A stretch of DNA of 64,000 bases from Alphaproteobacteria bacterium (GTDB lineage Bacteria > Pseudomonadota > Alphaproteobacteria > GCA-2731375), in assembly GCA_965216645.1 (NCBI GenBank), contig CBDCGJ010000068.1:2626-66625 (forward strand), in the 5' to 3' direction. Of the stretch, positions 1-64,000 are shown piece by piece. Numbering within the stretch: the first letter of the stretch is position 1; every line of letters starts with the position of its first letter. Position numbers and translations under genes: made by a program. The notes beneath the pieces are model-generated. The model did no database searches, was not told the origin of the DNA, and saw only the letters and a program-made list of their open reading frames with translations.

Positions 1-298
1 CCGCCACCAAGCCAGCAATTCCGCCAAGAAAAAACGCGAGTAGCGCCGTGGCAAAGGCAATACCGATGGTATTGCGGGCCCCGTAGATCATGCGTGTCAG
101 CATGTCGCGGCCGAGATTATCCGTGCCGAACAGAAACTGCCCGCCCCATTCCTCGAACTCGGCGCCGACGATTTGAGTTTCGCCATAGGGCGCAATCAAA
201 GGCGCGAATACGGCGACGAACACATAAAAAAGGATTACCGCCAGACCAAAATAGGCGCTAACCGGCGCGCCGCAAAAAAGTTTTTTGAACCCGTCCAT
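1..298 (-). CDS. Peptide/nickel ABC transporter permease (DppC/OppC-like), 5' part; runs off the window
   Basis: Manual translation MDGFKKLFCGAPVSAYFGLAVILFYVFVAVFAPLIAPY...FLFGTDNLGRDMLTRMIYGAR contains the GTDxLGRD motif; follows the DppB-like gene. Confidence 0.9.
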   Translation of the reverse strand, partial: MDGFKKLFCGAPVSAYFGLAVILFYVFVAVFAPLIAPYGETQIVGAEFEEWGGQFLFGTDNLGRDMLTRMIYGARNTIGIAFATALLAFFLGGIAGLVA

Positions 299-307
299 TG
301 CTCGCCC

Positions 308-1264
308 CTATCGCGGATGCATCAAACGGGGGTTACTGACGATAGACAGTATGTCCGCGGTCAAGTTCAGCAGAATATAGGTCATCGCGAAAATCAAACT
401 GCAGGCTTGCACGACCGGTAAATCCCGCTTCGACACCGAATCGACCAACAACTGTCCCAAGCCCGGATAGACAAACACCACTTCGACGACGACCACGCCG
501 ACGACTAGGTAAGCCAAGTTCAGGACCACCACATTGATGATGGGCGACAATGCATTGGGGAGAGCGTGCTTGACGATAATGCGCCCCGGCTTGATGCCTT
601 TCAATTGCGCCATTTCAATGAAGGGGCTGGCCAACAGATTGATGATCGACGCACGTGTCATGCGCATCATATGTGCGACAACAACAAGGGTCAGGCCGAT
701 GGCCGGCATCAGGGTACGATACACCCGTTCCCAAAAATCGAGATCCGGCGCGATATTGGAGATCGCCGGAAAGACCTGCATTTTCACGGCAAAAAACAGA
801 ATCAAGATGTAGGAGACGAAGAATTCGGGTGTCGAAATCGACGTCAGCGTAATCACGTTGATCGTCCGGTCGAACCAGCTATTGCGATACAGCGCGGCCA
901 GGACGCCGAGGAAGAGGGCGATCGGTACGGAGATAATCGCGGCCACAGCGGCCAGAAACAGCGTGTTGCCAAGCCGCACGGCCAAGAGTTCGGATATCTC
1001 TCGTTTGTTGGCAAGCGAACGTCCGAAATCCCCCTGCAGCATACCGCCAAGCCATTCGATGTACCGCGTATGCGGTGGCCGATCCAGGCCCAGCTCTTCA
1101 CGAAAGGCTTTGACGGTTTCAGGCGTCGCCGACCGACCGAGGATTTCCTCAGCCAAATCGCCAGGCAGCAGTTCCACGCCCAGAAAGATGATCAATGAAA
1201 CAATGAAAAGCGTCAGCAGCCCCAAGCCGAGGCGCTGTAAAATCATTTTGACTAAAGAGTTCAT
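308..1264 (-). CDS. Peptide/nickel ABC transporter permease (DppB/OppB-like)
   Basis: PGD motif, GDFGRS, EAA-type loop AQLKGI...KHALPNA, VEVVFVYPGLG. Confidence 0.92.
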   Translation of the reverse strand: MNSLVKMILQRLGLGLLTLFIVSLIIFLGVELLPGDLAEEILGRSATPETVKAFREELGLDRPPHTRYIEWLGGMLQGDFGRSLANKREISELLAVRLGNTLFLAAVAAIISVPIALFLGVLAALYRNSWFDRTINVITLTSISTPEFFVSYILILFFAVKMQVFPAISNIAPDLDFWERVYRTLMPAIGLTLVVVAHMMRMTRASIINLLASPFIEMAQLKGIKPGRIIVKHALPNALSPIINVVVLNLAYLVVGVVVVEVVFVYPGLGQLLVDSVSKRDLPVVQACSLIFAMTYILLNLTADILSIVSNPRLMHPR

Positions 1265-1327
1265 AAATTAGCGGTTCGCGCGCCGGTTTCGGCGGCCCCT
1301 CCCTCGGTTGAATAAGCAATCGAAAAC

Positions 1328-1358
1328 CGGGCGGCGCCGGCCCTACCGGCACCGCCCG
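1328..1358. terminator. GC-rich stem-loop between the binding-protein and permease genes (mRNA stabiliser or partial terminator)
   Basis: CGGGCGGcGCCGG...CCGGCaCCGCCCG inverted repeat just after the binding-protein stop codon; no U tract. Confidence 0.5.
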
Positions 1359-1368
1359 ATCGTCCAAC

Positions 1369-2937
1369 CTAAGCGAACCACCAACGCTCCATATACTTGC
1401 CGCCGTCCAGATCCCATGTCGGCGAAAGATTCTCGCCATGCATCAGGTTCTTGCCGCGGGCCCAGACATAATTGGCGAACATCGGAATAACCACGCCGCC
1501 TTCGTTATGCAGGATGGTCTGCAACTCCGCATACATTTCGCGGCGCTTGGCGCTGTCCAGTTCGGCACGAGCTTCCACCAGCACCTTGTCGAACTTGTCG
1601 TGCTTCCAGAACGTGTCGTTCCACGGCGCGCCGCCGGCATAGGCGGTGGAGAGCATCCAGTCTTCGGTCGGCCGACCGTTCCAATAAACGGCGGACCAAG
1701 GTTTCTTCATCCAGACATTGGACCAGTAACCGTCATTCGGCTCCCGGATCACCTTGAGCTCGATACCCGCTTTCTCCGCCGCCGCGCTGTACAGCACCGC
1801 CGCATCCACGGCGCCTGGATAAGCCGCGTCGGCCGCACTTAACTCGACCTGCAATTTGTCGAGGCCGGCTTGTTTGACATGCCACTTCGCCTTTTCGGGA
1901 TCGTAGGGCCGCTGCGCCAACTCCTTGTGGAAATACGGATTGGCCGGAGAGATCGGATGGTCGTTGCCGAGCGCGCCGTGACCGCGCAACACTTTCTGCA
2001 GGATCTCTTCCCGATTGATCCCCAACTTCAACGCCATGCGGACATGATTGTTGCTGTACGGATCCTTCCGGGTATCCATCGCGAAAGTGTAGTGTTTGGT
2101 GCCCGTGACTTCGTCGATCACCACATTCTTGTTGCGCTTGAGCAAATGCACGGTCTTCAAATCGCAACGGTCCATCACATCGATGTCGCCGCTGGTCAAG
2201 GCGTTGGTGCGCGCCGTGACGTCGATGATCGAGATGATTTCGACCTCGTCGAAATAGGCGCTGTCCGGTTGATAGAAATTGGCGAACCGTTTGAAGGAGG
2301 CACGCACGCCCGGCTCGATTTTCTCGAGCTTGTAACCGCCGGTACCGTTCGGTTTCTCCCAATTGATTTTGCCTTCGCCATCGGACGCGCCGATCGCCAG
2401 GTGGTAGTCGCTGAGGATCCACGGCAAGTCGGCGTTACCGGACTCGAGCGTGATCACAACGTTGTTTTTACCGTCGGCCTTAATATCCTTCATCGCCTTC
2501 AAAAGCGGCTTCGCGGCTGACTTACTTTTCTCGCCGCGATGATGATTGATGGAAGCGACGACATCGTCGGCATCCATCGTCTTGCCGTCGTGGAATTCGA
2601 CGCCTTGACGTAGCTTTACATTCCAGACGCTGGCATCGTCAGAGGCCGACCAGCTTTCGGCCAGTTCCGGCTTGATCTGGCCTTTGTCATCGGTCACGGC
2701 CAGATTGTGATACACCGACGACTTGAACGCGCCCATGAAGCCGTTTTCGTAAGTCGCTGGATCCAGAGAATCCGTCGTTGAGCCGTGGCCTAAACCGGCC
2801 CGTAATTTTCCGCCTTTCTTCGGTGCGGCCATCGCGCCCGAGCTCGACAACGGGCCAGCCGCGAGCATCGCGCCTACGGCGACGCCGCCGGCCAGCACGT
2901 CGCGCCGGGTCAAGTCTTTGGTTTTGATTCTTGCCAT
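1369..2937 (-). CDS. ABC transporter substrate-binding protein, family 5, with Tat signal
   Basis: Start MARIKTKDLTRRDVL after AGGAGG; LDPA, PELAESW, LRQGVEFHDG, GTGGY motifs. Confidence 0.93.
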   Translation of the reverse strand: MARIKTKDLTRRDVLAGGVAVGAMLAAGPLSSSGAMAAPKKGGKLRAGLGHGSTTDSLDPATYENGFMGAFKSSVYHNLAVTDDKGQIKPELAESWSASDDASVWNVKLRQGVEFHDGKTMDADDVVASINHHRGEKSKSAAKPLLKAMKDIKADGKNNVVITLESGNADLPWILSDYHLAIGASDGEGKINWEKPNGTGGYKLEKIEPGVRASFKRFANFYQPDSAYFDEVEIISIIDVTARTNALTSGDIDVMDRCDLKTVHLLKRNKNVVIDEVTGTKHYTFAMDTRKDPYSNNHVRMALKLGINREEILQKVLRGHGALGNDHPISPANPYFHKELAQRPYDPEKAKWHVKQAGLDKLQVELSAADAAYPGAVDAAVLYSAAAEKAGIELKVIREPNDGYWSNVWMKKPWSAVYWNGRPTEDWMLSTAYAGGAPWNDTFWKHDKFDKVLVEARAELDSAKRREMYAELQTILHNEGGVVIPMFANYVWARGKNLMHGENLSPTWDLDGGKYMERWWFA

Positions 2938-3149
2938 TGTGAATCCTCCTAAATCGAGAAAATTGTTGCGATAGAACCACCGGCGACTTAGCGCCACGGC
3001 TCTGTCTCCCCTTTTTGGTTCTTTTAGATTTGTTGTTCACGCTATAAGTAGCCTTCAATGGTGTCGCTTCGCAAGGGCGATGACTTCGACATGATTGGAT
3101 TCAGGTTGCAGACCGCCCATATCTTAACGGCAGCAATAATCTGGAGCGT

Positions 3150-4520
3150 ATGATGGCGGTGTACGGCAATGTACTGGAGATGATCGGCGAAACGCCGATT
3201 TTGGAGTTGAAGCATCTCGACACTGGTTCCTGCCGCCTTTTCACCAAGTTGGAAAATCAAAATCCCGGCGGTTCGATCAAGGACCGTATCGGACTTTCGA
3301 TGGTGGAAGCCGCCGAGCGGCAAGGGAAACTCAAACCGGGCGGGACCATCATCGAGGCGACCGCCGGCAATACCGGCCTTGGCCTCGCGCTTGTGGCATC
3401 TCAAAAAGGCTACAAGATGCTGGTTGTCGTTCCCGACAAAATGAGCCAGGAGAAGATCTTCCATCTCAAAGCGCTTGGCGCCAATGTCGTTATGACCCGA
3501 TCGGATGTTGGCAAAGGCCATCCGGAGTATTATCAGGATGTCGCCGCGCGCCTGACAGCAGAGATCGACGGCGCATTCTGGGCAAATCAGTTCGAAAATC
3601 CCAATAATCCGTCGGCCCATGAGACCGGTACCGGCCCGGAAATCTGGCGCCAGATGGACGGCCAGGTCGATGCCGTGGTCGCCGGCGTCGGTTCCGGCGG
3701 GACCATCAGCGGGGTTGGACGATACCTTAAGTCCGTCAACGCAGACCTGGAAGTCGTTCTCGCCGATCCCGTCGGTTCGGTGTTGGCGGACAAGGTGGAG
3801 ACCGGTGAACTCGGCGCCCTTGGATCCTGGCTTGTCGAAGGCATCGGCGAGGATTTCGTGCCCGATAATTGCGACTTGGATTTGGTCGATAAGGCCTACA
3901 AAGTCTCCGACAGCGAGGCCTTCGCGGCGGCCAGGGACTTGCTGCGGAAAGAAGGGATATTGGGCGGTTCTTCGACGGGTACATTGCTCGCCGCTGCGTT
4001 GAGATATTGCCAAGATCAATCGACACCAAAGAACGTCGTCACCTTTGTCTGTGACAGCGGCAATAAATACCTGTCGAAAATGTTCAACGACTACTGGATG
4101 ATCGATCAGGGATTCATCGATTTGCCGAAGTTCGACGATCTCCGCGACTTAATTCGACGGCGGTCGGAAGACAATGCCGTGGTCGCCGCCGCGCCTGGCG
4201 ATACTCTCATGGCCGCTTACGGGCGAATGCGTCTATATGATATCTCCCAACTGCCGGTGCTGGAGGGCGAACGCATCGTCGGTATTCTGGACGAATCCGA
4301 TCTATTGCTGGCAGTAATGCATGGCGAGGATCAATTTGCCGCGCCGGTTCGAGATTTCATGACGGAAAAGCTGCAAGTGTTGGCACCGTCCGACAGCCTG
4401 GATGCGCTGATCGGCGTCTTACGCGCGGACCGCGTCGCCATCGTCGTCGACGGTGAGAAGTTTCTTGGCCTTGTGACAAAGATTGATTTTCTCAACCATC
4501 TACGCCAGCAAGTTGCCTGA
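3150..4520 (+). CDS. cbs: Cystathionine beta-synthase (PLP enzyme with C-terminal CBS pair)
   Basis: IGETP, NPGGSIKDR (PLP lysine), EATAGNTG, GSGGT, C-terminal CBS domains; adjacent to a Cys/Met PLP lyase. Confidence 0.9.
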   Translation: MMAVYGNVLEMIGETPILELKHLDTGSCRLFTKLENQNPGGSIKDRIGLSMVEAAERQGKLKPGGTIIEATAGNTGLGLALVASQKGYKMLVVVPDKMSQEKIFHLKALGANVVMTRSDVGKGHPEYYQDVAARLTAEIDGAFWANQFENPNNPSAHETGTGPEIWRQMDGQVDAVVAGVGSGGTISGVGRYLKSVNADLEVVLADPVGSVLADKVETGELGALGSWLVEGIGEDFVPDNCDLDLVDKAYKVSDSEAFAAARDLLRKEGILGGSSTGTLLAAALRYCQDQSTPKNVVTFVCDSGNKYLSKMFNDYWMIDQGFIDLPKFDDLRDLIRRRSEDNAVVAAAPGDTLMAAYGRMRLYDISQLPVLEGERIVGILDESDLLLAVMHGEDQFAAPVRDFMTEKLQVLAPSDSLDALIGVLRADRVAIVVDGEKFLGLVTKIDFLNHLRQQVA

Positions 4521-4546
4521 CAATCAAGGAACGGACAAAGAGCTCG

Positions 4547-5710
4547 ATGACCGACCGAAGCAACCGCCGCGGCATATCGACCCGCGCTATCCATGCCGGC
4601 CAGTCGCCGGACCCAACTACCGGCGCGATCATGGTACCGATTTACGCGACGTCGACGTATGTCCAGGACAGTCCGGGCGTCCATAAAGGTTACGAATACT
4701 CTCGCAGTCAAAATCCGACGCGCATGGCGTTCGAGGCTTGCATGGCCGACCTGGAGAGCGGCAACCAGGGATATGCGTTTGCATCCGGGCTATCGACCGC
4801 CGGCACCATTCTCGAACTTCTCGACAGCGGCGACCACGTGATTTCCATGGATGATATGTATGGTGGGACATACAGACTTTTCGAAAATGTCCGCAAACGC
4901 AGCGCCGGCTTGGAATTCAGCTATGTCGACCTATCGAATGCCAGCCGCTTGGAGGATATGATCCGACCGGAAACTCGGATGATATGGGTGGAAAGCCCAA
5001 CAAACCCTCTTCTTCGCCTCGTCGATTTCGAAGCCATCGCAAAGACCGCCAAATCGCGCGGGATCGTAACGGTCGCCGACAACACGTTCGCGTCGCCTTA
5101 TATCCAGCGGCCGTTGGAATTGGGTTTCGACATCGTCATGCATTCGACAACGAAATATTTGAACGGTCACAGCGATATGGTCGGTGGCGTCGCCGTCGTC
5201 CGCGAAGGTGGGGAGCGCGCGGAGCAAATGGCCTATCTGCACAATGCCATCGGCTCCGTAGCCTCGCCGTTCGATAGTTTCCTGGCCATGCGGGGATTGA
5301 AAACCTTGCCGATCCGAATGCAGCGGCACAGCGAGAACGCCCTCGCCATTGCCGAATTCCTGTCGACGCATGAGAAAATCGAGAAGGTCTATTATCCGGG
5401 CCTAGCCAGCCACAGTCAGCATGCGTTGGCCAAACGGCAGATGGATGCATTCGGCGGCATGGTCACCGCCATCATCGCCGGCGGCTTGGAACCGGCCAGA
5501 CGTTTCCTGGAACGGACCGAGCTTTTCGCTCTGGCCGAGAGCTTGGGCGGCGTCGAGAGCCTGATCGAGCATCCGGCAATCATGACTCATGCCTCGATCC
5601 CACCGGATATCCGCGCCAACCTCGGGATCGACGATGGGCTTGTCCGTCTGTCCGTCGGTATCGAAGATATCGAAGACTTGATCGCCGACTTGAAATACGC
5701 GCTGGCCTGA
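4547..5710 (+). CDS. Cystathionine gamma-synthase/gamma-lyase (Cys/Met metabolism PLP enzyme)
   Basis: YSRSQNPTR, ESPTNP, DNTF, HSTTKYLNGHSD, AESLGGVESL, RLSVGIE. Confidence 0.92.
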   Translation: MTDRSNRRGISTRAIHAGQSPDPTTGAIMVPIYATSTYVQDSPGVHKGYEYSRSQNPTRMAFEACMADLESGNQGYAFASGLSTAGTILELLDSGDHVISMDDMYGGTYRLFENVRKRSAGLEFSYVDLSNASRLEDMIRPETRMIWVESPTNPLLRLVDFEAIAKTAKSRGIVTVADNTFASPYIQRPLELGFDIVMHSTTKYLNGHSDMVGGVAVVREGGERAEQMAYLHNAIGSVASPFDSFLAMRGLKTLPIRMQRHSENALAIAEFLSTHEKIEKVYYPGLASHSQHALAKRQMDAFGGMVTAIIAGGLEPARRFLERTELFALAESLGGVESLIEHPAIMTHASIPPDIRANLGIDDGLVRLSVGIEDIEDLIADLKYALA

Positions 5711-5868
5711 TACCAAGGCTCGAAGATAGATACCTATTTGACCGGCTTTCCAGGTTCACCGGCTAGGCGCGGGTCGCGCCGTGGTCCGACGACCACAAGC
5801 GGCCGGCAACGACGTCCGGTGGTCCTGGAAAGCCGGTCAAATAGGTATCTATCTTCGAGCCTTGGTAT
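5710..5868. mobile_element. Miniature inverted-repeat element (MITE-like) with TA flanks
   Basis: 5710-5754 is the exact reverse complement of 5824-5868 (45 bp including TA at 5711-5712 and 5866-5867); 69-bp non-coding structured core. Confidence 0.75.
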
Positions 5869-6619
5869 AAGCCCCGTTCAGCCAAGGCGGCGGCGGCAAA
5901 TTCGAATAGGCGTCGCGAAGCGCCTGGGACCAGCCTTCCGAAATTTCCGCGTAATAATCGTCGCCCGTATCGATCCGATGCTGCAGCGCGACCTTACAGC
6001 TGTCGCGCCGATAGACGAGCAAATCGAGCGGCAAGCCAACGGACATATTGCTGCGCAGGGTCGAATCCATGGAGATCAGCGCCACTTTGACCGCGTCCGT
6101 CAAGCCGGTCTCATGCCCGATCGCGCGATCGAGTATCGGCTTGCCGTATTTATGCTCGCCAATTTGGAAAAACGGCGTGTCGTGGGTCGCCTGAATGAAG
6201 TTACCGGCGCTGTAAATCTGAAAAAGCCGCATCGTGCGGCCCTCGATCTGGCCGGACAAAAGAATAGACACGTTGAAGCCGGCGTCCTGCTCTTGCATGG
6301 CTTCGGCGTCGGAACGCCAGACGGTGCGGACCGCCTCGCCGACCAGCCGTGCGGCCTGAAACATCGATGTCACGGTCCAAATCGTCTGCCCTTGGAATGC
6401 GCCGGCCTCTTCGTCGTCAAGCCCTTCCTCCAGCAGTGTCAGTACCGCCTGAGATACCGCCAGATTGCCGGCGGTTTGTAGCGCGATCACACGCTCGCCG
6501 GGCTTTTCGAAAACGTGCAATTTGCGGAAAACGGAAACGTTGTCGACGCCCGCATTGGTCCGGGTATCCGACAACAATACAAGGCCCTGGTCGAGATAAA
6601 GGCCGATACAATAGGTCAC
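5849..6619 (-). CDS. Anbu proteasome-type Ntn protease
   Basis: N-terminal (M)TYCIG with catalytic Thr1, SDTRTNAGVD, QIGEHKYGKPILDR, SMDSTLRSNMSVGLP. Confidence 0.92.
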   Translation of the reverse strand: MTYCIGLYLDQGLVLLSDTRTNAGVDNVSVFRKLHVFEKPGERVIALQTAGNLAVSQAVLTLLEEGLDDEEAGAFQGQTIWTVTSMFQAARLVGEAVRTVWRSDAEAMQEQDAGFNVSILLSGQIEGRTMRLFQIYSAGNFIQATHDTPFFQIGEHKYGKPILDRAIGHETGLTDAVKVALISMDSTLRSNMSVGLPLDLLVYRRDSCKVALQHRIDTGDDYYAEISEGWSQALRDAYSNLPPPPWLNGAYTKARR

Positions 6620-6640
6620 GGAAACTACTCCAAAAAAAAC

Positions 6641-7465
6641 TCAAGCTTGGTTTTGCGCCTGGGATTGATCGGCGATGCGGACATTGACTTGCATCTCTTC
6701 CTCGCCGCCGCCGCGACGCACGCCCCGGATCGGCGCAGCCTGGCCATAGTCCAATCCCGCAGCGATCCGAACATAAGCGTCGTTCGGGCAAATTCGGTTG
6801 GCAACATCGAAACCGACCCAACCCAAACCGTTAACAAAAGCTTCGGCCCAGGCGTGGGCCGCCTCATAATCCTGAACTTCGTCGGGATTGGCGCATAGAT
6901 AGCCACTGACATATCGGGCTGGAATACCCAAACGCCGCGCGCAGGCGAGAAAGACATGTGCGTGGTCCTGACAAACGCCGCGTCCTTGGGCGACTGCCTG
7001 CTCCGCGGTCGTTGCAGCGTCAGAGGCGCCGACTTCATAGTCGACCCGATCGCGGACACGATGCATAAGAGTATGAAGTTGGTCGAGATGGGCTTTCTCT
7101 TCGAACGGCTCGACCAAATCGCTCATATTTTCGGCGAAACCTGTCTGTTGCGTATCGCGTAGATAGTAGCCCAGCGGCAGGTCGCCGGTCCGAGCTTTGA
7201 CGACGCCGGCTCGGTCCTCGCATTCCACTACCCCCTGCACCGTCAGTTCCAAGGCGTCATGGGGCCGATCAATGACCAGCAGATGATCGATATTGCCGAA
7301 GCCGTCCCGTCCGGCGCTCAACGTCGCCTCGCTGCCCGCGTCGATCATCCAGGACAGGACCTGTTGGCCGTCCCGGCTCTTCGGTGTCATGCGCAGGCTC
7401 TGGATCGAGTAGGCAATGGGTTGCTCGTACCGATAAATCGTCCGATGGGAAACCTCGATCAACAC
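6641..7465 (-). CDS. Transglutaminase-family protein
   Basis: GVCQDHAH, PARYVSGY, HAWAE, GWVGFD give the Cys-His-Asp triad. Confidence 0.92.
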   Translation of the reverse strand: MLIEVSHRTIYRYEQPIAYSIQSLRMTPKSRDGQQVLSWMIDAGSEATLSAGRDGFGNIDHLLVIDRPHDALELTVQGVVECEDRAGVVKARTGDLPLGYYLRDTQQTGFAENMSDLVEPFEEKAHLDQLHTLMHRVRDRVDYEVGASDAATTAEQAVAQGRGVCQDHAHVFLACARRLGIPARYVSGYLCANPDEVQDYEAAHAWAEAFVNGLGWVGFDVANRICPNDAYVRIAAGLDYGQAAPIRGVRRGGGEEEMQVNVRIADQSQAQNQA

Positions 7466-7477
7466 GTACCCGGCTCC

Positions 7478-8428
7478 TCAGTTCAAAATCAAATAATCGT
7501 TTGAAATCTGATTGGCGAGGCGATTGTTACTCGCGATAAAGCCGCTCAGAAACTCATGCAGACCATTGGCGAAAATCTCGTCTGAGTTAGAAAAACGCAG
7601 TTGGGAGTACAGCTTGCCGACCATCCGATGGCACTCCCGCGAACGGCCATGGGCCACCGCAATGGCGGAAAGATGCTCGTCGATCTCCTTTAGACAGGAA
7701 ATCAAACTGCGCGGCATTTCCGGCCGAAGAATCATCATTTCGGCGATCCGCCAAGGTTTCGGATGTTCGCGGTAAAGCCAGTGATAGCTACCAAGTGCGG
7801 AGAAAGCCCGCAGGATCGTCGTCCATTGCAAGTAGTCGATGCCACCGCCCACTTCGGCACTATCGGGCAATAAAACGTGATATTTGACATCCAAAATCCG
7901 CGCCGTGTTGTCGGCACGTTCGATATGCGTGCCCAGGCGCGTGAAGTGATAGGATTCGTCCCGCAACATGGTGGCGGAAGTCGCGCCGCGGAACAAGGAG
8001 GACCGTTCACGCACCCAGTCGAGAAACGGACGAATTTGGCCGCGGGACCGGGAGAGATTCCAATGCTGCTCAAGCTCCAGCCACGTGCCGTTCAGGCTTT
8101 CCCACATATCCGTGGTGATTGCGTTGCGGACGGCCCTGCCATTGTCGCGCGCCAGTTTCAGGCAGGAAAAAATACTGGACGGGTTGTCCGTGTCCCGCGC
8201 GATGAAGTTAATGACATTGGAGGCCTCGACCGGCTGTCCCATCTCCGCGAACTGCGGTTCCGAACCGGATATCGTAAGGGCGGATTGCCACTCGCTGCTC
8301 TCGAAACTGTCATCGACGCTGGGCATCAAGGCGATCCGGTCGCTGACTTCGAGAAGTCGGGCTAGGTTTTCCGCCCGCTCCATATAGCGGGCAAGCCAAT
8401 AAAGGTTGTCGGCGGTACGGGACAGCAT
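7478..8428 (-). CDS. Alpha-E domain protein (DUF403)
   Basis: MLSRTADNLYWLARYMERAEN and a second ERAD motif. Confidence 0.92.
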   Translation of the reverse strand: MLSRTADNLYWLARYMERAENLARLLEVSDRIALMPSVDDSFESSEWQSALTISGSEPQFAEMGQPVEASNVINFIARDTDNPSSIFSCLKLARDNGRAVRNAITTDMWESLNGTWLELEQHWNLSRSRGQIRPFLDWVRERSSLFRGATSATMLRDESYHFTRLGTHIERADNTARILDVKYHVLLPDSAEVGGGIDYLQWTTILRAFSALGSYHWLYREHPKPWRIAEMMILRPEMPRSLISCLKEIDEHLSAIAVAHGRSRECHRMVGKLYSQLRFSNSDEIFANGLHEFLSGFIASNNRLANQISNDYLILN

Positions 8429-8431
8429 GAC

Positions 8432-9859
8432 TTAGCCAACCCCAGTTTCTTCAATGATCCAAGTATCCTTGGTTCCGCCGCCTTGCGAGGAGTTCACCAC
8501 CAGCGATCCTTGGGGCAGCGCCACGCGCGTCAACCCGCCTTTCACGATGCGGATATCCTTTCCCTGCAAAACAAACGGACGCAGATCCACATGTCGCGGC
8601 GCGACGCCACTGTCGACGAAGGTGGGGCAAGTGCTGAGCGCCAGGGTCGGCTGAGCGATATATGCGTCCGGTTTGGCTGAGACGACGGCGCGGAACTTTT
8701 CGAGTTCGGACTTACTCGCCGACGGTCCGATCAACATGCCGTATCCGCCGGAACCGTGCACCTCCTTGACCACAAGTTCAGGTAAATGTTCCAGAACATA
8801 AGCAAGGTCGTCTGCCTCACCGCACCGCCAAGTCGGGACGTTGTTCAACACCGCCTCCTCGCCGAGATAAAAACGGATCATGTCAGGTACATAGGTGTAG
8901 ACCGCCTTGTCATCCGCGACACCGACCCCGACGGCGTTGGCAACGGTCACGTTGCCGGCCCGATAGACATGCATGATGCCCGGTACGCCTAGAACGGAAT
9001 CCGGATTGAACATCAACGGATCGAGAAAATCGTCGTCGATCCGCCGGTAAATAACATCGACCCGCATCGGCCCCTGCGTCGTCCGCATGTAAACATGATC
9101 GTCGCGAACAAACAGGTCCTGACCCTCGACCAGTTCGATACCCATCTTATCGGCAAGAAAGCTGTGTTCGTAGTAAGCGCTGTTGAATCGGCCCGGCGTC
9201 AACAGTGCGACCGTCGGCTCGCCCGGACAATTGGGCGGTGCGACATCGCATAAGGTTTCCAGCAAGGCGTCCGGGTAGCTGTCCACCGGCGCAATCTGAT
9301 AGCGCGAAAACAGATCGGGAAAGAGCCGCATCATCACTTCCCGATTTTCCAACATATAAGACACGCCCGAGGGTGTCCGCACATTGTCCTCCAATACGTA
9401 AAACTCGTCCGACGACACACGCACCAGGTCGATACCGCTGATATGGTTGTAAACACCGCCGGGCACCTGCAGACCATGCATGCCGGCGAGATAAGCGTCG
9501 TTGCCATGAATGAGTGCGGCAGGAACTATCCCCGCCTTGACGATGTCCTGCGGACCGTAAATATCCTGAAGAAACGCATTCAGTGCCGAAGCTCGCTGCC
9601 TCAAGCCGCGATCGACGAATTCCCACTCCGTCGCGGTCAAGACCCGAGGAACGATGTCGAAGGGGATCAGGCGCTCCGGATCGCCGCCCTCGCCATATAC
9701 CGCGAAGGTTATCCCGGTGCGACGGAACAGGATTTCGGCCTCTTTTCGCTTGGCGTCGAAATGGTCGGACGGTGTCCATTTCAACCAATCGGCAAGCCCC
9801 GCATAGGCCGGCCTGGATCCACCGCTATCCGTTTTCATTTCGTCGAAGGTCACCGCCAT
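8432..9859 (-). CDS. Circularly permuted type 2 ATP-grasp protein
   Basis: ERLIPFDIVPR, LEDNVRTPSGVSY, IYRRIDDDFLDP, GSGGYG, VVNSSQGGGTKDTW. Confidence 0.92.
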   Translation of the reverse strand: MAVTFDEMKTDSGGSRPAYAGLADWLKWTPSDHFDAKRKEAEILFRRTGITFAVYGEGGDPERLIPFDIVPRVLTATEWEFVDRGLRQRASALNAFLQDIYGPQDIVKAGIVPAALIHGNDAYLAGMHGLQVPGGVYNHISGIDLVRVSSDEFYVLEDNVRTPSGVSYMLENREVMMRLFPDLFSRYQIAPVDSYPDALLETLCDVAPPNCPGEPTVALLTPGRFNSAYYEHSFLADKMGIELVEGQDLFVRDDHVYMRTTQGPMRVDVIYRRIDDDFLDPLMFNPDSVLGVPGIMHVYRAGNVTVANAVGVGVADDKAVYTYVPDMIRFYLGEEAVLNNVPTWRCGEADDLAYVLEHLPELVVKEVHGSGGYGMLIGPSASKSELEKFRAVVSAKPDAYIAQPTLALSTCPTFVDSGVAPRHVDLRPFVLQGKDIRIVKGGLTRVALPQGSLVVNSSQGGGTKDTWIIEETGVG

Positions 9860-10004
9860 TCCCGTATTTCCGTCTTATCTCCGCCGCCCCCCTGTTTGCT
9901 AACATTTGAGCCGCCGGTGGCGCCAGTCCGATTTCGACTCCGACGGGTCTTGACCGATGGGTAATGGGATGGTCATGTCCGGCAAACTAATCGAAGGAAC
10001 AAGC

Positions 10005-10751
10005 ATGTCTGGAATACTTCTCGTGACCGGTGGAAGCCGAGGGATCGGCGCCGCCTGCGCGCGGCTGGCCGGTCGCCGCGGCTATGACATCTGCGTAAAC
10101 TACACCAGCAATGAGGAGCAGGCGGAGGCGGTTGCCGCCGATATCCGCGCGGCTGGGCAGCGGGCCATAACCGTCAAAGCCGACGTTGCCAGGGAAACGG
10201 AGATCGTCCGTCTTTTCGAAACGATGGACCGCGAGCTCGGCACGCTGACCGCACTTGTGAACAACGCCGGGATTGTCGGCCCCAACGGACCGATCAGCAA
10301 GCTTAACGAAGAATGGTTGACCCGACTGTTTTCGATCAATATCACCGGCATGCTGCTCTGCGCTCGCGAAGCCGTGGCACGGATGTCGACGGAACAAGGC
10401 GGCAGCGGCGGCGCCATCGTCAATATGAGCTCCGCCGCCACACGGCTTGGCGGCGGCGGACAGTTTATCGACTACGCGGCATCCAAAGGGGCGATCGACG
10501 TCTTCAATCACGGCCTGGCGCAGGAGGTTGCCGGGCAGGGAATACGGGTCAATGCCATTCGGCCGGGGCTGATCGATACGGAGATCCATGCCAGCATGGG
10601 CAATGCCAACCGGGTCCACGAACTAGGACCAAGCGTCCCCATGGGGCGGTCAGGATCGGCGGAAGAAGTCGCGGAAGCGGTAATCTGGTTGCTGTCCCCG
10701 GAAGCGGGATACGTCACCGATAGTATCATCGACGTCGCGGGTGGCCGCTAA
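10005..10751 (+). CDS. Short-chain dehydrogenase/reductase
   Basis: TGGSRGIG, NNAG, YAASK; AAGGA upstream of ATG 10005. Confidence 0.9.
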   Translation: MSGILLVTGGSRGIGAACARLAGRRGYDICVNYTSNEEQAEAVAADIRAAGQRAITVKADVARETEIVRLFETMDRELGTLTALVNNAGIVGPNGPISKLNEEWLTRLFSINITGMLLCAREAVARMSTEQGGSGGAIVNMSSAATRLGGGGQFIDYAASKGAIDVFNHGLAQEVAGQGIRVNAIRPGLIDTEIHASMGNANRVHELGPSVPMGRSGSAEEVAEAVIWLLSPEAGYVTDSIIDVAGGR

Positions 10752-11522
10752 ATGAGTATGAGCGATCGGGATCTGGCGCAGGCTATTCGCGGATATGCCA
10801 TGGCGGCGGGCAAGGTCATCATGGCGATCTACGAGACTGACTTCGAAGTCCGCGGCAAGGAAGATCAATCGCCGGTTACTGAAGCGGATGAAAAAGCCGA
10901 GGCTGTCATCGTCGCCGGCCTTAAGCAACTCACGCCGGACATACCCATTGTTGCGGAGGAAAGTGTCGCCGCGGGCGATGTCCCGGAAGTTAATGATCAA
11001 TTTTGGTTGGTCGACCCCCTGGACGGCACGAAGGAATTCATCAGCCGCAATGGCGAATTCACAGTTAATATCGCATTGATCCGAAACGGCGCACCGGCAC
11101 TCGGCGTCGTTTACGCTCCGGCTAAAGGCTGGCTGTTTACCGCCGCCGGGGCCGGCGACGTGACACTGGAGGAGGATGGACAAACGCCCCGGCCCGTTGC
11201 GACGCGGCGACCCGACGACGACGGTATGGTCGCCATGGTTAGCCGGTCCCACAAAAGCCCGGAGACCGACGAATTTCTGGCGCAACATCGCGTGAAGGCG
11301 ACCAAGGACGCGGGGAGTAGCTTGAAATTTTGCGTTCTGGCCCGTGGCGATGCCGATCTCTATCCCCGTCTCGGCCGAACGATGGAATGGGACATCGCGG
11401 CGGGACATGCGGTGCTGGCTTGTGCCGGCGGCGATGTCACCGAGCTAAATGGTAAGCCTATGCGCTATGGCAAACCGGGCTTCGAAAATCCCCACTTCGT
11501 TGCCAAGGGTTGGCATGACTAG
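10752..11522 (+). CDS. cysQ: 3'(2'),5'-bisphosphate nucleotidase
   Basis: SPVTEAD, DPLDGTKEF, GSSLK, EWDIAAGHA. Confidence 0.92.
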   Translation: MSMSDRDLAQAIRGYAMAAGKVIMAIYETDFEVRGKEDQSPVTEADEKAEAVIVAGLKQLTPDIPIVAEESVAAGDVPEVNDQFWLVDPLDGTKEFISRNGEFTVNIALIRNGAPALGVVYAPAKGWLFTAAGAGDVTLEEDGQTPRPVATRRPDDDGMVAMVSRSHKSPETDEFLAQHRVKATKDAGSSLKFCVLARGDADLYPRLGRTMEWDIAAGHAVLACAGGDVTELNGKPMRYGKPGFENPHFVAKGWHD

Positions 11523-11958
11523 AAGGCTCGCCATTTTGCTGATGTTGTTTGCCACCCATACTGGCTGCGTCAAGGCGGGACCGGCGCGGGAGACTGCAAA
11601 CGTTATCGACGCACAGCAGTTGGAACTGGCTGGCAAACGATGGCGACTACCGCACATCCACACACCGCGTCCGGGCGATGTCTGCGCGTTCAAGGATCGG
11701 CAAATCGATTGCGGTTTGATCGCCAAAACCGCGCTGCAGGATTTGACGGCCGGCGCGGTCGTGGTCTGCGACACAAGCGACGGCCTCTGCCGTGCCGGCG
11801 GCTATGATCTTAGCGAAGGCATGATCTATACCGGCTGGGCGCGGGCCGCCAAAGATGCGCCAGCTAAATACAAAAAGTTGGAGAAGGACGCGAAAGCGCG
11901 CCGGCGCGGCCTCTGGCAAGGCGCTTTCCCAGCTTCGGTGAACGACAAGGTCGACTGA
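11515..11958 (+). CDS. Thermonuclease (SNase-like) family exported protein
   Basis: Signal-like N-terminus, DCG, GWA...Y..LEKDAKARRRGLWQG tail; the catalytic DGDT motif is degenerate. Confidence 0.7.
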   Translation: MTRRLAILLMLFATHTGCVKAGPARETANVIDAQQLELAGKRWRLPHIHTPRPGDVCAFKDRQIDCGLIAKTALQDLTAGAVVVCDTSDGLCRAGGYDLSEGMIYTGWARAAKDAPAKYKKLEKDAKARRRGLWQGAFPASVNDKVD

Positions 11959-11960
11959 CG

Positions 11961-12812
11961 ATGACCGAGTGGTACAAAGAGGAATACACTAAGCACTGGG
12001 CACAAACCTTCGAAGTCGACCGGTGGATATATCGCGGACAGACCGCATTTCAGAAAGTCGAAATCTTCGAAAACGAAATGGTCGGGCGCGTCCTTGTTTT
12101 GGACGGCATAATTCAAAGCGCGGAAGTCGACGAGTTTGTCTATCACGAGATGCTCGCCCATGTTCCGATTCTCGCACATGGCGCTGTGAGGAAGGTTCTC
12201 ATCATCGGCGGCGGCGACGGCAGCATGCTGCGGCATGCGCTGATGCACCCGGATATCGAAGTTACAATGGTCGACATTGATCCAGAGGTGGTGGCCCTCT
12301 GCCGCGAACATCTCCCGAACCACAATGCCGGCGCATTCGACCATCCTCGCGGCCGATATATTGCCGGCGACGGCTGCGCCTTCGTCCGCGACACCGAAGA
12401 CCGCTTCGACGTCATCATCATTGATTCTACAGACCCTCTCGGCGGGCCGGGCGATATCTTGTTTAGCGAAGGATTCTATCGCGATTGTAAGGGCTGCATG
12501 ACCGAAGGCGGCATTCTGACGATGCAATCGGGTGTCCCGGCCTTCGAGAAACCACGTATTCGGACCTTAAAACGGAATCTTGGCGGCGTGTTCGACGATT
12601 TCACCGTCTATTTGGCGCCGGTGCCCACCTATTATGGCGGCTTTATGGCTTTCGGCTGGGGCAGCGATCAGGCGGCGCATCGTCAAGTCGAGGAAGCTGA
12701 CTTGCGCCGACGTCTGGAAGCGGCGAATATCGACTGCAGTTACTACACGCCGACAATTCATAAAGCGAGCTTCGCCCATCCGAAGTTCCTGGAAGATTTA
12801 TTGACCAATTAG
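11961..12812 (+). CDS. speE: Spermidine synthase / polyamine aminopropyltransferase
   Basis: LDG, DEFVYHEM, VLIIGGGDG, DSTDP. Confidence 0.92.
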   Translation: MTEWYKEEYTKHWAQTFEVDRWIYRGQTAFQKVEIFENEMVGRVLVLDGIIQSAEVDEFVYHEMLAHVPILAHGAVRKVLIIGGGDGSMLRHALMHPDIEVTMVDIDPEVVALCREHLPNHNAGAFDHPRGRYIAGDGCAFVRDTEDRFDVIIIDSTDPLGGPGDILFSEGFYRDCKGCMTEGGILTMQSGVPAFEKPRIRTLKRNLGGVFDDFTVYLAPVPTYYGGFMAFGWGSDQAAHRQVEEADLRRRLEAANIDCSYYTPTIHKASFAHPKFLEDLLTN

Positions 12813-12820
12813 AGGGCATT

Positions 12821-14398
12821 ATGGCGGAAGCTCGAAATTTTCTGTTCATCATGTGCGATCAGCTGCGCTTCGACTATCTCAGTTGTTACGGCCATCCGCA
12901 TCTCGAGACACCGCATATCGACGCCTTGGCGGCGCGCGGCGTTCTGTTCACTACCGCCTACTGCCAGTCGCCGGTATGCGGCGCGTCCCGCATGTCTGCC
13001 TATACCGGCCGATACATGGTCAGTCACGGCGCCACTTGGAACAATATTCCGTTGTCGGTCAGCGAACTGACCATGGGCGATTACATGCGGTCGAAAGGCG
13101 TCCGGACCGCCCTGGTCGGTAAAACCCATCATGTCGCCGACCGGGACGGTATGAAAAGATTGGCGCTGGATCCGCTGTCGGAATTGGGCGTTTTGATCGG
13201 CCAGTGCGGCTTCGAACCTTATGAGCGCGACGACGGATTGCATCCTGATGTCGCGGTCGACCCGAACCTCGCCTACAATCGGTACTTGAAAGAGCAAGGC
13301 TACGACGGCGACAACCCTTGGCACGAATTCGCCAACTCGGCGACCGGCGACAACGGCGAGCTGCTCAGCGGTTGGCACATGCGTTACGCACATTTACCGG
13401 CACGTGTGAAAGAAGAACATTCGGAAACAGCCTACATGACGGACCGGGCGATGGCGTTTATCCGCGAAGCCGACGAAACGCCTTGGTGTCTGCATCTAAG
13501 CTATATCAAACCCCATTGGCCCTATGTCGCGCCGTCGCCTTATCACAACATGTACGGCGATAATCAAATCCTGCCCGTGGTGAAATCTGAAGCGGAGCGC
13601 GAAAACCCGCACCCCGTCGTCGATGCGTTCATGCAGCATGAGGACAGCCGTAACTTCGCCGACGACGAGAAGCGCCGTCATGTGATCCCTGCCTATATGG
13701 GTCTCATCAAGCAGATCGACGACCATATTGGACGCCTGATGCGGTTTCTCGAGGAGGCGGGGCGGCTGGATGACACAATGATCGTCTTCACCAGCGATCA
13801 CGGGGATTATCTGGGCGATCATTGGTTGGGCGAGAAGGATTTGTTCCACGAACCGTCGTCGCGCATCCCGCTCATTCTATATGATCCGGACCCGACCGCC
13901 GACGGCACACGCGGCCGGCACGACGATAGGTTTGTCGAACTCATCGACGTATTGCCGACTTTCACCGATTGTCTGGGGATCGAGGATCAGCAGCATCGAT
14001 TGGAGGGCCGTTCCTTGCTGTCCTTAACGCGAGATGGTGGGGATGACGTGCCCTGGCGGGACGCCGCCTTCAGCGAGGCCGAGTACGCGATCCGCGGCGC
14101 CCGATTGACCCTGGATTTAGAACCCCATGAATGCCGGGCATTTATGGTCCGAACGGCGGATTGGAAATACATCCACTACGAAACATACCGGCCGCAACTC
14201 TTCGATATGAAGAATGACCCGGAAGAGTTCCACGATCTGGGCGAAAGTCCAAGTCATGCCGCCATCCGCGCCGATCTGCACGAACGCCTGTTCCAATGGC
14301 TTCGCACCCGACCCATTCGCGGGACCATGAGCGAGACGGAAATCGCCAAACGTACCGGCAGCGAAAAAAAACGCGGCTTCTATATCGGCGTCTGGTAA
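12821..14398 (+). CDS. Sulfatase-family hydrolase (phosphonate monoester hydrolase-like)
   Basis: DQLR, CGASR formylglycine motif variant, GKTH, KPHWP, SDHG. Confidence 0.85.
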   Translation: MAEARNFLFIMCDQLRFDYLSCYGHPHLETPHIDALAARGVLFTTAYCQSPVCGASRMSAYTGRYMVSHGATWNNIPLSVSELTMGDYMRSKGVRTALVGKTHHVADRDGMKRLALDPLSELGVLIGQCGFEPYERDDGLHPDVAVDPNLAYNRYLKEQGYDGDNPWHEFANSATGDNGELLSGWHMRYAHLPARVKEEHSETAYMTDRAMAFIREADETPWCLHLSYIKPHWPYVAPSPYHNMYGDNQILPVVKSEAERENPHPVVDAFMQHEDSRNFADDEKRRHVIPAYMGLIKQIDDHIGRLMRFLEEAGRLDDTMIVFTSDHGDYLGDHWLGEKDLFHEPSSRIPLILYDPDPTADGTRGRHDDRFVELIDVLPTFTDCLGIEDQQHRLEGRSLLSLTRDGGDDVPWRDAAFSEAEYAIRGARLTLDLEPHECRAFMVRTADWKYIHYETYRPQLFDMKNDPEEFHDLGESPSHAAIRADLHERLFQWLRTRPIRGTMSETEIAKRTGSEKKRGFYIGVW

Positions 14399-14403
14399 GC
14401 GGA

Positions 14404-15249
14404 TTAGATCGTCGCAACCGCTTCCTGCGCAATCTGACCGTCGACACGAAGCGCGCGAAGTGTCAACTTGCCGTCGCTCTCCGTGTTCCCGACAACTCTG
14501 AACGGATTGATGTCGAAGATTGGGGCCAATGCCCGATATCTGAAACTCTTCAACGTCGGTTGGTCGTGGAGACGCGCCAATTCGGACATATATGTCGCGA
14601 TCAGCGGTCCCTGCACCAGCAATCCAGGATATTCCTCGACCTCGGTCGTGTAGGGTCGATCATAGTGAATGCGATGTCCGTTGAACGTCAGCGCGGAATA
14701 CCGCATCAGCAGGACCGGATCCGGCGTAATCTCGCGCATCCAGGCGCCGGGCGGGACTGCAGGCCAATCGTCCAACGGCTCCGGGGCTGGATTGGGGGCA
14801 CCCATCTCCCGATAGGCGTAACTCTGCGTTTCTTCAATGCAGTGGCGATCATTATCGTAGAAATCGAACCTGACGGTGACAAAAACCAACTGGCCCGACT
14901 TGCCGTGCTTCTCCTGTACGTCGACGACTTCAGATACCCGCCGCACCGTCGAACCAATCCGCAACGGCGTATGGAATTCTAACGTGCCATTGGCAAACAT
15001 GCGTCGTGGAAGCGCTACCGGCGGCAGGAAGCCGCCACGCTTGGGATGGCCGTCCGGTCCGACTTCCCGCATCGGCGCACAGGGCGTGAAATAGCAGTAA
15101 TGCCACATGGGTGGCAGTGGGTCGCCCACGTCAAATTCGGTATCGACATCGTCCAGCGTCGCCGCCATTTGCCGGCAGACACTCAATGTGACGACATCCT
15201 CGACCTCTTCCCGCGAGCCGATCCAATCCCGATAATCCACGTCCGCCAT
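14404..15249 (-). CDS. Double hot-dog (MaoC-type) hydratase, mesaconyl-C4-CoA/itaconyl-CoA hydratase-like
   Basis: DGHPKRGGFLPP, LPRRMFA, YSALTFNGHRIHYD, YPGLLVQGPL; start MADVDY after GAGGAG. Confidence 0.82.
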   Translation of the reverse strand: MADVDYRDWIGSREEVEDVVTLSVCRQMAATLDDVDTEFDVGDPLPPMWHYCYFTPCAPMREVGPDGHPKRGGFLPPVALPRRMFANGTLEFHTPLRIGSTVRRVSEVVDVQEKHGKSGQLVFVTVRFDFYDNDRHCIEETQSYAYREMGAPNPAPEPLDDWPAVPPGAWMREITPDPVLLMRYSALTFNGHRIHYDRPYTTEVEEYPGLLVQGPLIATYMSELARLHDQPTLKSFRYRALAPIFDINPFRVVGNTESDGKLTLRALRVDGQIAQEAVATI

Positions 15250-15251
15250 AC

Positions 15252-16478
15252 TCAGTTCTCCTCTCCCACACCGGCGACCAGACCAGTGTCGTGGTATTTT
15301 CCAATGTCCGCGCCGCTGAGGCCGAGATGATCGGCCAGGATTTCGTCGGTATGTTCGCCGAGCAAGGGCGCCGGTCGAACATCTATCCGTTCGTAAGCGC
15401 CAAAGTCCATCGGCAAGCCCGGCATCATATAGCGCCCGACGCCTGGCTGCGCCACCTCCTGAAACACCGGATTTTCCGTCGAGAAACGCCAATCGGAGGC
15501 AAGCGCCTCATTGAAAGTCCGATACGGCCCCCAAAGCACACGGCCATCATCCAACAGTTTTGCCACGTCATCGAAGTGGCGGGCCGCCACCCAGGGCTCA
15601 AGCCATGAAGAGATCTCCCGCCGGGCCCGATAGCGATCGCCTTCTTTCGTCAGGTCGAGATCGCGTTCGGTTTCCAAGGCAGCGACCATTTCCTCCAACG
15701 CCGCCGTCTTGACCAAGGCGCGCCAATGGCCTGGGGTCAGTGCCGTAATCACCACATAACGCCCGTCCCGGGTTGCGAAGTCGCGTACGTATGAACCGTA
15801 GAGATCGTTGCCGCTGCGTTGACGTGCGGCGCCATTGATCTGCGCGTCGGCCACATAGCCCAGATTGGCGGCCGTCGCGAAGGCAACATCGGAGAGTGCG
15901 ACCGACACGAACTGCCCCTCGCCCGTCCGTCCGCGGTGACGCTCGGCCGCCAGCAATCCATTGACCGCATACAGTCCGGTCGCCACATCCCAGGCCGGCA
16001 GCACATGATTGACCGGACCTTCCATGTCCGCGGGGCCGGTCACAAGCGGGAATCCGACGGCGCTGTTGACGGTATAGTCGATACCCGATCCACCGTCCCG
16101 ATCCCCCTGTACATTGACCATGATCAGATCCTCGCGCCGCGCCTTCAAGGCGTCAAAGTCGAGCCAGCCGGCGGCGGGGAAATTGGTCAGAAAAATACCG
16201 TTGTCCGGGCCCGACTGCGTGATCAAAGCGACGGCGATTTCCCGCCCTTCCGGTCGTCGAATATCGATGGCGATCGACTTCTTGCCCTTGTTCAGGCTGG
16301 TCCAATACAGGCTAGTCCCGTCTTCCGTGATCGGCCAACGGCGGTAATCCAGACCGCCGCCGATCGGGTCGAAACGGATCACTTCCGCCCCCATTTGAGC
16401 CATGGTCATACCGGCGGACGGCGCCGCGACGAATGCAGATCCTTCGACGACTCGCAAACCATCTAAAATTCTATTCAT
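15252..16478 (-). CDS. Family III CoA-transferase, mesaconyl-CoA C1-C4 isomerase (Mct)-like
   Basis: [49 protein letters not shown]. Confidence 0.8.
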
Positions 16479-16606
16479 TTTTTCACAAATCCAAGGTGAC
16501 AAGAGACATATTGGCACGCCGGTCGGCAGCAAAGAGCTGCATCGCGCGAACTGGCAGGATGTGTCAATATTTGTCGATTCGATTCGCCGAAGCGAGGATC
16601 GCCGTA

Positions 16607-18205
16607 GTGAGTGAAAAGCGTGCCATTATTATCGGCGGCGGGCCCGCCGGCCTTACCGTTGCCTTGGAACTTTTACGCCGGACGGATATCAAGCCGATTG
16701 TATTTGAAGGCGATGACGATGTCGGTGGCATCGCCCGGACCCATGAATACAAGGGCAACCGCATCGATATCGGCGGCCATCGTTTTTTCTCCAAGTCCGA
16801 TCGGGTGATGCAGTGGTGGGACGACATCCTGCCGCTTCAGGGTGCCTACAATGTCGAGGGCGTTGGCGCCGCCAACAAGATCGAGATCACCTATCAGAAC
16901 AAGAAGCGTTGGCTGGACATGCCCGCCGACGGACCCAACCCGGACGTCGTCGACGACGTCATGCTGGTGCGCGCGCGGACATCCCGAATTCTCTTTCGCG
17001 GCAAGATGTTCGACTACCCGATCTCGCTAAGCCTTGGGACGCTGGCAAAGCTAGGCCCCATCGCGACGATGAAAATCGGTTTCAGTTACATCTACGCCAA
17101 CATGTTTCAGATCAAGCCCGAAGTAAGTCTGCGCGACTTCTTCATCAACCGCTTCGGTCGTGAGCTGTATCTGACCTTCTTCAAGGACTATACGGAAAAG
17201 GTTTGGGGCGTGCCTTGCGAAGAGATCTCAGCCGAATGGGGCGCGCAGCGGATTAAGGGTCTGTCGCTGCTCGGCGCGATTGTCCATGCCGTAAAAAGCA
17301 TCTTTAAAGCGACGAGTTCTATTGCACAGAAAGATACGGAAACCAGTTTGATCGAACAGTTTCTTTATCCCAAATTCGGGCCTGGCCATATGTGGCGCAA
17401 AGTGGTCGAATTAATCGAGGAAGCCGGCGGCGAAGTGCGGATGAACCACAAGGTCACCGGACTGTCGCACACCGACGGCCGCGTGAGTTCCGCCACAATC
17501 GTCGGTCCGGATGGCAACGAAAGTCAGGAAACCGGCGACTATTTTTTCTCGACGACGGATATGCGGGCTTTGCTAGCCGGTCTGTCTCCAACAGCTCCGT
17601 CTGAGATTCGCGAGATATCGGATAACTTGATCTATCGGGATTTTATCACCGTTGGAATTCTGACCAAGCGGTTGCTGCTTGGCGGCGGTGCGACCGGTGC
17701 CGATGTGGCCGAAAAAGTCCCGGACAACTGGATCTATATTCAAGAACCCGACGTGAAGCTGGGCCGTCTCCAGATTTTCAATAATTGGAGCCCCTATCTG
17801 GTCGCGGATAGAGAGAACGTGTGGCTAGGGCTGGAATACTTTTGTGACGAAGGCGATGAGCTTTGGTCCATGGACGATGCCGCATTCGCGGAATTCGCCA
17901 AGCGGGAATTGGAACAGATCAATATTTCCAAAGTCGACGACATCGTCGATCATGTGGTGATCCGCGTGCCCAAGACTTACCCAGCCTATTTCGGCGCTTA
18001 CGATCATTTCGACCGGGTTCGCGACTATATCGACGATTTCGAAAACCTATATCTAATCGGACGCAACGGCATGCACCGCTACAACAATCAGGATCACTCC
18101 ATGCTTACCGCCATGGTCGCCGTCGACAATATTGCCGCCGGTATCGCCGACAAAGACAACATCTGGTCCGTCAATACCGAATCCGAATATCACGAGGAAA
18201 AGTAG
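16607..18205 (+). CDS. NAD(P)/FAD-dependent oxidoreductase of the type found in glycosylation loci
   Basis: GGGPAG Rossmann motif, [33 protein letters not shown]; probable GTG start. Confidence 0.85.
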
Positions 18206-18238
18206 CCGGACGCCTGGTAACGTCAGGGCCCAGAGCCA

Positions 18239-20059
18239 ATGTCTCAATTTCTACGCACAGCCCTGTTTCCAATCTTTTTGATACTTCTGGCTCATTTTCT
18301 GACGCAGGTCCGCACAGACTGGCCTGTCGCGGATGGAATGTTGGTTGGAACGGATTCGTACACCCGCATGACCCGGGTCATCGAACTCACCGATGGGGAA
18401 GGTTGGTACGACCGGACTATTGCGCGTAGCAATGCGCCCCACGGCGACGAACTACATTGGACGCGTCCCTTGGATGTACTGATCGTGGTCGGCGCCATAC
18501 CATTTGCGGCGGTGTTGGAGTGGCGGGACGCGCTTTTTTATTCGGGCGCGTTCGTCAGCCCAATCCTTCACTTGGCCACGCTCTTCGTCTTGCTTTGGGC
18601 TTGCGCCCCGGTGTTTCCCGCCTACGGCCGCGTCTATGTCGGCATCATCTTCGCTGCTCAGTTTTTCGTGTCGCATCAGTTCGCACTCGGTCGACCCGAT
18701 CACCATGGTCTGCTGGCTCTGTTATTGACCGGCATGACCGGATGCATGCTGCGATTGCTGAAGCCTGGCGCGCCCCTACGGTTAAGCGTTGCCGCTGCTG
18801 TCATGGGCGGTGTCGGCATATGGGTCGGGGTGGAAGGCCTGTTCGCCGCCGGCCTCGTGATGGCCATGCTCTGGCTAGCCTGGATATGGCGGGGCGAAGC
18901 GTTCGTACGGCATGGCTGCTGTTATGCGGCGACTTTGGTATTGACGGTCGGTGTGGCGTTGATTCTTGAATATCCACCGTCGCAATGGCCTGTGCCGCGA
19001 TACGACAGCATTTCGCTCGTCCATTTCTATCTGCTAGCGCTCACCGCCGTATTCTGGTTTCTCGTCATGGCGTTGCCGAAAACGTCCACGCGGCAAGATC
19101 GCATATTGATCACGATCGCCTTCGCTGTCGCATACATGACATTGTTCTGGCTCGCATTTCCTAAGTTCTTCGCCGGACCTCTTGTCGATATGAATGAGCG
19201 GGTCTATCGGGAATGGTTCCTGAACAACCAAGAAATCCAGGGGCTAGTTAATTACCTTCGTGTCGGCCAGGCGACGCATATCGTCATTCTACACTTCGGC
19301 ACGGCGATCATTGGCGGCCTCTACCTAATCCATATCATACGCACCAGCCGCGATGAGGAACGCTGGCGTTGGGTCTTTTTGACCCTCGGTTTCGCACTTT
19401 GTTTCGCGTTGAGCTTGGGCCAAATCAGATGGACAGGGCATTTACAGCTGTTCGCCGTATATCCGGTTGTCGGATTGATATTGAGTTTGTTAGACGCCGT
19501 GACACGACGGACAACCGGTATATGGACCCCTGTGGCACGTGCTTTCACGGTCTTAGCGGTCACGATCGGTCCGCCTCTCCTGGGTATGCTGTTCCTTGCC
19601 GACGGTCCTACCGCCAACGGAAAACCCGGCACCGGCGGGGCGCAGGTTGCCCAATGCCGATCCAAAGACCTCGCCGGATTTTTGAATGAAAACTTCCAGG
19701 ATGGCCCGGCTCTGACCGTAATGACCTACAATGGATTCGGCCCCGAACTCATTTACCGCACGCGACATAAGGTTGTGACGACGCCCTATCACCGAAATGC
19801 GGCCGGCATTCTCGACGGTTTCGATTTCATGCGTGGTAACGACCTTGCGGCGGTGCGAAGGATCGCCGCGCGGAGATCCATCGATTTGGTAGCAATCTGT
19901 CCTGGTCATGGCGAGGCTGGAATCTACCAAAGACCGCAGGACGGTGACTCTTTTCACAAGAACCTAGCTGACGGACAGATTCCAAATTGGCTCGAACGAG
20001 TAGATACGTCAGGGAGCCAAGCCCGCGCTTTCCAGCTTTTCCGCGTCCTTCGCCAATGA
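18239..20059 (+). CDS. Polytopic membrane protein, putative GT-C (STT3/AglB-like) glycosyltransferase, copy 1
   Basis: About 13 hydrophobic segments, GTDSYTR, LHWTRPLD, RPDHHG, NQE, C-terminal soluble domain with PYHRN. Confidence 0.7.
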   Translation: MSQFLRTALFPIFLILLAHFLTQVRTDWPVADGMLVGTDSYTRMTRVIELTDGEGWYDRTIARSNAPHGDELHWTRPLDVLIVVGAIPFAAVLEWRDALFYSGAFVSPILHLATLFVLLWACAPVFPAYGRVYVGIIFAAQFFVSHQFALGRPDHHGLLALLLTGMTGCMLRLLKPGAPLRLSVAAAVMGGVGIWVGVEGLFAAGLVMAMLWLAWIWRGEAFVRHGCCYAATLVLTVGVALILEYPPSQWPVPRYDSISLVHFYLLALTAVFWFLVMALPKTSTRQDRILITIAFAVAYMTLFWLAFPKFFAGPLVDMNERVYREWFLNNQEIQGLVNYLRVGQATHIVILHFGTAIIGGLYLIHIIRTSRDEERWRWVFLTLGFALCFALSLGQIRWTGHLQLFAVYPVVGLILSLLDAVTRRTTGIWTPVARAFTVLAVTIGPPLLGMLFLADGPTANGKPGTGGAQVAQCRSKDLAGFLNENFQDGPALTVMTYNGFGPELIYRTRHKVVTTPYHRNAAGILDGFDFMRGNDLAAVRRIAARRSIDLVAICPGHGEAGIYQRPQDGDSFHKNLADGQIPNWLERVDTSGSQARAFQLFRVLRQ

Positions 20060-21840
20060 CCGGCGAAGGGCCACGCCCATTCGTTCAGTTCGCCGTTCCG
20101 GCACTGCTTCTGCTCGCATTGCACGGGGTCAATGCCGGATTCGGCGGCTTCCTTGAAGATGGACGAAAACTGATCGGCCCAGACGCCTATATGCGCATGG
20201 TTCGGGCGGAGGAGTTGTTCTACGGGGCGCCTTGGTGGGATTCCTACTCGCCACGGTCCGACGAGACGTTGCATTGGAGCCGTGCGCTGGACAGCGTCAT
20301 ATTGCTGCTGACACAACTTTTTCGTCTCTTTCTATCTGACCGCCAGGCTTTGTATTTCGCCGGCCTGTTCGTCAGTCCGATTTTACATCTTGGTGTTCTG
20401 GCCGCTCTGCTTTGGGCGGTAGCGCCGATCTTGAACAAAGCCGCCCGTATGGTGGTCGGGATCGTGTTTGCGTTCCAACTTACCATCGCCACTTATTTAG
20501 CCGTCGGACGGCCAGACCATCATGGCCTCATCTTACTGTTTTGGTGCCTTTGCCTCGGCAGCCTATTCCGCCTGCTCCGCCCCGCAAGCGGTCGATGGGT
20601 GGCCGTCGACGCCGGTCTGTTCGCGTCGCTGGCTCTTTGGGTGAGTATCGAGGGTTTATTCGCCGTCGCGCTCCTATACGGAGCTTTGGGCTTGGCATGG
20701 CTGCTATCGGATGAGGACAATACGGACAGAATTGCGATTTTCGGTGTCGTTTTGGCAATCTGTGCCGGGATCGCCATCGCGCTGGAGCATGCGCCAACAA
20801 ATTGGTGGTTGGTGCAGTATGACAAGATCTCCATTGCCCAGCTTGCACCTCTCTGGTTTGCCGCCATGGGTTGGGTGCTGATCGCGTTTCTTGGGCGACC
20901 CAATGGATTCGCGGCAAAGCTCTTTTTGGTCTCAATCGGCATAAGCGTCGTCTTTGCGCTGAGCTACTATTTCTATCCGAAACTTTTGTCCGGACCGTTG
21001 GCCGACGTACATCCCAGAGTCGTCAACGAATGGTTGGCAAACAATGCCGAGGTCGGCGCCCTAATCAACTGGCGTAATACCGACACGATCAGCCCGGTCG
21101 CGGTGACTTATGCTCTGCAGTTGGTTGTCGCCCTGCCCGTTGCCTTAACCATGGCGTTAAGATCGACAATCGAAAATCGTGCTTGTTGGTGGACCGTTAC
21201 CATTTTGATCGCGGCCGTCGCGGTTCTGACGCTGCAGGAAAAACGATGGGGTACTTATCTGCAACTCCTCACCTGCATACCTTTCGGCTTTGCCTTATAC
21301 AGCTGCCTCGGATTTGCGGGCAGATGGTCGTTACCGCTTCGCGTCCCCGCCCGTATTCTCACGATGATCGCGTTTTTATTTTGTCCCATGCTTATCGGCC
21401 TAGCATTCCATGTCAAACCAGAGCAAACGGCGAGTTCGGGGCATTGCGACATGCGGACCTTAGCCGTCCAATTACACGACTTCGACAAGCCGCAGACTAT
21501 TCTAGCGTCGAACTTTCGCGGCCCGGAACTGCTTTACCGCACCCAACATTCAGTGGTGGCAACGCCTTATCATCGCAATGCCGCCGGAATTTTGGCTGTG
21601 TTCGATGTGATGCGGGCAACCGACATGACGCATGCGCGTGCGATTTTGGTCAAGCAGGGTGTTGACCTAATACTGATTTGCCCTTTGGACGGCGAAAACA
21701 AGACCTATCGCGGAGACAAGGGGCGCACATTTTTTGACAGGCTAGAAAAAGGCGCGCTGCCGGCCTGGCTCAAGGAATGGCCGCTCAACCTTGATGAGGA
21801 CAGTAAATTCCGGCTTTTCCAAGTCCGCCCATCGACATAG
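20056..21840 (+). CDS. Polytopic membrane protein, putative GT-C (STT3/AglB-like) glycosyltransferase, copy 2
   Basis: ATGA overlap with copy 1; GPDAYMR, LHWSRALD, RPDHHG, NAE, GPELLYRT, PYHRN. Confidence 0.7.
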   Translation: MTGEGPRPFVQFAVPALLLLALHGVNAGFGGFLEDGRKLIGPDAYMRMVRAEELFYGAPWWDSYSPRSDETLHWSRALDSVILLLTQLFRLFLSDRQALYFAGLFVSPILHLGVLAALLWAVAPILNKAARMVVGIVFAFQLTIATYLAVGRPDHHGLILLFWCLCLGSLFRLLRPASGRWVAVDAGLFASLALWVSIEGLFAVALLYGALGLAWLLSDEDNTDRIAIFGVVLAICAGIAIALEHAPTNWWLVQYDKISIAQLAPLWFAAMGWVLIAFLGRPNGFAAKLFLVSIGISVVFALSYYFYPKLLSGPLADVHPRVVNEWLANNAEVGALINWRNTDTISPVAVTYALQLVVALPVALTMALRSTIENRACWWTVTILIAAVAVLTLQEKRWGTYLQLLTCIPFGFALYSCLGFAGRWSLPLRVPARILTMIAFLFCPMLIGLAFHVKPEQTASSGHCDMRTLAVQLHDFDKPQTILASNFRGPELLYRTQHSVVATPYHRNAAGILAVFDVMRATDMTHARAILVKQGVDLILICPLDGENKTYRGDKGRTFFDRLEKGALPAWLKEWPLNLDEDSKFRLFQVRPST

Positions 21841-21872
21841 TCTGCCGGTAATTTCATGGCGGAGAAGATTCT

Positions 21873-22781
21873 ATGACAGACATAAACACAATCGGGTTTA
21901 TCGGCTTGGGCGTAATGGGGGAACCCATGTGCGGGCATCTCGCACGCAAAAGCGGCCGACCCGTCTTAGGCGCGGATCTCAATCCGGCGCCGCTGGCACG
22001 CCTCGCGGAAGACGGACTGGAAGCCAGCGACGTCGAAACCATCGCCCGTTCCGCCGACATCGTCTTCCTATCCCTTCCCGACGGCGGAGCGCTCGAGCAA
22101 GTTTGCCGCGGTGAGGACGGCCTGCTCACTCATATGAGAAGCGGTACGACGGTGGTCGATACGACGACGGCGCCGGTCGACTTGACGCGAGAGCTCGCCG
22201 CCGAGTTCGAGGCCAAGAACATCGATTACGCCGATGCGCCGATCGCCCGGACCAGGCAGGCCGCTCGCGACGGAAAACTCAGTGTGATGGTCGGCGCGAG
22301 ATCCGACGTGTTCGAACGCATTCGTCCCTTAATCGCCCATTACGCCACCGACATCACGCATTGTGGCGAGATTGGCTGTGGGCAAGTCGTCAAGCTGATG
22401 AACAACATGGTACTGGTCGAAACCGTGAACGCATTGGCCGAAGCTCTAACCATCGCACGCCGCGCCGGTGTCGACAGCGAGACACTGTTCGAGACCCTAG
22501 CCAAAGGGTCGGCCGACAGCTTTGCCTTACGAAATCACGGTATGAAGGCGATGTTACCAGGCGTCTTTCCGAAACGCGCCTTTCCCGCCACCTATATGCG
22601 CAAAGATCTCGGTTACGCCCGCGACCTCGCCCGGCAGTACGGCATAGACACCAAAGGTGCCGACGCGGCTGACGCTTTGTTGCGACAAGCCATCGAAGCC
22701 GATGTCGGGGAAGGATATTTCCCCGTCTTGCTTTCGGTTATTGACAGCGAATTGAAGCCGGACCTGCCCGACGGCGATTAG
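21873..22781 (+). CDS. 3-hydroxyisobutyrate dehydrogenase-family oxidoreductase
   Basis: GFIGLGVMG, DAPI, KLMNN, KDL. Confidence 0.88.
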   Translation: MTDINTIGFIGLGVMGEPMCGHLARKSGRPVLGADLNPAPLARLAEDGLEASDVETIARSADIVFLSLPDGGALEQVCRGEDGLLTHMRSGTTVVDTTTAPVDLTRELAAEFEAKNIDYADAPIARTRQAARDGKLSVMVGARSDVFERIRPLIAHYATDITHCGEIGCGQVVKLMNNMVLVETVNALAEALTIARRAGVDSETLFETLAKGSADSFALRNHGMKAMLPGVFPKRAFPATYMRKDLGYARDLARQYGIDTKGADAADALLRQAIEADVGEGYFPVLLSVIDSELKPDLPDGD

Positions 22782-22855
22782 GTTTGACCGCATCCCGCAT
22801 CCATCGCACAATCCGGCCAAATCTACTCAACCGTTTTTGAAAGGGAGACGTGATT

Positions 22856-23938
22856 ATGAAGGCAGCCGTATTGCGCGAGGTGGGTAAACCGCTGGAAATT
22901 GAAGATGTCGAGATTTCGAAGCCGGGGCCGCGCGAGGTCCTGATCCGCACGGCGGCTGTCGGCGTCTGCCACAGCGATCTGCATTTCATCGAGGGCAAGT
23001 ATCCCTATCCGCTGCCATCTGTCCTTGGTCATGAATCGTCCGGCATCGTCGAACAAGTCGGCAGCGATGTCCGGGGCTTCGAACCTGGGGACCACGTCAT
23101 CACCTGCCTGTCCGCTTTTTGCGGCCATTGCGAACATTGTCTGTCCGGGCATATGTCGCTTTGCGACAATCCGGAGACGAGCCGCGATCCGGAAGGCCCA
23201 CCGCGTCTGCATAAAGGGGATGAGCGGATCAACCAGTTCATCAATCTTTCTTCTTTTGCCGAGCAAATGCTGATCCACGAACACGCCTTGGTGAAAGTCC
23301 GCAAAGACATGCCGCTGGTTCAGGCCGCGCTAATTGGTTGCGGCGTGACCACCGGTGTCGGCGCCGTCCACAACACGGCCAGAATCGAAGTCGGCAGCAC
23401 GGTCGCCGTAATCGGCTGCGGCGGCGTTGGCTTGTCCTGCATCAATGGCGCCGCGATCGCCGGCGCCAGCCGCATCATCGCCGTCGACACCGTGGGATCC
23501 AAGCTCAATCTGGCGAAGGAATTCGGCGCGACGGACGTGGTCGATGCTTCCGACGGCAATGCCGCCAAGCAAGTGCTCGCCTTGACCAATGGCGGTGTCC
23601 ATTATTCATTCGAAGCCATCGGTCTGGCGAAAACGGCGGAAGATGCCTTCAAGATGCTGAAACGCGGCGGTACCGCGACGATTATCGGCATGGTCCCCGT
23701 CGGCGAAATGATCCAAATTCATGGCGCCGCCCTGCTGCCGGAGCGCAAGATCCAAGGCTGCGCAATGGGCTCCAACCGCTTCCCGGTGGACATGCCGCGG
23801 TATGTCGACTTCTACCTGCAAGGCAAATTGAAACTCGACGAATTGGTGAGCCAGGAGATCGAACTGAGCCAAATCAATGACGCTTTCGAGGAGATGAAAA
23901 AAGGCGCTATCGCCCGCAGCGTCATTACCTTCAACTAA
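22856..23938 (+). CDS. Zn-dependent alcohol dehydrogenase (class III-like)
   Basis: CHSD, GHE, CGHCEHC...C, GCGGVG. Confidence 0.9.
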   Translation: MKAAVLREVGKPLEIEDVEISKPGPREVLIRTAAVGVCHSDLHFIEGKYPYPLPSVLGHESSGIVEQVGSDVRGFEPGDHVITCLSAFCGHCEHCLSGHMSLCDNPETSRDPEGPPRLHKGDERINQFINLSSFAEQMLIHEHALVKVRKDMPLVQAALIGCGVTTGVGAVHNTARIEVGSTVAVIGCGGVGLSCINGAAIAGASRIIAVDTVGSKLNLAKEFGATDVVDASDGNAAKQVLALTNGGVHYSFEAIGLAKTAEDAFKMLKRGGTATIIGMVPVGEMIQIHGAALLPERKIQGCAMGSNRFPVDMPRYVDFYLQGKLKLDELVSQEIELSQINDAFEEMKKGAIARSVITFN

Positions 23939-23953
23939 CCGACTGAAGCGGCG

Positions 23954-24724
23954 TCAGCTCGCCATCCAACCGCCATCGACCATCAGATTCTCGCCGGTGA
24001 TGTACGTTGCTTCATCGCTGGCGAGAAACAGGGCGGCGTTGGCGACGTCGTCGGGACGGCCGAGGCGCGGGTAAGGCGTGCGCGCGCGGGAGTAAGCCAG
24101 GATTTCCGGCGATGCCGCCGGACCGCCCTTCCCGGTCTCGATCTTGCCGGGCGCGACCGCGTTGCAGACAATGCCATCCTTCGCATAGTCGGCAGCAATT
24201 TGGCGGGTCATGTAAACGACACCGGCCTTGCCCACACCATAGGCCAGATCGTTCGGCGCGCGGACCATGCCATGTTGAGAGGACAAATTGACGATGCGGC
24301 CGCGCGTGTCGCCAACAAGCGGCTGGGTCAACATCTGCTGCACCGCCCGCTTGCAGCCGAAGAACACGCCCTTGATGTTGACGGCCATGACCCGATCCCA
24401 TTCTTCCTCACTGGTCTCCAGCAGGGGTTTACCGACACCGATCGCGGCATTGTTGACCATGACGTCGAGCTTACCGAACCGCTCGACAGATTGCGTAACC
24501 AGTCGGTCCATTTGGCCCCAATCGGTTATGTCCGTCGGCAAATTCAGCGCACTGCCGCCGGCCTCTCGAATGACATCGATCGTGGGAAGACCGCCTTCGC
24601 GCGGCACCTCGCGGACATCTGCCAGTACGACATGCGCCCCTTCCCCGGCGAAACGTCGGGCGATGGCCCGCCCGATCCCAGAAGCCGCGCCGGTAACGAT
24701 TGCAACTTTCCCCTTAAGGCGCAT
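23954..24724 (-). CDS. Short-chain dehydrogenase/reductase
   Basis: TGAASGIG, NNAA, YGVGK, VDGG. Confidence 0.9.
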   Translation of the reverse strand: MRLKGKVAIVTGAASGIGRAIARRFAGEGAHVVLADVREVPREGGLPTIDVIREAGGSALNLPTDITDWGQMDRLVTQSVERFGKLDVMVNNAAIGVGKPLLETSEEEWDRVMAVNIKGVFFGCKRAVQQMLTQPLVGDTRGRIVNLSSQHGMVRAPNDLAYGVGKAGVVYMTRQIAADYAKDGIVCNAVAPGKIETGKGGPAASPEILAYSRARTPYPRLGRPDDVANAALFLASDEATYITGENLMVDGGWMAS

Positions 24725-24791
24725 CTAGCGCTCCCTTGTCCGCGTGATAAGATTTGACCGATTGAACATAAAGGATTGGAGAACGAAAGCC

Positions 24792-25577
24792 ATGAGCGAT
24801 CTGCTGGAAACCGTCGACAATGGTGTCGCCACACTGACGATGAACCGTCCTGAGCGACGCAACGCCATGTCGGCGGAGATGATGACCGGCCTCGCCGAGG
24901 CCCTGCCGCGATTGGCCGAAGACCCGGATGTCGGTGTCATCATCTTGACCGGTGCCGGCCCAGCATTCTGCGCCGGTGGCGATGTCAAAGCGATGGCGGC
25001 CAGTACAGGCGAACAGACTTTGGAACAACGCGCAAGCCGTCTCCGCAAGGGTATGGAAGTTTCCCGCTGGCTCCACGAAATGCCGAAGCCGACGATCGCG
25101 ATGATGCGCGGGGCGGCGGCCGGCGCCGGCCTGTCGATGGCGCTGGCCTGCGATATGCGGTTCGCCGCCGAAGGAACGAAAATCACCAGCGCCTTCATCA
25201 ATGTCGGCTTTTCCGGCGATTATGGCGGCAGTTATTTTCTGACGAAATTGGTGGGCACGGCGAAGGCGCGGGAGCTCTATTTTTCAGGCGACATCATTTT
25301 GGCGGAGGAAGCCGAACGGATCGGCCTGATCAACCGCGTGTATGCGGACGACGAACTCGAGCAAGCCACCCAAACATTCGCACAGAAAATGGCCTCAGGC
25401 CCGCGGATCGCGCTCGGCTATATGAAGAAGAACATGAACGCGGCGGAAGTCGGCTCACTGGCGCAATGTTTCGACCTTGAAGCCATGCACCATTCGCGCT
25501 GCGGCATGACCGAAGATCACAAAGAGGCCACGAAAGCCTTTGTCGAAAAGAGAAAGCCGGTGTTCCACTCGCGGTGA
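24792..25577 (+). CDS. Enoyl-CoA hydratase/isomerase (crotonase family)
   Basis: NRPERRNA, FCAGGD, AAGAG, AFVEKRKP. Confidence 0.9.
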   Translation: MSDLLETVDNGVATLTMNRPERRNAMSAEMMTGLAEALPRLAEDPDVGVIILTGAGPAFCAGGDVKAMAASTGEQTLEQRASRLRKGMEVSRWLHEMPKPTIAMMRGAAAGAGLSMALACDMRFAAEGTKITSAFINVGFSGDYGGSYFLTKLVGTAKARELYFSGDIILAEEAERIGLINRVYADDELEQATQTFAQKMASGPRIALGYMKKNMNAAEVGSLAQCFDLEAMHHSRCGMTEDHKEATKAFVEKRKPVFHSR

Positions 25578-25590
25578 AACACCGGCTTTC
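25552..25590. terminator. Stem-loop spanning the crotonase stop codon, between convergent genes
   Basis: GAAAGCCGGTGTT (25552-25564) / AACACCGGCTTTC (25578-25590), a 13-bp perfect inverted repeat. Confidence 0.6.
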
Positions 25591-25623
25591 GTAACCAAAA
25601 CCTACAAGTTCAAGTTCGTCCGA

Positions 25624-26307
25624 CTAGGTCAGCGGAATGAGCTTGATTTCGACACGGCGGTTCTGCGCCTTGCCTTCACGCGTCTTGTTTGATGCGATCG
25701 GTTGCGTTTCGCCAAATCCCTTGGCCGCAACCCGCTCTTTCTGCACGCAGCCGCCGACCAAGAGGTAAGCGACCGATTCCGCGCGGCGGATCGACAGGTC
25801 CATATTGTGTTCGGCGGAGCCGTCCGAATCCGTGTGCCCCAGCACGTCGACATAGGTCTGCTGATACTTGGTCAGAACTTCGGCAATGTCTTCCACGATC
25901 GGATAGAAATCGGGCTTCACGTCGGCCTTGTTGACATCGAATGTCACGGTACTCGGCATGTTGAGGATCAGGCTGTCACCGTCCCGGGTCACCTTGACGT
26001 CGGTGTTCTTCAGGCTCGCCCTCAGATCTTCTTCCTGCTTGTCCATGTAAAGACCGACACCGCCGCCGGCCAAGGCACCGACACCGGCGCCGATCAGCGC
26101 GCCTTTACGACCGCCAATCACGGCGCCGCCCACGGCGCCGATCACCGCGCCGCTGATTGCGCCGATCGCTGTCCGGTTCGGCTCTTCCTTGACCACCGGC
26201 TTACAGGTTTGCGGATCGACCTCCGCAGTTTCAACCTTCCGCGTGCAACCGGCAACTAGAAGGGAAGACGCGCATACGACGATCGCGACTTGTTTAAAAA
26301 TCGGCAT
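25624..26307 (-). CDS. OmpA-family lipoprotein with glycine zipper (YiaD-like)
   Basis: Lipobox VAGC, Gly-zipper, YMDKQE, GHTDSDG, LSIRRA, NRRVE. Confidence 0.92.
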   Translation of the reverse strand: MPIFKQVAIVVCASSLLVAGCTRKVETAEVDPQTCKPVVKEEPNRTAIGAISGAVIGAVGGAVIGGRKGALIGAGVGALAGGGVGLYMDKQEEDLRASLKNTDVKVTRDGDSLILNMPSTVTFDVNKADVKPDFYPIVEDIAEVLTKYQQTYVDVLGHTDSDGSAEHNMDLSIRRAESVAYLLVGGCVQKERVAAKGFGETQPIASNKTREGKAQNRRVEIKLIPLT

Positions 26308-26430
26308 AACAATCAGCCTCCATCAATACCTAAACAGTAACGCCCCGCCCGCAGTATCGATAATTTGCCGTGGCAAGGCCAGACAAAATTCGTTGCTCAA
26401 GGTTAACGGCTATGGTGAAATTTCCCGGAT

Positions 26431-27279
26431 ATGTCCAGCTTCAAGATTACGCAGATTTCCGACACCCATCTCAGCCGCCGCCGCCCCTATTTCGTTAAGA
26501 ATTGGCAGGCGGCGGAACGGCATATCAACGAGACGAAGCCAGATCTCGTCATCCATACCGGAGACGTTTCGCTTGATGGCGCAGGCTTTTCCGACGATAT
26601 GGCCTATAGTTTGGACTGTATGCAAAGCCTAGGGGTACCTTGGCTAATCCTGCCGGGCAATCACGATATGGGCGAGGCGCCATGCGGGTCCAGTCAAGCG
26701 GATGTGCAACCCGCCGATGACGCGCGCCGCCGCCTTTGGCTCGACACCTTTGGCCCAGATTATTGGAAAGAGGCGTTCCAGGGCTGGCGGTTGATCGGAA
26801 TGAACACGCAATTGTTCGATACTGGGCTCGAGGAGGAAGAGAATCAGTGGCGCTTCCTCGACGACGCCTTGGCAGAAGGCAATGGGCAACGCACGTTGCT
26901 GTTCCTACACAAACCCTTTTATCTTCCAGGCTTTAAAGACGAAAATTCTCCGCGCCGATATCTTCAAGGCCGGGCGAGCAGACGATTATTCGAAAGCCTT
27001 GAAGACCAACCGATTCGTCTCATGGCGAGCGGTCACGTCCATCAAGCTTTGGATATGAAGCTTGGCGATATGGCCATCGTCTGGGCACCGACCACTGCCT
27101 TCGTTCTAAACGACGAACTACAACCGCCTGTCGGTGAAAAATTCTGCGGGATTGTCGAATATGTCATTTCCGGCGACGACATCGCCGTTGAATTCGTCAC
27201 GCCCGAAGGCATGGAGACCCACGACATGCTCGACTATGCGGACATGTACAAAGAACTGAGAGCCGCCAGCAAGAAATAG
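26431..27279 (+). CDS. Calcineurin-like metallophosphoesterase
   Basis: SDTH, TGD, PGNHD, HKP, GHVH. Confidence 0.9.
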   Translation: MSSFKITQISDTHLSRRRPYFVKNWQAAERHINETKPDLVIHTGDVSLDGAGFSDDMAYSLDCMQSLGVPWLILPGNHDMGEAPCGSSQADVQPADDARRRLWLDTFGPDYWKEAFQGWRLIGMNTQLFDTGLEEEENQWRFLDDALAEGNGQRTLLFLHKPFYLPGFKDENSPRRYLQGRASRRLFESLEDQPIRLMASGHVHQALDMKLGDMAIVWAPTTAFVLNDELQPPVGEKFCGIVEYVISGDDIAVEFVTPEGMETHDMLDYADMYKELRAASKK

Positions 27280-27393
27280 GCGTTTGGTTTGTCTAGTTTA
27301 GGCCTGCCACAATTTTGCCTTATCCCCGTCTCGCTTTGGCCGCGACGACCATTTAGCGTCGAAAATACGGAAACAGAATAGGGGGAGGTCGCC

Positions 27394-27645
27394 ATGATCC
27401 AACGGCTCCAATCGAATCTCGGCGAATTGCGTTACCGAGGCTTCATCGCGACGCGCGGCGATACGCGTTTGTTCGGACAGATGCTCGCCGGTTTGCTGGT
27501 GCTATGGATTTTTTTCGCGTTGGCACTCGCTCCGAAGACCATGCACTTGTCGCAAGGTGAAGAGCAGATCGAAGTCGGCGCACCCTTCACCGTCTTCGTC
27601 TCTTGCTCTCGCCATGAGGAAAAATCTCGGCCGCTCGATATTTAG
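27394..27645 (+). CDS. Small hypothetical membrane protein (83 aa)
   Basis: Strong GGGAGG RBS, one hydrophobic helix, fills an intergenic gap. Confidence 0.55.
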   Translation: MIQRLQSNLGELRYRGFIATRGDTRLFGQMLAGLLVLWIFFALALAPKTMHLSQGEEQIEVGAPFTVFVSCSRHEEKSRPLDI

Positions 27646-28454
27646 GCCGATTTCTGCTTACCGGGATAGCTCACCTCCATGCCGCCCGCGGGGTCGTTCT
27701 GCGTCCCATAGGGCGGTATCGGATAGCGTAAGCCGACTTTCGACAGACCCACCATGCCTTCCATGCCGCGGACGAATTCCTTCGGCGGCATCGCCAGGAG
27801 CATCTCGTCATCCGCGACCCCGCCATAGCGCCGCTCGGCATAGCAGGGTATGGAAATCGACGTTTCCTTGGTCGCCAAGGCCCGCCCCCAGGAATCGGAG
27901 CACGCGCTTTCGCCGGTGATCGTCATGTCATAGCGCTTGTAACGCTTCCACTGCAGGCCATTGACGAACAGAATGGTCTGCGCCGGATTGGCGTAGAACA
28001 ACACGATATCCGGCGGATCGAGCCGGCCGGTCCGAAGCGGCGACACGCAGACGCCGGAAAATTTCGGCTCGACCCTGGTCATATGGGTTTGATGCGCTTT
28101 TGAGGCGCGGCGATTTTCGAACCAAACGCCGTCCATATGTTTGCCGTTCAAGAAATCGGCGCTCGGTTTGTTGAGGCCGACAATGCCGCCGCAATTGCTG
28201 TTCATACGGGTGTTTTCGTGGACGATGCCCAACGTGAATCCGGCGGATCGCGCCTGGCCCACTAACTGGCACATGGTGAAATGGCAGCCGTCTCTGGGTG
28301 TGCGGATGCCGGGAACTTCCATCATCTTCTTGGCGTTCTTGAAGAGCTTCATACCGATCGGGATGGTTCGGATACGCAACATCTGGATCAATTGTTCCGA
28401 GAGCGCGGCGAGATTCTCCGCGCTGGTGTCATAGCCCGATTTTTTCTGGCTCAT
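27642..28454 (-). CDS. DUF169-family protein
   Basis: [29 protein letters not shown]; AAGGAGG RBS before MSQKK. Confidence 0.75.
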
Positions 28455-28557
28455 CGCCAATTCCTCCTTAAATGAAATATCGGCTATTATTCGCCCGCCG
28501 GGGGCCAATCCGCAATCCCGCCGGGACAACAAAGCGACAATCCGATACGTTGAGGCC

Positions 28558-30882
28558 ATGGCACATACATCGATGAAGGAAACCGACGCCGAATTCACCG
28601 CGGCGCTCGTGAAAGCGGAAGAAGCCCGTTGGATCCCCTTGCGTCCGGAGCGCCCGGAAAAAGGCGAAGGCGGGCGGCTTTTCGTACTGAACTCCGAATA
28701 CGAACCCGCCGGCGACCAGCCGCGGGCGATCGCCGAATTGACTCAAGGTATTCTCGACAGCGAACAAAATCAGGTTCTGCTCGGCGTTACCGGCTCCGGC
28801 AAGACTTTCACAATGGCCCATGTCATCCAAAACGTTCAGAAGCCGACTCTCATCCTGGCCCAGAACAAGACGCTGGCGGCCCAGTTGTATGGGGAGATGA
28901 AGGGCTTCTTCCCCAACAATGCGGTCGAGTATTTCGTCTCCTACTACGATTACTATCAGCCGGAAGCCTATGTACCGCGCACCGACACCTATATCGAGAA
29001 GGAAGCGAATATCAACGCCCAGATCGACCGGATGCGCCACTCGGCCACGCGGGCCCTTCTCGAGCGGGACGACGTCGTGATCGTCGCGTCCGTTTCCTGC
29101 ATCTACGGTATCGGGGCGGTGGAAACTTATGCCCAGATGACCGTGACCCTGAAAAACGGCCAGCAGCTGGACCGCAACGGTCTGCTCAAGGACATGGTCG
29201 CGCTACAGTATCGGCGCAACGACAACTTTTTCGACCGCGGCACGTTCCGTGTTCGTGGCGACGTGGTCGAGTTGTGGCCGGCGCACCTGTCTGACCGGGC
29301 CTGGCGATTCGAGTTATTCGGCGACGAATTGGATTCGATCATCGAGTTTGACCCCCTTACGGGCCAAAAAACCGACGCCTACGACCAGGTCAAGATTTAT
29401 CCCAACAGCCACTATGTGACACCGCGCCCAACCCTGCAGCAGGCGGCGAAAGGCATTAAGGCGGAGCTATCGGAACGGCTAACCCAATTGCGCGATCGCG
29501 GCTATCTGCTGGAGGCGGAACGTCTGGAACAGCGCACCATGCTCGACCTGGAAATGATGCAGGCCGCCGGCTCATGCCCCGGCATCGAAAACTACTCGCG
29601 CTATTTGACCGGCAGGCCACAGGGCCATCCGCCGCCGACGCTGCTCGAATATCTGCCGGAAGATTCGTTGATGATTATCGACGAGTGCCATGTCACGGTG
29701 CCGCAGATCGGCGGTATGTTCCGCGGCGACTTCCGACGCAAATGGACGCTATCCGAATTCGGCTTCCGCCTCCCCTCCTGCGTCGACAACAGGCCGTTGA
29801 AGTTCGAGGAATGGAATGCGATTCGACCGCAGACCATATACGTGTCAGCCACGCCCGGTTCATGGGAGCTGGAACAGACCGGCGGCGTGTTCACCGAACA
29901 GGTCATTCGCCCCACCGGACTGATCGACCCCGAATGCATTATCCGGCCGGTGGAGACCCAAGTCGACGACTTGATCGCCGAATGCCGGGACGTAGCCAAG
30001 GCCGGCGGCCGGGTGCTGGTCACGACCTTGACCAAGCGTATGGCGGAAGACCTAACAGAATATCTGCACGAGGCGGGTCTGCGCGTCCGCTATATGCATT
30101 CGGACATCGAAACCCTGGAACGAATTGAGATCATTCGCGATCTTCGTCTCGGCGTGTTCGATGTGTTGGTCGGAATCAATCTGCTGCGCGAGGGTCTCGA
30201 TATTCCGGAGTGCATGTTGGTGGCTATCCTGGATGCGGACAAGGAAGGATATCTACGCTCCACGACGTCGCTGATCCAAACCATCGGCCGCGCGGCACGC
30301 AATGTCGACGGACGGGTCATTCTTTATGCCGACGTGATGACGCAAAGCCTCAACAATGCGATCGACGAAACAGCCCGCAGACGGGCTCGTCAACAGGCCT
30401 ATAACGATGAACACGGAATCACGCCGGAATCCGTTCGTAAGAATATCGGAGATATCCTCGAATCCGTACATGAAGGCGATCACGTCACGGTCAAAACCGG
30501 CGACGAGGAACGCAAGCATTTGATCGGCCACAATTTGCAAGCCTACAAGGAAGACCTCGAGCAGCGCATGCGCGCGGCCGCGGCCGATTTGGAATTCGAG
30601 GAGGCGGCCCGATTACGCGACGAACTGCGACGGCTGGAGGATCTCGAATTGGAAGGCATGGACGGCAGCGTCGACGGGGACGATGGTCTATCGGTGGCCG
30701 GCCGGGCCGGACCGAAAAAACAGCGGCAGCGATATCGCCGCGACGGCGCCCCCGCCCCCCCGAAAGAACCGACAACCGCGATCACGCCCGAAATGTTGGA
30801 GAAGACAAAAAATACCCGTGGCCGATCCAAGTCTGGCCGGCCCGGCACTCGGGCATTGAAGTTCAAATCGCGCCGGTCCTAA
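28558..30882 (+). CDS. uvrB: Excinuclease ABC subunit B
   Basis: [37 protein letters not shown]-terminal UVR domain. Confidence 0.97.
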
Positions 30883-31040
30883 TCGCACAAAAACAGACAG
30901 TTTGCGGGATCGTTGTCGATTTCCTAGGGTGTTCGACCTTCCACTTGGCGTATTTCTTCATATATATCACTGAATATGTTGGATTTTGGGGCGATTGGCA
31001 TGGGCGTTAGGCGACCAGCAGACGGGCAGTACGACTTATC

Positions 31041-32033
31041 ATGATGTATCTAATGGTCGCCGTCGGATTGACGCTTCTCTTGGTTGGCGGCGACATACTG
31101 GTCCGTGGCGCGGTTACTCTGGCTGAAGTTTTGAAAGTGCCGCAATTGGTCATCGGCTTGACGGTGGTCGCATTCGGTACGTCGGCCCCGGAACTGGTCG
31201 TTAGCCTAAATGCGGCGTTCGCCGGCGCGCCGGAACTGGTGATCGGCAATGTGGTCGGCAGCAATGTAGCCAACGTTCTGCTCGTCCTTGGCGTGCCGGC
31301 CATCATCTTTCCTATCGCTTGTGAAACCGACGCGGTACGCCGCGACTGCATGGTGATGATTATTGTCAGCGCATTGTTTATCGCCTTGTGCTGGACCAAA
31401 CAGATCACATGGCACTATGGCCTGGTGATGGTCGCTGTCTTGGTCAGCTACCTCTATTGGTCCTACGCGAACGCGCGGAAGAATCGTCAAGATAACCATG
31501 ATGAAGTCGATCAACTCGGCGACTTCGACGGGATGGAGGGGCGGCCGCAGGACTGGCGGGTTTCGGTCGCCTTTGTCGTCGGCGGCTTGATCGGATTGGT
31601 GATCGGGTCAGAATTGCTTGTCGACGGCGCTGTCGATATTGCCCGCGGCTTCGGCGTCTCCGACGCGATTATCGGATTGACGCTGGTCGCCCTCGGCACC
31701 TCGCTACCGGAGTTGGCCACGTCCATGGTCGCCGCCATACGCCGGCATGGCGAAGTCGCTGTCGGCAATGTCGTAGGTTCGAACCTGTTCAACATATTGG
31801 CGATCATGGGAATCACCACCCTTTTCAAGCCGATCCCGATCCCCAACCATTTTCTGCAAATCGACCTTTGGGTGATGATGGCCGCGGCGTTGGCATTGGC
31901 CCCGTTCGCATTGCGTTGTCAGCCGATCGGCCGCCTTCCCGGATTGATATTTGCCCTCGCCTATGTGGTTTACATCATCTTCCTGTTCAAAGGGCACGGC
32001 GATCTGGCGTCTCAATTGAAGATTGCGTTCTGA
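31041..32033 (+). CDS. Ca2+/Na+ antiporter (CaCA family, YrbG-like)
   Basis: Two alpha repeats: GTSAPE/GNVVGSN and GTSLPE/GNVVGSN. Confidence 0.92.
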   Translation: MMYLMVAVGLTLLLVGGDILVRGAVTLAEVLKVPQLVIGLTVVAFGTSAPELVVSLNAAFAGAPELVIGNVVGSNVANVLLVLGVPAIIFPIACETDAVRRDCMVMIIVSALFIALCWTKQITWHYGLVMVAVLVSYLYWSYANARKNRQDNHDEVDQLGDFDGMEGRPQDWRVSVAFVVGGLIGLVIGSELLVDGAVDIARGFGVSDAIIGLTLVALGTSLPELATSMVAAIRRHGEVAVGNVVGSNLFNILAIMGITTLFKPIPIPNHFLQIDLWVMMAAALALAPFALRCQPIGRLPGLIFALAYVVYIIFLFKGHGDLASQLKIAF

Positions 32034-32034
32034 T

Positions 32035-32796
32035 ATGCCATCGGAACGAAAAGGTTCGGCCCTCGTCACCGGCGCCGGCGTGCGGATCGGCCGGGCGATC
32101 GCAATCGACTTAGCGACCCATGGATATGACGTTGCGGTCCATTACAATACGTCATCCGAAGGCGCCGCCGACACGTCACGCGAGATTGAGAAGGCCGGGC
32201 GTCGGGCGCTCCCGCTACAAGCGGATCTCGCGGACGGAAAAGCTTGTCTGGACCTGGTGTCACGCGCGCGGGAAGGTATTGGCGACCTGAATGTGCTGGT
32301 CAACAACGCCTCCATTTTCCGTCGCGACGTGGTCGAGGATCTCACGATCGAGAGCTGGAACGAGAATTTAGATGTCAATCTAAGGGCGCCAATGCTGCTT
32401 ATGCAGGCGTTCGCGCAGGCGCTGCCAGCGGATCGGAAAGGAAACATCGTCAACATTATCGATCAGAAAGTATGGCGGCTGACACCATTTTATCTTTCCT
32501 ACACGGTGGCCAAGGCAGGTCTTTGGACCCTCACCCGAACAATGGCGCAAGCATTGGCGCCGAATGTGCGCGTCAATGCGATCGGGCCCGGACCTGTGAT
32601 GGCGAATACAGAAATGACGGCAGCGGAATTCGAAGTCCGTTGGCAATCTATGCCTTTGGAGCGAGGCGCATCGCCAACAGACCTCTGTAACGGCATTCGA
32701 TATTTATTGTCCGCAGACGCCATGACTGGACAAATGCTCGCCTTGGACGGCGGTCAGCATTTGATCTACAGCAGCAAGATTTCCGAATCAGAATAA
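32035..32796 (+). CDS. Pteridine reductase-like SDR (FolM-type)
   Basis: TGAGVRIG, VHYN, NNASIF, IIDQ, YTVAK. Confidence 0.85.
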   Translation: MPSERKGSALVTGAGVRIGRAIAIDLATHGYDVAVHYNTSSEGAADTSREIEKAGRRALPLQADLADGKACLDLVSRAREGIGDLNVLVNNASIFRRDVVEDLTIESWNENLDVNLRAPMLLMQAFAQALPADRKGNIVNIIDQKVWRLTPFYLSYTVAKAGLWTLTRTMAQALAPNVRVNAIGPGPVMANTEMTAAEFEVRWQSMPLERGASPTDLCNGIRYLLSADAMTGQMLALDGGQHLIYSSKISESE

Positions 32797-33124
32797 CCAA
32801 TGTGTTGACCAATTCTGTCAGTCCTCAATACTTCATAAAAATTTAACAATACCTATAGACGGCGCTGGCTGACAGGTCCTTCGGTCGTTTGATTTGGGAA
32901 CGCGAGGCTGAATTCTCTGTCAATAATTGCCTTGATTTGTCAAAAGTGAGGGTAAATATGCACAGGCCGATTCGCTTCAGGATTTTCTAATATCCGAACC
33001 TGTTTATCTTAACGATTTCACTGGCGAGAATTGAGAAAATCAAAAAAAGACGATAAAAATCAACTTCTTAGAAAAATGCCCAATATATAGGCAAAAACAT
33101 CAGATCGACGAAATAAGCAGAATA

Positions 33125-33178
33125 CTGCCCACATGCGCCGATTTCTCCCACAAACTTATCCACAGGAAGCGTGGATAT
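33125..33178. promoter_or_regulatory. Cluster of DnaA boxes upstream of uvrC
   Basis: Perfect TTATCCACA at 33156-33164, inverted ATATCCACG at 33170-33178, degenerate CTGCCCACA at 33125 and TCTCCCACA at 33144, within an AT-rich gap of about 460 bp. Confidence 0.7.
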
Positions 33179-33258
33179 CGTGATAAGGCGCCGTATTCTT
33201 TCATATTTTTGTGTGTTTGCCGCTTGCATCAGGTCCGGTGAAGCCGCAGATTCATGGC

Positions 33259-35259
33259 ATGTCAAAAGCTCGCAGGCCCGATCACGCGCCAACCGATTTA
33301 CCTGGCGATGCCGCCCCGTCTACCCGCGGGTTCGCCGAAAACCCGGCAGCCTACCAAGAACAGACCGGAGGCGACGAAGTAAAGGCGGAAAATTACGAAC
33401 ACGGTCGGGAGGTGATCCGCAGAGCCTTGAAGACCATGCCACGAGGACCGGGCGTCTATCGCATGATCAATTCCAAGGGCGATGCGCTCTACGTCGGCAA
33501 AGCCAAGAACCTGCGCAATCGGGTGCAAAACTACGTCAACGCGTCGGGTTTGACTTTTCGTACGATGCGGATGATCGCCTTGACCGCCGCAATGGAAGTT
33601 GTCAGCACCCATACGGAAGTCGAAGCGTTATTGCTTGAAAGCAATATGATCAAACGCCTGCGGCCGCGTTACAACGTGTTGCTGCGGGACGACAAGTCCT
33701 TCCCCTTCGTCCTGATCACGGGCGATCATGAATGGCCCCAAATAACGAAACATCGCGGGGCGAGAAGTCGGAAAGGTCGGTATTTCGGGCCGTTCGCCTC
33801 CGCCGGTGCGGTAAACCGTACGCTGAACGCCTTACAGAAGGCGTTTCCGATCCGCCCCTGTACAGACAGCGTCTTCTCGGCACGCACGCGGCCTTGTTTG
33901 CAGTACCAAATCCGTCGCTGTACGGCCCCCTGCGTCGGCCGAATTGACGCCGAGGATTATGCCAATCTGGTCGACGAAGTCACAGACTTTCTGTCCGGGC
34001 GTAGCCATCGGGTGCAGGAGGATTTGAAGCGTAAGATGACGGCGGCAAGCGAGGCATTGGAGTTCGAAACCGCGGCGCTGTACCGGGATCGGCTGAAGGC
34101 TTTAGCCCATATCCAGTCGCATCAGGGAATCAATGTCACACGGGTCGAAGACGCCGACATTATTGCGATCGCCCAAGAAGGTGGGCAAAGTTGCGTCCAG
34201 GTGTTTTTCTTCCGCGCCGGGCAGAATTGGGGCAACCGGGCCTACTTCCCGAGCCACGGCAAGGACCAAGGTCCAGAAGAAGTGTTGACGGCCTTCTTAG
34301 GGCAATTTTACGACGACAAACCGCCGCCACGCGAAATCCTGGTCAACGAGAAACCTCACGATGCCGACCTGATCGCCGACGCTCTTTCAACGAAGGCCGA
34401 CCGACGCGTCCGCGTCCATCGTCCGCAGCGCGGGACATTGCGGGAACTCGTACAACAGGCGCACCACAATGCCCGAGAGGCGCTCGGACGTCGCCTGGCG
34501 GAGAGCGCGACCCAACGCCGCCTGCTGGACGAGATGACGGCGCTGCTCGAAATCGATGGCCAATTGGACCGAATAGAGGTTTACGACAACAGCCATATCC
34601 AGGGCACCAACGCCATCGGCGCTATGATTGTCGCCGGTCCGGACGGTTTCGTGAAAAACGGCTACCGCAAATTCAATATCAAAAGCAGTAAACTCACGCC
34701 CGGCGACGATTATGCCATGATGCGGGAGGTCCTGACCCGCCGCTTTTCACGGTTGCTCAGGTCCGCGGATGAGGACGCCAACGGCGAAAACAGCCGGATC
34801 GCGGGCGAATGGCCGGACCTGGTATTGATCGATGGCGGCAAGGGGCAACTCTCCGCCGCCCTCGACGTGATGAACGAGTTGGGGATCACAAGCGTCGCCG
34901 TGGCCGCCGTTTCGAAGGGCCCCGACCGGAATGCCGGTCGGGAGCAAATTCACCTACCCGACCGAGCGCCAATGTTGCCCGCGCAACGCTCCGCCGTGCT
35001 GTATTTTATCCAGCGTTTGCGGGATGAAGCGCATCGCTTCGCCATCGGTACCCATCGCAAACGCCGTGCCAAGGGGGTCGGCGCCTCCGTTCTGGACGAA
35101 ATCGAAGGCATCGGTCCACGGCGCAAACGTGCCCTTCTCAATCATTTCGGTTCGGCGCGCGAGGTCGAACGCGCCGCCCTCAGCGATCTGCAGGCACTGG
35201 ACGGCATATCCGGATCGGTGGCAAAAAAGATCTATGATTTCTTCCATCCCGACGATTGA
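33259..35259 (+). CDS. uvrC: Excinuclease ABC subunit C
   Basis: [28 protein letters not shown] domain, DNSH, IDGGKGQ, HhH GIG. Confidence 0.97.
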
Positions 35260-35319
35260 CGCGGGGTTAGGACCGGTGTAGCGAATTGGCGGCTACGCCC
35301 GGTCAGGCGACGGAATAAA

Positions 35320-35922
35320 ATGTTAAAGCATATACCCAATATTTTGACGCTGTCCCGCATCGTGGTGATTCCGGCAATGATCGCAGCTTTTTACCTGGAT
35401 GCGCCCGTGTCGAACTGGACTGTTTTCGGCCTGTTCGCTTTTGCCGCGATTACGGATTACTTTGACGGCTATCTGGCCCGCAGCTTAAACGAAGTCTCCG
35501 GCCTCGGTCGCTTTCTCGACCCGGTCGCGGATAAGCTTCTTGTCGCCGCCACAATCCTGATGTTGGTCTATACCGACCAGATCTCCGATTGGACGATCTT
35601 GCCGGCCGTGGTCATCATGTGCAGAGAGATCACGGTATCCGCCCTGCGCGAATATCTCGCCGAATTGCGCGTCGGCATGCCGGTCAGCAAACTGGCGAAA
35701 TGGAAGACCACCGTACAAATGCTGGCGATATGTTTTCTGATCGTGGGCGACGCCGCGTTCTGGAATATTCCGGCCCGGGAGATCGGCATTGCCGGACTAT
35801 GGGTCGCGGCGTTTTTGACCCTTTACACCGGCTATGACTATCTTAGATTAGGGTTGACACATATAACCAAGGATGATCGCCGCGACGATGTGGCGGATCG
35901 CGCGGCGGATCGAACGCAATGA
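35320..35922 (+). CDS. pgsA: CDP-diacylglycerol--glycerol-3-phosphate 3-phosphatidyltransferase
   Basis: PNILTLSR, DYFDGYLAR, GRFLDPVADK; follows uvrC. Confidence 0.95.
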   Translation: MLKHIPNILTLSRIVVIPAMIAAFYLDAPVSNWTVFGLFAFAAITDYFDGYLARSLNEVSGLGRFLDPVADKLLVAATILMLVYTDQISDWTILPAVVIMCREITVSALREYLAELRVGMPVSKLAKWKTTVQMLAICFLIVGDAAFWNIPAREIGIAGLWVAAFLTLYTGYDYLRLGLTHITKDDRRDDVADRAADRTQ

Positions 35923-36428
35923 AGATCTTTGGATTGGCGGGATGGAGCGGCAGCGGGAAGACATCGCTGATGATCAGGCTGCTGCCTGAGTTCGCCGGGC
36001 GAGGTCTGTCTGTCTCGACCGTGAAACACGCCCATCATCGCTTCGATGTCGACATGCCCGGCAAGGATTCCTGGCACCATCGGGAAGCGGGCGCCACGGA
36101 AGTGATGATTTCCTCCGCCAATCGCTGGGCGTTGATGCACGAGAACCGGACAGGCGGCGAAGCCCCGCTCAGAGAATTGGTCGCCCGTATGAGCCCGGTC
36201 GATCTGGTGCTGGTCGAAGGCTTTAAAACCGAACCGCACGACAGACTGGAAGTTCATCGCCAAACGCTTGGAAAACCGATCCTGCAGCCGCATGACGAAA
36301 ACATCGTCGCCGTCGCCGCAGATACGGAAATCGCCGGCTTGACCGTGCCGCGCTTGGATTTGAACGATACCGAGGCGATATTTTCCTTCATCCTCCGTCA
36401 TTGCCGGCTGGAGGAGCGGGCAGCATGA
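35919..36428 (+). CDS. mobB: Molybdopterin-guanine dinucleotide biosynthesis protein B
   Basis: GWSGSGKT, KHAHH, GKDS, VEGFK. Confidence 0.93.
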   Translation: MKIFGLAGWSGSGKTSLMIRLLPEFAGRGLSVSTVKHAHHRFDVDMPGKDSWHHREAGATEVMISSANRWALMHENRTGGEAPLRELVARMSPVDLVLVEGFKTEPHDRLEVHRQTLGKPILQPHDENIVAVAADTEIAGLTVPRLDLNDTEAIFSFILRHCRLEERAA

Positions 36429-37687
36429 CCCAATTGCGCGACGATTGCTTCGCCTTCGGTGACAGTTTGATGCCTATGGCCGAAGCGCTGGACATCCTGT
36501 CGGCCCGATTGGCGCCCATCGCCGAGCGTGAGCGGGTTCCACTTAAGCAGGGTCTAGGCCGCATCCTCGCGGCGGATCTTATCTCTTCGATCAATGTCCC
36601 CGCCCACGACAATAGTGCCGTCGACGGTTATGCCGTCCGGCATGCAGATTTGAATGCGTCCGGTCCGACCGAGCTGCGGGTCGTCGGTCGGGCCGCCGCG
36701 GGTCATCCGAGCGCCGAACCGGTTTCTACCGGCACCGCGGTTCGGATCTTTACCGGTGGGATCATGCCGGATGGCGGCGACTGCGTCGTGATGCAGGAAG
36801 ATGCCGAAAGACTGGGAGAAACGATCAGAGTACCGCCGGGGCTGAAAGCCGGCGCCAACAGGCGCCTGGCCGGCGAAGACACACGCATCGGTGACACGGT
36901 CTTGGCAAAAGGACATCGATTGCGGCCACAGGATATCGGCCTCGCCGCCTCCGTCGGGATCGACGAACTGCCGGTGTTCCGGCCGCTACGAGTCGCCGTG
37001 TTCTCGTCCGGGGACGAATTGTTGGAACCCGGGCAACCGCTACGCCAAGGCGCCGTTTTCGATAGCAACCGCTATATTATTCACGCTTTGCTTAGCGGAT
37101 TAGGTTGCGATGTTAGCGATGTGGCGATCCTGCCGGACCGCTTCGAAGCGGTGCGCGACGGCCTTGCCAAGGCGGCCGAGACACACGACCTGCTGATCAC
37201 CTCCGGCGGCATGTCGACGGGCGACGAGGATCACATCAAGGCCGCGGTCGAAGCGCTCGGCAGCCTGCATTTCTGGCGCCTGGCGATAAAGCCCGGACGG
37301 CCCGTCGCGCTCGGCCAAGTTCGCGGTAAGGCATTTATCGGCTTACCCGGCAATCCGGTGGCGGCGATGGTCTGTTTTCTGAGGTTCGCTCGCCGTATAA
37401 TTCTGGAACTCGGTGGCCGCGACGCATCTCTGACGACACCGAATTTTTTCGCCCTCCCGGCCGGATTCGAGATGGACAAGAAGCCGGCGCGACGCGAATG
37501 GATCCGCGCACGCCTGTCCCGCAACGACAGCGGCGCGCAGGTCGTGGAGCGATACGCCAAGCAAGGCTCCGGCGTCTTGCGATCGATGGTCGAAAGCGAC
37601 GGCCTGATCGAAGTCCCGGAAGACGTTACCCGGATCGATCGAGGCGATCTTGTACAATTTCTTCCGTTTTCCGAGGTCATGGGATGA
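36425..37687 (+). CDS. moeA: Molybdopterin molybdotransferase
   Basis: SAVDGYA, RIFTG, SGDEL, SGGMS.GDED, IKPGRP, GLPGNP. Confidence 0.95.
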   Translation: MTQLRDDCFAFGDSLMPMAEALDILSARLAPIAERERVPLKQGLGRILAADLISSINVPAHDNSAVDGYAVRHADLNASGPTELRVVGRAAAGHPSAEPVSTGTAVRIFTGGIMPDGGDCVVMQEDAERLGETIRVPPGLKAGANRRLAGEDTRIGDTVLAKGHRLRPQDIGLAASVGIDELPVFRPLRVAVFSSGDELLEPGQPLRQGAVFDSNRYIIHALLSGLGCDVSDVAILPDRFEAVRDGLAKAAETHDLLITSGGMSTGDEDHIKAAVEALGSLHFWRLAIKPGRPVALGQVRGKAFIGLPGNPVAAMVCFLRFARRIILELGGRDASLTTPNFFALPAGFEMDKKPARREWIRARLSRNDSGAQVVERYAKQGSGVLRSMVESDGLIEVPEDVTRIDRGDLVQFLPFSEVMG

Positions 37688-37941
37688 AGCTCGACATCGT
37701 CTATTTCGCCTGGCTGAGAAGCAATCTCGGCATCAACAGCGAATCCGTGGAGGCGCCTGACGATATCGAAACCGTTGGCGGTTTGGTTCGTTGGCTGAGC
37801 GACCGATCGCCCGCCCATGCCGGCGTTTTCGCCGACATGAAAACGGTCCGTTGCGCCGTCAATCTGGAGTTTGCGACCGAGGACGCGACGATCAAGGACG
37901 GCGACGAGGTCGGGTTCTTCCCGCCGGTGACCGGAGGCTGA
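37684..37941 (+). CDS. moaD: Molybdopterin synthase sulfur carrier subunit
   Basis: YFAWLR N-terminus, C-terminal FPPVTGG. Confidence 0.95.
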   Translation: MKLDIVYFAWLRSNLGINSESVEAPDDIETVGGLVRWLSDRSPAHAGVFADMKTVRCAVNLEFATEDATIKDGDEVGFFPPVTGG

Positions 37942-38397
37942 ATGGCTGTCCGGGTTCAAGCACAGGACTTCGATGTCGGCGCCGAACTGGCTCGGCTAAC
38001 CGAGGGTCGTCGAGACATCGGCGCGTTGGCCTCGTTCGTCGGTCTGGTGCGGGAGATGAACGAAGGCCGCGGTCTCGACGCCATGACCCTTGAGCATTAT
38101 CCGGGCATGACCGAAAAGCGGCTTGAAGAGATCGAAGCCGAAGCGCGCGCGCGTTGGCCACTCAACGATGTTCTTATTGTCCATCGTTTCGGCCGGCTCG
38201 AACCGGGCGATCGGATCGTGCTCTGTGCCGCCACCTCCAGCCACCGACATGCCGCGTTCGAAGCCTGCATGTTCCTGATGGACTGGCTGAAAACCCAAGC
38301 GCCGTTCTGGAAATACGAGGAATCCGGCGATGATGGCGATTGGGTACAAGCCCGGCAGAGCGACGACGCGGCCGCTGCCCGCTGGCAACGGAAGTAA
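37942..38397 (+). CDS. moaE: Molybdopterin synthase catalytic subunit
   Basis: FVGLVR, LEHYPGM, HRFG, LKTQAPFWKYE. Confidence 0.95.
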   Translation: MAVRVQAQDFDVGAELARLTEGRRDIGALASFVGLVREMNEGRGLDAMTLEHYPGMTEKRLEEIEAEARARWPLNDVLIVHRFGRLEPGDRIVLCAATSSHRHAAFEACMFLMDWLKTQAPFWKYEESGDDGDWVQARQSDDAAAARWQRK

Positions 38398-38427
38398 TCG
38401 AATTCATATCCAACAATTGAGGTAGAC

Positions 38428-39198
38428 ATGGCATATCAACCCTTCGATCTCTCGGGCAAAGTCGCCCTGGTTACCGGCGGCAACAGCGGCATCGGTCTGG
38501 CATTCGCCGATGCCGTGGCGCAGGCCGGTGGCGACGTCTGTATCTGGGGCACCAATGCGGAGAAGAACGAAGCCGCCCTCGCCCAGTTGCAGGCTCACGG
38601 CGGCAAGGCCATGGCGTTACAATGCAATGTGGCCGACGAAGCGGAGGTCGAGAACTGCTTTGCCGAAACCTTGGCCGAACTCGGGCGCGTTGACGGTTGC
38701 TTCGCCAATGCGGGCACCGGCGGCCGCGCCGACAGCTTCATGGAGATGACCACGGAGGAATGGAAGCGGGTCACCTCCGTCAACCTGGACGGTGCTTTTT
38801 ACACCTTCCGCACTGCCTGCCGGCATATGCGGGACCGGGGCGATGGCGGCCGGTTGGTCGGCACCGCTAGTTTGGCGGCGATCTCCGGCCAAGCCCGCGG
38901 TCAACATTACGCGGCGACCAAAGGCGGTATGGTTTCGATGATCTATGCCCTCGCCGTGGAGATGGCGCGCTGGGGCGTGACGGCAAACGTCGTCCTGCCA
39001 GGCTGGATCGAAACGGCGATGACCGAACGAACCTTTGCCTGGGATAAATTCGCGGCCAATGTGTTACCGCGCGTCCCGTCGCGACGCTGGGGGGAACCGG
39101 AAGACTTCGGTGGGATCGCCGTCTATCTGATGTCGAACGCCAGTGCCTACCATTCCGGCGACACGTTCGTTATCGACGGCGGCTACAACCGTTTCTAG
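38428..39198 (+). CDS. Short-chain dehydrogenase/reductase
   Basis: TGGNSGIG, ANAG, YAATK, IDGG. Confidence 0.9.
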   Translation: MAYQPFDLSGKVALVTGGNSGIGLAFADAVAQAGGDVCIWGTNAEKNEAALAQLQAHGGKAMALQCNVADEAEVENCFAETLAELGRVDGCFANAGTGGRADSFMEMTTEEWKRVTSVNLDGAFYTFRTACRHMRDRGDGGRLVGTASLAAISGQARGQHYAATKGGMVSMIYALAVEMARWGVTANVVLPGWIETAMTERTFAWDKFAANVLPRVPSRRWGEPEDFGGIAVYLMSNASAYHSGDTFVIDGGYNRF

Positions 39199-40148
39199 CC
39201 AACCAATTCCCGCCCGACGATAGCGGTCAAGCAACCGACGGCGCCTGCCGCCTTGCGCAATTCGTCGCAAGGCGTGGTGACGCAGTCGATGCCGAGGCTG
39301 CCGTAGAACGCTTCGGCTTCCGGATTGTCGCCAACCATGAGGATTTTGCGCGGACCCAGCGTGACGAAATTGAACGCGCTCCGGTACTCGAACTCGTCCG
39401 ATGCCGGCAAAAAGGCGACCTGCATCTGCCGCGATCGTAGGGCCTCGACGACCGCGAACGGCGTGCGCTTCGGCCAGGCAATCGCGAGGTCCCGGTCAAC
39501 AATACGCATCAGCCCCATGAAGTGCATGGCACCGAAGGGCAAGTCGACGACGATCGCCTCGCCGCCAATGTCTTCCACCGCTTGTGCGACCTGAGCGGCG
39601 CCTTCTGCGTTGGTCCGCAAGCCGCGACCGATCAGCACGGTATTTGGATCCAACCAAGCCGCGTCGGCGCCTTCGAAGGTGGCGTTACCGCGCAGCGTCC
39701 GCAGGATCGGCACGCCGAGATCGGCCAAGCGGCGGGCGACCCAACGCTCCTCCCCGGCGCGAACCGTCGACGCCGGCCGCGCCATGATCGCTCCTTCCGG
39801 CGTAAGAAAAACCAAGTCGGCGCAGAACATCTGGTTTGGGCTTGGCGTCTCGCTGGGATCCACGTAATGGACCGATACGCCGTTGGTACGGTACGCCTCC
39901 GCCATGGCGTCATGTTGGGCGACCGCTTTACCGACGTCCAGCGGCGCCAGCATCTGTACCGCTTCCGGTTCTTCAGATGCCGCCAATTCCTCACCTGGCC
40001 TGTGCAGGACCACGGACTTCAACGGCGCATATTCGCTGTCAATTCCGCTGTCGGCCCATAAGTCGCCGATTTCCTGCCGATGGTTGCGAAGACGCGGCGA
40101 CCAATTTTCGCCGCCATAGGCCGAGGTACCGAAGCTTTCTATCAACAT
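39195..40148 (-). CDS. Amidinotransferase/dimethylarginine dimethylaminohydrolase-family protein
   Basis: SEYAPL..V.LHRP, RAGEE, FEGAD, MHF, C-terminal GAVGCLT catalytic Cys. Confidence 0.82.
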   Translation of the reverse strand: MLIESFGTSAYGGENWSPRLRNHRQEIGDLWADSGIDSEYAPLKSVVLHRPGEELAASEEPEAVQMLAPLDVGKAVAQHDAMAEAYRTNGVSVHYVDPSETPSPNQMFCADLVFLTPEGAIMARPASTVRAGEERWVARRLADLGVPILRTLRGNATFEGADAAWLDPNTVLIGRGLRTNAEGAAQVAQAVEDIGGEAIVVDLPFGAMHFMGLMRIVDRDLAIAWPKRTPFAVVEALRSRQMQVAFLPASDEFEYRSAFNFVTLGPRKILMVGDNPEAEAFYGSLGIDCVTTPCDELRKAAGAVGCLTAIVGRELVG

Positions 40149-40164
40149 CTGGAAATTCCTTCGC

Positions 40165-40198
40165 CAAAAGAAGACACGCCACGAAGACGTGGCGTGTC
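40165..40198 (-). terminator. Intrinsic terminator after ilvE
   Basis: GACACGCCACG/CGTGGCGTGTC 11-bp stem followed on the minus strand by TTCTTTT. Confidence 0.75.
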
Positions 40199-40223
40199 CG
40201 TCATCAAAATTTCGGCATCGATC

Positions 40224-41108
40224 TTAGGCGGCTTTTTTCATCCGCACAACGGCGTCATAGTCCGCCATCAGGTTTTGCGTGACCTCGCCGACAACGAACC
40301 GATAGTCGTCGATTTCCGAAACGCCAGTTACCTCCGCGGCCGTCCCAGTAATGAAGAATTCCTGCGCCTTCGCCAGATCCTCCGGCATGATCACGCGTTC
40401 ATGTATTTTGTAGCCGCGGGCCCGCGCCAAATCTATCGCGGTGCGTCGCGTGATGCCGTCGAGGAAGCAATCCGGGATCGGCGTATGGATTTCGCCGTCA
40501 ATGACCAGGAACACATTCGCGCCCGTGCATTCCGCGACCTGACCGCGCCAATCGAGCATCAGGGCGTCGTCATAGCCCTCCTTCTCGGCCGCATGCTTCG
40601 ACAGGGTGCAGATCATGTAAAGGCCGGCCGCTTTCGAAATCACCGGTGCGCAGATCGGATCGGGCCGGCGCCATTTCGAGATTTGCAGGCGAATACCCTT
40701 CATCCGCGCTTCCGGATCGAAGTAAGAGGGCCATTCCCATGCCGCAACGGCGACGTTGATCTTATTGGCTTGTGCGGATACACCCATCATCTCCGACCCG
40801 CGCCAAGCCACCGGACGGACATAGGCATCCACGAGCTTGTTCGCCGCCAACACCTCGCGTTTCGCCTGGTTGACCTGATCTTCCGTGAAAGGGATTTCAA
40901 AATCCAGAACACGGGCGGAATTGAACAGACGTGCCGTATGCTCTTCACTTTTGAATATATGCCCGTCATACGCACGTTCGCCTTCGAAGACGCAGGACGC
41001 GTAATGCATGCCATGGGTCAGCACGTGAAATTTGGCATCCTGCCACGGCACCAATTCGCCGTTGACCCAAATCATGCCGTCAAGCTGGTCGTGAGGTAAA
41101 ATTGCCAT
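40224..41108 (-). CDS. ilvE: Branched-chain amino acid aminotransferase
   Basis: HYASCVFEGERAY, YVRP, SKAAGLY, LDGITR, TGTAAE; GGAG before MAILP. Confidence 0.95.
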   Translation of the reverse strand: MAILPHDQLDGMIWVNGELVPWQDAKFHVLTHGMHYASCVFEGERAYDGHIFKSEEHTARLFNSARVLDFEIPFTEDQVNQAKREVLAANKLVDAYVRPVAWRGSEMMGVSAQANKINVAVAAWEWPSYFDPEARMKGIRLQISKWRRPDPICAPVISKAAGLYMICTLSKHAAEKEGYDDALMLDWRGQVAECTGANVFLVIDGEIHTPIPDCFLDGITRRTAIDLARARGYKIHERVIMPEDLAKAQEFFITGTAAEVTGVSEIDDYRFVVGEVTQNLMADYDAVVRMKKAA

Positions 41109-41174
41109 TTCACTTGCTCCAGGGTTCGAAAATTTCGTCCGATTGGCGATCCATGTAACATTCGCTCTAAAATA

Positions 41175-41215
41175 TGTCAACAATGCTGACCTAAAAAATG
41201 TCAGCATTGCTGACA
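41175..41215. promoter_or_regulatory. Two tandem 17-bp palindromic operators between divergent ilvE and the MarR gene
   Basis: TGTCAACAATGCTGACC (41175-41191) and perfect TGTCAGCA-T-TGCTGACA (41199-41215). Confidence 0.7.
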
Positions 41216-41236
41216 GATTTTTGCTAGCATGCACCC

Positions 41237-41731
41237 ATGAGCGAACTTGGAAGCGGCCCCAACCCCTTGTTCCTGCGCGATGAAGAGCTGCGCCGTGGTA
41301 TTGAATTGCTGTTCTTTGCCTACCGAGATTTTACCGGCGATCCGGACAAAATACTGGCAGGATTCAACTTCGGTCGCGCCCATCATCGCGTGCTACATTT
41401 TGTCGGTCGCAATCCCGGCATGAATGTCAAAGAATTGCTCGCTATCCTCAAGATTACCAAGCAAAGTCTAAGTCGGGTCTTGAGCCAGCTGGTGAGCGAA
41501 GGGTTTGTCCTGCAAGAGAAAGGCCATCGAGACCGCCGCCAACGCCTGCTCTATCTGACCGATAAAGGGCGGGAGTTGGAAGGCTCCCTGTCGGCGGCGC
41601 AGAGGGCCAGGGTCTCGCGCGCCTACCGCGAGGCTGGCGCCGATGCGGTCGCCGGCTTCCAAAAGGTTCTAGTCGGATTGATCGATGAATTGGAAAAAGA
41701 TGACATTATCGCCTCAATCAATCGACCTTGA
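41237..41731 (+). CDS. MarR-family regulator (PetP-like)
   Basis: IELLFFAYRDFT, GRAHHR, ITKQSLSR, DRRQR; upstream of an OmpR/EnvZ-like pair. Confidence 0.88.
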   Translation: MSELGSGPNPLFLRDEELRRGIELLFFAYRDFTGDPDKILAGFNFGRAHHRVLHFVGRNPGMNVKELLAILKITKQSLSRVLSQLVSEGFVLQEKGHRDRRQRLLYLTDKGRELEGSLSAAQRARVSRAYREAGADAVAGFQKVLVGLIDELEKDDIIASINRP

Positions 41732-41751
41732 TTAGCTTGCGCGAACCGGCC

Positions 41752-42432
41752 GTGATCGACAGCGAAACCCACATCCTTGTCGTCGATGATGACAATCGGC
41801 TCCGCGACCTGTTGCGCCGGTATCTCACCGAGGAAGGTTTTCGCGTCACAACCGCCGCTGACGCCGAAGAGGCACGCGGCAAACTTGGCGGGCTTGAATT
41901 CGATCTTCTGATCCTAGATCTCATGATGCCGGGCGAAAGCGGTCTTGAACTGACGGCGGATCTTCGCCGGACCAACGATGTGCCCATTCTTTTGCTGACC
42001 GCCATGGGCGAAACGGAGGATCGAATTGCCGGGCTCGAGGTCGGTGCCGACGACTATTTGGCGAAGCCGTTCGAGCCGAGGGAACTCGTGCTTCGGATCC
42101 AGTCGATCCTGAAACGCGCAAGGGCACGCGGCCGGGATGGCCGGACTGTCGTCTTCGGCGATTGCGAGTTCCATTTGGAGCGCGGCGAACTTCAGCGCGA
42201 CGGCGAGATCGTTCGACTGACGGCCAACGAAACGGAGCTTCTGCGCGTGTTTTCCCGCAATCCCGGCGTCACCATCGACCGCGCCGATCTGATCAATCAT
42301 TCCGGCGCCAACAATCTGCGCGCCGTCGATGTGCAGATCAACAGACTGCGCCGGAAGATCGAAACCGATCCGAAGACGCCACGTCATTTGCAGACGGTCT
42401 GGGGCCGCGGTTATGTCCTTTGGCTCGAATGA
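41752..42432 (+). CDS. OmpR-family response regulator (PetR-like)
   Basis: VVDDD, DLMMPG, GADDYLAKPF, RAVDVQINRLR, TVWGRGY; start codon uncertain. Confidence 0.92.
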   Translation: MIDSETHILVVDDDNRLRDLLRRYLTEEGFRVTTAADAEEARGKLGGLEFDLLILDLMMPGESGLELTADLRRTNDVPILLLTAMGETEDRIAGLEVGADDYLAKPFEPRELVLRIQSILKRARARGRDGRTVVFGDCEFHLERGELQRDGEIVRLTANETELLRVFSRNPGVTIDRADLINHSGANNLRAVDVQINRLRRKIETDPKTPRHLQTVWGRGYVLWLE

Positions 42433-42447
42433 CCGGGGCGTAGAACC

Positions 42448-43755
42448 GTGTTGAAGCGACTCCTGCCGCGCAGCCTGTTCGGACGCTCCCTGCTGATCGT
42501 CTTGATACCCGTGTTGTTGCTGCAGCTTCTTCTGATCACCGTCTTTTTCGATCGTCACCTGGATCGCGTGACCACACGGCTGGCCAAATCCGTCGCCGGA
42601 GATTTGAACTTTCTGTCCGTTCGGTTCGACGACTTCGCCGCGGAGGCGGATCGTTTGGAGCTGCTGCGGGAAGCGGAACAGAATCTCAACATGTCGCTGA
42701 CATTCGTGCAGGGAAAGAAAATCGACAAGTCGTTCCGACCCGAAACCATGACGCCGCTGGACGCACTGCTCTATCAAACGCTGGAGGACGGCCTGCCGCG
42801 CGGCTACATGGCGTACGAAAATTCCGCGCGCGAGCATTACGAGATTTACGTGCCGGTCAACGATGGTGCCTTATTCGCCATTGTTCCATTCAACCGCTTC
42901 ACCACGTCGACCAGCCACATTTTGGCCATGTGGGTGGTCGGCGGCGGCGCGCTTTTCCTGGCCATTGCCATTGTGTTCCTCCGCAATCAGATCAAACCGA
43001 TCCGGCAGTTGGCCGAAGCCGCGGAAAAGTTCGGCAAGGGCCAGGATGTGGAGGACTATCGGCCGACCGGGGCCAGCGAAGTCCGTCAAGCCGGCGCCGC
43101 CTTTCTGGAGATGAGCGAGCGCATCCAACGGCAGATCCGACAGCGCACCGAAATGCTCGCCGGGGTCAGTCACGATCTGAAGACCCCGCTGACCCGAATG
43201 AAGCTCGAACTGGCCATGCTTGGCAAACAGCCCGGGGTCGAGGATCTGAAAGCCGACATCACCGAAATGGAAGACATGGTCGAAGGATATCTGGCTTTCG
43301 CCCGCGGCGCCCAGGGCGAGCAAATTCAGGAGATCGACTTGGCCGATTTGCTGAACGATGTCGTTACGCAAGCGCAGCGGGACGGCAGCAAGGTCGCGCT
43401 GGAGATGACCAAACCGATGCCCGTGGCATGCCGGCCCAAAGCCCTGAAACGATGCATCACAAACCTCGTCGATAATGCCCGCCGCTTCGGCAGTCAGATT
43501 CGGGTCAGCGCCGACAAACGTGAGGGCCGGGTGCAAATCGACGTCGACGATAATGGACCGGGCGTCCCGCCGGAAAAACGCCGCGACGTGTTCCGGCCGT
43601 TTTACCGGATCGAAGACTCGCGCAACCCCGGCACCGGCGGCGTCGGCCTCGGCCTTGCCATCGCACGGGATACGATCCGCGGATTCGGTGGGGAGGTTTC
43701 GCTTGAAGACTCGGACCTGGGCGGCCTGCGTGCCCGGATCAGTTTACCCGTTTAG
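42448..43755 (+). CDS. EnvZ-like sensor histidine kinase
   Basis: Two TM segments, HAMP, VSHDLKTP, NLVDNA, DNGPG, GVGLGL. Confidence 0.93.
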   Translation: MLKRLLPRSLFGRSLLIVLIPVLLLQLLLITVFFDRHLDRVTTRLAKSVAGDLNFLSVRFDDFAAEADRLELLREAEQNLNMSLTFVQGKKIDKSFRPETMTPLDALLYQTLEDGLPRGYMAYENSAREHYEIYVPVNDGALFAIVPFNRFTTSTSHILAMWVVGGGALFLAIAIVFLRNQIKPIRQLAEAAEKFGKGQDVEDYRPTGASEVRQAGAAFLEMSERIQRQIRQRTEMLAGVSHDLKTPLTRMKLELAMLGKQPGVEDLKADITEMEDMVEGYLAFARGAQGEQIQEIDLADLLNDVVTQAQRDGSKVALEMTKPMPVACRPKALKRCITNLVDNARRFGSQIRVSADKREGRVQIDVDDNGPGVPPEKRRDVFRPFYRIEDSRNPGTGGVGLGLAIARDTIRGFGGEVSLEDSDLGGLRARISLPV

Positions 43756-43762
43756 ACCATGA

Positions 43763-44227
43763 TCAGAAATCGTAAGGCCCGGCGGCCATGACATCCGCCG
43801 GCAGCCAAGTTTCGTGGACATGGCGCCAGATCAGGCCGCTGTCCCGGCTGGGATCGCGCAGAAAGAGTGCGCTGGAAAGTCGGCCATTTTCTGGCGGCGT
43901 CGAATTGACCGCTTCGCGCTGCCATTCTTCATAGGACGCGAGGACGATGTCCGCTGTCTCGTGCAAAACCTGGACATTGCGGATCTTGATCTTGAACCTG
44001 TCGTTGATGCCGTAGCCATTCTCGATCAACGGCAGGATCTCGTCCCGCGACAGAAAACCGCCGCCCGGCATGACGATCGTGAAGCCGTCGATCATGCGGC
44101 TTCCGGCGCCATTGGCGAACACCGCTTGGTCTCGGGGGCAGCGCCCGGCATACCAGTCCATGAAGAAGTCATGCAGTCCTTCGACTTCCGAGACCACTTG
44201 ATTGTATGTTGCGGTGCTGTCGGTCAT
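43763..44227 (-). CDS. NTF2/SnoaL-like hypothetical protein
   Basis: LHDFF..W, YEEWQ, WRHVHETW motifs. Confidence 0.6.
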   Translation of the reverse strand: MTDSTATYNQVVSEVEGLHDFFMDWYAGRCPRDQAVFANGAGSRMIDGFTIVMPGGGFLSRDEILPLIENGYGINDRFKIKIRNVQVLHETADIVLASYEEWQREAVNSTPPENGRLSSALFLRDPSRDSGLIWRHVHETWLPADVMAAGPYDF

Positions 44228-44289
44228 GGCCGATAGTATCCTTCCCTGTTCCCCTGCGGATCCCCAAGATAGCCCGAATGCGAGAACCG

Positions 44290-45270
44290 ATGAAGGCACT
44301 TTACTGTCAGGCCTATTGCGAGCCGGACGATCTCGTCTACGGCGACCTACCGCCGCCCGAGATCGGCGCGAATGACGTCCGCATCGCCGTTCGGGCAGCG
44401 GCTTTGAACTTCCCGGACTTGTTGATGATCCAGGGCAAATACCAATACAAATCCCCCTTCCCTTTCGCGCCCGGCATGGAATGCGCCGGCGAAATTGTGG
44501 AAGTCGGCCCAGAGGTAACGGACCTGTCGCCCGGCGACCGGGTCGCGGCCCATCCCTGGCGCGGCTGCCTGGCCGAGCAAGTGGCGGCGCCAGCGGACCT
44601 GGTACATAAACTGCCGGAAGAGATGGACGACGTCACAGCGGCCGGTTTCTGCCTTACGCATGGTACGGTCTATCATGCCTTGCACGATCGGGGTGCCCTG
44701 AAGCCGGGTGAGACGCTTCTTGTCCTTGGTGCCGCCGGCGGCGTCGGCATCAACGCCTGTACCTTCGGTAAGCAATTGGGTGCCCGCGTCATTGCGGCGG
44801 CAAGCGGACCGGAGAAACTCGAACTTGCCCGCGCCCACGGCGCCGATGAGGTGATCGACTATACCCGCGAAGATCTGCGCGATCGGGTCAAAGCCCTGAC
44901 CGAGAATCGCGGCGTGGACGTGATCTTCGATCCGGTCGGCGGCGATGCCACGGACCAGGCGATGCGTTGCCTCGCTTTCGACGGCCGGCTGTTGATCATC
45001 GGATTTGCCGGCGGCCGGATCGCCGACCTGCGCAGCAACTACGTGCTGATCAAATGCCTACAGATCGTCGGCGTCGCCTTTCAACGCTTCACCCGCCTCG
45101 CCCCGCAGCAGTCGAAAGCGAATATGCAGGCGATGTTCGAGTTATGGCAGGACGACAAGCTGAAGCCGTTGATCGGTGCAACCTACCCTTTGGCCGAGGG
45201 CGCGCGGGCACTCAACGACATGGCGGCAAGACGGGCCACGGGGAAGTTGGTGGTCACGGTCGATCAGTAA
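44290..45270 (+). CDS. NADPH:quinone oxidoreductase (zeta-crystallin MDR family)
   Basis: NFPD, PGME, GAAGGVG, DPVGG, TGKLV. Confidence 0.9.
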   Translation: MKALYCQAYCEPDDLVYGDLPPPEIGANDVRIAVRAAALNFPDLLMIQGKYQYKSPFPFAPGMECAGEIVEVGPEVTDLSPGDRVAAHPWRGCLAEQVAAPADLVHKLPEEMDDVTAAGFCLTHGTVYHALHDRGALKPGETLLVLGAAGGVGINACTFGKQLGARVIAAASGPEKLELARAHGADEVIDYTREDLRDRVKALTENRGVDVIFDPVGGDATDQAMRCLAFDGRLLIIGFAGGRIADLRSNYVLIKCLQIVGVAFQRFTRLAPQQSKANMQAMFELWQDDKLKPLIGATYPLAEGARALNDMAARRATGKLVVTVDQ

Positions 45271-45608
45271 AGGCGCGCGCCCGGACTGACCTCTTTATCC
45301 GGCGCGATCAAAACGACCTCGCCCTCGTCGTCGGGAAAACCGAGTACCAGCACCTCCGACATGAATTTGCCGATTTGCTTGCGCGGGAAGTTGACGACGG
45401 CGGCCACCTGCCGACCAAGCAGTTCGTCCTTGTCGTAGTTTTTCGTGACTTGCGCGGAGGACTTGCGTTCGCCGATCTCAGGTCCGAAATCGAGCCAGAT
45501 TTTGTAAGCCGGCCGGCGTGCTTCTGGAAAATCTTCGACCTTGACGATGCGGCCGACGCGAATGTCGACAGCCAGAAAATCTTCGAAATCAATCTCCGGC
45601 GCGCTCAT
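45264..45608 (-). CDS. csaA: tRNA-binding/chaperone protein CsaA
   Basis: DIRVG, FPEARRPAY, SSAQVT, VVNFPRKQIG, SEVLVLG. Confidence 0.92.
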   Translation of the reverse strand: MSAPEIDFEDFLAVDIRVGRIVKVEDFPEARRPAYKIWLDFGPEIGERKSSAQVTKNYDKDELLGRQVAAVVNFPRKQIGKFMSEVLVLGFPDDEGEVVLIAPDKEVSPGARLY

Positions 45609-46239
45609 CCTCCGCCTCCTTCCCCCGTCGGCACGGACGCAGCTGCAACACCCCGATAATGCCGTCGATCCGGGTCAAGCCGCGGTCAAGTGCGGCCATG
45701 ACCTTGTCGTCATCGACCTCATCGCCTTTCAGCCAGACCCGCAGGGTCGCCAGATAGAGCAGCCCGAGCCCCTTCTCCTGCAACGGCTGCAGCGGTCCCC
45801 AGTCATCGACATGGGCCGCCTCCAGCATCCAGCGTACGCTGCGCCGCATCGGCCCGGCCAAGAAGCAGGCCAGCGACGGCGGATCCTTCGACAAGTCGGC
45901 GATCAGGTTCCGCACCGCCTTGCGGCGCGGCGTGAGCGTATCCAATCGAGACATGATGACCTCGAACAAGCGCGCCCGTACTTTCTCCTCAGCCAGGCTG
46001 TCGTCGAGGCCAGCCATCATGGCACCATCCGTTCGCGCCATGAACCCGGCTAAAAGAGCGTCCTTGCTGGCGAACTCCCGGCGCAGCTCGGCCAACGGCA
46101 GGTCGGCGGCCTCGGCGATGTCGCGCATGGTCAGCCCTCGCCAGCCTTGCAATTCGATCAAGTCGAGGGCAGCATCCAAAAACGCCTCCCGGGGCGCGGG
46201 TTTCGATTTCGCCTTGCGTTTGGTTTTCTTTGCGGCCAT
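45589..46239 (-). CDS. TetR-like protein
   Basis: N-terminal HTH (TMRDIAEAA...FASK), RLFEVIMSRLD, MAALDRGL. Confidence 0.75.
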   Translation of the reverse strand: MAAKKTKRKAKSKPAPREAFLDAALDLIELQGWRGLTMRDIAEAADLPLAELRREFASKDALLAGFMARTDGAMMAGLDDSLAEEKVRARLFEVIMSRLDTLTPRRKAVRNLIADLSKDPPSLACFLAGPMRRSVRWMLEAAHVDDWGPLQPLQEKGLGLLYLATLRVWLKGDEVDDDKVMAALDRGLTRIDGIIGVLQLRPCRRGKEAEDERAGD

Positions 46240-46331
46240 CCGGCACCGTCCTTTCGTATCGATGATAATCCCCGCTCCGGATGCCCGCAACCGGCCGTTC
46301 CGGCCAGATTTTCAGAGGAAGGAGTTCCCCA

Positions 46332-47402
46332 ATGTTGATTTCCGTCGACCGGCTGACCGATTTGGCCGAGGCGATCGTCCGTCACGCCGGCGGCAGCGAC
46401 GAAACGGCAAAAATCGTGGCCAAGCATTTGGTTGGCGCCAACTTGGCCGGTCACGACAGCCATGGTGTCGGTATGCTGCCGGCTTATTGCGGCGGTGTTA
46501 AGGCCGGTCACCTGATCGTCGACGCCAACGCGGAGCTGGTGCAGGAAAACGGCCCGTTCCTGTTGGTCGACGGCAATCAAGGCTTCGGCCAAGTGGTCGC
46601 CAAACAGGCCATGACCATGGCCATCGAGCATGCCAAGCAGCAGCATATCGCGGTATTGAGCCTGCGAAATTGCGCCCATATCGGCCGCATCGGCGCATAT
46701 GGCGAGATGGCGGCGGAAGCGGGTTTCATCTCCATCCATTACGTCAACGCCCTGTCGCCCAATTCCATCGTCGCGCCTTTCGGCGGCAGCGACGCCCGCT
46801 TCACCACGAACCCCTATTGCACGGCGATCCCGGCGACGGACAAACATTCGATGCTGCTGCTCGACATGGCCACCAGCAATATCGCCCATGGCAAGGCACG
46901 GGTCGCCTTTCTGGCCGGCCGCGAGGTCCCGGAGCAATCCTTGATCGATCACGAAGGCAATCCGACCAACGACCCCAGCGTGCTGTTCAATGAGCCGAAA
47001 GGCGCCATGCGCTCCATGGGGCTGCATAAAGGCTATGGCCTGGCCCTGGTCTGCGATCTGTTGGCGGGCGCGTTCTCCGGCGGCGGCGCCTATACCCAGC
47101 GTCAGGTGATCCCCAACCGGGTGATCAACAATATGCTGGCAATCCTGATCGATCCCAACGTCTTCGGCGGCGCCGACAATTTCTTTCAGGAGGTCGACGA
47201 CTATACGGAATGGGTCAAGGCCTCGCCGCCGGCGCCGGGCGTCGAAGAGGTCATGGTGCCCGGCGATCCGGAGCGTAAGGCCAGGGCCAACCGTACCGCC
47301 AACGGCATCGAAATCGACGACGGCTCCTGGTCGCAATTGTTGGAGGCGGCGCGCGGCGTTGGCCTAGCCGACGACGAGATCATGCGGATCGTCGGAAACT
47401 GA
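46332..47402 (+). CDS. Ldh_2-family malate/lactate/ureidoglycolate dehydrogenase (YbiC-like)
   Basis: GHDSHG, HIGRIG, TNP, DMATS, HKGYGL, PGDPE. Confidence 0.88.
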   Translation: MLISVDRLTDLAEAIVRHAGGSDETAKIVAKHLVGANLAGHDSHGVGMLPAYCGGVKAGHLIVDANAELVQENGPFLLVDGNQGFGQVVAKQAMTMAIEHAKQQHIAVLSLRNCAHIGRIGAYGEMAAEAGFISIHYVNALSPNSIVAPFGGSDARFTTNPYCTAIPATDKHSMLLLDMATSNIAHGKARVAFLAGREVPEQSLIDHEGNPTNDPSVLFNEPKGAMRSMGLHKGYGLALVCDLLAGAFSGGGAYTQRQVIPNRVINNMLAILIDPNVFGGADNFFQEVDDYTEWVKASPPAPGVEEVMVPGDPERKARANRTANGIEIDDGSWSQLLEAARGVGLADDEIMRIVGN

Positions 47403-47408
47403 AGCTTC

Positions 47409-48233
47409 TCAGGCGCCGAGTTCCTTGCCCCGCCGCTCGGCGGCTTCCACGGCGGCGGTCATCAGCGGCTTCAGGCCATCCGCTGCCATCAGCACCTCCA
47501 GCGCCGCTGCGGTGGTACCGCCCGGACTGGTAACATTGACGCGAAGCTGCGACGGATCGTCGTCCGACTGGCGCGCCAATTCGCCGGCGCCAGCAACGGT
47601 CTCCAGCGCCAATTGCCGGGCCATCTCTGCCGGTAGACCGACCGCAACGGCGGCGTCGGCCAGGCATTCGATCATATGGAAGACATAGGCCGGGCCACTG
47701 CCGCTGACCGCGGTCACCGCGTCCATTAGCGCTTCGTCCTCGAGCCAGCTGGCCGCGCCCACCGCTTCCATCAGAGCGCCGCAAAGCTCCCGCTGAGCCG
47801 GGCTGACTTGGGCATTGGCGCACAGCACGCTCATCCCGCGGCCGATGGCGGCCGGCGTGTTCGGCATGACCCGGACGATGGCGGCGGTCGAACCGAATTG
47901 ATCGGCAAAGAAGCTGATCGGCGTGCCCGCCGCGATGGAGAGATAGGCCGCACCGCCATCGGCAAAGCGCGCATAGGCCGGCGTCACCTCCGCCATGGCC
48001 TGGGGTTTGACGGCCAATACGATCACGGTCGGCGCCAGATCGGCCGGCAGCGCGCCGGCATCGGCGAGGACCTGCACGCCGTCGGGGATACTGATCCGCG
48101 CCGGATCGTGCGCCGGCTCCACCACGAAGACCTGATCAGGCCGCACGCCCTGTGCCAGCCAGCCGGCCAGCAACGCGCCACCCATCTTGCCGCAGCCCAC
48201 CAGCAGCAGCGTCCCGTCCAACGTCAAAGTCAT
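47409..48233 (-). CDS. proC: Pyrroline-5-carboxylate reductase
   Basis: GCGKMG, AVKPQ, SIAAG, RVMPN, SGSGPAY, VTSPGGTT. Confidence 0.95.
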   Translation of the reverse strand: MTLTLDGTLLLVGCGKMGGALLAGWLAQGVRPDQVFVVEPAHDPARISIPDGVQVLADAGALPADLAPTVIVLAVKPQAMAEVTPAYARFADGGAAYLSIAAGTPISFFADQFGSTAAIVRVMPNTPAAIGRGMSVLCANAQVSPAQRELCGALMEAVGAASWLEDEALMDAVTAVSGSGPAYVFHMIECLADAAVAVGLPAEMARQLALETVAGAGELARQSDDDPSQLRVNVTSPGGTTAAALEVLMAADGLKPLMTAAVEAAERRGKELGA

Positions 48234-48246
48234 AATTTGTGCGCCT

Positions 48247-48750
48247 TTATGCCTCGCCCACGGTCTCCAGCATGGAAGCGGCGACCGCTTCCTGAGCGGT
48301 TTTACCACCCCAGATGACGAACTGGAAAGCCGGGTAGAAGCGTTCGCATTCGGACATGGCGATTTCGATCAAGGTCTCGACTTCGCCGCCCGAGAGCTGA
48401 CGCAGTTCGCCGGTCAACAGCGCGTGACGGAACATGGGTATGTCCTCCTCGCTCCAAAGATCGAAATGGCCGAGCCACATGCGCTCGTTGATCTGCGCCA
48501 AGAGGTCGTAAATTGCCGTCCGCTTTTTGGCCGGGATGCGGAGGTCGTAGGCGCAGGCGATCTGAATGCCGCCCTGCTGCGGACAATAGGAGAAGCCGAG
48601 GTGATAGTCGCACCAACTGCCGGCCACGCAAACCGACAGCTCCCCCTCGCCCTGCCGATCGAAGGCCCATTCATGGGCGGTGACAATTTCCTCCACGATA
48701 TCCAGGGGATTCAAATCGTATTCGGCGTAATCGTTCGACAGCATACTCAT
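48247..48750 (-). CDS. YbjN-domain protein
   Basis: NPLDIVE, INERMWLGHFDLW, CERFYPAFQFV, ETVGEA; usual neighbour of proC. Confidence 0.85.
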   Translation of the reverse strand: MSMLSNDYAEYDLNPLDIVEEIVTAHEWAFDRQGEGELSVCVAGSWCDYHLGFSYCPQQGGIQIACAYDLRIPAKKRTAIYDLLAQINERMWLGHFDLWSEEDIPMFRHALLTGELRQLSGGEVETLIEIAMSECERFYPAFQFVIWGGKTAQEAVAASMLETVGEA

Positions 48751-49037
48751 AACAAAGTCCCCACCTCTTGCCCGCAGGCACACACACATGGTCGGAATAA
48801 AAGCCCTTCGCGCCGGCGCCGTTCGGCGATGCACACAATATATTGTTCATTTCGACACAAAACCGCTTCATATGCCGACCCTGCCAAAATCTCGGGGCCC
48901 GCGCAAGGGAATATAATATGGCCATTTCGTTCGCCAGCCCCGGTGAATGGGAATGCAGGAACAGATAGATCCTTATCCCGCTATTCTCTCGCGCGGCGGC
49001 AAGTGAGCAGTTTCTAGCCCTGCTGGATGCTGTTCTT

Positions 49038-50633
49038 CTATCCGCATAATTTCGGAAACAAATGTTCCCCGACAGTGATTTCGTGACCGGCAAAAGCATC
49101 TACACCACGCTCTTTCATTGTGCCCAGCCGTCGATTTATCAATCCGCTCGCGTTCGGTAGAAAAGGTTCGAGGAAATGGGCTATGTGGGCTAACGCAATC
49201 ACTATGTTAAATAGGCAAACAGCAAGTTTTCTTTCCGGCGCCTCAGCAAAACCCCGTAACCGCGCATGCTCAATTTCCTTGGCCAGTTCCCAAGGTTTCT
49301 GATCCGCAACATATTTGTTTGCCGCCCCTACGAATCTCCAGATATCGGAAAGGGCATCGTTGAACGCGTATCGATCGACGTATGTCTCGACCCGTTGTTC
49401 AAGCAAATCCGCTACGCCAATAAATTCTGCGACTTCGCTTTGATCCAGCTCGATATTCGGGACCGATCCTCCGCTGTAACGCGCAACCATGCTTGTCACC
49501 CGATGCACAAGGTTCCCAAGCTGCCCTGCAAGCTCCGAGTGATAACATTGCGCTAACCGCTCGCGGGAGAAATCCCCGTCTTTGGTGCTATGAATATGTC
49601 GTAGCAGATAATATCGCACGGCATCCGGCCCGAATTCGCCGGCCAATGGGGTTGGCGCGACCACTTGTCCGCCTGACTTGCTTATCTTTTTACCGTCGAT
49701 GGTGACGTAACCATGGACAAAGATATCTGTCGGCAAAGGCAACCCGGCAGATAGCAACATAGCGGGCCAGTACAACGCGTGAAAGCGACTGATCCCCTTG
49801 CCAATGACATGCTGACGTCGGTCGGCGTTTGTCCAGTACTGCTCAAAATCCTCAGCTTTGCCGCCGTAACCAAGTGCGGAGACATAATTCACCAAAGCAT
49901 CGAACCAGACATAGATGGTTTGCGAGGGATCGCCTGGTACCGTAATACCCCAATCATGGGCACGGGTGCTCGACCGGCTGATCGAGAAATCGTCAAGACC
50001 GCTTGTTATCCAACCCAAAACCTCGTTGCGGCGACTTGATGGGTGTACCCGAATTTGATCCGAACGAAGCAGTTTTTCCAAACGGTCCTGGAAATCCGAC
50101 AGGCGGAAAAAATAGTTCTCCTCCGAAACCGGTTCGGGCGCGACAAAATGCTCGGGACAGCGCCCATCAATCAGATCTTCGTCGCGTAGAAACTGCTCGC
50201 AGCCGACGCAGTAAAGGCCTTCATACTGTCGCTTATATATATGCCCGCTGTCGTAGCAAGCAGTCCAAATGGCTTCGACGGCAACTCGATGTCGCGGGTC
50301 GACGCTTGTCCGTATGAAATCGTCCGTCGACAAATTTAACGATCGTTTCAGTTCGCTAAAGGCTTCGCTGGTTTGCGCGACAAATGTCGTTGTTTCCATG
50401 TTGTGGCGAACCGCAGCTTGCACATTCTTTAGACTGTTTTCGTCGGCACCGCTTTGAAATCGTACGCGATATCCCTGCCTCCGGCGATATCGCGCCAGAA
50501 CGTCCGCCTGAATCATTTCCATAGCAAATCCGATATGAGGTTCGGCATTCACATAAGGAATCGAGGAAGTTATGTACCAAGTATCCTTCTGGGTTGTATT
50601 CTCTAGGCACGGATTTGCTGGTTTATCTTGCAT
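49038..50633 (-). CDS. metG: Methionyl-tRNA synthetase (short, single-knuckle form)
   Basis: PYVNAEPHIGF (HIGH variant), DFIRT, YCVGC...CPEH knuckle, EENYFF, YVWFDAL, KISKS, LGNL; GGAG 6 nt before ATG 50633. Confidence 0.93.
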   Translation of the reverse strand: MQDKPANPCLENTTQKDTWYITSSIPYVNAEPHIGFAMEMIQADVLARYRRRQGYRVRFQSGADENSLKNVQAAVRHNMETTTFVAQTSEAFSELKRSLNLSTDDFIRTSVDPRHRVAVEAIWTACYDSGHIYKRQYEGLYCVGCEQFLRDEDLIDGRCPEHFVAPEPVSEENYFFRLSDFQDRLEKLLRSDQIRVHPSSRRNEVLGWITSGLDDFSISRSSTRAHDWGITVPGDPSQTIYVWFDALVNYVSALGYGGKAEDFEQYWTNADRRQHVIGKGISRFHALYWPAMLLSAGLPLPTDIFVHGYVTIDGKKISKSGGQVVAPTPLAGEFGPDAVRYYLLRHIHSTKDGDFSRERLAQCYHSELAGQLGNLVHRVTSMVARYSGGSVPNIELDQSEVAEFIGVADLLEQRVETYVDRYAFNDALSDIWRFVGAANKYVADQKPWELAKEIEHARLRGFAEAPERKLAVCLFNIVIALAHIAHFLEPFLPNASGLINRRLGTMKERGVDAFAGHEITVGEHLFPKLCG

Positions 50634-50669
50634 GTTGTTCTCCACTCCATGATCAGAATGAGGTGGAGC

Positions 50670-50699
50670 AAAAAAAACCGCCTCATTCCGAGACGGTTT
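50670..50699 (-). terminator. Intrinsic terminator (attenuator 3:4 hairpin) in the metG leader
   Basis: Minus strand AAACCGTCTC-GGAAT-GAGGCGG-TTTTTTTT, ending 36 nt upstream of the metG start. Confidence 0.88.
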
Positions 50700-50724
50700 C
50701 CGCTGTTGTTCTATGTCCTTACCG

Positions 50725-50808
50725 CTAATTTGCGCAAAAGCTACCCGCCCCGATATAAAAACGAGGCATCATCATGTCCGCAAATGGAAAAGTGCGATAG
50801 ATGGTCAT
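50725..50808 (-). CDS. Putative Met-rich attenuator leader peptide MTIYRTFPFADMMMPRFYIGAGSFCAN (27 aa)
   Basis: Manual translation; ATG ATG ATG at codons 12-14 (50775-50767); lies between a promoter and the terminator preceding metG. Confidence 0.8.
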   Translation of the reverse strand: MTIYRTFPFADMMMPRFYIGAGSFCAN

Positions 50809-50814
50809 GGCGAA

Positions 50815-50843
50815 TTTCTAAAAACGAGGCCGCGGACTGTCAA
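50815..50843 (-). promoter_or_regulatory. Sigma70-type promoter for the leader-metG transcript
   Basis: TTGACA (50843-50838), 17-nt spacer, TAGAAA (50820-50815), then 6 nt to the leader ATG. Confidence 0.65.
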
Positions 50844-50948
50844 CATGCAATGTAAAAATGTTGTGCTTGTTGTATCGAGTTCAGTAATTGGCCTATGTCA
50901 CTAGAAAAGTGTGTCTAGTACGTATCAAACAACAAGTCAGAACTTCCC

Positions 50949-51383
50949 CTAGCGAGATTTCGTGGCTGTCGGCTTCTTCTTCGTTGCTGCTTTACCGGCC
51001 GTTTTCCGTGTCGTGCTCTTCGTATTACCGGTGGGCTTGGCGCGCGTCGATTTGGTTGCCGATGTTTTTTTTCGGGCTGTTGCCGTGCGGCTGGTCTTTG
51101 CCGTAGACGATTTCGCCTTCGTCGCCTTAGCCCTTGCCGGCTTGGCTTTGGCTTCCAGTGCGGCGAGGCGTTTGGCGAGGGTTTCGTTTTCCTGCCGCGC
51201 GGTTTCGGCCATGGCTTTGACGGCGTCGAACTCCTCCCGCGTGACCAGGTCCATGCGGTCGATCAGGGCTTCGGCCCGTTGTTTGATCAGGTTTTCCACT
51301 TCGCCGGCCGCGCCCTGCAGGACGCCGGCGGTGCTGTTGGCCAGCTTGGAAACGTCGTCGAAAAACTTACGCCGGGCGTTCAT
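50949..51383 (-). CDS. ubiK: UbiK/BMFP-family accessory protein with Lys/Thr/Ala-rich C-terminal tail
   Basis: FFDDVSKL, DLVTREEFDAVKAMA...LAKRLAALE; AGGAG RBS; divergent from lgt. Confidence 0.85.
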   Translation of the reverse strand: MNARRKFFDDVSKLANSTAGVLQGAAGEVENLIKQRAEALIDRMDLVTREEFDAVKAMAETARQENETLAKRLAALEAKAKPARAKATKAKSSTAKTSRTATARKKTSATKSTRAKPTGNTKSTTRKTAGKAATKKKPTATKSR

Positions 51384-51479
51384 GGACCATTCTCCTGGTT
51401 GATCGCGCACGCTTGCGGTTCGGGTGTCTGATTTGTATATGTGCCAGAAGGTTGGCCGAAGCAAGTGTTCGAGTGTGTG

Positions 51480-52295
51480 ATGGACCTGATCCCTCTGGTT
51501 TTCGCGGCGATACCCTATCCTCAAATCGACGGAGAGATCTTCTCCCTCGGGCCCCTCGCGGTGCGCTGGTACGGGCTGGCCTATGTGGCCGGTTTGCTGC
51601 TCGGCTGGCGCTGGCTTGTTTGGGTCAGTAAGAAGCAGCAAGATATCATCAATCCCGCGCGCTTCGACGACGCCTTGGTCTGGATCGCCATCGGCGTGAT
51701 TCTTGGGGGCCGATTGGGTTATGTGTTGTTCTATAACCCCGGCTACTATCTCTCCAATCCCGGCGACGCGCTCAAAGTTTGGCAGGGCGGCATGTCCTTC
51801 CATGGCGGCGTGTTGGGCGTCACCGTGGCCATGGTTCTGTTCGCCCGAAAGCACAAACTGCCGCTATTGAACTTCGCCGATTTGATCGCCGCGGCGGTAC
51901 CGATCGGTCTGTTCTTCGGCCGCATCGCCAATTTCATCAATGCCGAACTCTATGGCCGGGTCAGCGACATGCCCTGGGCCATGGTCTTCCCGACCGGCGG
52001 CCCCGAACCCCGGCATCCAAGCCAACTTTACGAGGCGGCTTTGGAAGGCGTGCTGCTTTTCATTATCCTCAATGCTTTAATTTATTTTGCTAAGTTTCTG
52101 AAGTATCCCGGTATGATCACAGGATTATTCCTGGTCGGATATGCTGCCTGCCGAGCCTTTGTCGAGCTATTCCGGCAACCGGATGCGCATATCGGCTTCC
52201 TGGCCGGCGGGCTGACCATGGGGCAACTCCTTTCCATCCCGATGATCCTGGGCGGCGCCTTTTTGATCTGGTGGTCCCGGCGGCAGCCGGCCTAG
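51480..52295 (+). CDS. lgt: Prolipoprotein diacylglyceryl transferase
   Basis: RWYGLAY, GGRLGY, GGMSFHGG, GRIANFINAELYGR, RHPSQLYE. Confidence 0.96.
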   Translation: MDLIPLVFAAIPYPQIDGEIFSLGPLAVRWYGLAYVAGLLLGWRWLVWVSKKQQDIINPARFDDALVWIAIGVILGGRLGYVLFYNPGYYLSNPGDALKVWQGGMSFHGGVLGVTVAMVLFARKHKLPLLNFADLIAAAVPIGLFFGRIANFINAELYGRVSDMPWAMVFPTGGPEPRHPSQLYEAALEGVLLFIILNALIYFAKFLKYPGMITGLFLVGYAACRAFVELFRQPDAHIGFLAGGLTMGQLLSIPMILGGAFLIWWSRRQPA

Positions 52296-52302
52296 AGCGG
52301 CC

Positions 52303-53349
52303 ATGTCGCTGCAAGATCATCTGCTGCGTCTAATCGAGATCGACGGTCCAATGACCGTCGCCCGGTACATGCATGAGGTGCTGCAGCATCCCGACAGCGG
52401 CTATTACCGGCGGGACGATATCTTCGGTGCGGACGGCGACTTCATCACCGCGCCGGAAATCAGTCAGATGTTCGGGGAACTGATCGGCCTCTGGTGCGCC
52501 AGCTGCTGGCAGACGATGGGAGCGCCGGCGCGGGTCAATCTGATCGAGCTGGGCCCCGGTCGCGGCATCCTGATGGCCGACCTGCTGCGCGCTGCGGATA
52601 TGGTTCCCGAATTCGCGGCCGCCATCGACCTGCATCTGGTGGAAACCAGCGAAAAACTGCGGGATATCCAGGCCGCGGCCCTGCCGAACCGGTCGCCGCG
52701 CTGGCATGACGCCTTGCCGGCGGATCTGAAGGGGCCGAGCATCGTCGTCGCCAACGAATTTCTCGATGCCTTGCCGATCCATCAGTTTCAGGCCGTCGAC
52801 GGACGCTGGTATGAGCGCATGGTGGGCCGCGTCGACGATACGCTGGCCTTCGTTCTCGCGCCAAACCCAACCCCCTTGGCCCGGCGTGCCGAACCGGGCG
52901 GATCGATTCTCGAGCTGGCGCCGGCGCGCGAGGCGGCGGTCGGGTCGATCGCAGCGCATGCCGACTACGCGCTGATCGTCGACTATGGCTTCGCGGAGCC
53001 CGGGCTGGGCGACACGTTGCAGGCGGTGAGGCGCCATCGCTTCCACGATCCCTTGACCGCGCCGGGCACGGCCGATCTGACGAGCCATGTCGATTTTCAC
53101 GCCCTGAGCGGGGGCGCCGAGGGCGCCGCCTGTTGGGGACCGGTCTCGCAGCGGGATTTCCTTTTCGCCCTCGGCATCCGGGAACGGGCGGCGACGTTGC
53201 GCCGCGCGGCGACGGGTCCCCAGCGCGAAACCATCGACCGGGCCGTAGCCCGCTTGACCGACGCCGCGCAAATGGGAACCTTGTTCAAAGTGCTGGCGAT
53301 CACGCCGCCGAACGCGCCGGCGCCGGCCGGATTTGAGGAATTGTCATGA
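52303..53349 (+). CDS. MidA/NDUFAF7-family SAM-dependent methyltransferase
   Basis: GDFITAPEISQMFGE, ELGPGRG, ANEFLDALP, DLTSHVDF. Confidence 0.92.
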   Translation: MSLQDHLLRLIEIDGPMTVARYMHEVLQHPDSGYYRRDDIFGADGDFITAPEISQMFGELIGLWCASCWQTMGAPARVNLIELGPGRGILMADLLRAADMVPEFAAAIDLHLVETSEKLRDIQAAALPNRSPRWHDALPADLKGPSIVVANEFLDALPIHQFQAVDGRWYERMVGRVDDTLAFVLAPNPTPLARRAEPGGSILELAPAREAAVGSIAAHADYALIVDYGFAEPGLGDTLQAVRRHRFHDPLTAPGTADLTSHVDFHALSGGAEGAACWGPVSQRDFLFALGIRERAATLRRAATGPQRETIDRAVARLTDAAQMGTLFKVLAITPPNAPAPAGFEELS

Positions 53350-54119
53350 CCCCAGTTCACCACGCCCCCGCACTGTCTCGGATCGACGGGGTGGCGCACG
53401 GTTTTTTCGGCCGCCGCGGCGGCGTATCCGCCGGAATTTACACCTCGCTGAACTGCGGCGCCGGCTCCGACGATGACGGCGCGGCGGTTGCCCGCAATCG
53501 CGATATCGTCTGCGGGACCTTGAGCGATCGGGTGCGGTCCCTGCATAGTCTCTATCAGGTCCACGGCGACACGGTGGTCGAGATAACCGCGGATATGCCC
53601 GCCGACGCTAGACCGAATGCGGATGCCATGATCTGCCGGCAACAGGGCTTGGCGCTGGCAATCCTGACCGCCGACTGCGTCCCGGTCTTGTTCGCCGAGG
53701 AGGGCGGCCAGGTCATCGGCGCCGCCCATGCCGGCTGGAAGGGCGCGCTCGGCGGCGTCCTGGCGGCGACGGTGAACGCCATGCAGGCGATGGGCGCGCA
53801 GCGCGATAGGATCGTCGCGGCCGTCGGACCGGCGATCGCCCAAGCGTCCTATGAAGTGGGCGCCGACTACCGGGAGCGTTTCCTGGTGGCGGACGACGCG
53901 AACGCCCGGTTTTTCGCATCTGGCGTCCGGCCGGGACATTTCCAGTTCGATCTCACCGGCTATGTACAGGCGGGATTGGCGGCGCTGGGACTGGCGCGGA
54001 TCGACAACCTGAACTTGGACACCTATGCCAACGAGAACGAGTTCTTCAGCTACCGGCGCAGCGTGCATCGGGACGAGCCCGATTATGGGCGCCAAATCTC
54101 CGCGATCGCCTTGATTTAA
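53346..54119 (+). CDS. pgeF: Peptidoglycan editing factor / YfiH-family protein
   Basis: QVHG, TADCVPVL, HAGWKG, FFSYRR. Confidence 0.93.
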   Translation: MTPVHHAPALSRIDGVAHGFFGRRGGVSAGIYTSLNCGAGSDDDGAAVARNRDIVCGTLSDRVRSLHSLYQVHGDTVVEITADMPADARPNADAMICRQQGLALAILTADCVPVLFAEEGGQVIGAAHAGWKGALGGVLAATVNAMQAMGAQRDRIVAAVGPAIAQASYEVGADYRERFLVADDANARFFASGVRPGHFQFDLTGYVQAGLAALGLARIDNLNLDTYANENEFFSYRRSVHRDEPDYGRQISAIALI

Positions 54120-54120
54120 G

Positions 54121-54792
54121 CTATCGGTTGGCCCGCAGGAAGGCGTGCATGTGAAAAGCGGCCTGGGCCGGCGAGTAAACGCGATCCTGTCCGACGGGAC
54201 AGGCGCGGCGGGCGCGGCAGCCCAATTCAAGACAATCTTCGCCGGCCGGGCTCGTAATATGGTCGACGCAAGCTGAGACGTCATAGCCTCCGGGGCTGAA
54301 AGCGTCGACCGGACAAGTGGTTAAGCAGGGCTGGTCCGAACAGGCGAGACAAGGACTTTCGCCCGCTTCCTCGCCCGTCGAAATCTCGTCTTCGGTCAAC
54401 AAGGCGGCGCGGTAGGCGTGCCAGAGGCCGTAGGTCGGATGAATCATGGGCCCGATGGGCGACGGATGAACATTGTCGGCCCGCGCGGCCCAGCGTTGAA
54501 ACGGCCAATATGGCGGGCCTTCGAAGGGAAATAGGGCCCGGCAATCGAATTCCGCCGCGATGGGCGCCACGACCCGGCGGCACCAGTCGTCCAACGGATG
54601 CGGGTTGTCGTCCTTTTGCCGCCCCTCGAAGCAACGCCACATGACCTCATCGACGTTTCCGATCAAAATGATGCCGCGGTAGCGCGAACCATCCGGCAGG
54701 TTGTCGTCGGGCAAAGCCTGGCAAACGCCCCGAACGATCAAGCCGTTGGGCGCCAGCCGCGTCGACACTCGATCCAGCTGCGCCGCCATCAT
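54121..54792 (-). CDS. Ferredoxin-like 4Fe-4S protein of unknown function
   Basis: HPLDDW, PFQRWA, HPTYGLWHAYR, CxxCxxxPCxxxCP, CRARRACP. Confidence 0.7.
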   Translation of the reverse strand: MMAAQLDRVSTRLAPNGLIVRGVCQALPDDNLPDGSRYRGIILIGNVDEVMWRCFEGRQKDDNPHPLDDWCRRVVAPIAAEFDCRALFPFEGPPYWPFQRWAARADNVHPSPIGPMIHPTYGLWHAYRAALLTEDEISTGEEAGESPCLACSDQPCLTTCPVDAFSPGGYDVSACVDHITSPAGEDCLELGCRARRACPVGQDRVYSPAQAAFHMHAFLRANR

Positions 54793-54796
54793 GGCC

Positions 54797-55219
54797 TCAC
54801 CCCGGCGGCTGAAAGGGCCCGAACAGGCGCCACACGCCGTTGACGCTGAGGTAGACCTCCTCGCCATGATAGACCGTGCCACGCATGAAGATCATCGTGC
54901 GGGTCTCGCGCACCACCTCCGCGGCACCCTGGATGAAGCGCCCGGCTTTGGCACCGGTGACATAGTCGGCATTCAAGCTGACGGTCGCGCACATCCGCTT
55001 CGTGGCGTGGACGACCGCATGACCGAGGAAATGGTCGGCGAATGTGTTCAAGGCCCCGCCATGCAACACGCCGTTCGGGTTTTCGTGCCGCGGCTCGGCG
55101 ACAAAGCCATAGTCGAAACGGCCCGGCCCCGATTCACGGGCATAGAACGGCCCGACGTCATCAGCGAACGCACCGCTTTGAGGTATTTGAAAAAAACCGT
55201 TAGGAATATCTATCATCAC
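54797..55219 (-). CDS. PaaI-family thioesterase
   Basis: HENPNGVLHGG...AD hot-dog motif. Confidence 0.85.
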   Translation of the reverse strand: MMIDIPNGFFQIPQSGAFADDVGPFYARESGPGRFDYGFVAEPRHENPNGVLHGGALNTFADHFLGHAVVHATKRMCATVSLNADYVTGAKAGRFIQGAAEVVRETRTMIFMRGTVYHGEEVYLSVNGVWRLFGPFQPPG

Positions 55220-55234
55220 ATTAAATCTTTTAAA

Positions 55235-56209
55235 TTAATAACATCCAGCTTCACGTGCCCTAAGCTTGACCAAAGCCGCCACGATGTCGATCGACGGGGT
55301 TGGGGTTTCCGTCAATACACCAAGTTCCTGAACCGACGTAATCAGTGCGTCGATTTCCATTGCCCGCCCCTTGTCCAGGTCCTGCAGCATGGAGGTCCGA
55401 TGGGCGCCGACCGCGGCGGCCCCGTCGATACGCCGATCCACATCGACGGCAAAACGAACTCCAAGTTTCTCGCCGATAGTCTGCGCTTCCACCATCATCG
55501 CCCTGGCGACGGCCCGGGTTTCCGTATCGCCGCATATGTCTTCAAGGGTCGCGGAAGTCAATGCGCTGATCGGATTGAAGCTGAGATTGCCCCACAGCTT
55601 AATCCAGATTTCGTCGCGCAATTTGGGCCGGATCGGGGCTTTCAGACCTGCAGAGCGAAAACAGGCGGCCAGGGCTTCGAGGCGCGGCGTCTTCTCGCCG
55701 CTCGGCTCGCCCAGGCTGAAGCGATCGCCCTCGATATGCTCGACCACACCCGGCTCCGGCATGTCGCAGGCCGGATAAACGACGCAACCGATCACCCGCT
55801 GGGGTGTGATATGCCGCCACTGGTCACCGCCGGGATCGACACTCTCCAGACGGTGGCCCGCATAGTCGCTGGTCACGCCGTAAAAATACCACCAGGGCAG
55901 CCCATTGACCGCCATCGCCACCGACGTGTCGTCATTAAACAGCTTTGGAAGCTGCGGCGCGACCACCGGCACCGAATGGGCTTTCAAGGTCACGATCACA
56001 TAGTCCTGGGGTCCGAAGTCCGCCGGATCGTCGGAACAAGGCAGGTGATAGGTCCGCTCCTCCCCCGCCATTCGCAGGCGTAGCCCGTCCCGCTGGATCG
56101 CCTGCATGTGGGGGCCGCGGGCGATCAGGCTGACTTCCGCCTCCGTTTTAGATAGCAAGGCGCCGACATAACCGCCAATAGCACCAGCACCATATATGCA
56201 TATCTTCAT
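55235..56209 (-). CDS. 2-dehydropantoate 2-reductase-family protein
   Basis: GAGAIGG, ARG, LKAH, WIKLWGN, TSMLQD, MEID. Confidence 0.88.
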   Translation of the reverse strand: MKICIYGAGAIGGYVGALLSKTEAEVSLIARGPHMQAIQRDGLRLRMAGEERTYHLPCSDDPADFGPQDYVIVTLKAHSVPVVAPQLPKLFNDDTSVAMAVNGLPWWYFYGVTSDYAGHRLESVDPGGDQWRHITPQRVIGCVVYPACDMPEPGVVEHIEGDRFSLGEPSGEKTPRLEALAACFRSAGLKAPIRPKLRDEIWIKLWGNLSFNPISALTSATLEDICGDTETRAVARAMMVEAQTIGEKLGVRFAVDVDRRIDGAAAVGAHRTSMLQDLDKGRAMEIDALITSVQELGVLTETPTPSIDIVAALVKLRAREAGCY

Positions 56210-56772
56210 GTGGCGTCCGCCGGTTCGTAATGTTGCGGGAAGAAGTCGCGCACGAATTGTCCCTCGGCCCGGTAGGCGTAGCAGGAATTCAACATCCCTG
56301 GTGACAACGTGCGCTCCTTCGGCGGCGTTTTCACCTCGCCGTCCGGTGCCCGCTCCGACCACATGGCCTGCATGGCGACGGTGGCCATCTGCGCCAGCAT
56401 CTCGACAAGGTGCGTACAGCCGCCGCCACGGCCAAGTCGCTCGCGCACCGCCCGATTCCAACCGGGACCGATCTTGAGGCCGGCCAGGTTGGCGAAATTC
56501 GGCTCGACCAAATGACAGATCGAATGGGCGCCGACATCGAGGCGCGCTTCGCAGGCTTGCACGGTCAACGACCGATCCACACTCAGCCGTAGCCACATGT
56601 CATGCACCGGCTCCCCGGCGGCGCGGTGACTGTCGAGTAGATAATGGGTGAACGGTTTCACGTCGATGATATGGCCTTCGATATCGTATTGGCCGTCCTT
56701 ACGGCGGTAGGCCTTCAAATCGATGTTTCGGCGATGCAACAGCTCGCGGTCTTGGGCGGGCGATAATGGCAC
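56206..56772 (-). CDS. DUF2889-family protein
   Basis: RELLHRR, DVK, VHDM, GPGW, GCTHLVE, SCY. Confidence 0.75.
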   Translation of the reverse strand: MPLSPAQDRELLHRRNIDLKAYRRKDGQYDIEGHIIDVKPFTHYLLDSHRAAGEPVHDMWLRLSVDRSLTVQACEARLDVGAHSICHLVEPNFANLAGLKIGPGWNRAVRERLGRGGGCTHLVEMLAQMATVAMQAMWSERAPDGEVKTPPKERTLSPGMLNSCYAYRAEGQFVRDFFPQHYEPADAT

Positions 56773-56881
56773 GGAAATTCCTCTCGGATGGTCGTAGGAC
56801 GTTGGTGTAAAGTCATAACGACTGTCTCGCCGCTTGTATAGCGACGGGCAGACCTTAAATAAGTCAATGAGTTAAACCCTT

Positions 56882-57904
56882 ATGACGCGATTTTTCATCA
56901 TCTTCGCCTGCATCGTGGTCGTATTGGCAGGACTGAAAGCGGCCTCCTCGCTGGTCGTGCCGTTCTTACTGGCGACCTTTCTGGCGGTTCTGCTGTCGCC
57001 GCCCTTCGTCACCTTGCGGGGTCACGGCCTGCATAGCGGATTGGCTCTCTTCGCCATGATCGCCGGTTTGGCCGTCCTCGGCTTTCTGACGGTAACGGTG
57101 CTGCGCTCCTCTCTCGACCAGTTCATCGACAGCTTGCCGACCTATGAAGCCAATCTGCGGGTGCAGCTGGAGAATTTCTGGCAATTGCTGGCCGAATTCG
57201 GGATCGAGGTACCGAGAGAGCTGATTGCCGACAACCTGAACCCGCAATTGGCCATGAATTACGCCGGCCGCCTCGCCCGCGCGTTGAGCGGGATGATCGG
57301 GCAGGTCTTCATCATCTTCCTGGTCGTCGCTTTCATGCTGATGGAAGCGGCACAATTCGAACGCAAGCTTCACGCGATCCCGAATATCCAACCCGACACG
57401 ATCGCGGCCCTGGATCAGAATTTCCAGGATGTCCGCCGCTATGTCTCGATCAAGTCGGTGATGAGCCTGCTGACGGGCATTTTGGTCGGTGTCGGTCTCT
57501 GGGCATTGGGGGTCGATAACGCGCTTTTCATGGGCGTATTAGCGTTCTTCCTGAATTTCGTCCCGACCATCGGCTCGATCATCGCCGCGATCCCAGGCGT
57601 TATTCTGGCCTTCATCCAGTTCGGGCCGAGCGTCGCGATGTATACCGCGGGACTTTATTTGGCAATCAATGTGGGGATCGGAAATGTGCTGGAGCCGCGC
57701 TTTATGGGCGACGGATTGGGATTGTCAGCACTGGTCGTGGTTTTATCGATGATCTTCTGGGGCTGGCTGCTCGGCCCCGTCGGCATGTTGTTGAGCGTGC
57801 CCTTGACCTTGGTCTTGAAGTTCGCGCTGGAGATCGATCCGAAGTCTCAACCGGTCGCCGCCTTCCTGGGACCGGCCCCGAAGAAGGACAAGGATGTCGC
57901 CTAG
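56882..57904 (+). CDS. AI-2E family transporter
   Basis: LNFVPTIG, GNVLEP, FWGWLLGPVGMLLSVP. Confidence 0.9.
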   Translation: MTRFFIIFACIVVVLAGLKAASSLVVPFLLATFLAVLLSPPFVTLRGHGLHSGLALFAMIAGLAVLGFLTVTVLRSSLDQFIDSLPTYEANLRVQLENFWQLLAEFGIEVPRELIADNLNPQLAMNYAGRLARALSGMIGQVFIIFLVVAFMLMEAAQFERKLHAIPNIQPDTIAALDQNFQDVRRYVSIKSVMSLLTGILVGVGLWALGVDNALFMGVLAFFLNFVPTIGSIIAAIPGVILAFIQFGPSVAMYTAGLYLAINVGIGNVLEPRFMGDGLGLSALVVVLSMIFWGWLLGPVGMLLSVPLTLVLKFALEIDPKSQPVAAFLGPAPKKDKDVA

Positions 57905-58515
57905 CGCGACGGCGGCGCTAGATCCCACAATGCCAGACCGACAGACAGTAACAGCAGGCCAGCGAACGTCAGATTTGCGATCCGGCTCGCGGTCGGGTGC
58001 GTGAGAATAGACGATAAGCCGGTACCGAACGCAAGCCATCCGACATTGACGGCAACAACGACCATCGACAGGGCCAATACTTTCACACCCGCATCCAGCA
58101 AATCGCTATCGGTCAATATCTGCCGGCTGGCGAAGACCGCGCCAATGGCCGCAAAAGCCTTGGGATTGGAGACAGCCAACAACAATCCGTTCAGGAAAGA
58201 CGGCCGTTGCGTTCCGTTATCCACCCGCGAAATCGGCGGCGCCGTGGCGATGCGGAAGGCGAGATAGAGTATGTAGAAGGCCGCCACGGCCGTTATCGCG
58301 ACAACCAGCGCCGGGACCGCGAGGATCAAGCCGGTGACGCCGGTGGCAATCAATATCAGGACGAAACAGGTGCCGAGAATGATGCCGCTTAGATAACGAC
58401 CGCTGCGCCGAAAGCCGAAGGCCGCGCCGAAGCCGGCCAAGCTTAGGGTTGCCGGGCCCGGGCTCCCCATCAATGGCAAAGCCGCGGCGTAAAGAAGCAG
58501 CAAGTTCTCCCACAT
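57901..58515 (-). CDS. LysE/RhtB-family exporter
   Basis: SPGP, YILYLA, NPKA. Confidence 0.88.
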   Translation of the reverse strand: MWENLLLLYAAALPLMGSPGPATLSLAGFGAAFGFRRSGRYLSGIILGTCFVLILIATGVTGLILAVPALVVAITAVAAFYILYLAFRIATAPPISRVDNGTQRPSFLNGLLLAVSNPKAFAAIGAVFASRQILTDSDLLDAGVKVLALSMVVVAVNVGWLAFGTGLSSILTHPTASRIANLTFAGLLLLSVGLALWDLAPPSR

Positions 58516-58519
58516 CCGA

Positions 58520-58930
58520 TCAGCCGTGTAGTTTGAATCCCTTCAGGATCTTATCCACCTGCCGGCGTTCCGCATGGAAGCCCAGGCCGACAAGGTTCAG
58601 ATTTTCCGTCGCTACATCGGCAACGGCGGCGCGATTGTCCTCGTCACCGCCTGTGGCGAACAATTCCTGGGTATAAATGGTCGGCTGGACGGCGCGCCGT
58701 TCGGCTCTCGCCAAAGCGGTGCGCAATTTGTCCAGGTCGGCTTCGAAGATCAGCACCGGCTGGCGGATTAAAGGGCCGTAGACCCGACCCGAGGCGTCTT
58801 TGTAGGGCAAACCCGGCAATTCCGGGCTCAACCCGACCAAACCGCCGGCCAGGAAGGCGGTGACGTTCAATTTCTGCCAGGTCTCGAGATCGCATCGCAC
58901 GACGATGGCGACTTTGGTATCATAGCTCAT
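58520..58930 (-). CDS. DUF2000-family protein
   Basis: DTKVAIVVR.DL.TWQKLNVTAFL, YKDASG, QPVL. Confidence 0.8.
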   Translation of the reverse strand: MSYDTKVAIVVRCDLETWQKLNVTAFLAGGLVGLSPELPGLPYKDASGRVYGPLIRQPVLIFEADLDKLRTALARAERRAVQPTIYTQELFATGGDEDNRAAVADVATENLNLVGLGFHAERRQVDKILKGFKLHG

Positions 58931-59810
58931 GGGGAGTTTGATATCAGCGGATCGTCAGGCCAGTCTTGAACGATCGTGCGCGGAAGCCGGACAGGATTGG
59001 ATCGCCGTCGCCCCGACGCAGGCCGGGATCGCGCGTATCGAAGCTTTTTTCGCCGACGAAGCCTACCGTCCGCACCGCCACGACAGTTATTCGATCGGCT
59101 ACACCCTGACCGGCGTGCAGCGATTCGACTATCGCGGCCGCACCTATGACAGCCTGCCCGGCGACGTGATCGTTCTGCACCCGGATGAGCGCCATAACGG
59201 CCGGTCCGGCGATGACGGCGGCTTTCGCTATCGTATGCTCTATTTGGAACCCGCCTTGATCTGGGAAGCGGTGGGTCAGGCGGGACAATGCCTGCCTTTC
59301 ATCTCCACGGGCATTGTTAAAGACAGCGGATTACGCGGCGTACTCGAACAGGCCTTCGAGCTATCGGATCGCGAATTGGCACCGCTGGCCGCCGATCATA
59401 TCGTCCTGGCGGTGGCGGAAGCGCTGGCGGCGCATGATGGAGGAATACGCCCCGCCCGCACGTCACCGATCAATCGGTCCGCCGTGACAACCGCACGCGA
59501 CTATCTGGCCGACCATTGCCGCCGGACCGTGACGTCCGACGAGTTGGCGGTGGTGTCCGGCTTAAGCCGCTTCGAGCTGGCGCGCCAGTTCAAGCACGCC
59601 TTCGGGACCAGCCCGCACCGCTATCTAACGATGCGCCGACTGGACGCGGCACGGACGGATATCGCCAAGGGTCTATCGTTAGCGGAGGTGGCGGCGGACT
59701 GCGGTTTCGCCGATCAAAGCCACTTGACCCGGCAGTTCAAGGCCGCCTTCGGCCTGACGCCCGGCCGTTGGCGCGCGATTTGCCAGCCGTCGGGCCAAGT
59801 TCCGACTTAA
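58929..59810 (+). CDS. AraC-family transcriptional regulator
   Basis: PHRHDSY cupin domain, HPDERHNG, FGTSPHRY, GFADQSHLTRQF; true start may be downstream. Confidence 0.9.
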   Translation: MGSLISADRQASLERSCAEAGQDWIAVAPTQAGIARIEAFFADEAYRPHRHDSYSIGYTLTGVQRFDYRGRTYDSLPGDVIVLHPDERHNGRSGDDGGFRYRMLYLEPALIWEAVGQAGQCLPFISTGIVKDSGLRGVLEQAFELSDRELAPLAADHIVLAVAEALAAHDGGIRPARTSPINRSAVTTARDYLADHCRRTVTSDELAVVSGLSRFELARQFKHAFGTSPHRYLTMRRLDAARTDIAKGLSLAEVAADCGFADQSHLTRQFKAAFGLTPGRWRAICQPSGQVPT

Positions 59811-61534
59811 TGGATTTCAGGCTCAGGCACCGCCGCGTCGTCGGATAGAATCTCGAAATCGCAACCCTTGTCGGCTTGAGTGACATGCTGACTGTAGATC
59901 GCCCCGAAGCCGCGGGCATAACGGGGTTCGGGCGCGTGCCAGGCAGCCTGCCGCGCTGCCAATTCCTCGTCGTCGATCAGCAGGTCGAGACGGCGTTTCG
60001 GCACGTCCAAGCGAATGCGGTCGCCGTCACGAACCAACGCCAGCGGACCGCCGACAAAGCTTTCCGGTGCGATATGCAGGACGCACGTCCCGTAGCTGGT
60101 GCCGCTCATGCGCGCGTCGGACAGACGTACCATGTCGCGGACGCCTTTCTGTAACAGCTTCTTCGGCAGCGGCATCATACCCCATTCCGGCATCCCCGGC
60201 CCGCCCTGCGGCCCCGCGTTGCGCAGGACGAGAACCGAATTCTCGTCGACCTCAAGATCGTCGCTGTCCAGCCGCCGCGCCAGGTCGTTATAGTCGTCGA
60301 ACACCACTGCGGGACCGGTATGCCGAAGCAAGGCCGGGTCGGCGGCGATCGGTTTGATCACGGCGCCGTCCGGTGCCAGATTGCCGCGTAACACGGCGAC
60401 GGTCTGCTGGTCGGAGACCGGATTATCGCGCGGGCGAATGACATCGTCGTCGTAGACCCGCGCGTCCCTAAAACCGTCGCCGAACGGCCTACCGGACACG
60501 GTGCGGGCATCCAAAGCAAGGACGTCCGTAATCCGCGTCAACAGGCCGAGGATGCCGCCGGCATAACGGAAATCTTCCATCAGATATGTGCCCGAAGGCC
60601 GCACATTCGCGAGCAACGGCACTTCCTTCGCCGCGGCGTCCAGATCGTCCAACGCGATCGGCACCTTGGCGCGGCCGGCGAGGGCAAGCAGATGCACCGC
60701 CGCGTTGGTCGAGCCGCCGAAGGCCATGGTCACCGCCAAGGCATTACGGAAGGAACGCTCGTCGAGAATGTCCGACGGTTTCAGGTCGGCCCAGACCATA
60801 TCGACAATATGCCGCCCGCTGGCCGTAGCCAGGCGGGCATGATCGGATTCTGCGGCCAGGATCGAGCTGGCGCCTGGCAATGTGAGGCCCAGCGCCTCCG
60901 CCACGCCGGTCATGGTTGAGGCCGTGCCCATGGTCATGCAGGTGCCGGGGGAGCGGGAGACGCCGCTTTCGATCTCATCCCAATCGGCCTCCGTGATCGT
61001 GCCGGCGCGCCGTTCCGCCCAGTATTTCCAGGCGTCGCTGCCGCTGCCGAGATGTTGGCCCCGCCAATTGCCGCGCAACGCCGGCCCGGCGGGAAAATAG
61101 ATCGCCGGCACGTCCATACTGATTGCCGCCATCAGTAGGGCCGGCGTGGTCTTGTCGCAGCCGCCCATCAGCACGGCGCCGTCGATCGGGTGGCTGCGGA
61201 TCAACTCCTCGGCCTCCATGGCGAGGAAATTCCGATAGAGCATGGTGGTCGGCTTGACCATCGGTTCGGCGAGCGACATGGCCGGCAACTCGACAGGAAA
61301 GCCGCCCGCCTGCCAGACGCCGCGCTTCACCTCCTCCGCCCGCTGCCGCAAATGCATGTGGCAGGCGTTCAGGTCGGACCAGGTATTGATGATGGCGATG
61401 ACCGGTTTGCCGGCGAAGTCGGCTCGCGCGTAGCCCATCTGCTTGGCCCGCGAGCGATGACCGAAGGCACGCAGATCGTCGACGCCGAACCAGCGGTGGC
61501 TGCGTAAATCTTCCGGCTTGAGTTTCCGTTTCAT
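59807..61534 (-). CDS. IlvD/Edd-family sugar-acid dehydratase (L-arabinonate dehydratase-like)
   Basis: GCDKTTP, GTCMTMGTAS, GGSTN, GPGMPEWG, SDARMSGTSYG, C-terminal EPEIH. Confidence 0.9.
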   Translation of the reverse strand: MKRKLKPEDLRSHRWFGVDDLRAFGHRSRAKQMGYARADFAGKPVIAIINTWSDLNACHMHLRQRAEEVKRGVWQAGGFPVELPAMSLAEPMVKPTTMLYRNFLAMEAEELIRSHPIDGAVLMGGCDKTTPALLMAAISMDVPAIYFPAGPALRGNWRGQHLGSGSDAWKYWAERRAGTITEADWDEIESGVSRSPGTCMTMGTASTMTGVAEALGLTLPGASSILAAESDHARLATASGRHIVDMVWADLKPSDILDERSFRNALAVTMAFGGSTNAAVHLLALAGRAKVPIALDDLDAAAKEVPLLANVRPSGTYLMEDFRYAGGILGLLTRITDVLALDARTVSGRPFGDGFRDARVYDDDVIRPRDNPVSDQQTVAVLRGNLAPDGAVIKPIAADPALLRHTGPAVVFDDYNDLARRLDSDDLEVDENSVLVLRNAGPQGGPGMPEWGMMPLPKKLLQKGVRDMVRLSDARMSGTSYGTCVLHIAPESFVGGPLALVRDGDRIRLDVPKRRLDLLIDDEELAARQAAWHAPEPRYARGFGAIYSQHVTQADKGCDFEILSDDAAVPEPEIH

Positions 61535-61591
61535 CGTCGCTCCCCCAATCTCATGCTCGAAAGGGAGATATACGCGCAATTATCCCGCGCG

Positions 61592-62164
61592 TCAGCGGCT
61601 TTCGTTTTGACCTGCCGCCATCAAGGCCAAGGACTTCAAGCTACGCCACAAGGACATTAAATGCTTTTTGTCCCGCGCTTTGTATTTCAGGCCGACGCAA
61701 GCATGTTGAACGCAATCGGCTAAAGCTTCGGCGGTCAGCCCATTCTCTTCCAGGGCGGATTGATAGGGCGCGAAAACTGTCGTCAAGACAGAGCGATATT
61801 GCGCGTAAGACGCCTCGATCTCCTGCTTCGCGGCGTGATTGAAGCCGTAGATCAGATCTTCCGCATGGGGTGCCACCACGATGCGCTCGTACGGCTCGAC
61901 CACGAGATGCTGGAACACCGCATCGAGCCGTCGAGAAAGATCGTCGGTTTCGGCGCAATCGGTCTCGATCGCTGCAAAAGAGCTTTCCGCGTGCAGCCTG
62001 ATCGTTGCCCGCAAAACCTCCTCTTTATTGGCGAAGGCGTTGTACAGCGTTTGCCGCGCGATCCCGGCCTCGCTGGCGATGTCGTTCATGGTCGCCCGCT
62101 TCACGCCATAGCGCGAAAACACGTTAAGCGCCGCGTCGACGATATTTTTCTCCCGTGAACTCAT
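61592..62164 (-). CDS. TetR/AcrR-family transcriptional regulator
   Basis: FSRYGVKRATMNDIASEAGIARQTLY HTH. Confidence 0.9.
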   Translation of the reverse strand: MSSREKNIVDAALNVFSRYGVKRATMNDIASEAGIARQTLYNAFANKEEVLRATIRLHAESSFAAIETDCAETDDLSRRLDAVFQHLVVEPYERIVVAPHAEDLIYGFNHAAKQEIEASYAQYRSVLTTVFAPYQSALEENGLTAEALADCVQHACVGLKYKARDKKHLMSLWRSLKSLALMAAGQNESR

Positions 62165-62173
62165 GCAAACATC

Positions 62174-62225
62174 TTGACAAACGGCGTCCAAATGTCAATA
62201 TGGACATTAATACGTAATTTGTCCA
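62174..62225. promoter_or_regulatory. Two tandem palindromic operators, T(T/G)GACA-N13-TGTC(A/C)A
   Basis: TTGACA-N13-TGTCAA (62174-62198) and TGGACA-N13-TGTCCA (62201-62225) directly upstream of the TetR gene. Confidence 0.7.
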
Positions 62226-62280
62226 AATGTTCACGGCGCAACGAAGCCGCCGAGTGAACCGAGTAAGTGAAGGAAAGACG

Positions 62281-62520
62281 ATGACCAGCACCCATTTTCA
62301 CCAACCCACCGGTTATGCGAAACCCGAAGCCAAGTCCGGTTGGATGGCGAACCTGATCGACGCGACGACGCAGGTATGGCGCACCTATTTCGGCCATCCC
62401 AAGTCCGATTACGTGGCGGTCTCCCACCTCGAAACCCATGCGCCGGCCACGGCCTGGGACGGCGCTGTCGACCATATCGCCCGCAACCAGCCGCACGCCC
62501 TGGTGCATATCATCCGCTAG
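62281..62520 (+). CDS. Small hypothetical protein (79 aa) divergent from the TetR gene
   Basis: AAGGA RBS, host-like GC-ending codons, fills the gap between the TetR and TPR genes. Confidence 0.6.
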   Translation: MTSTHFHQPTGYAKPEAKSGWMANLIDATTQVWRTYFGHPKSDYVAVSHLETHAPATAWDGAVDHIARNQPHALVHIIR

Positions 62521-62537
62521 TATTGCGCCCGGGTCGG

Positions 62538-63878
62538 TTATTCCGACCCGACGAGAATCTCATACTGCCGACGTTCCGCCGCCGCCCGCGCTTCCTGGCC
62601 CGCCGCCAGGCAAAGCGCGGGCGCATATATCTCCGCCGGCGCCCGTTTTGCCACGGCCTGATCGATTTCGTTGAGGAGATCCTCAGGCGAGATAGTCGGT
62701 GGTGCGGCGATCCGTCCAAAGACCACGAACTTTTCCGTTTCCTCGTGGTCCAAATGGTCATTGTCCGGATCACGCCAGCAACTTTCACACATTATCTGAT
62801 AGCTTTCCGTGTGCGAGTAGACGACGCTATCTGCGCTAAGGTCGGCACTGGCGTCGGCCAGTTGATCGGCCGTTTCTTGCGTGCCGGCAAAGTCGTAATA
62901 GTGATATCCTTGGCGGACCAGCGTCGCTAAATGGGGAAATACGGCAACTTGCTCGCCGCCATATGTGTGATAGGTGATCGGCGCGCCGTCGAACAGAACC
63001 ACGTCGCCGAAGTCGACCCCGAGATCCTGGTACAATACGCTTCGAATAATGCCGTGACAGGGGCTGAGGCGTTGGATCCAGATGGTTTCCTCCAAGCCGG
63101 GCGAATCATTCTCAGGTCGCCGCTCCGCCAACGGGTTTTCCGCAAGCTTAACTTTGCACATGGCGAACCGCCCATCCGGCAAGCCAAAGCGCCCCAACTC
63201 GATTTTCACGTCCATAGCCTGCCAAACCTCTAAAGCGACCTCCCCCATGCCCGCGCCCGTCGCGCAGATACCGAGGTTCCAGTGATAAGCTTCGTTGTCG
63301 CCGTCGCTCAGGCGAAGAGCGGATTGGTTCGAAAGGACGCCGGCTTCGAACTGGCCTCGTGTTTTCTGGTACAGACCTAAATTGTAATGATAGGAACTCT
63401 TTTCGGGATCGATCTCGACGAGACCGCGATAGGCGCGTTCGGCCACTTCATCCGCTTGTCGCGCCAACATCCTGGCCGCCGTCGACAAGCCGGTCAGGAT
63501 TGCCTTTCGTGCCGAAACGTCATCTTGGTCTTCGAGTTCGCTCGAAAGTGCCGCAACGATATCGGCGAACAGGGCATCCGTCGGCGGTGCGGCGTTAAGA
63601 TCGTCGATATCCCGTGCGGCCTCCGACGCTTCGCCCAACAGGCAGAGAATCTCCAGATCGTTTCCGTGAGCCTCAAATATTTCCGACATGATTTCAACAA
63701 CAGCGACCCACGTGAGTGAATGCCGCTCAAAAATTTCGATCAGACTTTTCGCAGCTTCACGATGTTCCGCCTGCATCGATCTAAGTCTATTCATCGCTTC
63801 CCAGGCATCGTCATCTCGGTCTTCGGAAATTGCATTCTCGGCTTCTTCGGTAATCGATTTAATTTGATCCGATGACAT
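62538..63878 (-). CDS. Tetratricopeptide-repeat protein of unknown function
   Basis: YHYNLGLY and YHWNLGIC TPR-like repeats; CxxC and His-rich patch near the C-terminus; GAGGT before MSSDQ. Confidence 0.7.
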   Translation of the reverse strand: MSSDQIKSITEEAENAISEDRDDDAWEAMNRLRSMQAEHREAAKSLIEIFERHSLTWVAVVEIMSEIFEAHGNDLEILCLLGEASEAARDIDDLNAAPPTDALFADIVAALSSELEDQDDVSARKAILTGLSTAARMLARQADEVAERAYRGLVEIDPEKSSYHYNLGLYQKTRGQFEAGVLSNQSALRLSDGDNEAYHWNLGICATGAGMGEVALEVWQAMDVKIELGRFGLPDGRFAMCKVKLAENPLAERRPENDSPGLEETIWIQRLSPCHGIIRSVLYQDLGVDFGDVVLFDGAPITYHTYGGEQVAVFPHLATLVRQGYHYYDFAGTQETADQLADASADLSADSVVYSHTESYQIMCESCWRDPDNDHLDHEETEKFVVFGRIAAPPTISPEDLLNEIDQAVAKRAPAEIYAPALCLAAGQEARAAAERRQYEILVGSE

Positions 63879-64000
63879 GATTTCGACCTCATTATCGACT
63901 TGGTTCCGTGCATTGGCCTTGAACAATATTTGATTGCGATTTATCCGATAAGAGTAGCAGAACCCGGTAGATACCAAGAAGAGGCTGGATTTCATGCCCC

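Follow-up and report, generated by a model that had tools for sequence, protein, structure and literature searches.

A predicted methionine-codon leader-peptide attenuator upstream of an auxiliary methionyl-tRNA synthetase gene

Introduction

On the minus strand of an alphaproteobacterial contig, within a stretch of 64,000 nucleotides that was analysed as a whole and is here called the window, a methionyl-tRNA synthetase (MetRS) gene is preceded by a short upstream open reading frame (uORF) with three tandem Met codons, by helices that exclude one another and by an intrinsic terminator. This element is most likely a Met-tRNA-sensing attenuator, i.e., a methionine version of classical ribosome-mediated attenuation. 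Promoter, leader ORF, attenuator and auxiliary MetRS would together form a self-contained, horizontally transferable cassette that monitors how much charged elongator Met-tRNA is available, a reading to which we assign a probability of roughly 85%. Its groundwork, namely the Met-rich uORF, the exclusive helices, their spacing and the link to one MetRS clade, is apparent from the sequence and from the comparison of loci. To our knowledge, methionine is not among the amino acids known to be sensed through leader-peptide attenuators. A Met sensor looks awkward, partly because the same enzyme charges the tRNA needed to start the sensor ORF, and a natural and conserved example makes it testable whether elongator Met-tRNA is exhausted before initiator tRNA and whether leaderless initiation is of help. 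The cassette further suggests that selection acts on MetRS in soil-dwelling and aquatic bacteria.

The window leader and its folding

When the minus strand was re-read, the uORF, its Met run, the four pairing segments and the U tract of the preliminary description were all found in place (Table 1). Two features had escaped that first reading. The leader ORF is probably leaderless, since hexamers resembling -35 and -10 elements end 6 nt before its AUG, and segments 5 and 6, located 3' of the U tract, can in the folding models either hide or free the metG Shine-Dalgarno sequence. At the window leader, a simple scanner found no sigma-70 consensus promoter, and a simple terminator scanner listed the 1:2 hairpin alone and did not call the 3:4 hairpin. 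A 12-nt direct repeat (50830-50819 and 50767-50756, minus strand) makes segment 1 and a T run recur in the putative promoter spacer. Two sequencing runs of one study, which may be the source sample, contain no differing letters at the locus, and a contig of one run, with the same proviso on its origin, covers the leader together with the end of the gene upstream.

Table 1. Leader elements, auxiliary MetRS gene and flanking genes in the window.
Feature	Position	Strand	Remarks
Upstream flank gene, BMFP family	50949..51383	-	PF04380; outside the switch
Putative -35, TTGACA	50838..50843	-	from sequence; TTGAC equally spaced from the uORF in L085, L005 and L010
Putative -10, TAGAAA (without final T)	50815..50820	-	17 nt past the -35, 6 nt before the uORF AUG
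Leader uORF	50725..50808	-	27 codons, reads MTIYRTFPFADMMMPRFYIGAGSFCAN; Met-cluster uORF also in 129/156 homologues
ATG x3, proposed sensor	50767..50775	-	tandem Met codons 12-14 of the uORF
Segment 1, anti-antiterminator arm	50762..50767	-	pair probability with segment 2 about 0.97
Segment 2, partner of 1 or 3	50745..50753	-	starts 14 nt past the last Met codon
Segment 3, terminator 5' arm and antiterminator partner	50688..50699	-	folding and helix search
Segment 4 and U8 of the intrinsic terminator	50670..50684	-	U8 at 50677-50670
Segment 5	50655..50668	-	pairs either with 50689-50681 (9 bp; terminator loop and segment 4) or with the Shine-Dalgarno region of metG
Segment 6	50640..50650	-	holds the Shine-Dalgarno GGAG (50643-50640) of the second metG
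Auxiliary methionyl-tRNA synthetase, 531 aa	49038..50633	-	HIGF / GADENS / GKGI / KISKS; CxxC + CxxH knuckle
Downstream flank gene, YbjN family	48247..48750	-	PF10722; marks the insertion site

The pairings claimed earlier are borne out by folding calculations. In naked RNA up to the U tract, segments 1 and 2 pair with a probability of about 0.97 and the core pairs of 3:4 approach 1.0, with the U8 tract as previously written, so that the naked leader folds as 1:2 plus 3:4; the alternative 2:3 helix, 9 bp long and including three G-U pairs, ranked first in the helix search. With segment 1 masked, 2:3 forms with p=1.0 if the RNA ends before segment 4. In RNA that includes segment 4 and the U tract, equilibrium favours 3:4 despite the mask, and the switch must therefore be kinetic and co-transcriptional. 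In a ribosome-mask simulation, the terminator arm of the window leader is captured at 0.67, 1.0 and 0.65 in the naked, Met-stalled and at-stop states, respectively; in silico, the antiterminator is thus exclusive of the terminator and is favoured with a ribosome at the control codons. Opening the ribosome-binding site (RBS) costs 11.3 kcal/mol with segment 4 locked versus 7.8 with segment 4 free, and at full length the ON and OFF folds differ little in energy (-37.0 vs -37.4). The window element goes beyond chance. Among 474 short-ORF matches with internal MM or MxM in the 5.46-Mb genome, only three have a U-tailed hairpin (<= -11 kcal/mol) behind them, two of which are this locus and the third an unrelated GTG ORF.

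Proposed mechanism

In the mechanism that we propose, a ribosome would start on the probably leaderless uORF. With Met-tRNA in plentiful supply it would pass segment 2 or leave 1:2 folded, the 3:4 terminator would form, and in any read-through RNA the 5:6 pairing would hide the metG RBS. When Met-tRNA is scarce, the ribosome would stall at the AUG run, covering segment 1 but not segment 2, which would let 2:3 form before segment 4 is made; transcription would then continue, and 4:5 could free the metG RBS. The spare MetRS produced in this way would restore charging at times when its housekeeping counterpart is starved or inhibited. The weak point of the model is that an untranslated leader folds into the OFF state, so that the initiator tRNA must outlast the elongator tRNA, i.e., elongator Met-tRNA would have to fall first.

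An auxiliary MetRS on a horizontally acquired insert

The target had been identified as metG, which is right as to the enzyme (full-length TIGR00398 match, 437.6 bits against a cut-off of 336.35; best PDB matches are type-1 MetRS) but not as to its role: the housekeeping metG of the same genome lies on contig C29, and the window gene is a second copy, 43% identical to it. The insert that carries this copy has 51% GC versus 59% for the window, and GC3 of the auxiliary gene is 0.53 versus 0.74-0.77 in its neighbours. It splits a BMFP-ybjN gene pair that is adjacent in 4 of the 5 relatives checked. The window MetRS is a horizontally acquired auxiliary copy on a low-GC insert. Among 40 relatives, a close second MetRS copy was found only in the same-genus genome (58%), where it occupies a different site and has an MMM leader of its own. 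In phylogenetic trees, which were midpoint-rooted for drawing only and from which the long type-2 enzymes were left out, the window enzyme clusters with auxiliary copies from rhizobia and other proteobacteria, and the auxiliary clade splits from the housekeeping type-1 enzymes with full support. In the surroundings of the insert, the BMFP-family protein (50949-51383) has a long Lys/Ala/Thr-rich C-terminal tail past the Pfam domain. A stand-alone CsaA/tRNA-binding protein, related to the MetRS C-terminal domain, is encoded 3.4 kb downstream (45264-45608, minus strand) and is probably part of the host gene run.

The window enzyme lacks the canonical HIGH, DEHG and GKDI motifs and has HIGF, DENS and GKGI instead. 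Among the best loci listed, the clade has HxGF in 126/161 (a count biased upward by the HIGF sequences among the search seeds), DEN or DDN in 160/161 and GKG in 115 of the 125 parsed, and the housekeeping copies have HxGH and DEHG in 19/19 and GKD in the 18 parsed. A CxxC knuckle is kept in all 161 clade members among these loci and is absent from the 19 alphaproteobacterial housekeeping copies, so that the two enzymes differ biochemically. A zinc-sparing paralogue was considered and rejected, because the CxxC knuckle is present in the auxiliary copy and missing from the native one of the host. The variant motifs also occur where the clade MetRS is the sole MetRS found, which argues that the enzyme is still active. 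In three metagenome-assembled genomes (MAGs; L027, L039 and L062), an altered-motif MetRS of 650-660 aa without Met leader is the only one found, and the clade thus also serves as housekeeping enzyme. Irregular coding sequences were noted at three loci. The auxiliary MetRS match of L015 (G051:C1:811674-813155) has one TGA stop near its end, the MetRS gene of L024 appears to begin at ATT (about 2989-2991) where its close homologue L033 has ATG, and the genome's LeuRS ORF at L003 (G000:C63:41010-44567) stops after 345 aa, suggesting a frameshift or an assembly error in an essential gene.

Conservation of the Met-codon leader

Homologous loci were compared as the best 80 from genomes and the best 80 from metagenomes together with the window and the same-genus locus (162), of which six with less than 250 nt upstream were dropped. 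If the leader is functional, as first proposed, Met-run ORFs should recur in front of homologous genes, and a short ORF with MM or MxM is in fact found in 129 of the remaining 156 best loci. The same pattern occurs in 4/144 windows shifted by 600 nt, in 9/156 reverse strands and in 0/19 housekeeping metG genes (alphaproteobacterial loci only), and among the best loci listed such a gap between family loci and controls exists for Met and for no other amino acid. The loci are partly related to one another, with 57 leaders left below 75% identity, and one or two of the positives (L140, L077) may be chance. Met accounts for 14% of the internal leader codons versus 2% in the long open frames of the genome, in leaders that were chosen for Met clusters. 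Hosts of Met-cluster leaders are actinobacteria, Chloroflexota and proteobacteria. Among the 27 negatives, six loci (L005, L006, L042, L050, L064 and L078) show single-Met variants of the leader by eye, two have T-boxes with an AUG specifier, and others lie directly behind an upstream gene. A Met T-box (RF00230) takes the place of the leader in L052 and L137, which are near-identical to each other and encode the same enzyme clade. At L183, a T-box-like antiterminator was seen by eye upstream of the MetRS, below the Rfam gathering score.

The distribution of the cassette among the best loci is patchy and includes plasmids; 7 of 11 plasmid matches were examined, and the leader is present in 7/7. 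Clustering of neighbouring genes across loci yielded no shared operon, the largest cluster comprising 11 loci (clusters not individually annotated). A leader pattern run against 201 Streptomycetaceae genomes gave 16 matches, at least two of them in genomes already in the homologue set, and all 16 precede a clade MetRS; the reversed pattern gave none. When 50 genomes were searched for another MetRS, one turned up in 29/33 with a Met-cluster leader, 5/6 with a single-Met variant and 3/11 without leader, one of these last three finds being partial. The leader-bearing genomes in which another MetRS was not found are all MAGs. One locus, L030 (G059), from a genome with unpublished data, contributes one row to the Chloroflexota-type leaders described below and one miss to the second-MetRS tally, and no conclusion rests on it.

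Three leader builds with Met codons in common

The leaders fall into three builds that have the Met codons in common and differ in the peptide. The actinobacterial build has MMPR at codons 7-10, and TANNNT stands 6-7 nt before the uORF start in 48/50 leaders versus 0/50 before the metG AUG. The proteobacterial build, which includes the window, has MMMxR or MxM; the arrangement TTGAC-17-TA-6-AUG is shared by the window, L085, L005 and L010, and the full TANNNT occurs in only 4 of 15 proteobacteria-like leaders. The Chloroflexota build is mostly a Shine-Dalgarno-led MxMxM, with an antiterminator arm that pairs with the terminator loop. The window leader aligns with an actinobacterial leader over segments 1 and 2. 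U-rich tails are present in most proteobacterial and Chloroflexota homologues, and many actinobacterial 3:4 hairpins have no clean U tract.

The mask simulation was extended to these groups with 30 shuffles per leader, groups and three stems being assigned partly by hand. Over 50 actinobacterial leaders, terminator-arm capture in the naked, Met-stalled and at-stop states is 0.36/0.99/0.45, compared with 0.74/0.71/0.64 for shuffles, and the switch exceeds 0.3 in 36/50 versus 1.8 expected (maximum 6). The 15 proteobacteria-like leaders give 0.69/0.96/0.39 with a switch in 5/15 versus 0.4 expected; none of the 21 Chloroflexota-type leaders switched in this simulation. Folding also indicates that freeing segment 4 lowers the cost of opening the RBS in 46/50 actinobacterial leaders, in a comparison run without shuffle control. 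Among proteobacteria-like leaders the RBS opens more easily in 6/15 and less easily in 7/15, and no RBS effect appeared in the 21 Chloroflexota-type leaders.

In 15 divergent leaders, segment 2 begins 7-19 nt past the last Met codon. Covarying stems were the other expectation raised at the outset. In the same 15 leaders, whose rows are not fully independent, a segment pairs better with its own partner than with that of a foreign leader (p=0.006 for 2:3, p=0.003 for 1:2 and p=0.05 for 4:5), but alignment counts of compensatory changes are weak for 1:2 and 3:4 and at shuffle level for 2:3. Helix 1:2 is 93% paired over 37 aligned leaders, and covariation is weak or absent in actinobacteria because the stems are almost invariant and the columns barely vary. 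Automated hairpin picking with duplex shuffles reached p<0.05 in 7/57, 12/57 and 6/57 leaders, a test of little power as the hairpin picked was often wrong, and stems picked by rule and by hand were used in its place. An equilibrium "gain" profile peaks at or just before the Met codons; it has no null and is not counted as evidence. Taken as a whole, the comparative evidence from homologue leaders, mask folding and partner test supports the earlier interpretation of the element as an attenuator worked by ribosome stalling at Met codons.

Relation to known regulatory systems

The element appears to be new to databases and literature, in agreement with the preliminary description, whose author knew of no precedent: no prior account was found, and Rfam holds no family that reaches threshold. 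In the window, Rfam models gave sub-threshold matches only (best Phe_leader, 17 bits against a cut-off of 55), and in 8 homologous loci they gave none; no SAM riboswitch or other Rfam cis-element reached the gathering score in either. The T-box model RF00230, which finds L052 and L137, has no match up to E=10 in window positions 50300-51300. No description of a Met-codon leader at metG was found in the literature searched, which lay mostly outside subscription journals. A term look-up in the accessible parts of PMC9437257 and PMC6100412 gave no matches, and the accessible part of PMC2965389 contains T-box/leader swaps at hisS and no metG. The supplements of PMC2965389, PMC11109978 and PMC8323819, or older computational surveys of attenuators, may list the leader.

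Like the classical attenuators (trp, his, thr, pheST), the window leader has a short ORF with a run of cognate codons, alternative 1:2, 2:3 and 3:4 pairings and a U-tailed terminator. Unlike them, it would sense Met and is probably leaderless, and the window and the actinobacterial leaders have an additional RBS layer formed by 4:5 and 5:6. A related system is trpRS1 of Streptomyces coelicolor, reportedly (Vecchione and Sello, 2010) an indolmycin-resistant auxiliary TrpRS under a Trp-codon leader. In both cases, an auxiliary synthetase would be induced via a leader rich in its own amino acid, although enzyme and codon differ and MetRS resistance is here only proposed. A Met T-box likewise senses uncharged tRNA-Met upstream of MetRS, but it binds the tRNA directly without a ribosome, whereas the window leader would use the ribosome.

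The general mechanism of ribosome-mediated attenuation is established (10.1101/834739). In Streptomyces, attenuators have been predicted at trpS2 and leuS (PMC1262725); the accessible part of that study states that no conserved RNA element was seen ahead of the methionine operons of actinobacteria and says nothing of metG. The mycobacterial polycysteine leaders, as described in the available text of 10.1101/834739, resemble the window leader in their leaderless short ORF, codon-run sensing and control of Shine-Dalgarno access. They differ in that they sense Cys and that the codon tract itself pairs with the Shine-Dalgarno sequence in a translational control, in contrast to the Met codons and the hairpin cascade with terminator of the window. 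A candidate uORF at Streptococcus fthC has also been speculated to respond to methionine (PMC11109978), but via initiation (tRNA-fMet) and at a one-carbon gene, with no internal Met run described in the accessible part of that paper.

Possible purposes of the cassette

Since the gene under control encodes a horizontally acquired auxiliary MetRS, a backup role is more likely than routine homeostasis. The cassette may provide inducible resistance against natural MetRS inhibitors, e.g., agrocin-84-like nucleotide antibiotics, an interpretation compatible with the attenuator and one to which we give just under even odds. Producers would then hold the enzyme in their biosynthetic cluster without a Met leader, and non-producers would hold it alone behind the leader, a split that fits, by analogy, the one reported for indolmycin-resistant TrpRS. 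An extra copy beside the housekeeping enzyme and horizontal spread, both hallmarks of resistant auxiliary synthetases of the MupA, AgnB2 and TrpRS1 type, are found here, and the patchy occurrence, plasmids included, without conserved neighbours also counts in favour of resistance. AgnB2 is an agrocin-84-resistant LeuRS, and the MetRS genes of actinobacterial agrocin-84-like clusters have been proposed to confer self-immunity (accessible part of the review PMC8323819), which speaks for resistance as well. Of 401 Streptomycetaceae genomes searched with AgnC1, 3 gave a match, and each of these has several agn homologues with a MetRS close by. Two of the three cluster MetRS carry DENS together with GKGV or GRGV and lie, like the window enzyme, inside the leader clade (support 100/100), which suggests an inducible defence against a MetRS inhibitor. 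However, the third cluster has a canonical MetRS, and the two clade enzymes have retained HxGH and form branches separate from the leader-bearing groups. No Met leader was seen upstream of these two, and the window gene for its part has no such cluster beside it. In total, four agrocin-84-like clusters (L231-L234) were noted in these three genomes (G137, G363 and G129), two of them in G129; a MetRS lies near three of the four, and G363 holds three MetRS genes.

The departure of the clade from the canonical motifs (to HxGF, DEN/DDN and GKG) can likewise be read as a sign of resistance, and the altered HIGH motif of IleRS2, which leads to mupirocin hyper-resistance (PMC10485003, accessible part), provides a precedent. 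Nevertheless, altered motifs also occur where the MetRS is the only copy found and may thus be lineage traits, and the HIGF search seeds bias the motif count. No characterised natural MetRS inhibitor was found in the accessible parts of the literature searched. The boldest form of the proposal, in which this is the first Met-sensing leader-peptide attenuator, with at least three architectures across phyla, and its MetRS clade a mobile inducible resistance to still-undiscovered agrocin-like MetRS antibiotics, is put forward tentatively, with the odds somewhat against it. If the resistance interpretation is true, the leader represents a ready-made biosensor for MetRS-targeting antibiotics, and since the clade occurs in uncharacterised agrocin-like clusters, a leader-reporter fusion could be used to screen for natural MetRS inhibitors.

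Alternatively, the leader may respond simply to a lack of methionine or sulphur, or to a damaged main enzyme, and bring in a kinetically better MetRS with no antibiotic involved, which we regard as a real possibility with the odds clearly against it. The switch cannot distinguish between causes of low Met-tRNA, members of the same clade are also found behind a Met T-box, and the CxxC difference from the alphaproteobacterial housekeeping copies fits enzymes of unlike biochemistry. On the other hand, no shared operon for Met uptake or synthesis emerged from the neighbour clusters (not individually annotated), and in Streptomycetaceae the leader pattern stands only before MetRS (16/16).

The uORF peptide could also sense general or drug-induced stalling, e.g., through R-x-R after MMP in actinobacteria, the Met codons being incidental. 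MMPRxRG is indeed strongly conserved in actinobacteria, with PR after the last Met in 47/50 leaders, but its codons are the 1:2 hairpin itself, many leaders end directly after PR, and in the window segment 2 is read in a different frame. Moreover, 15 proteobacteria-like leaders show ten variants of the residue pair behind the Met cluster, and the target gene is a MetRS, all of which makes this explanation improbable. Finally, the insertion could have left behind a constitutive terminator or a chance ORF, e.g., one that blocks read-through from the BMFP gene. This would suit a cassette located inside a same-strand gene run but is very improbable, as the same architecture is found at unrelated insertion sites in several phyla.
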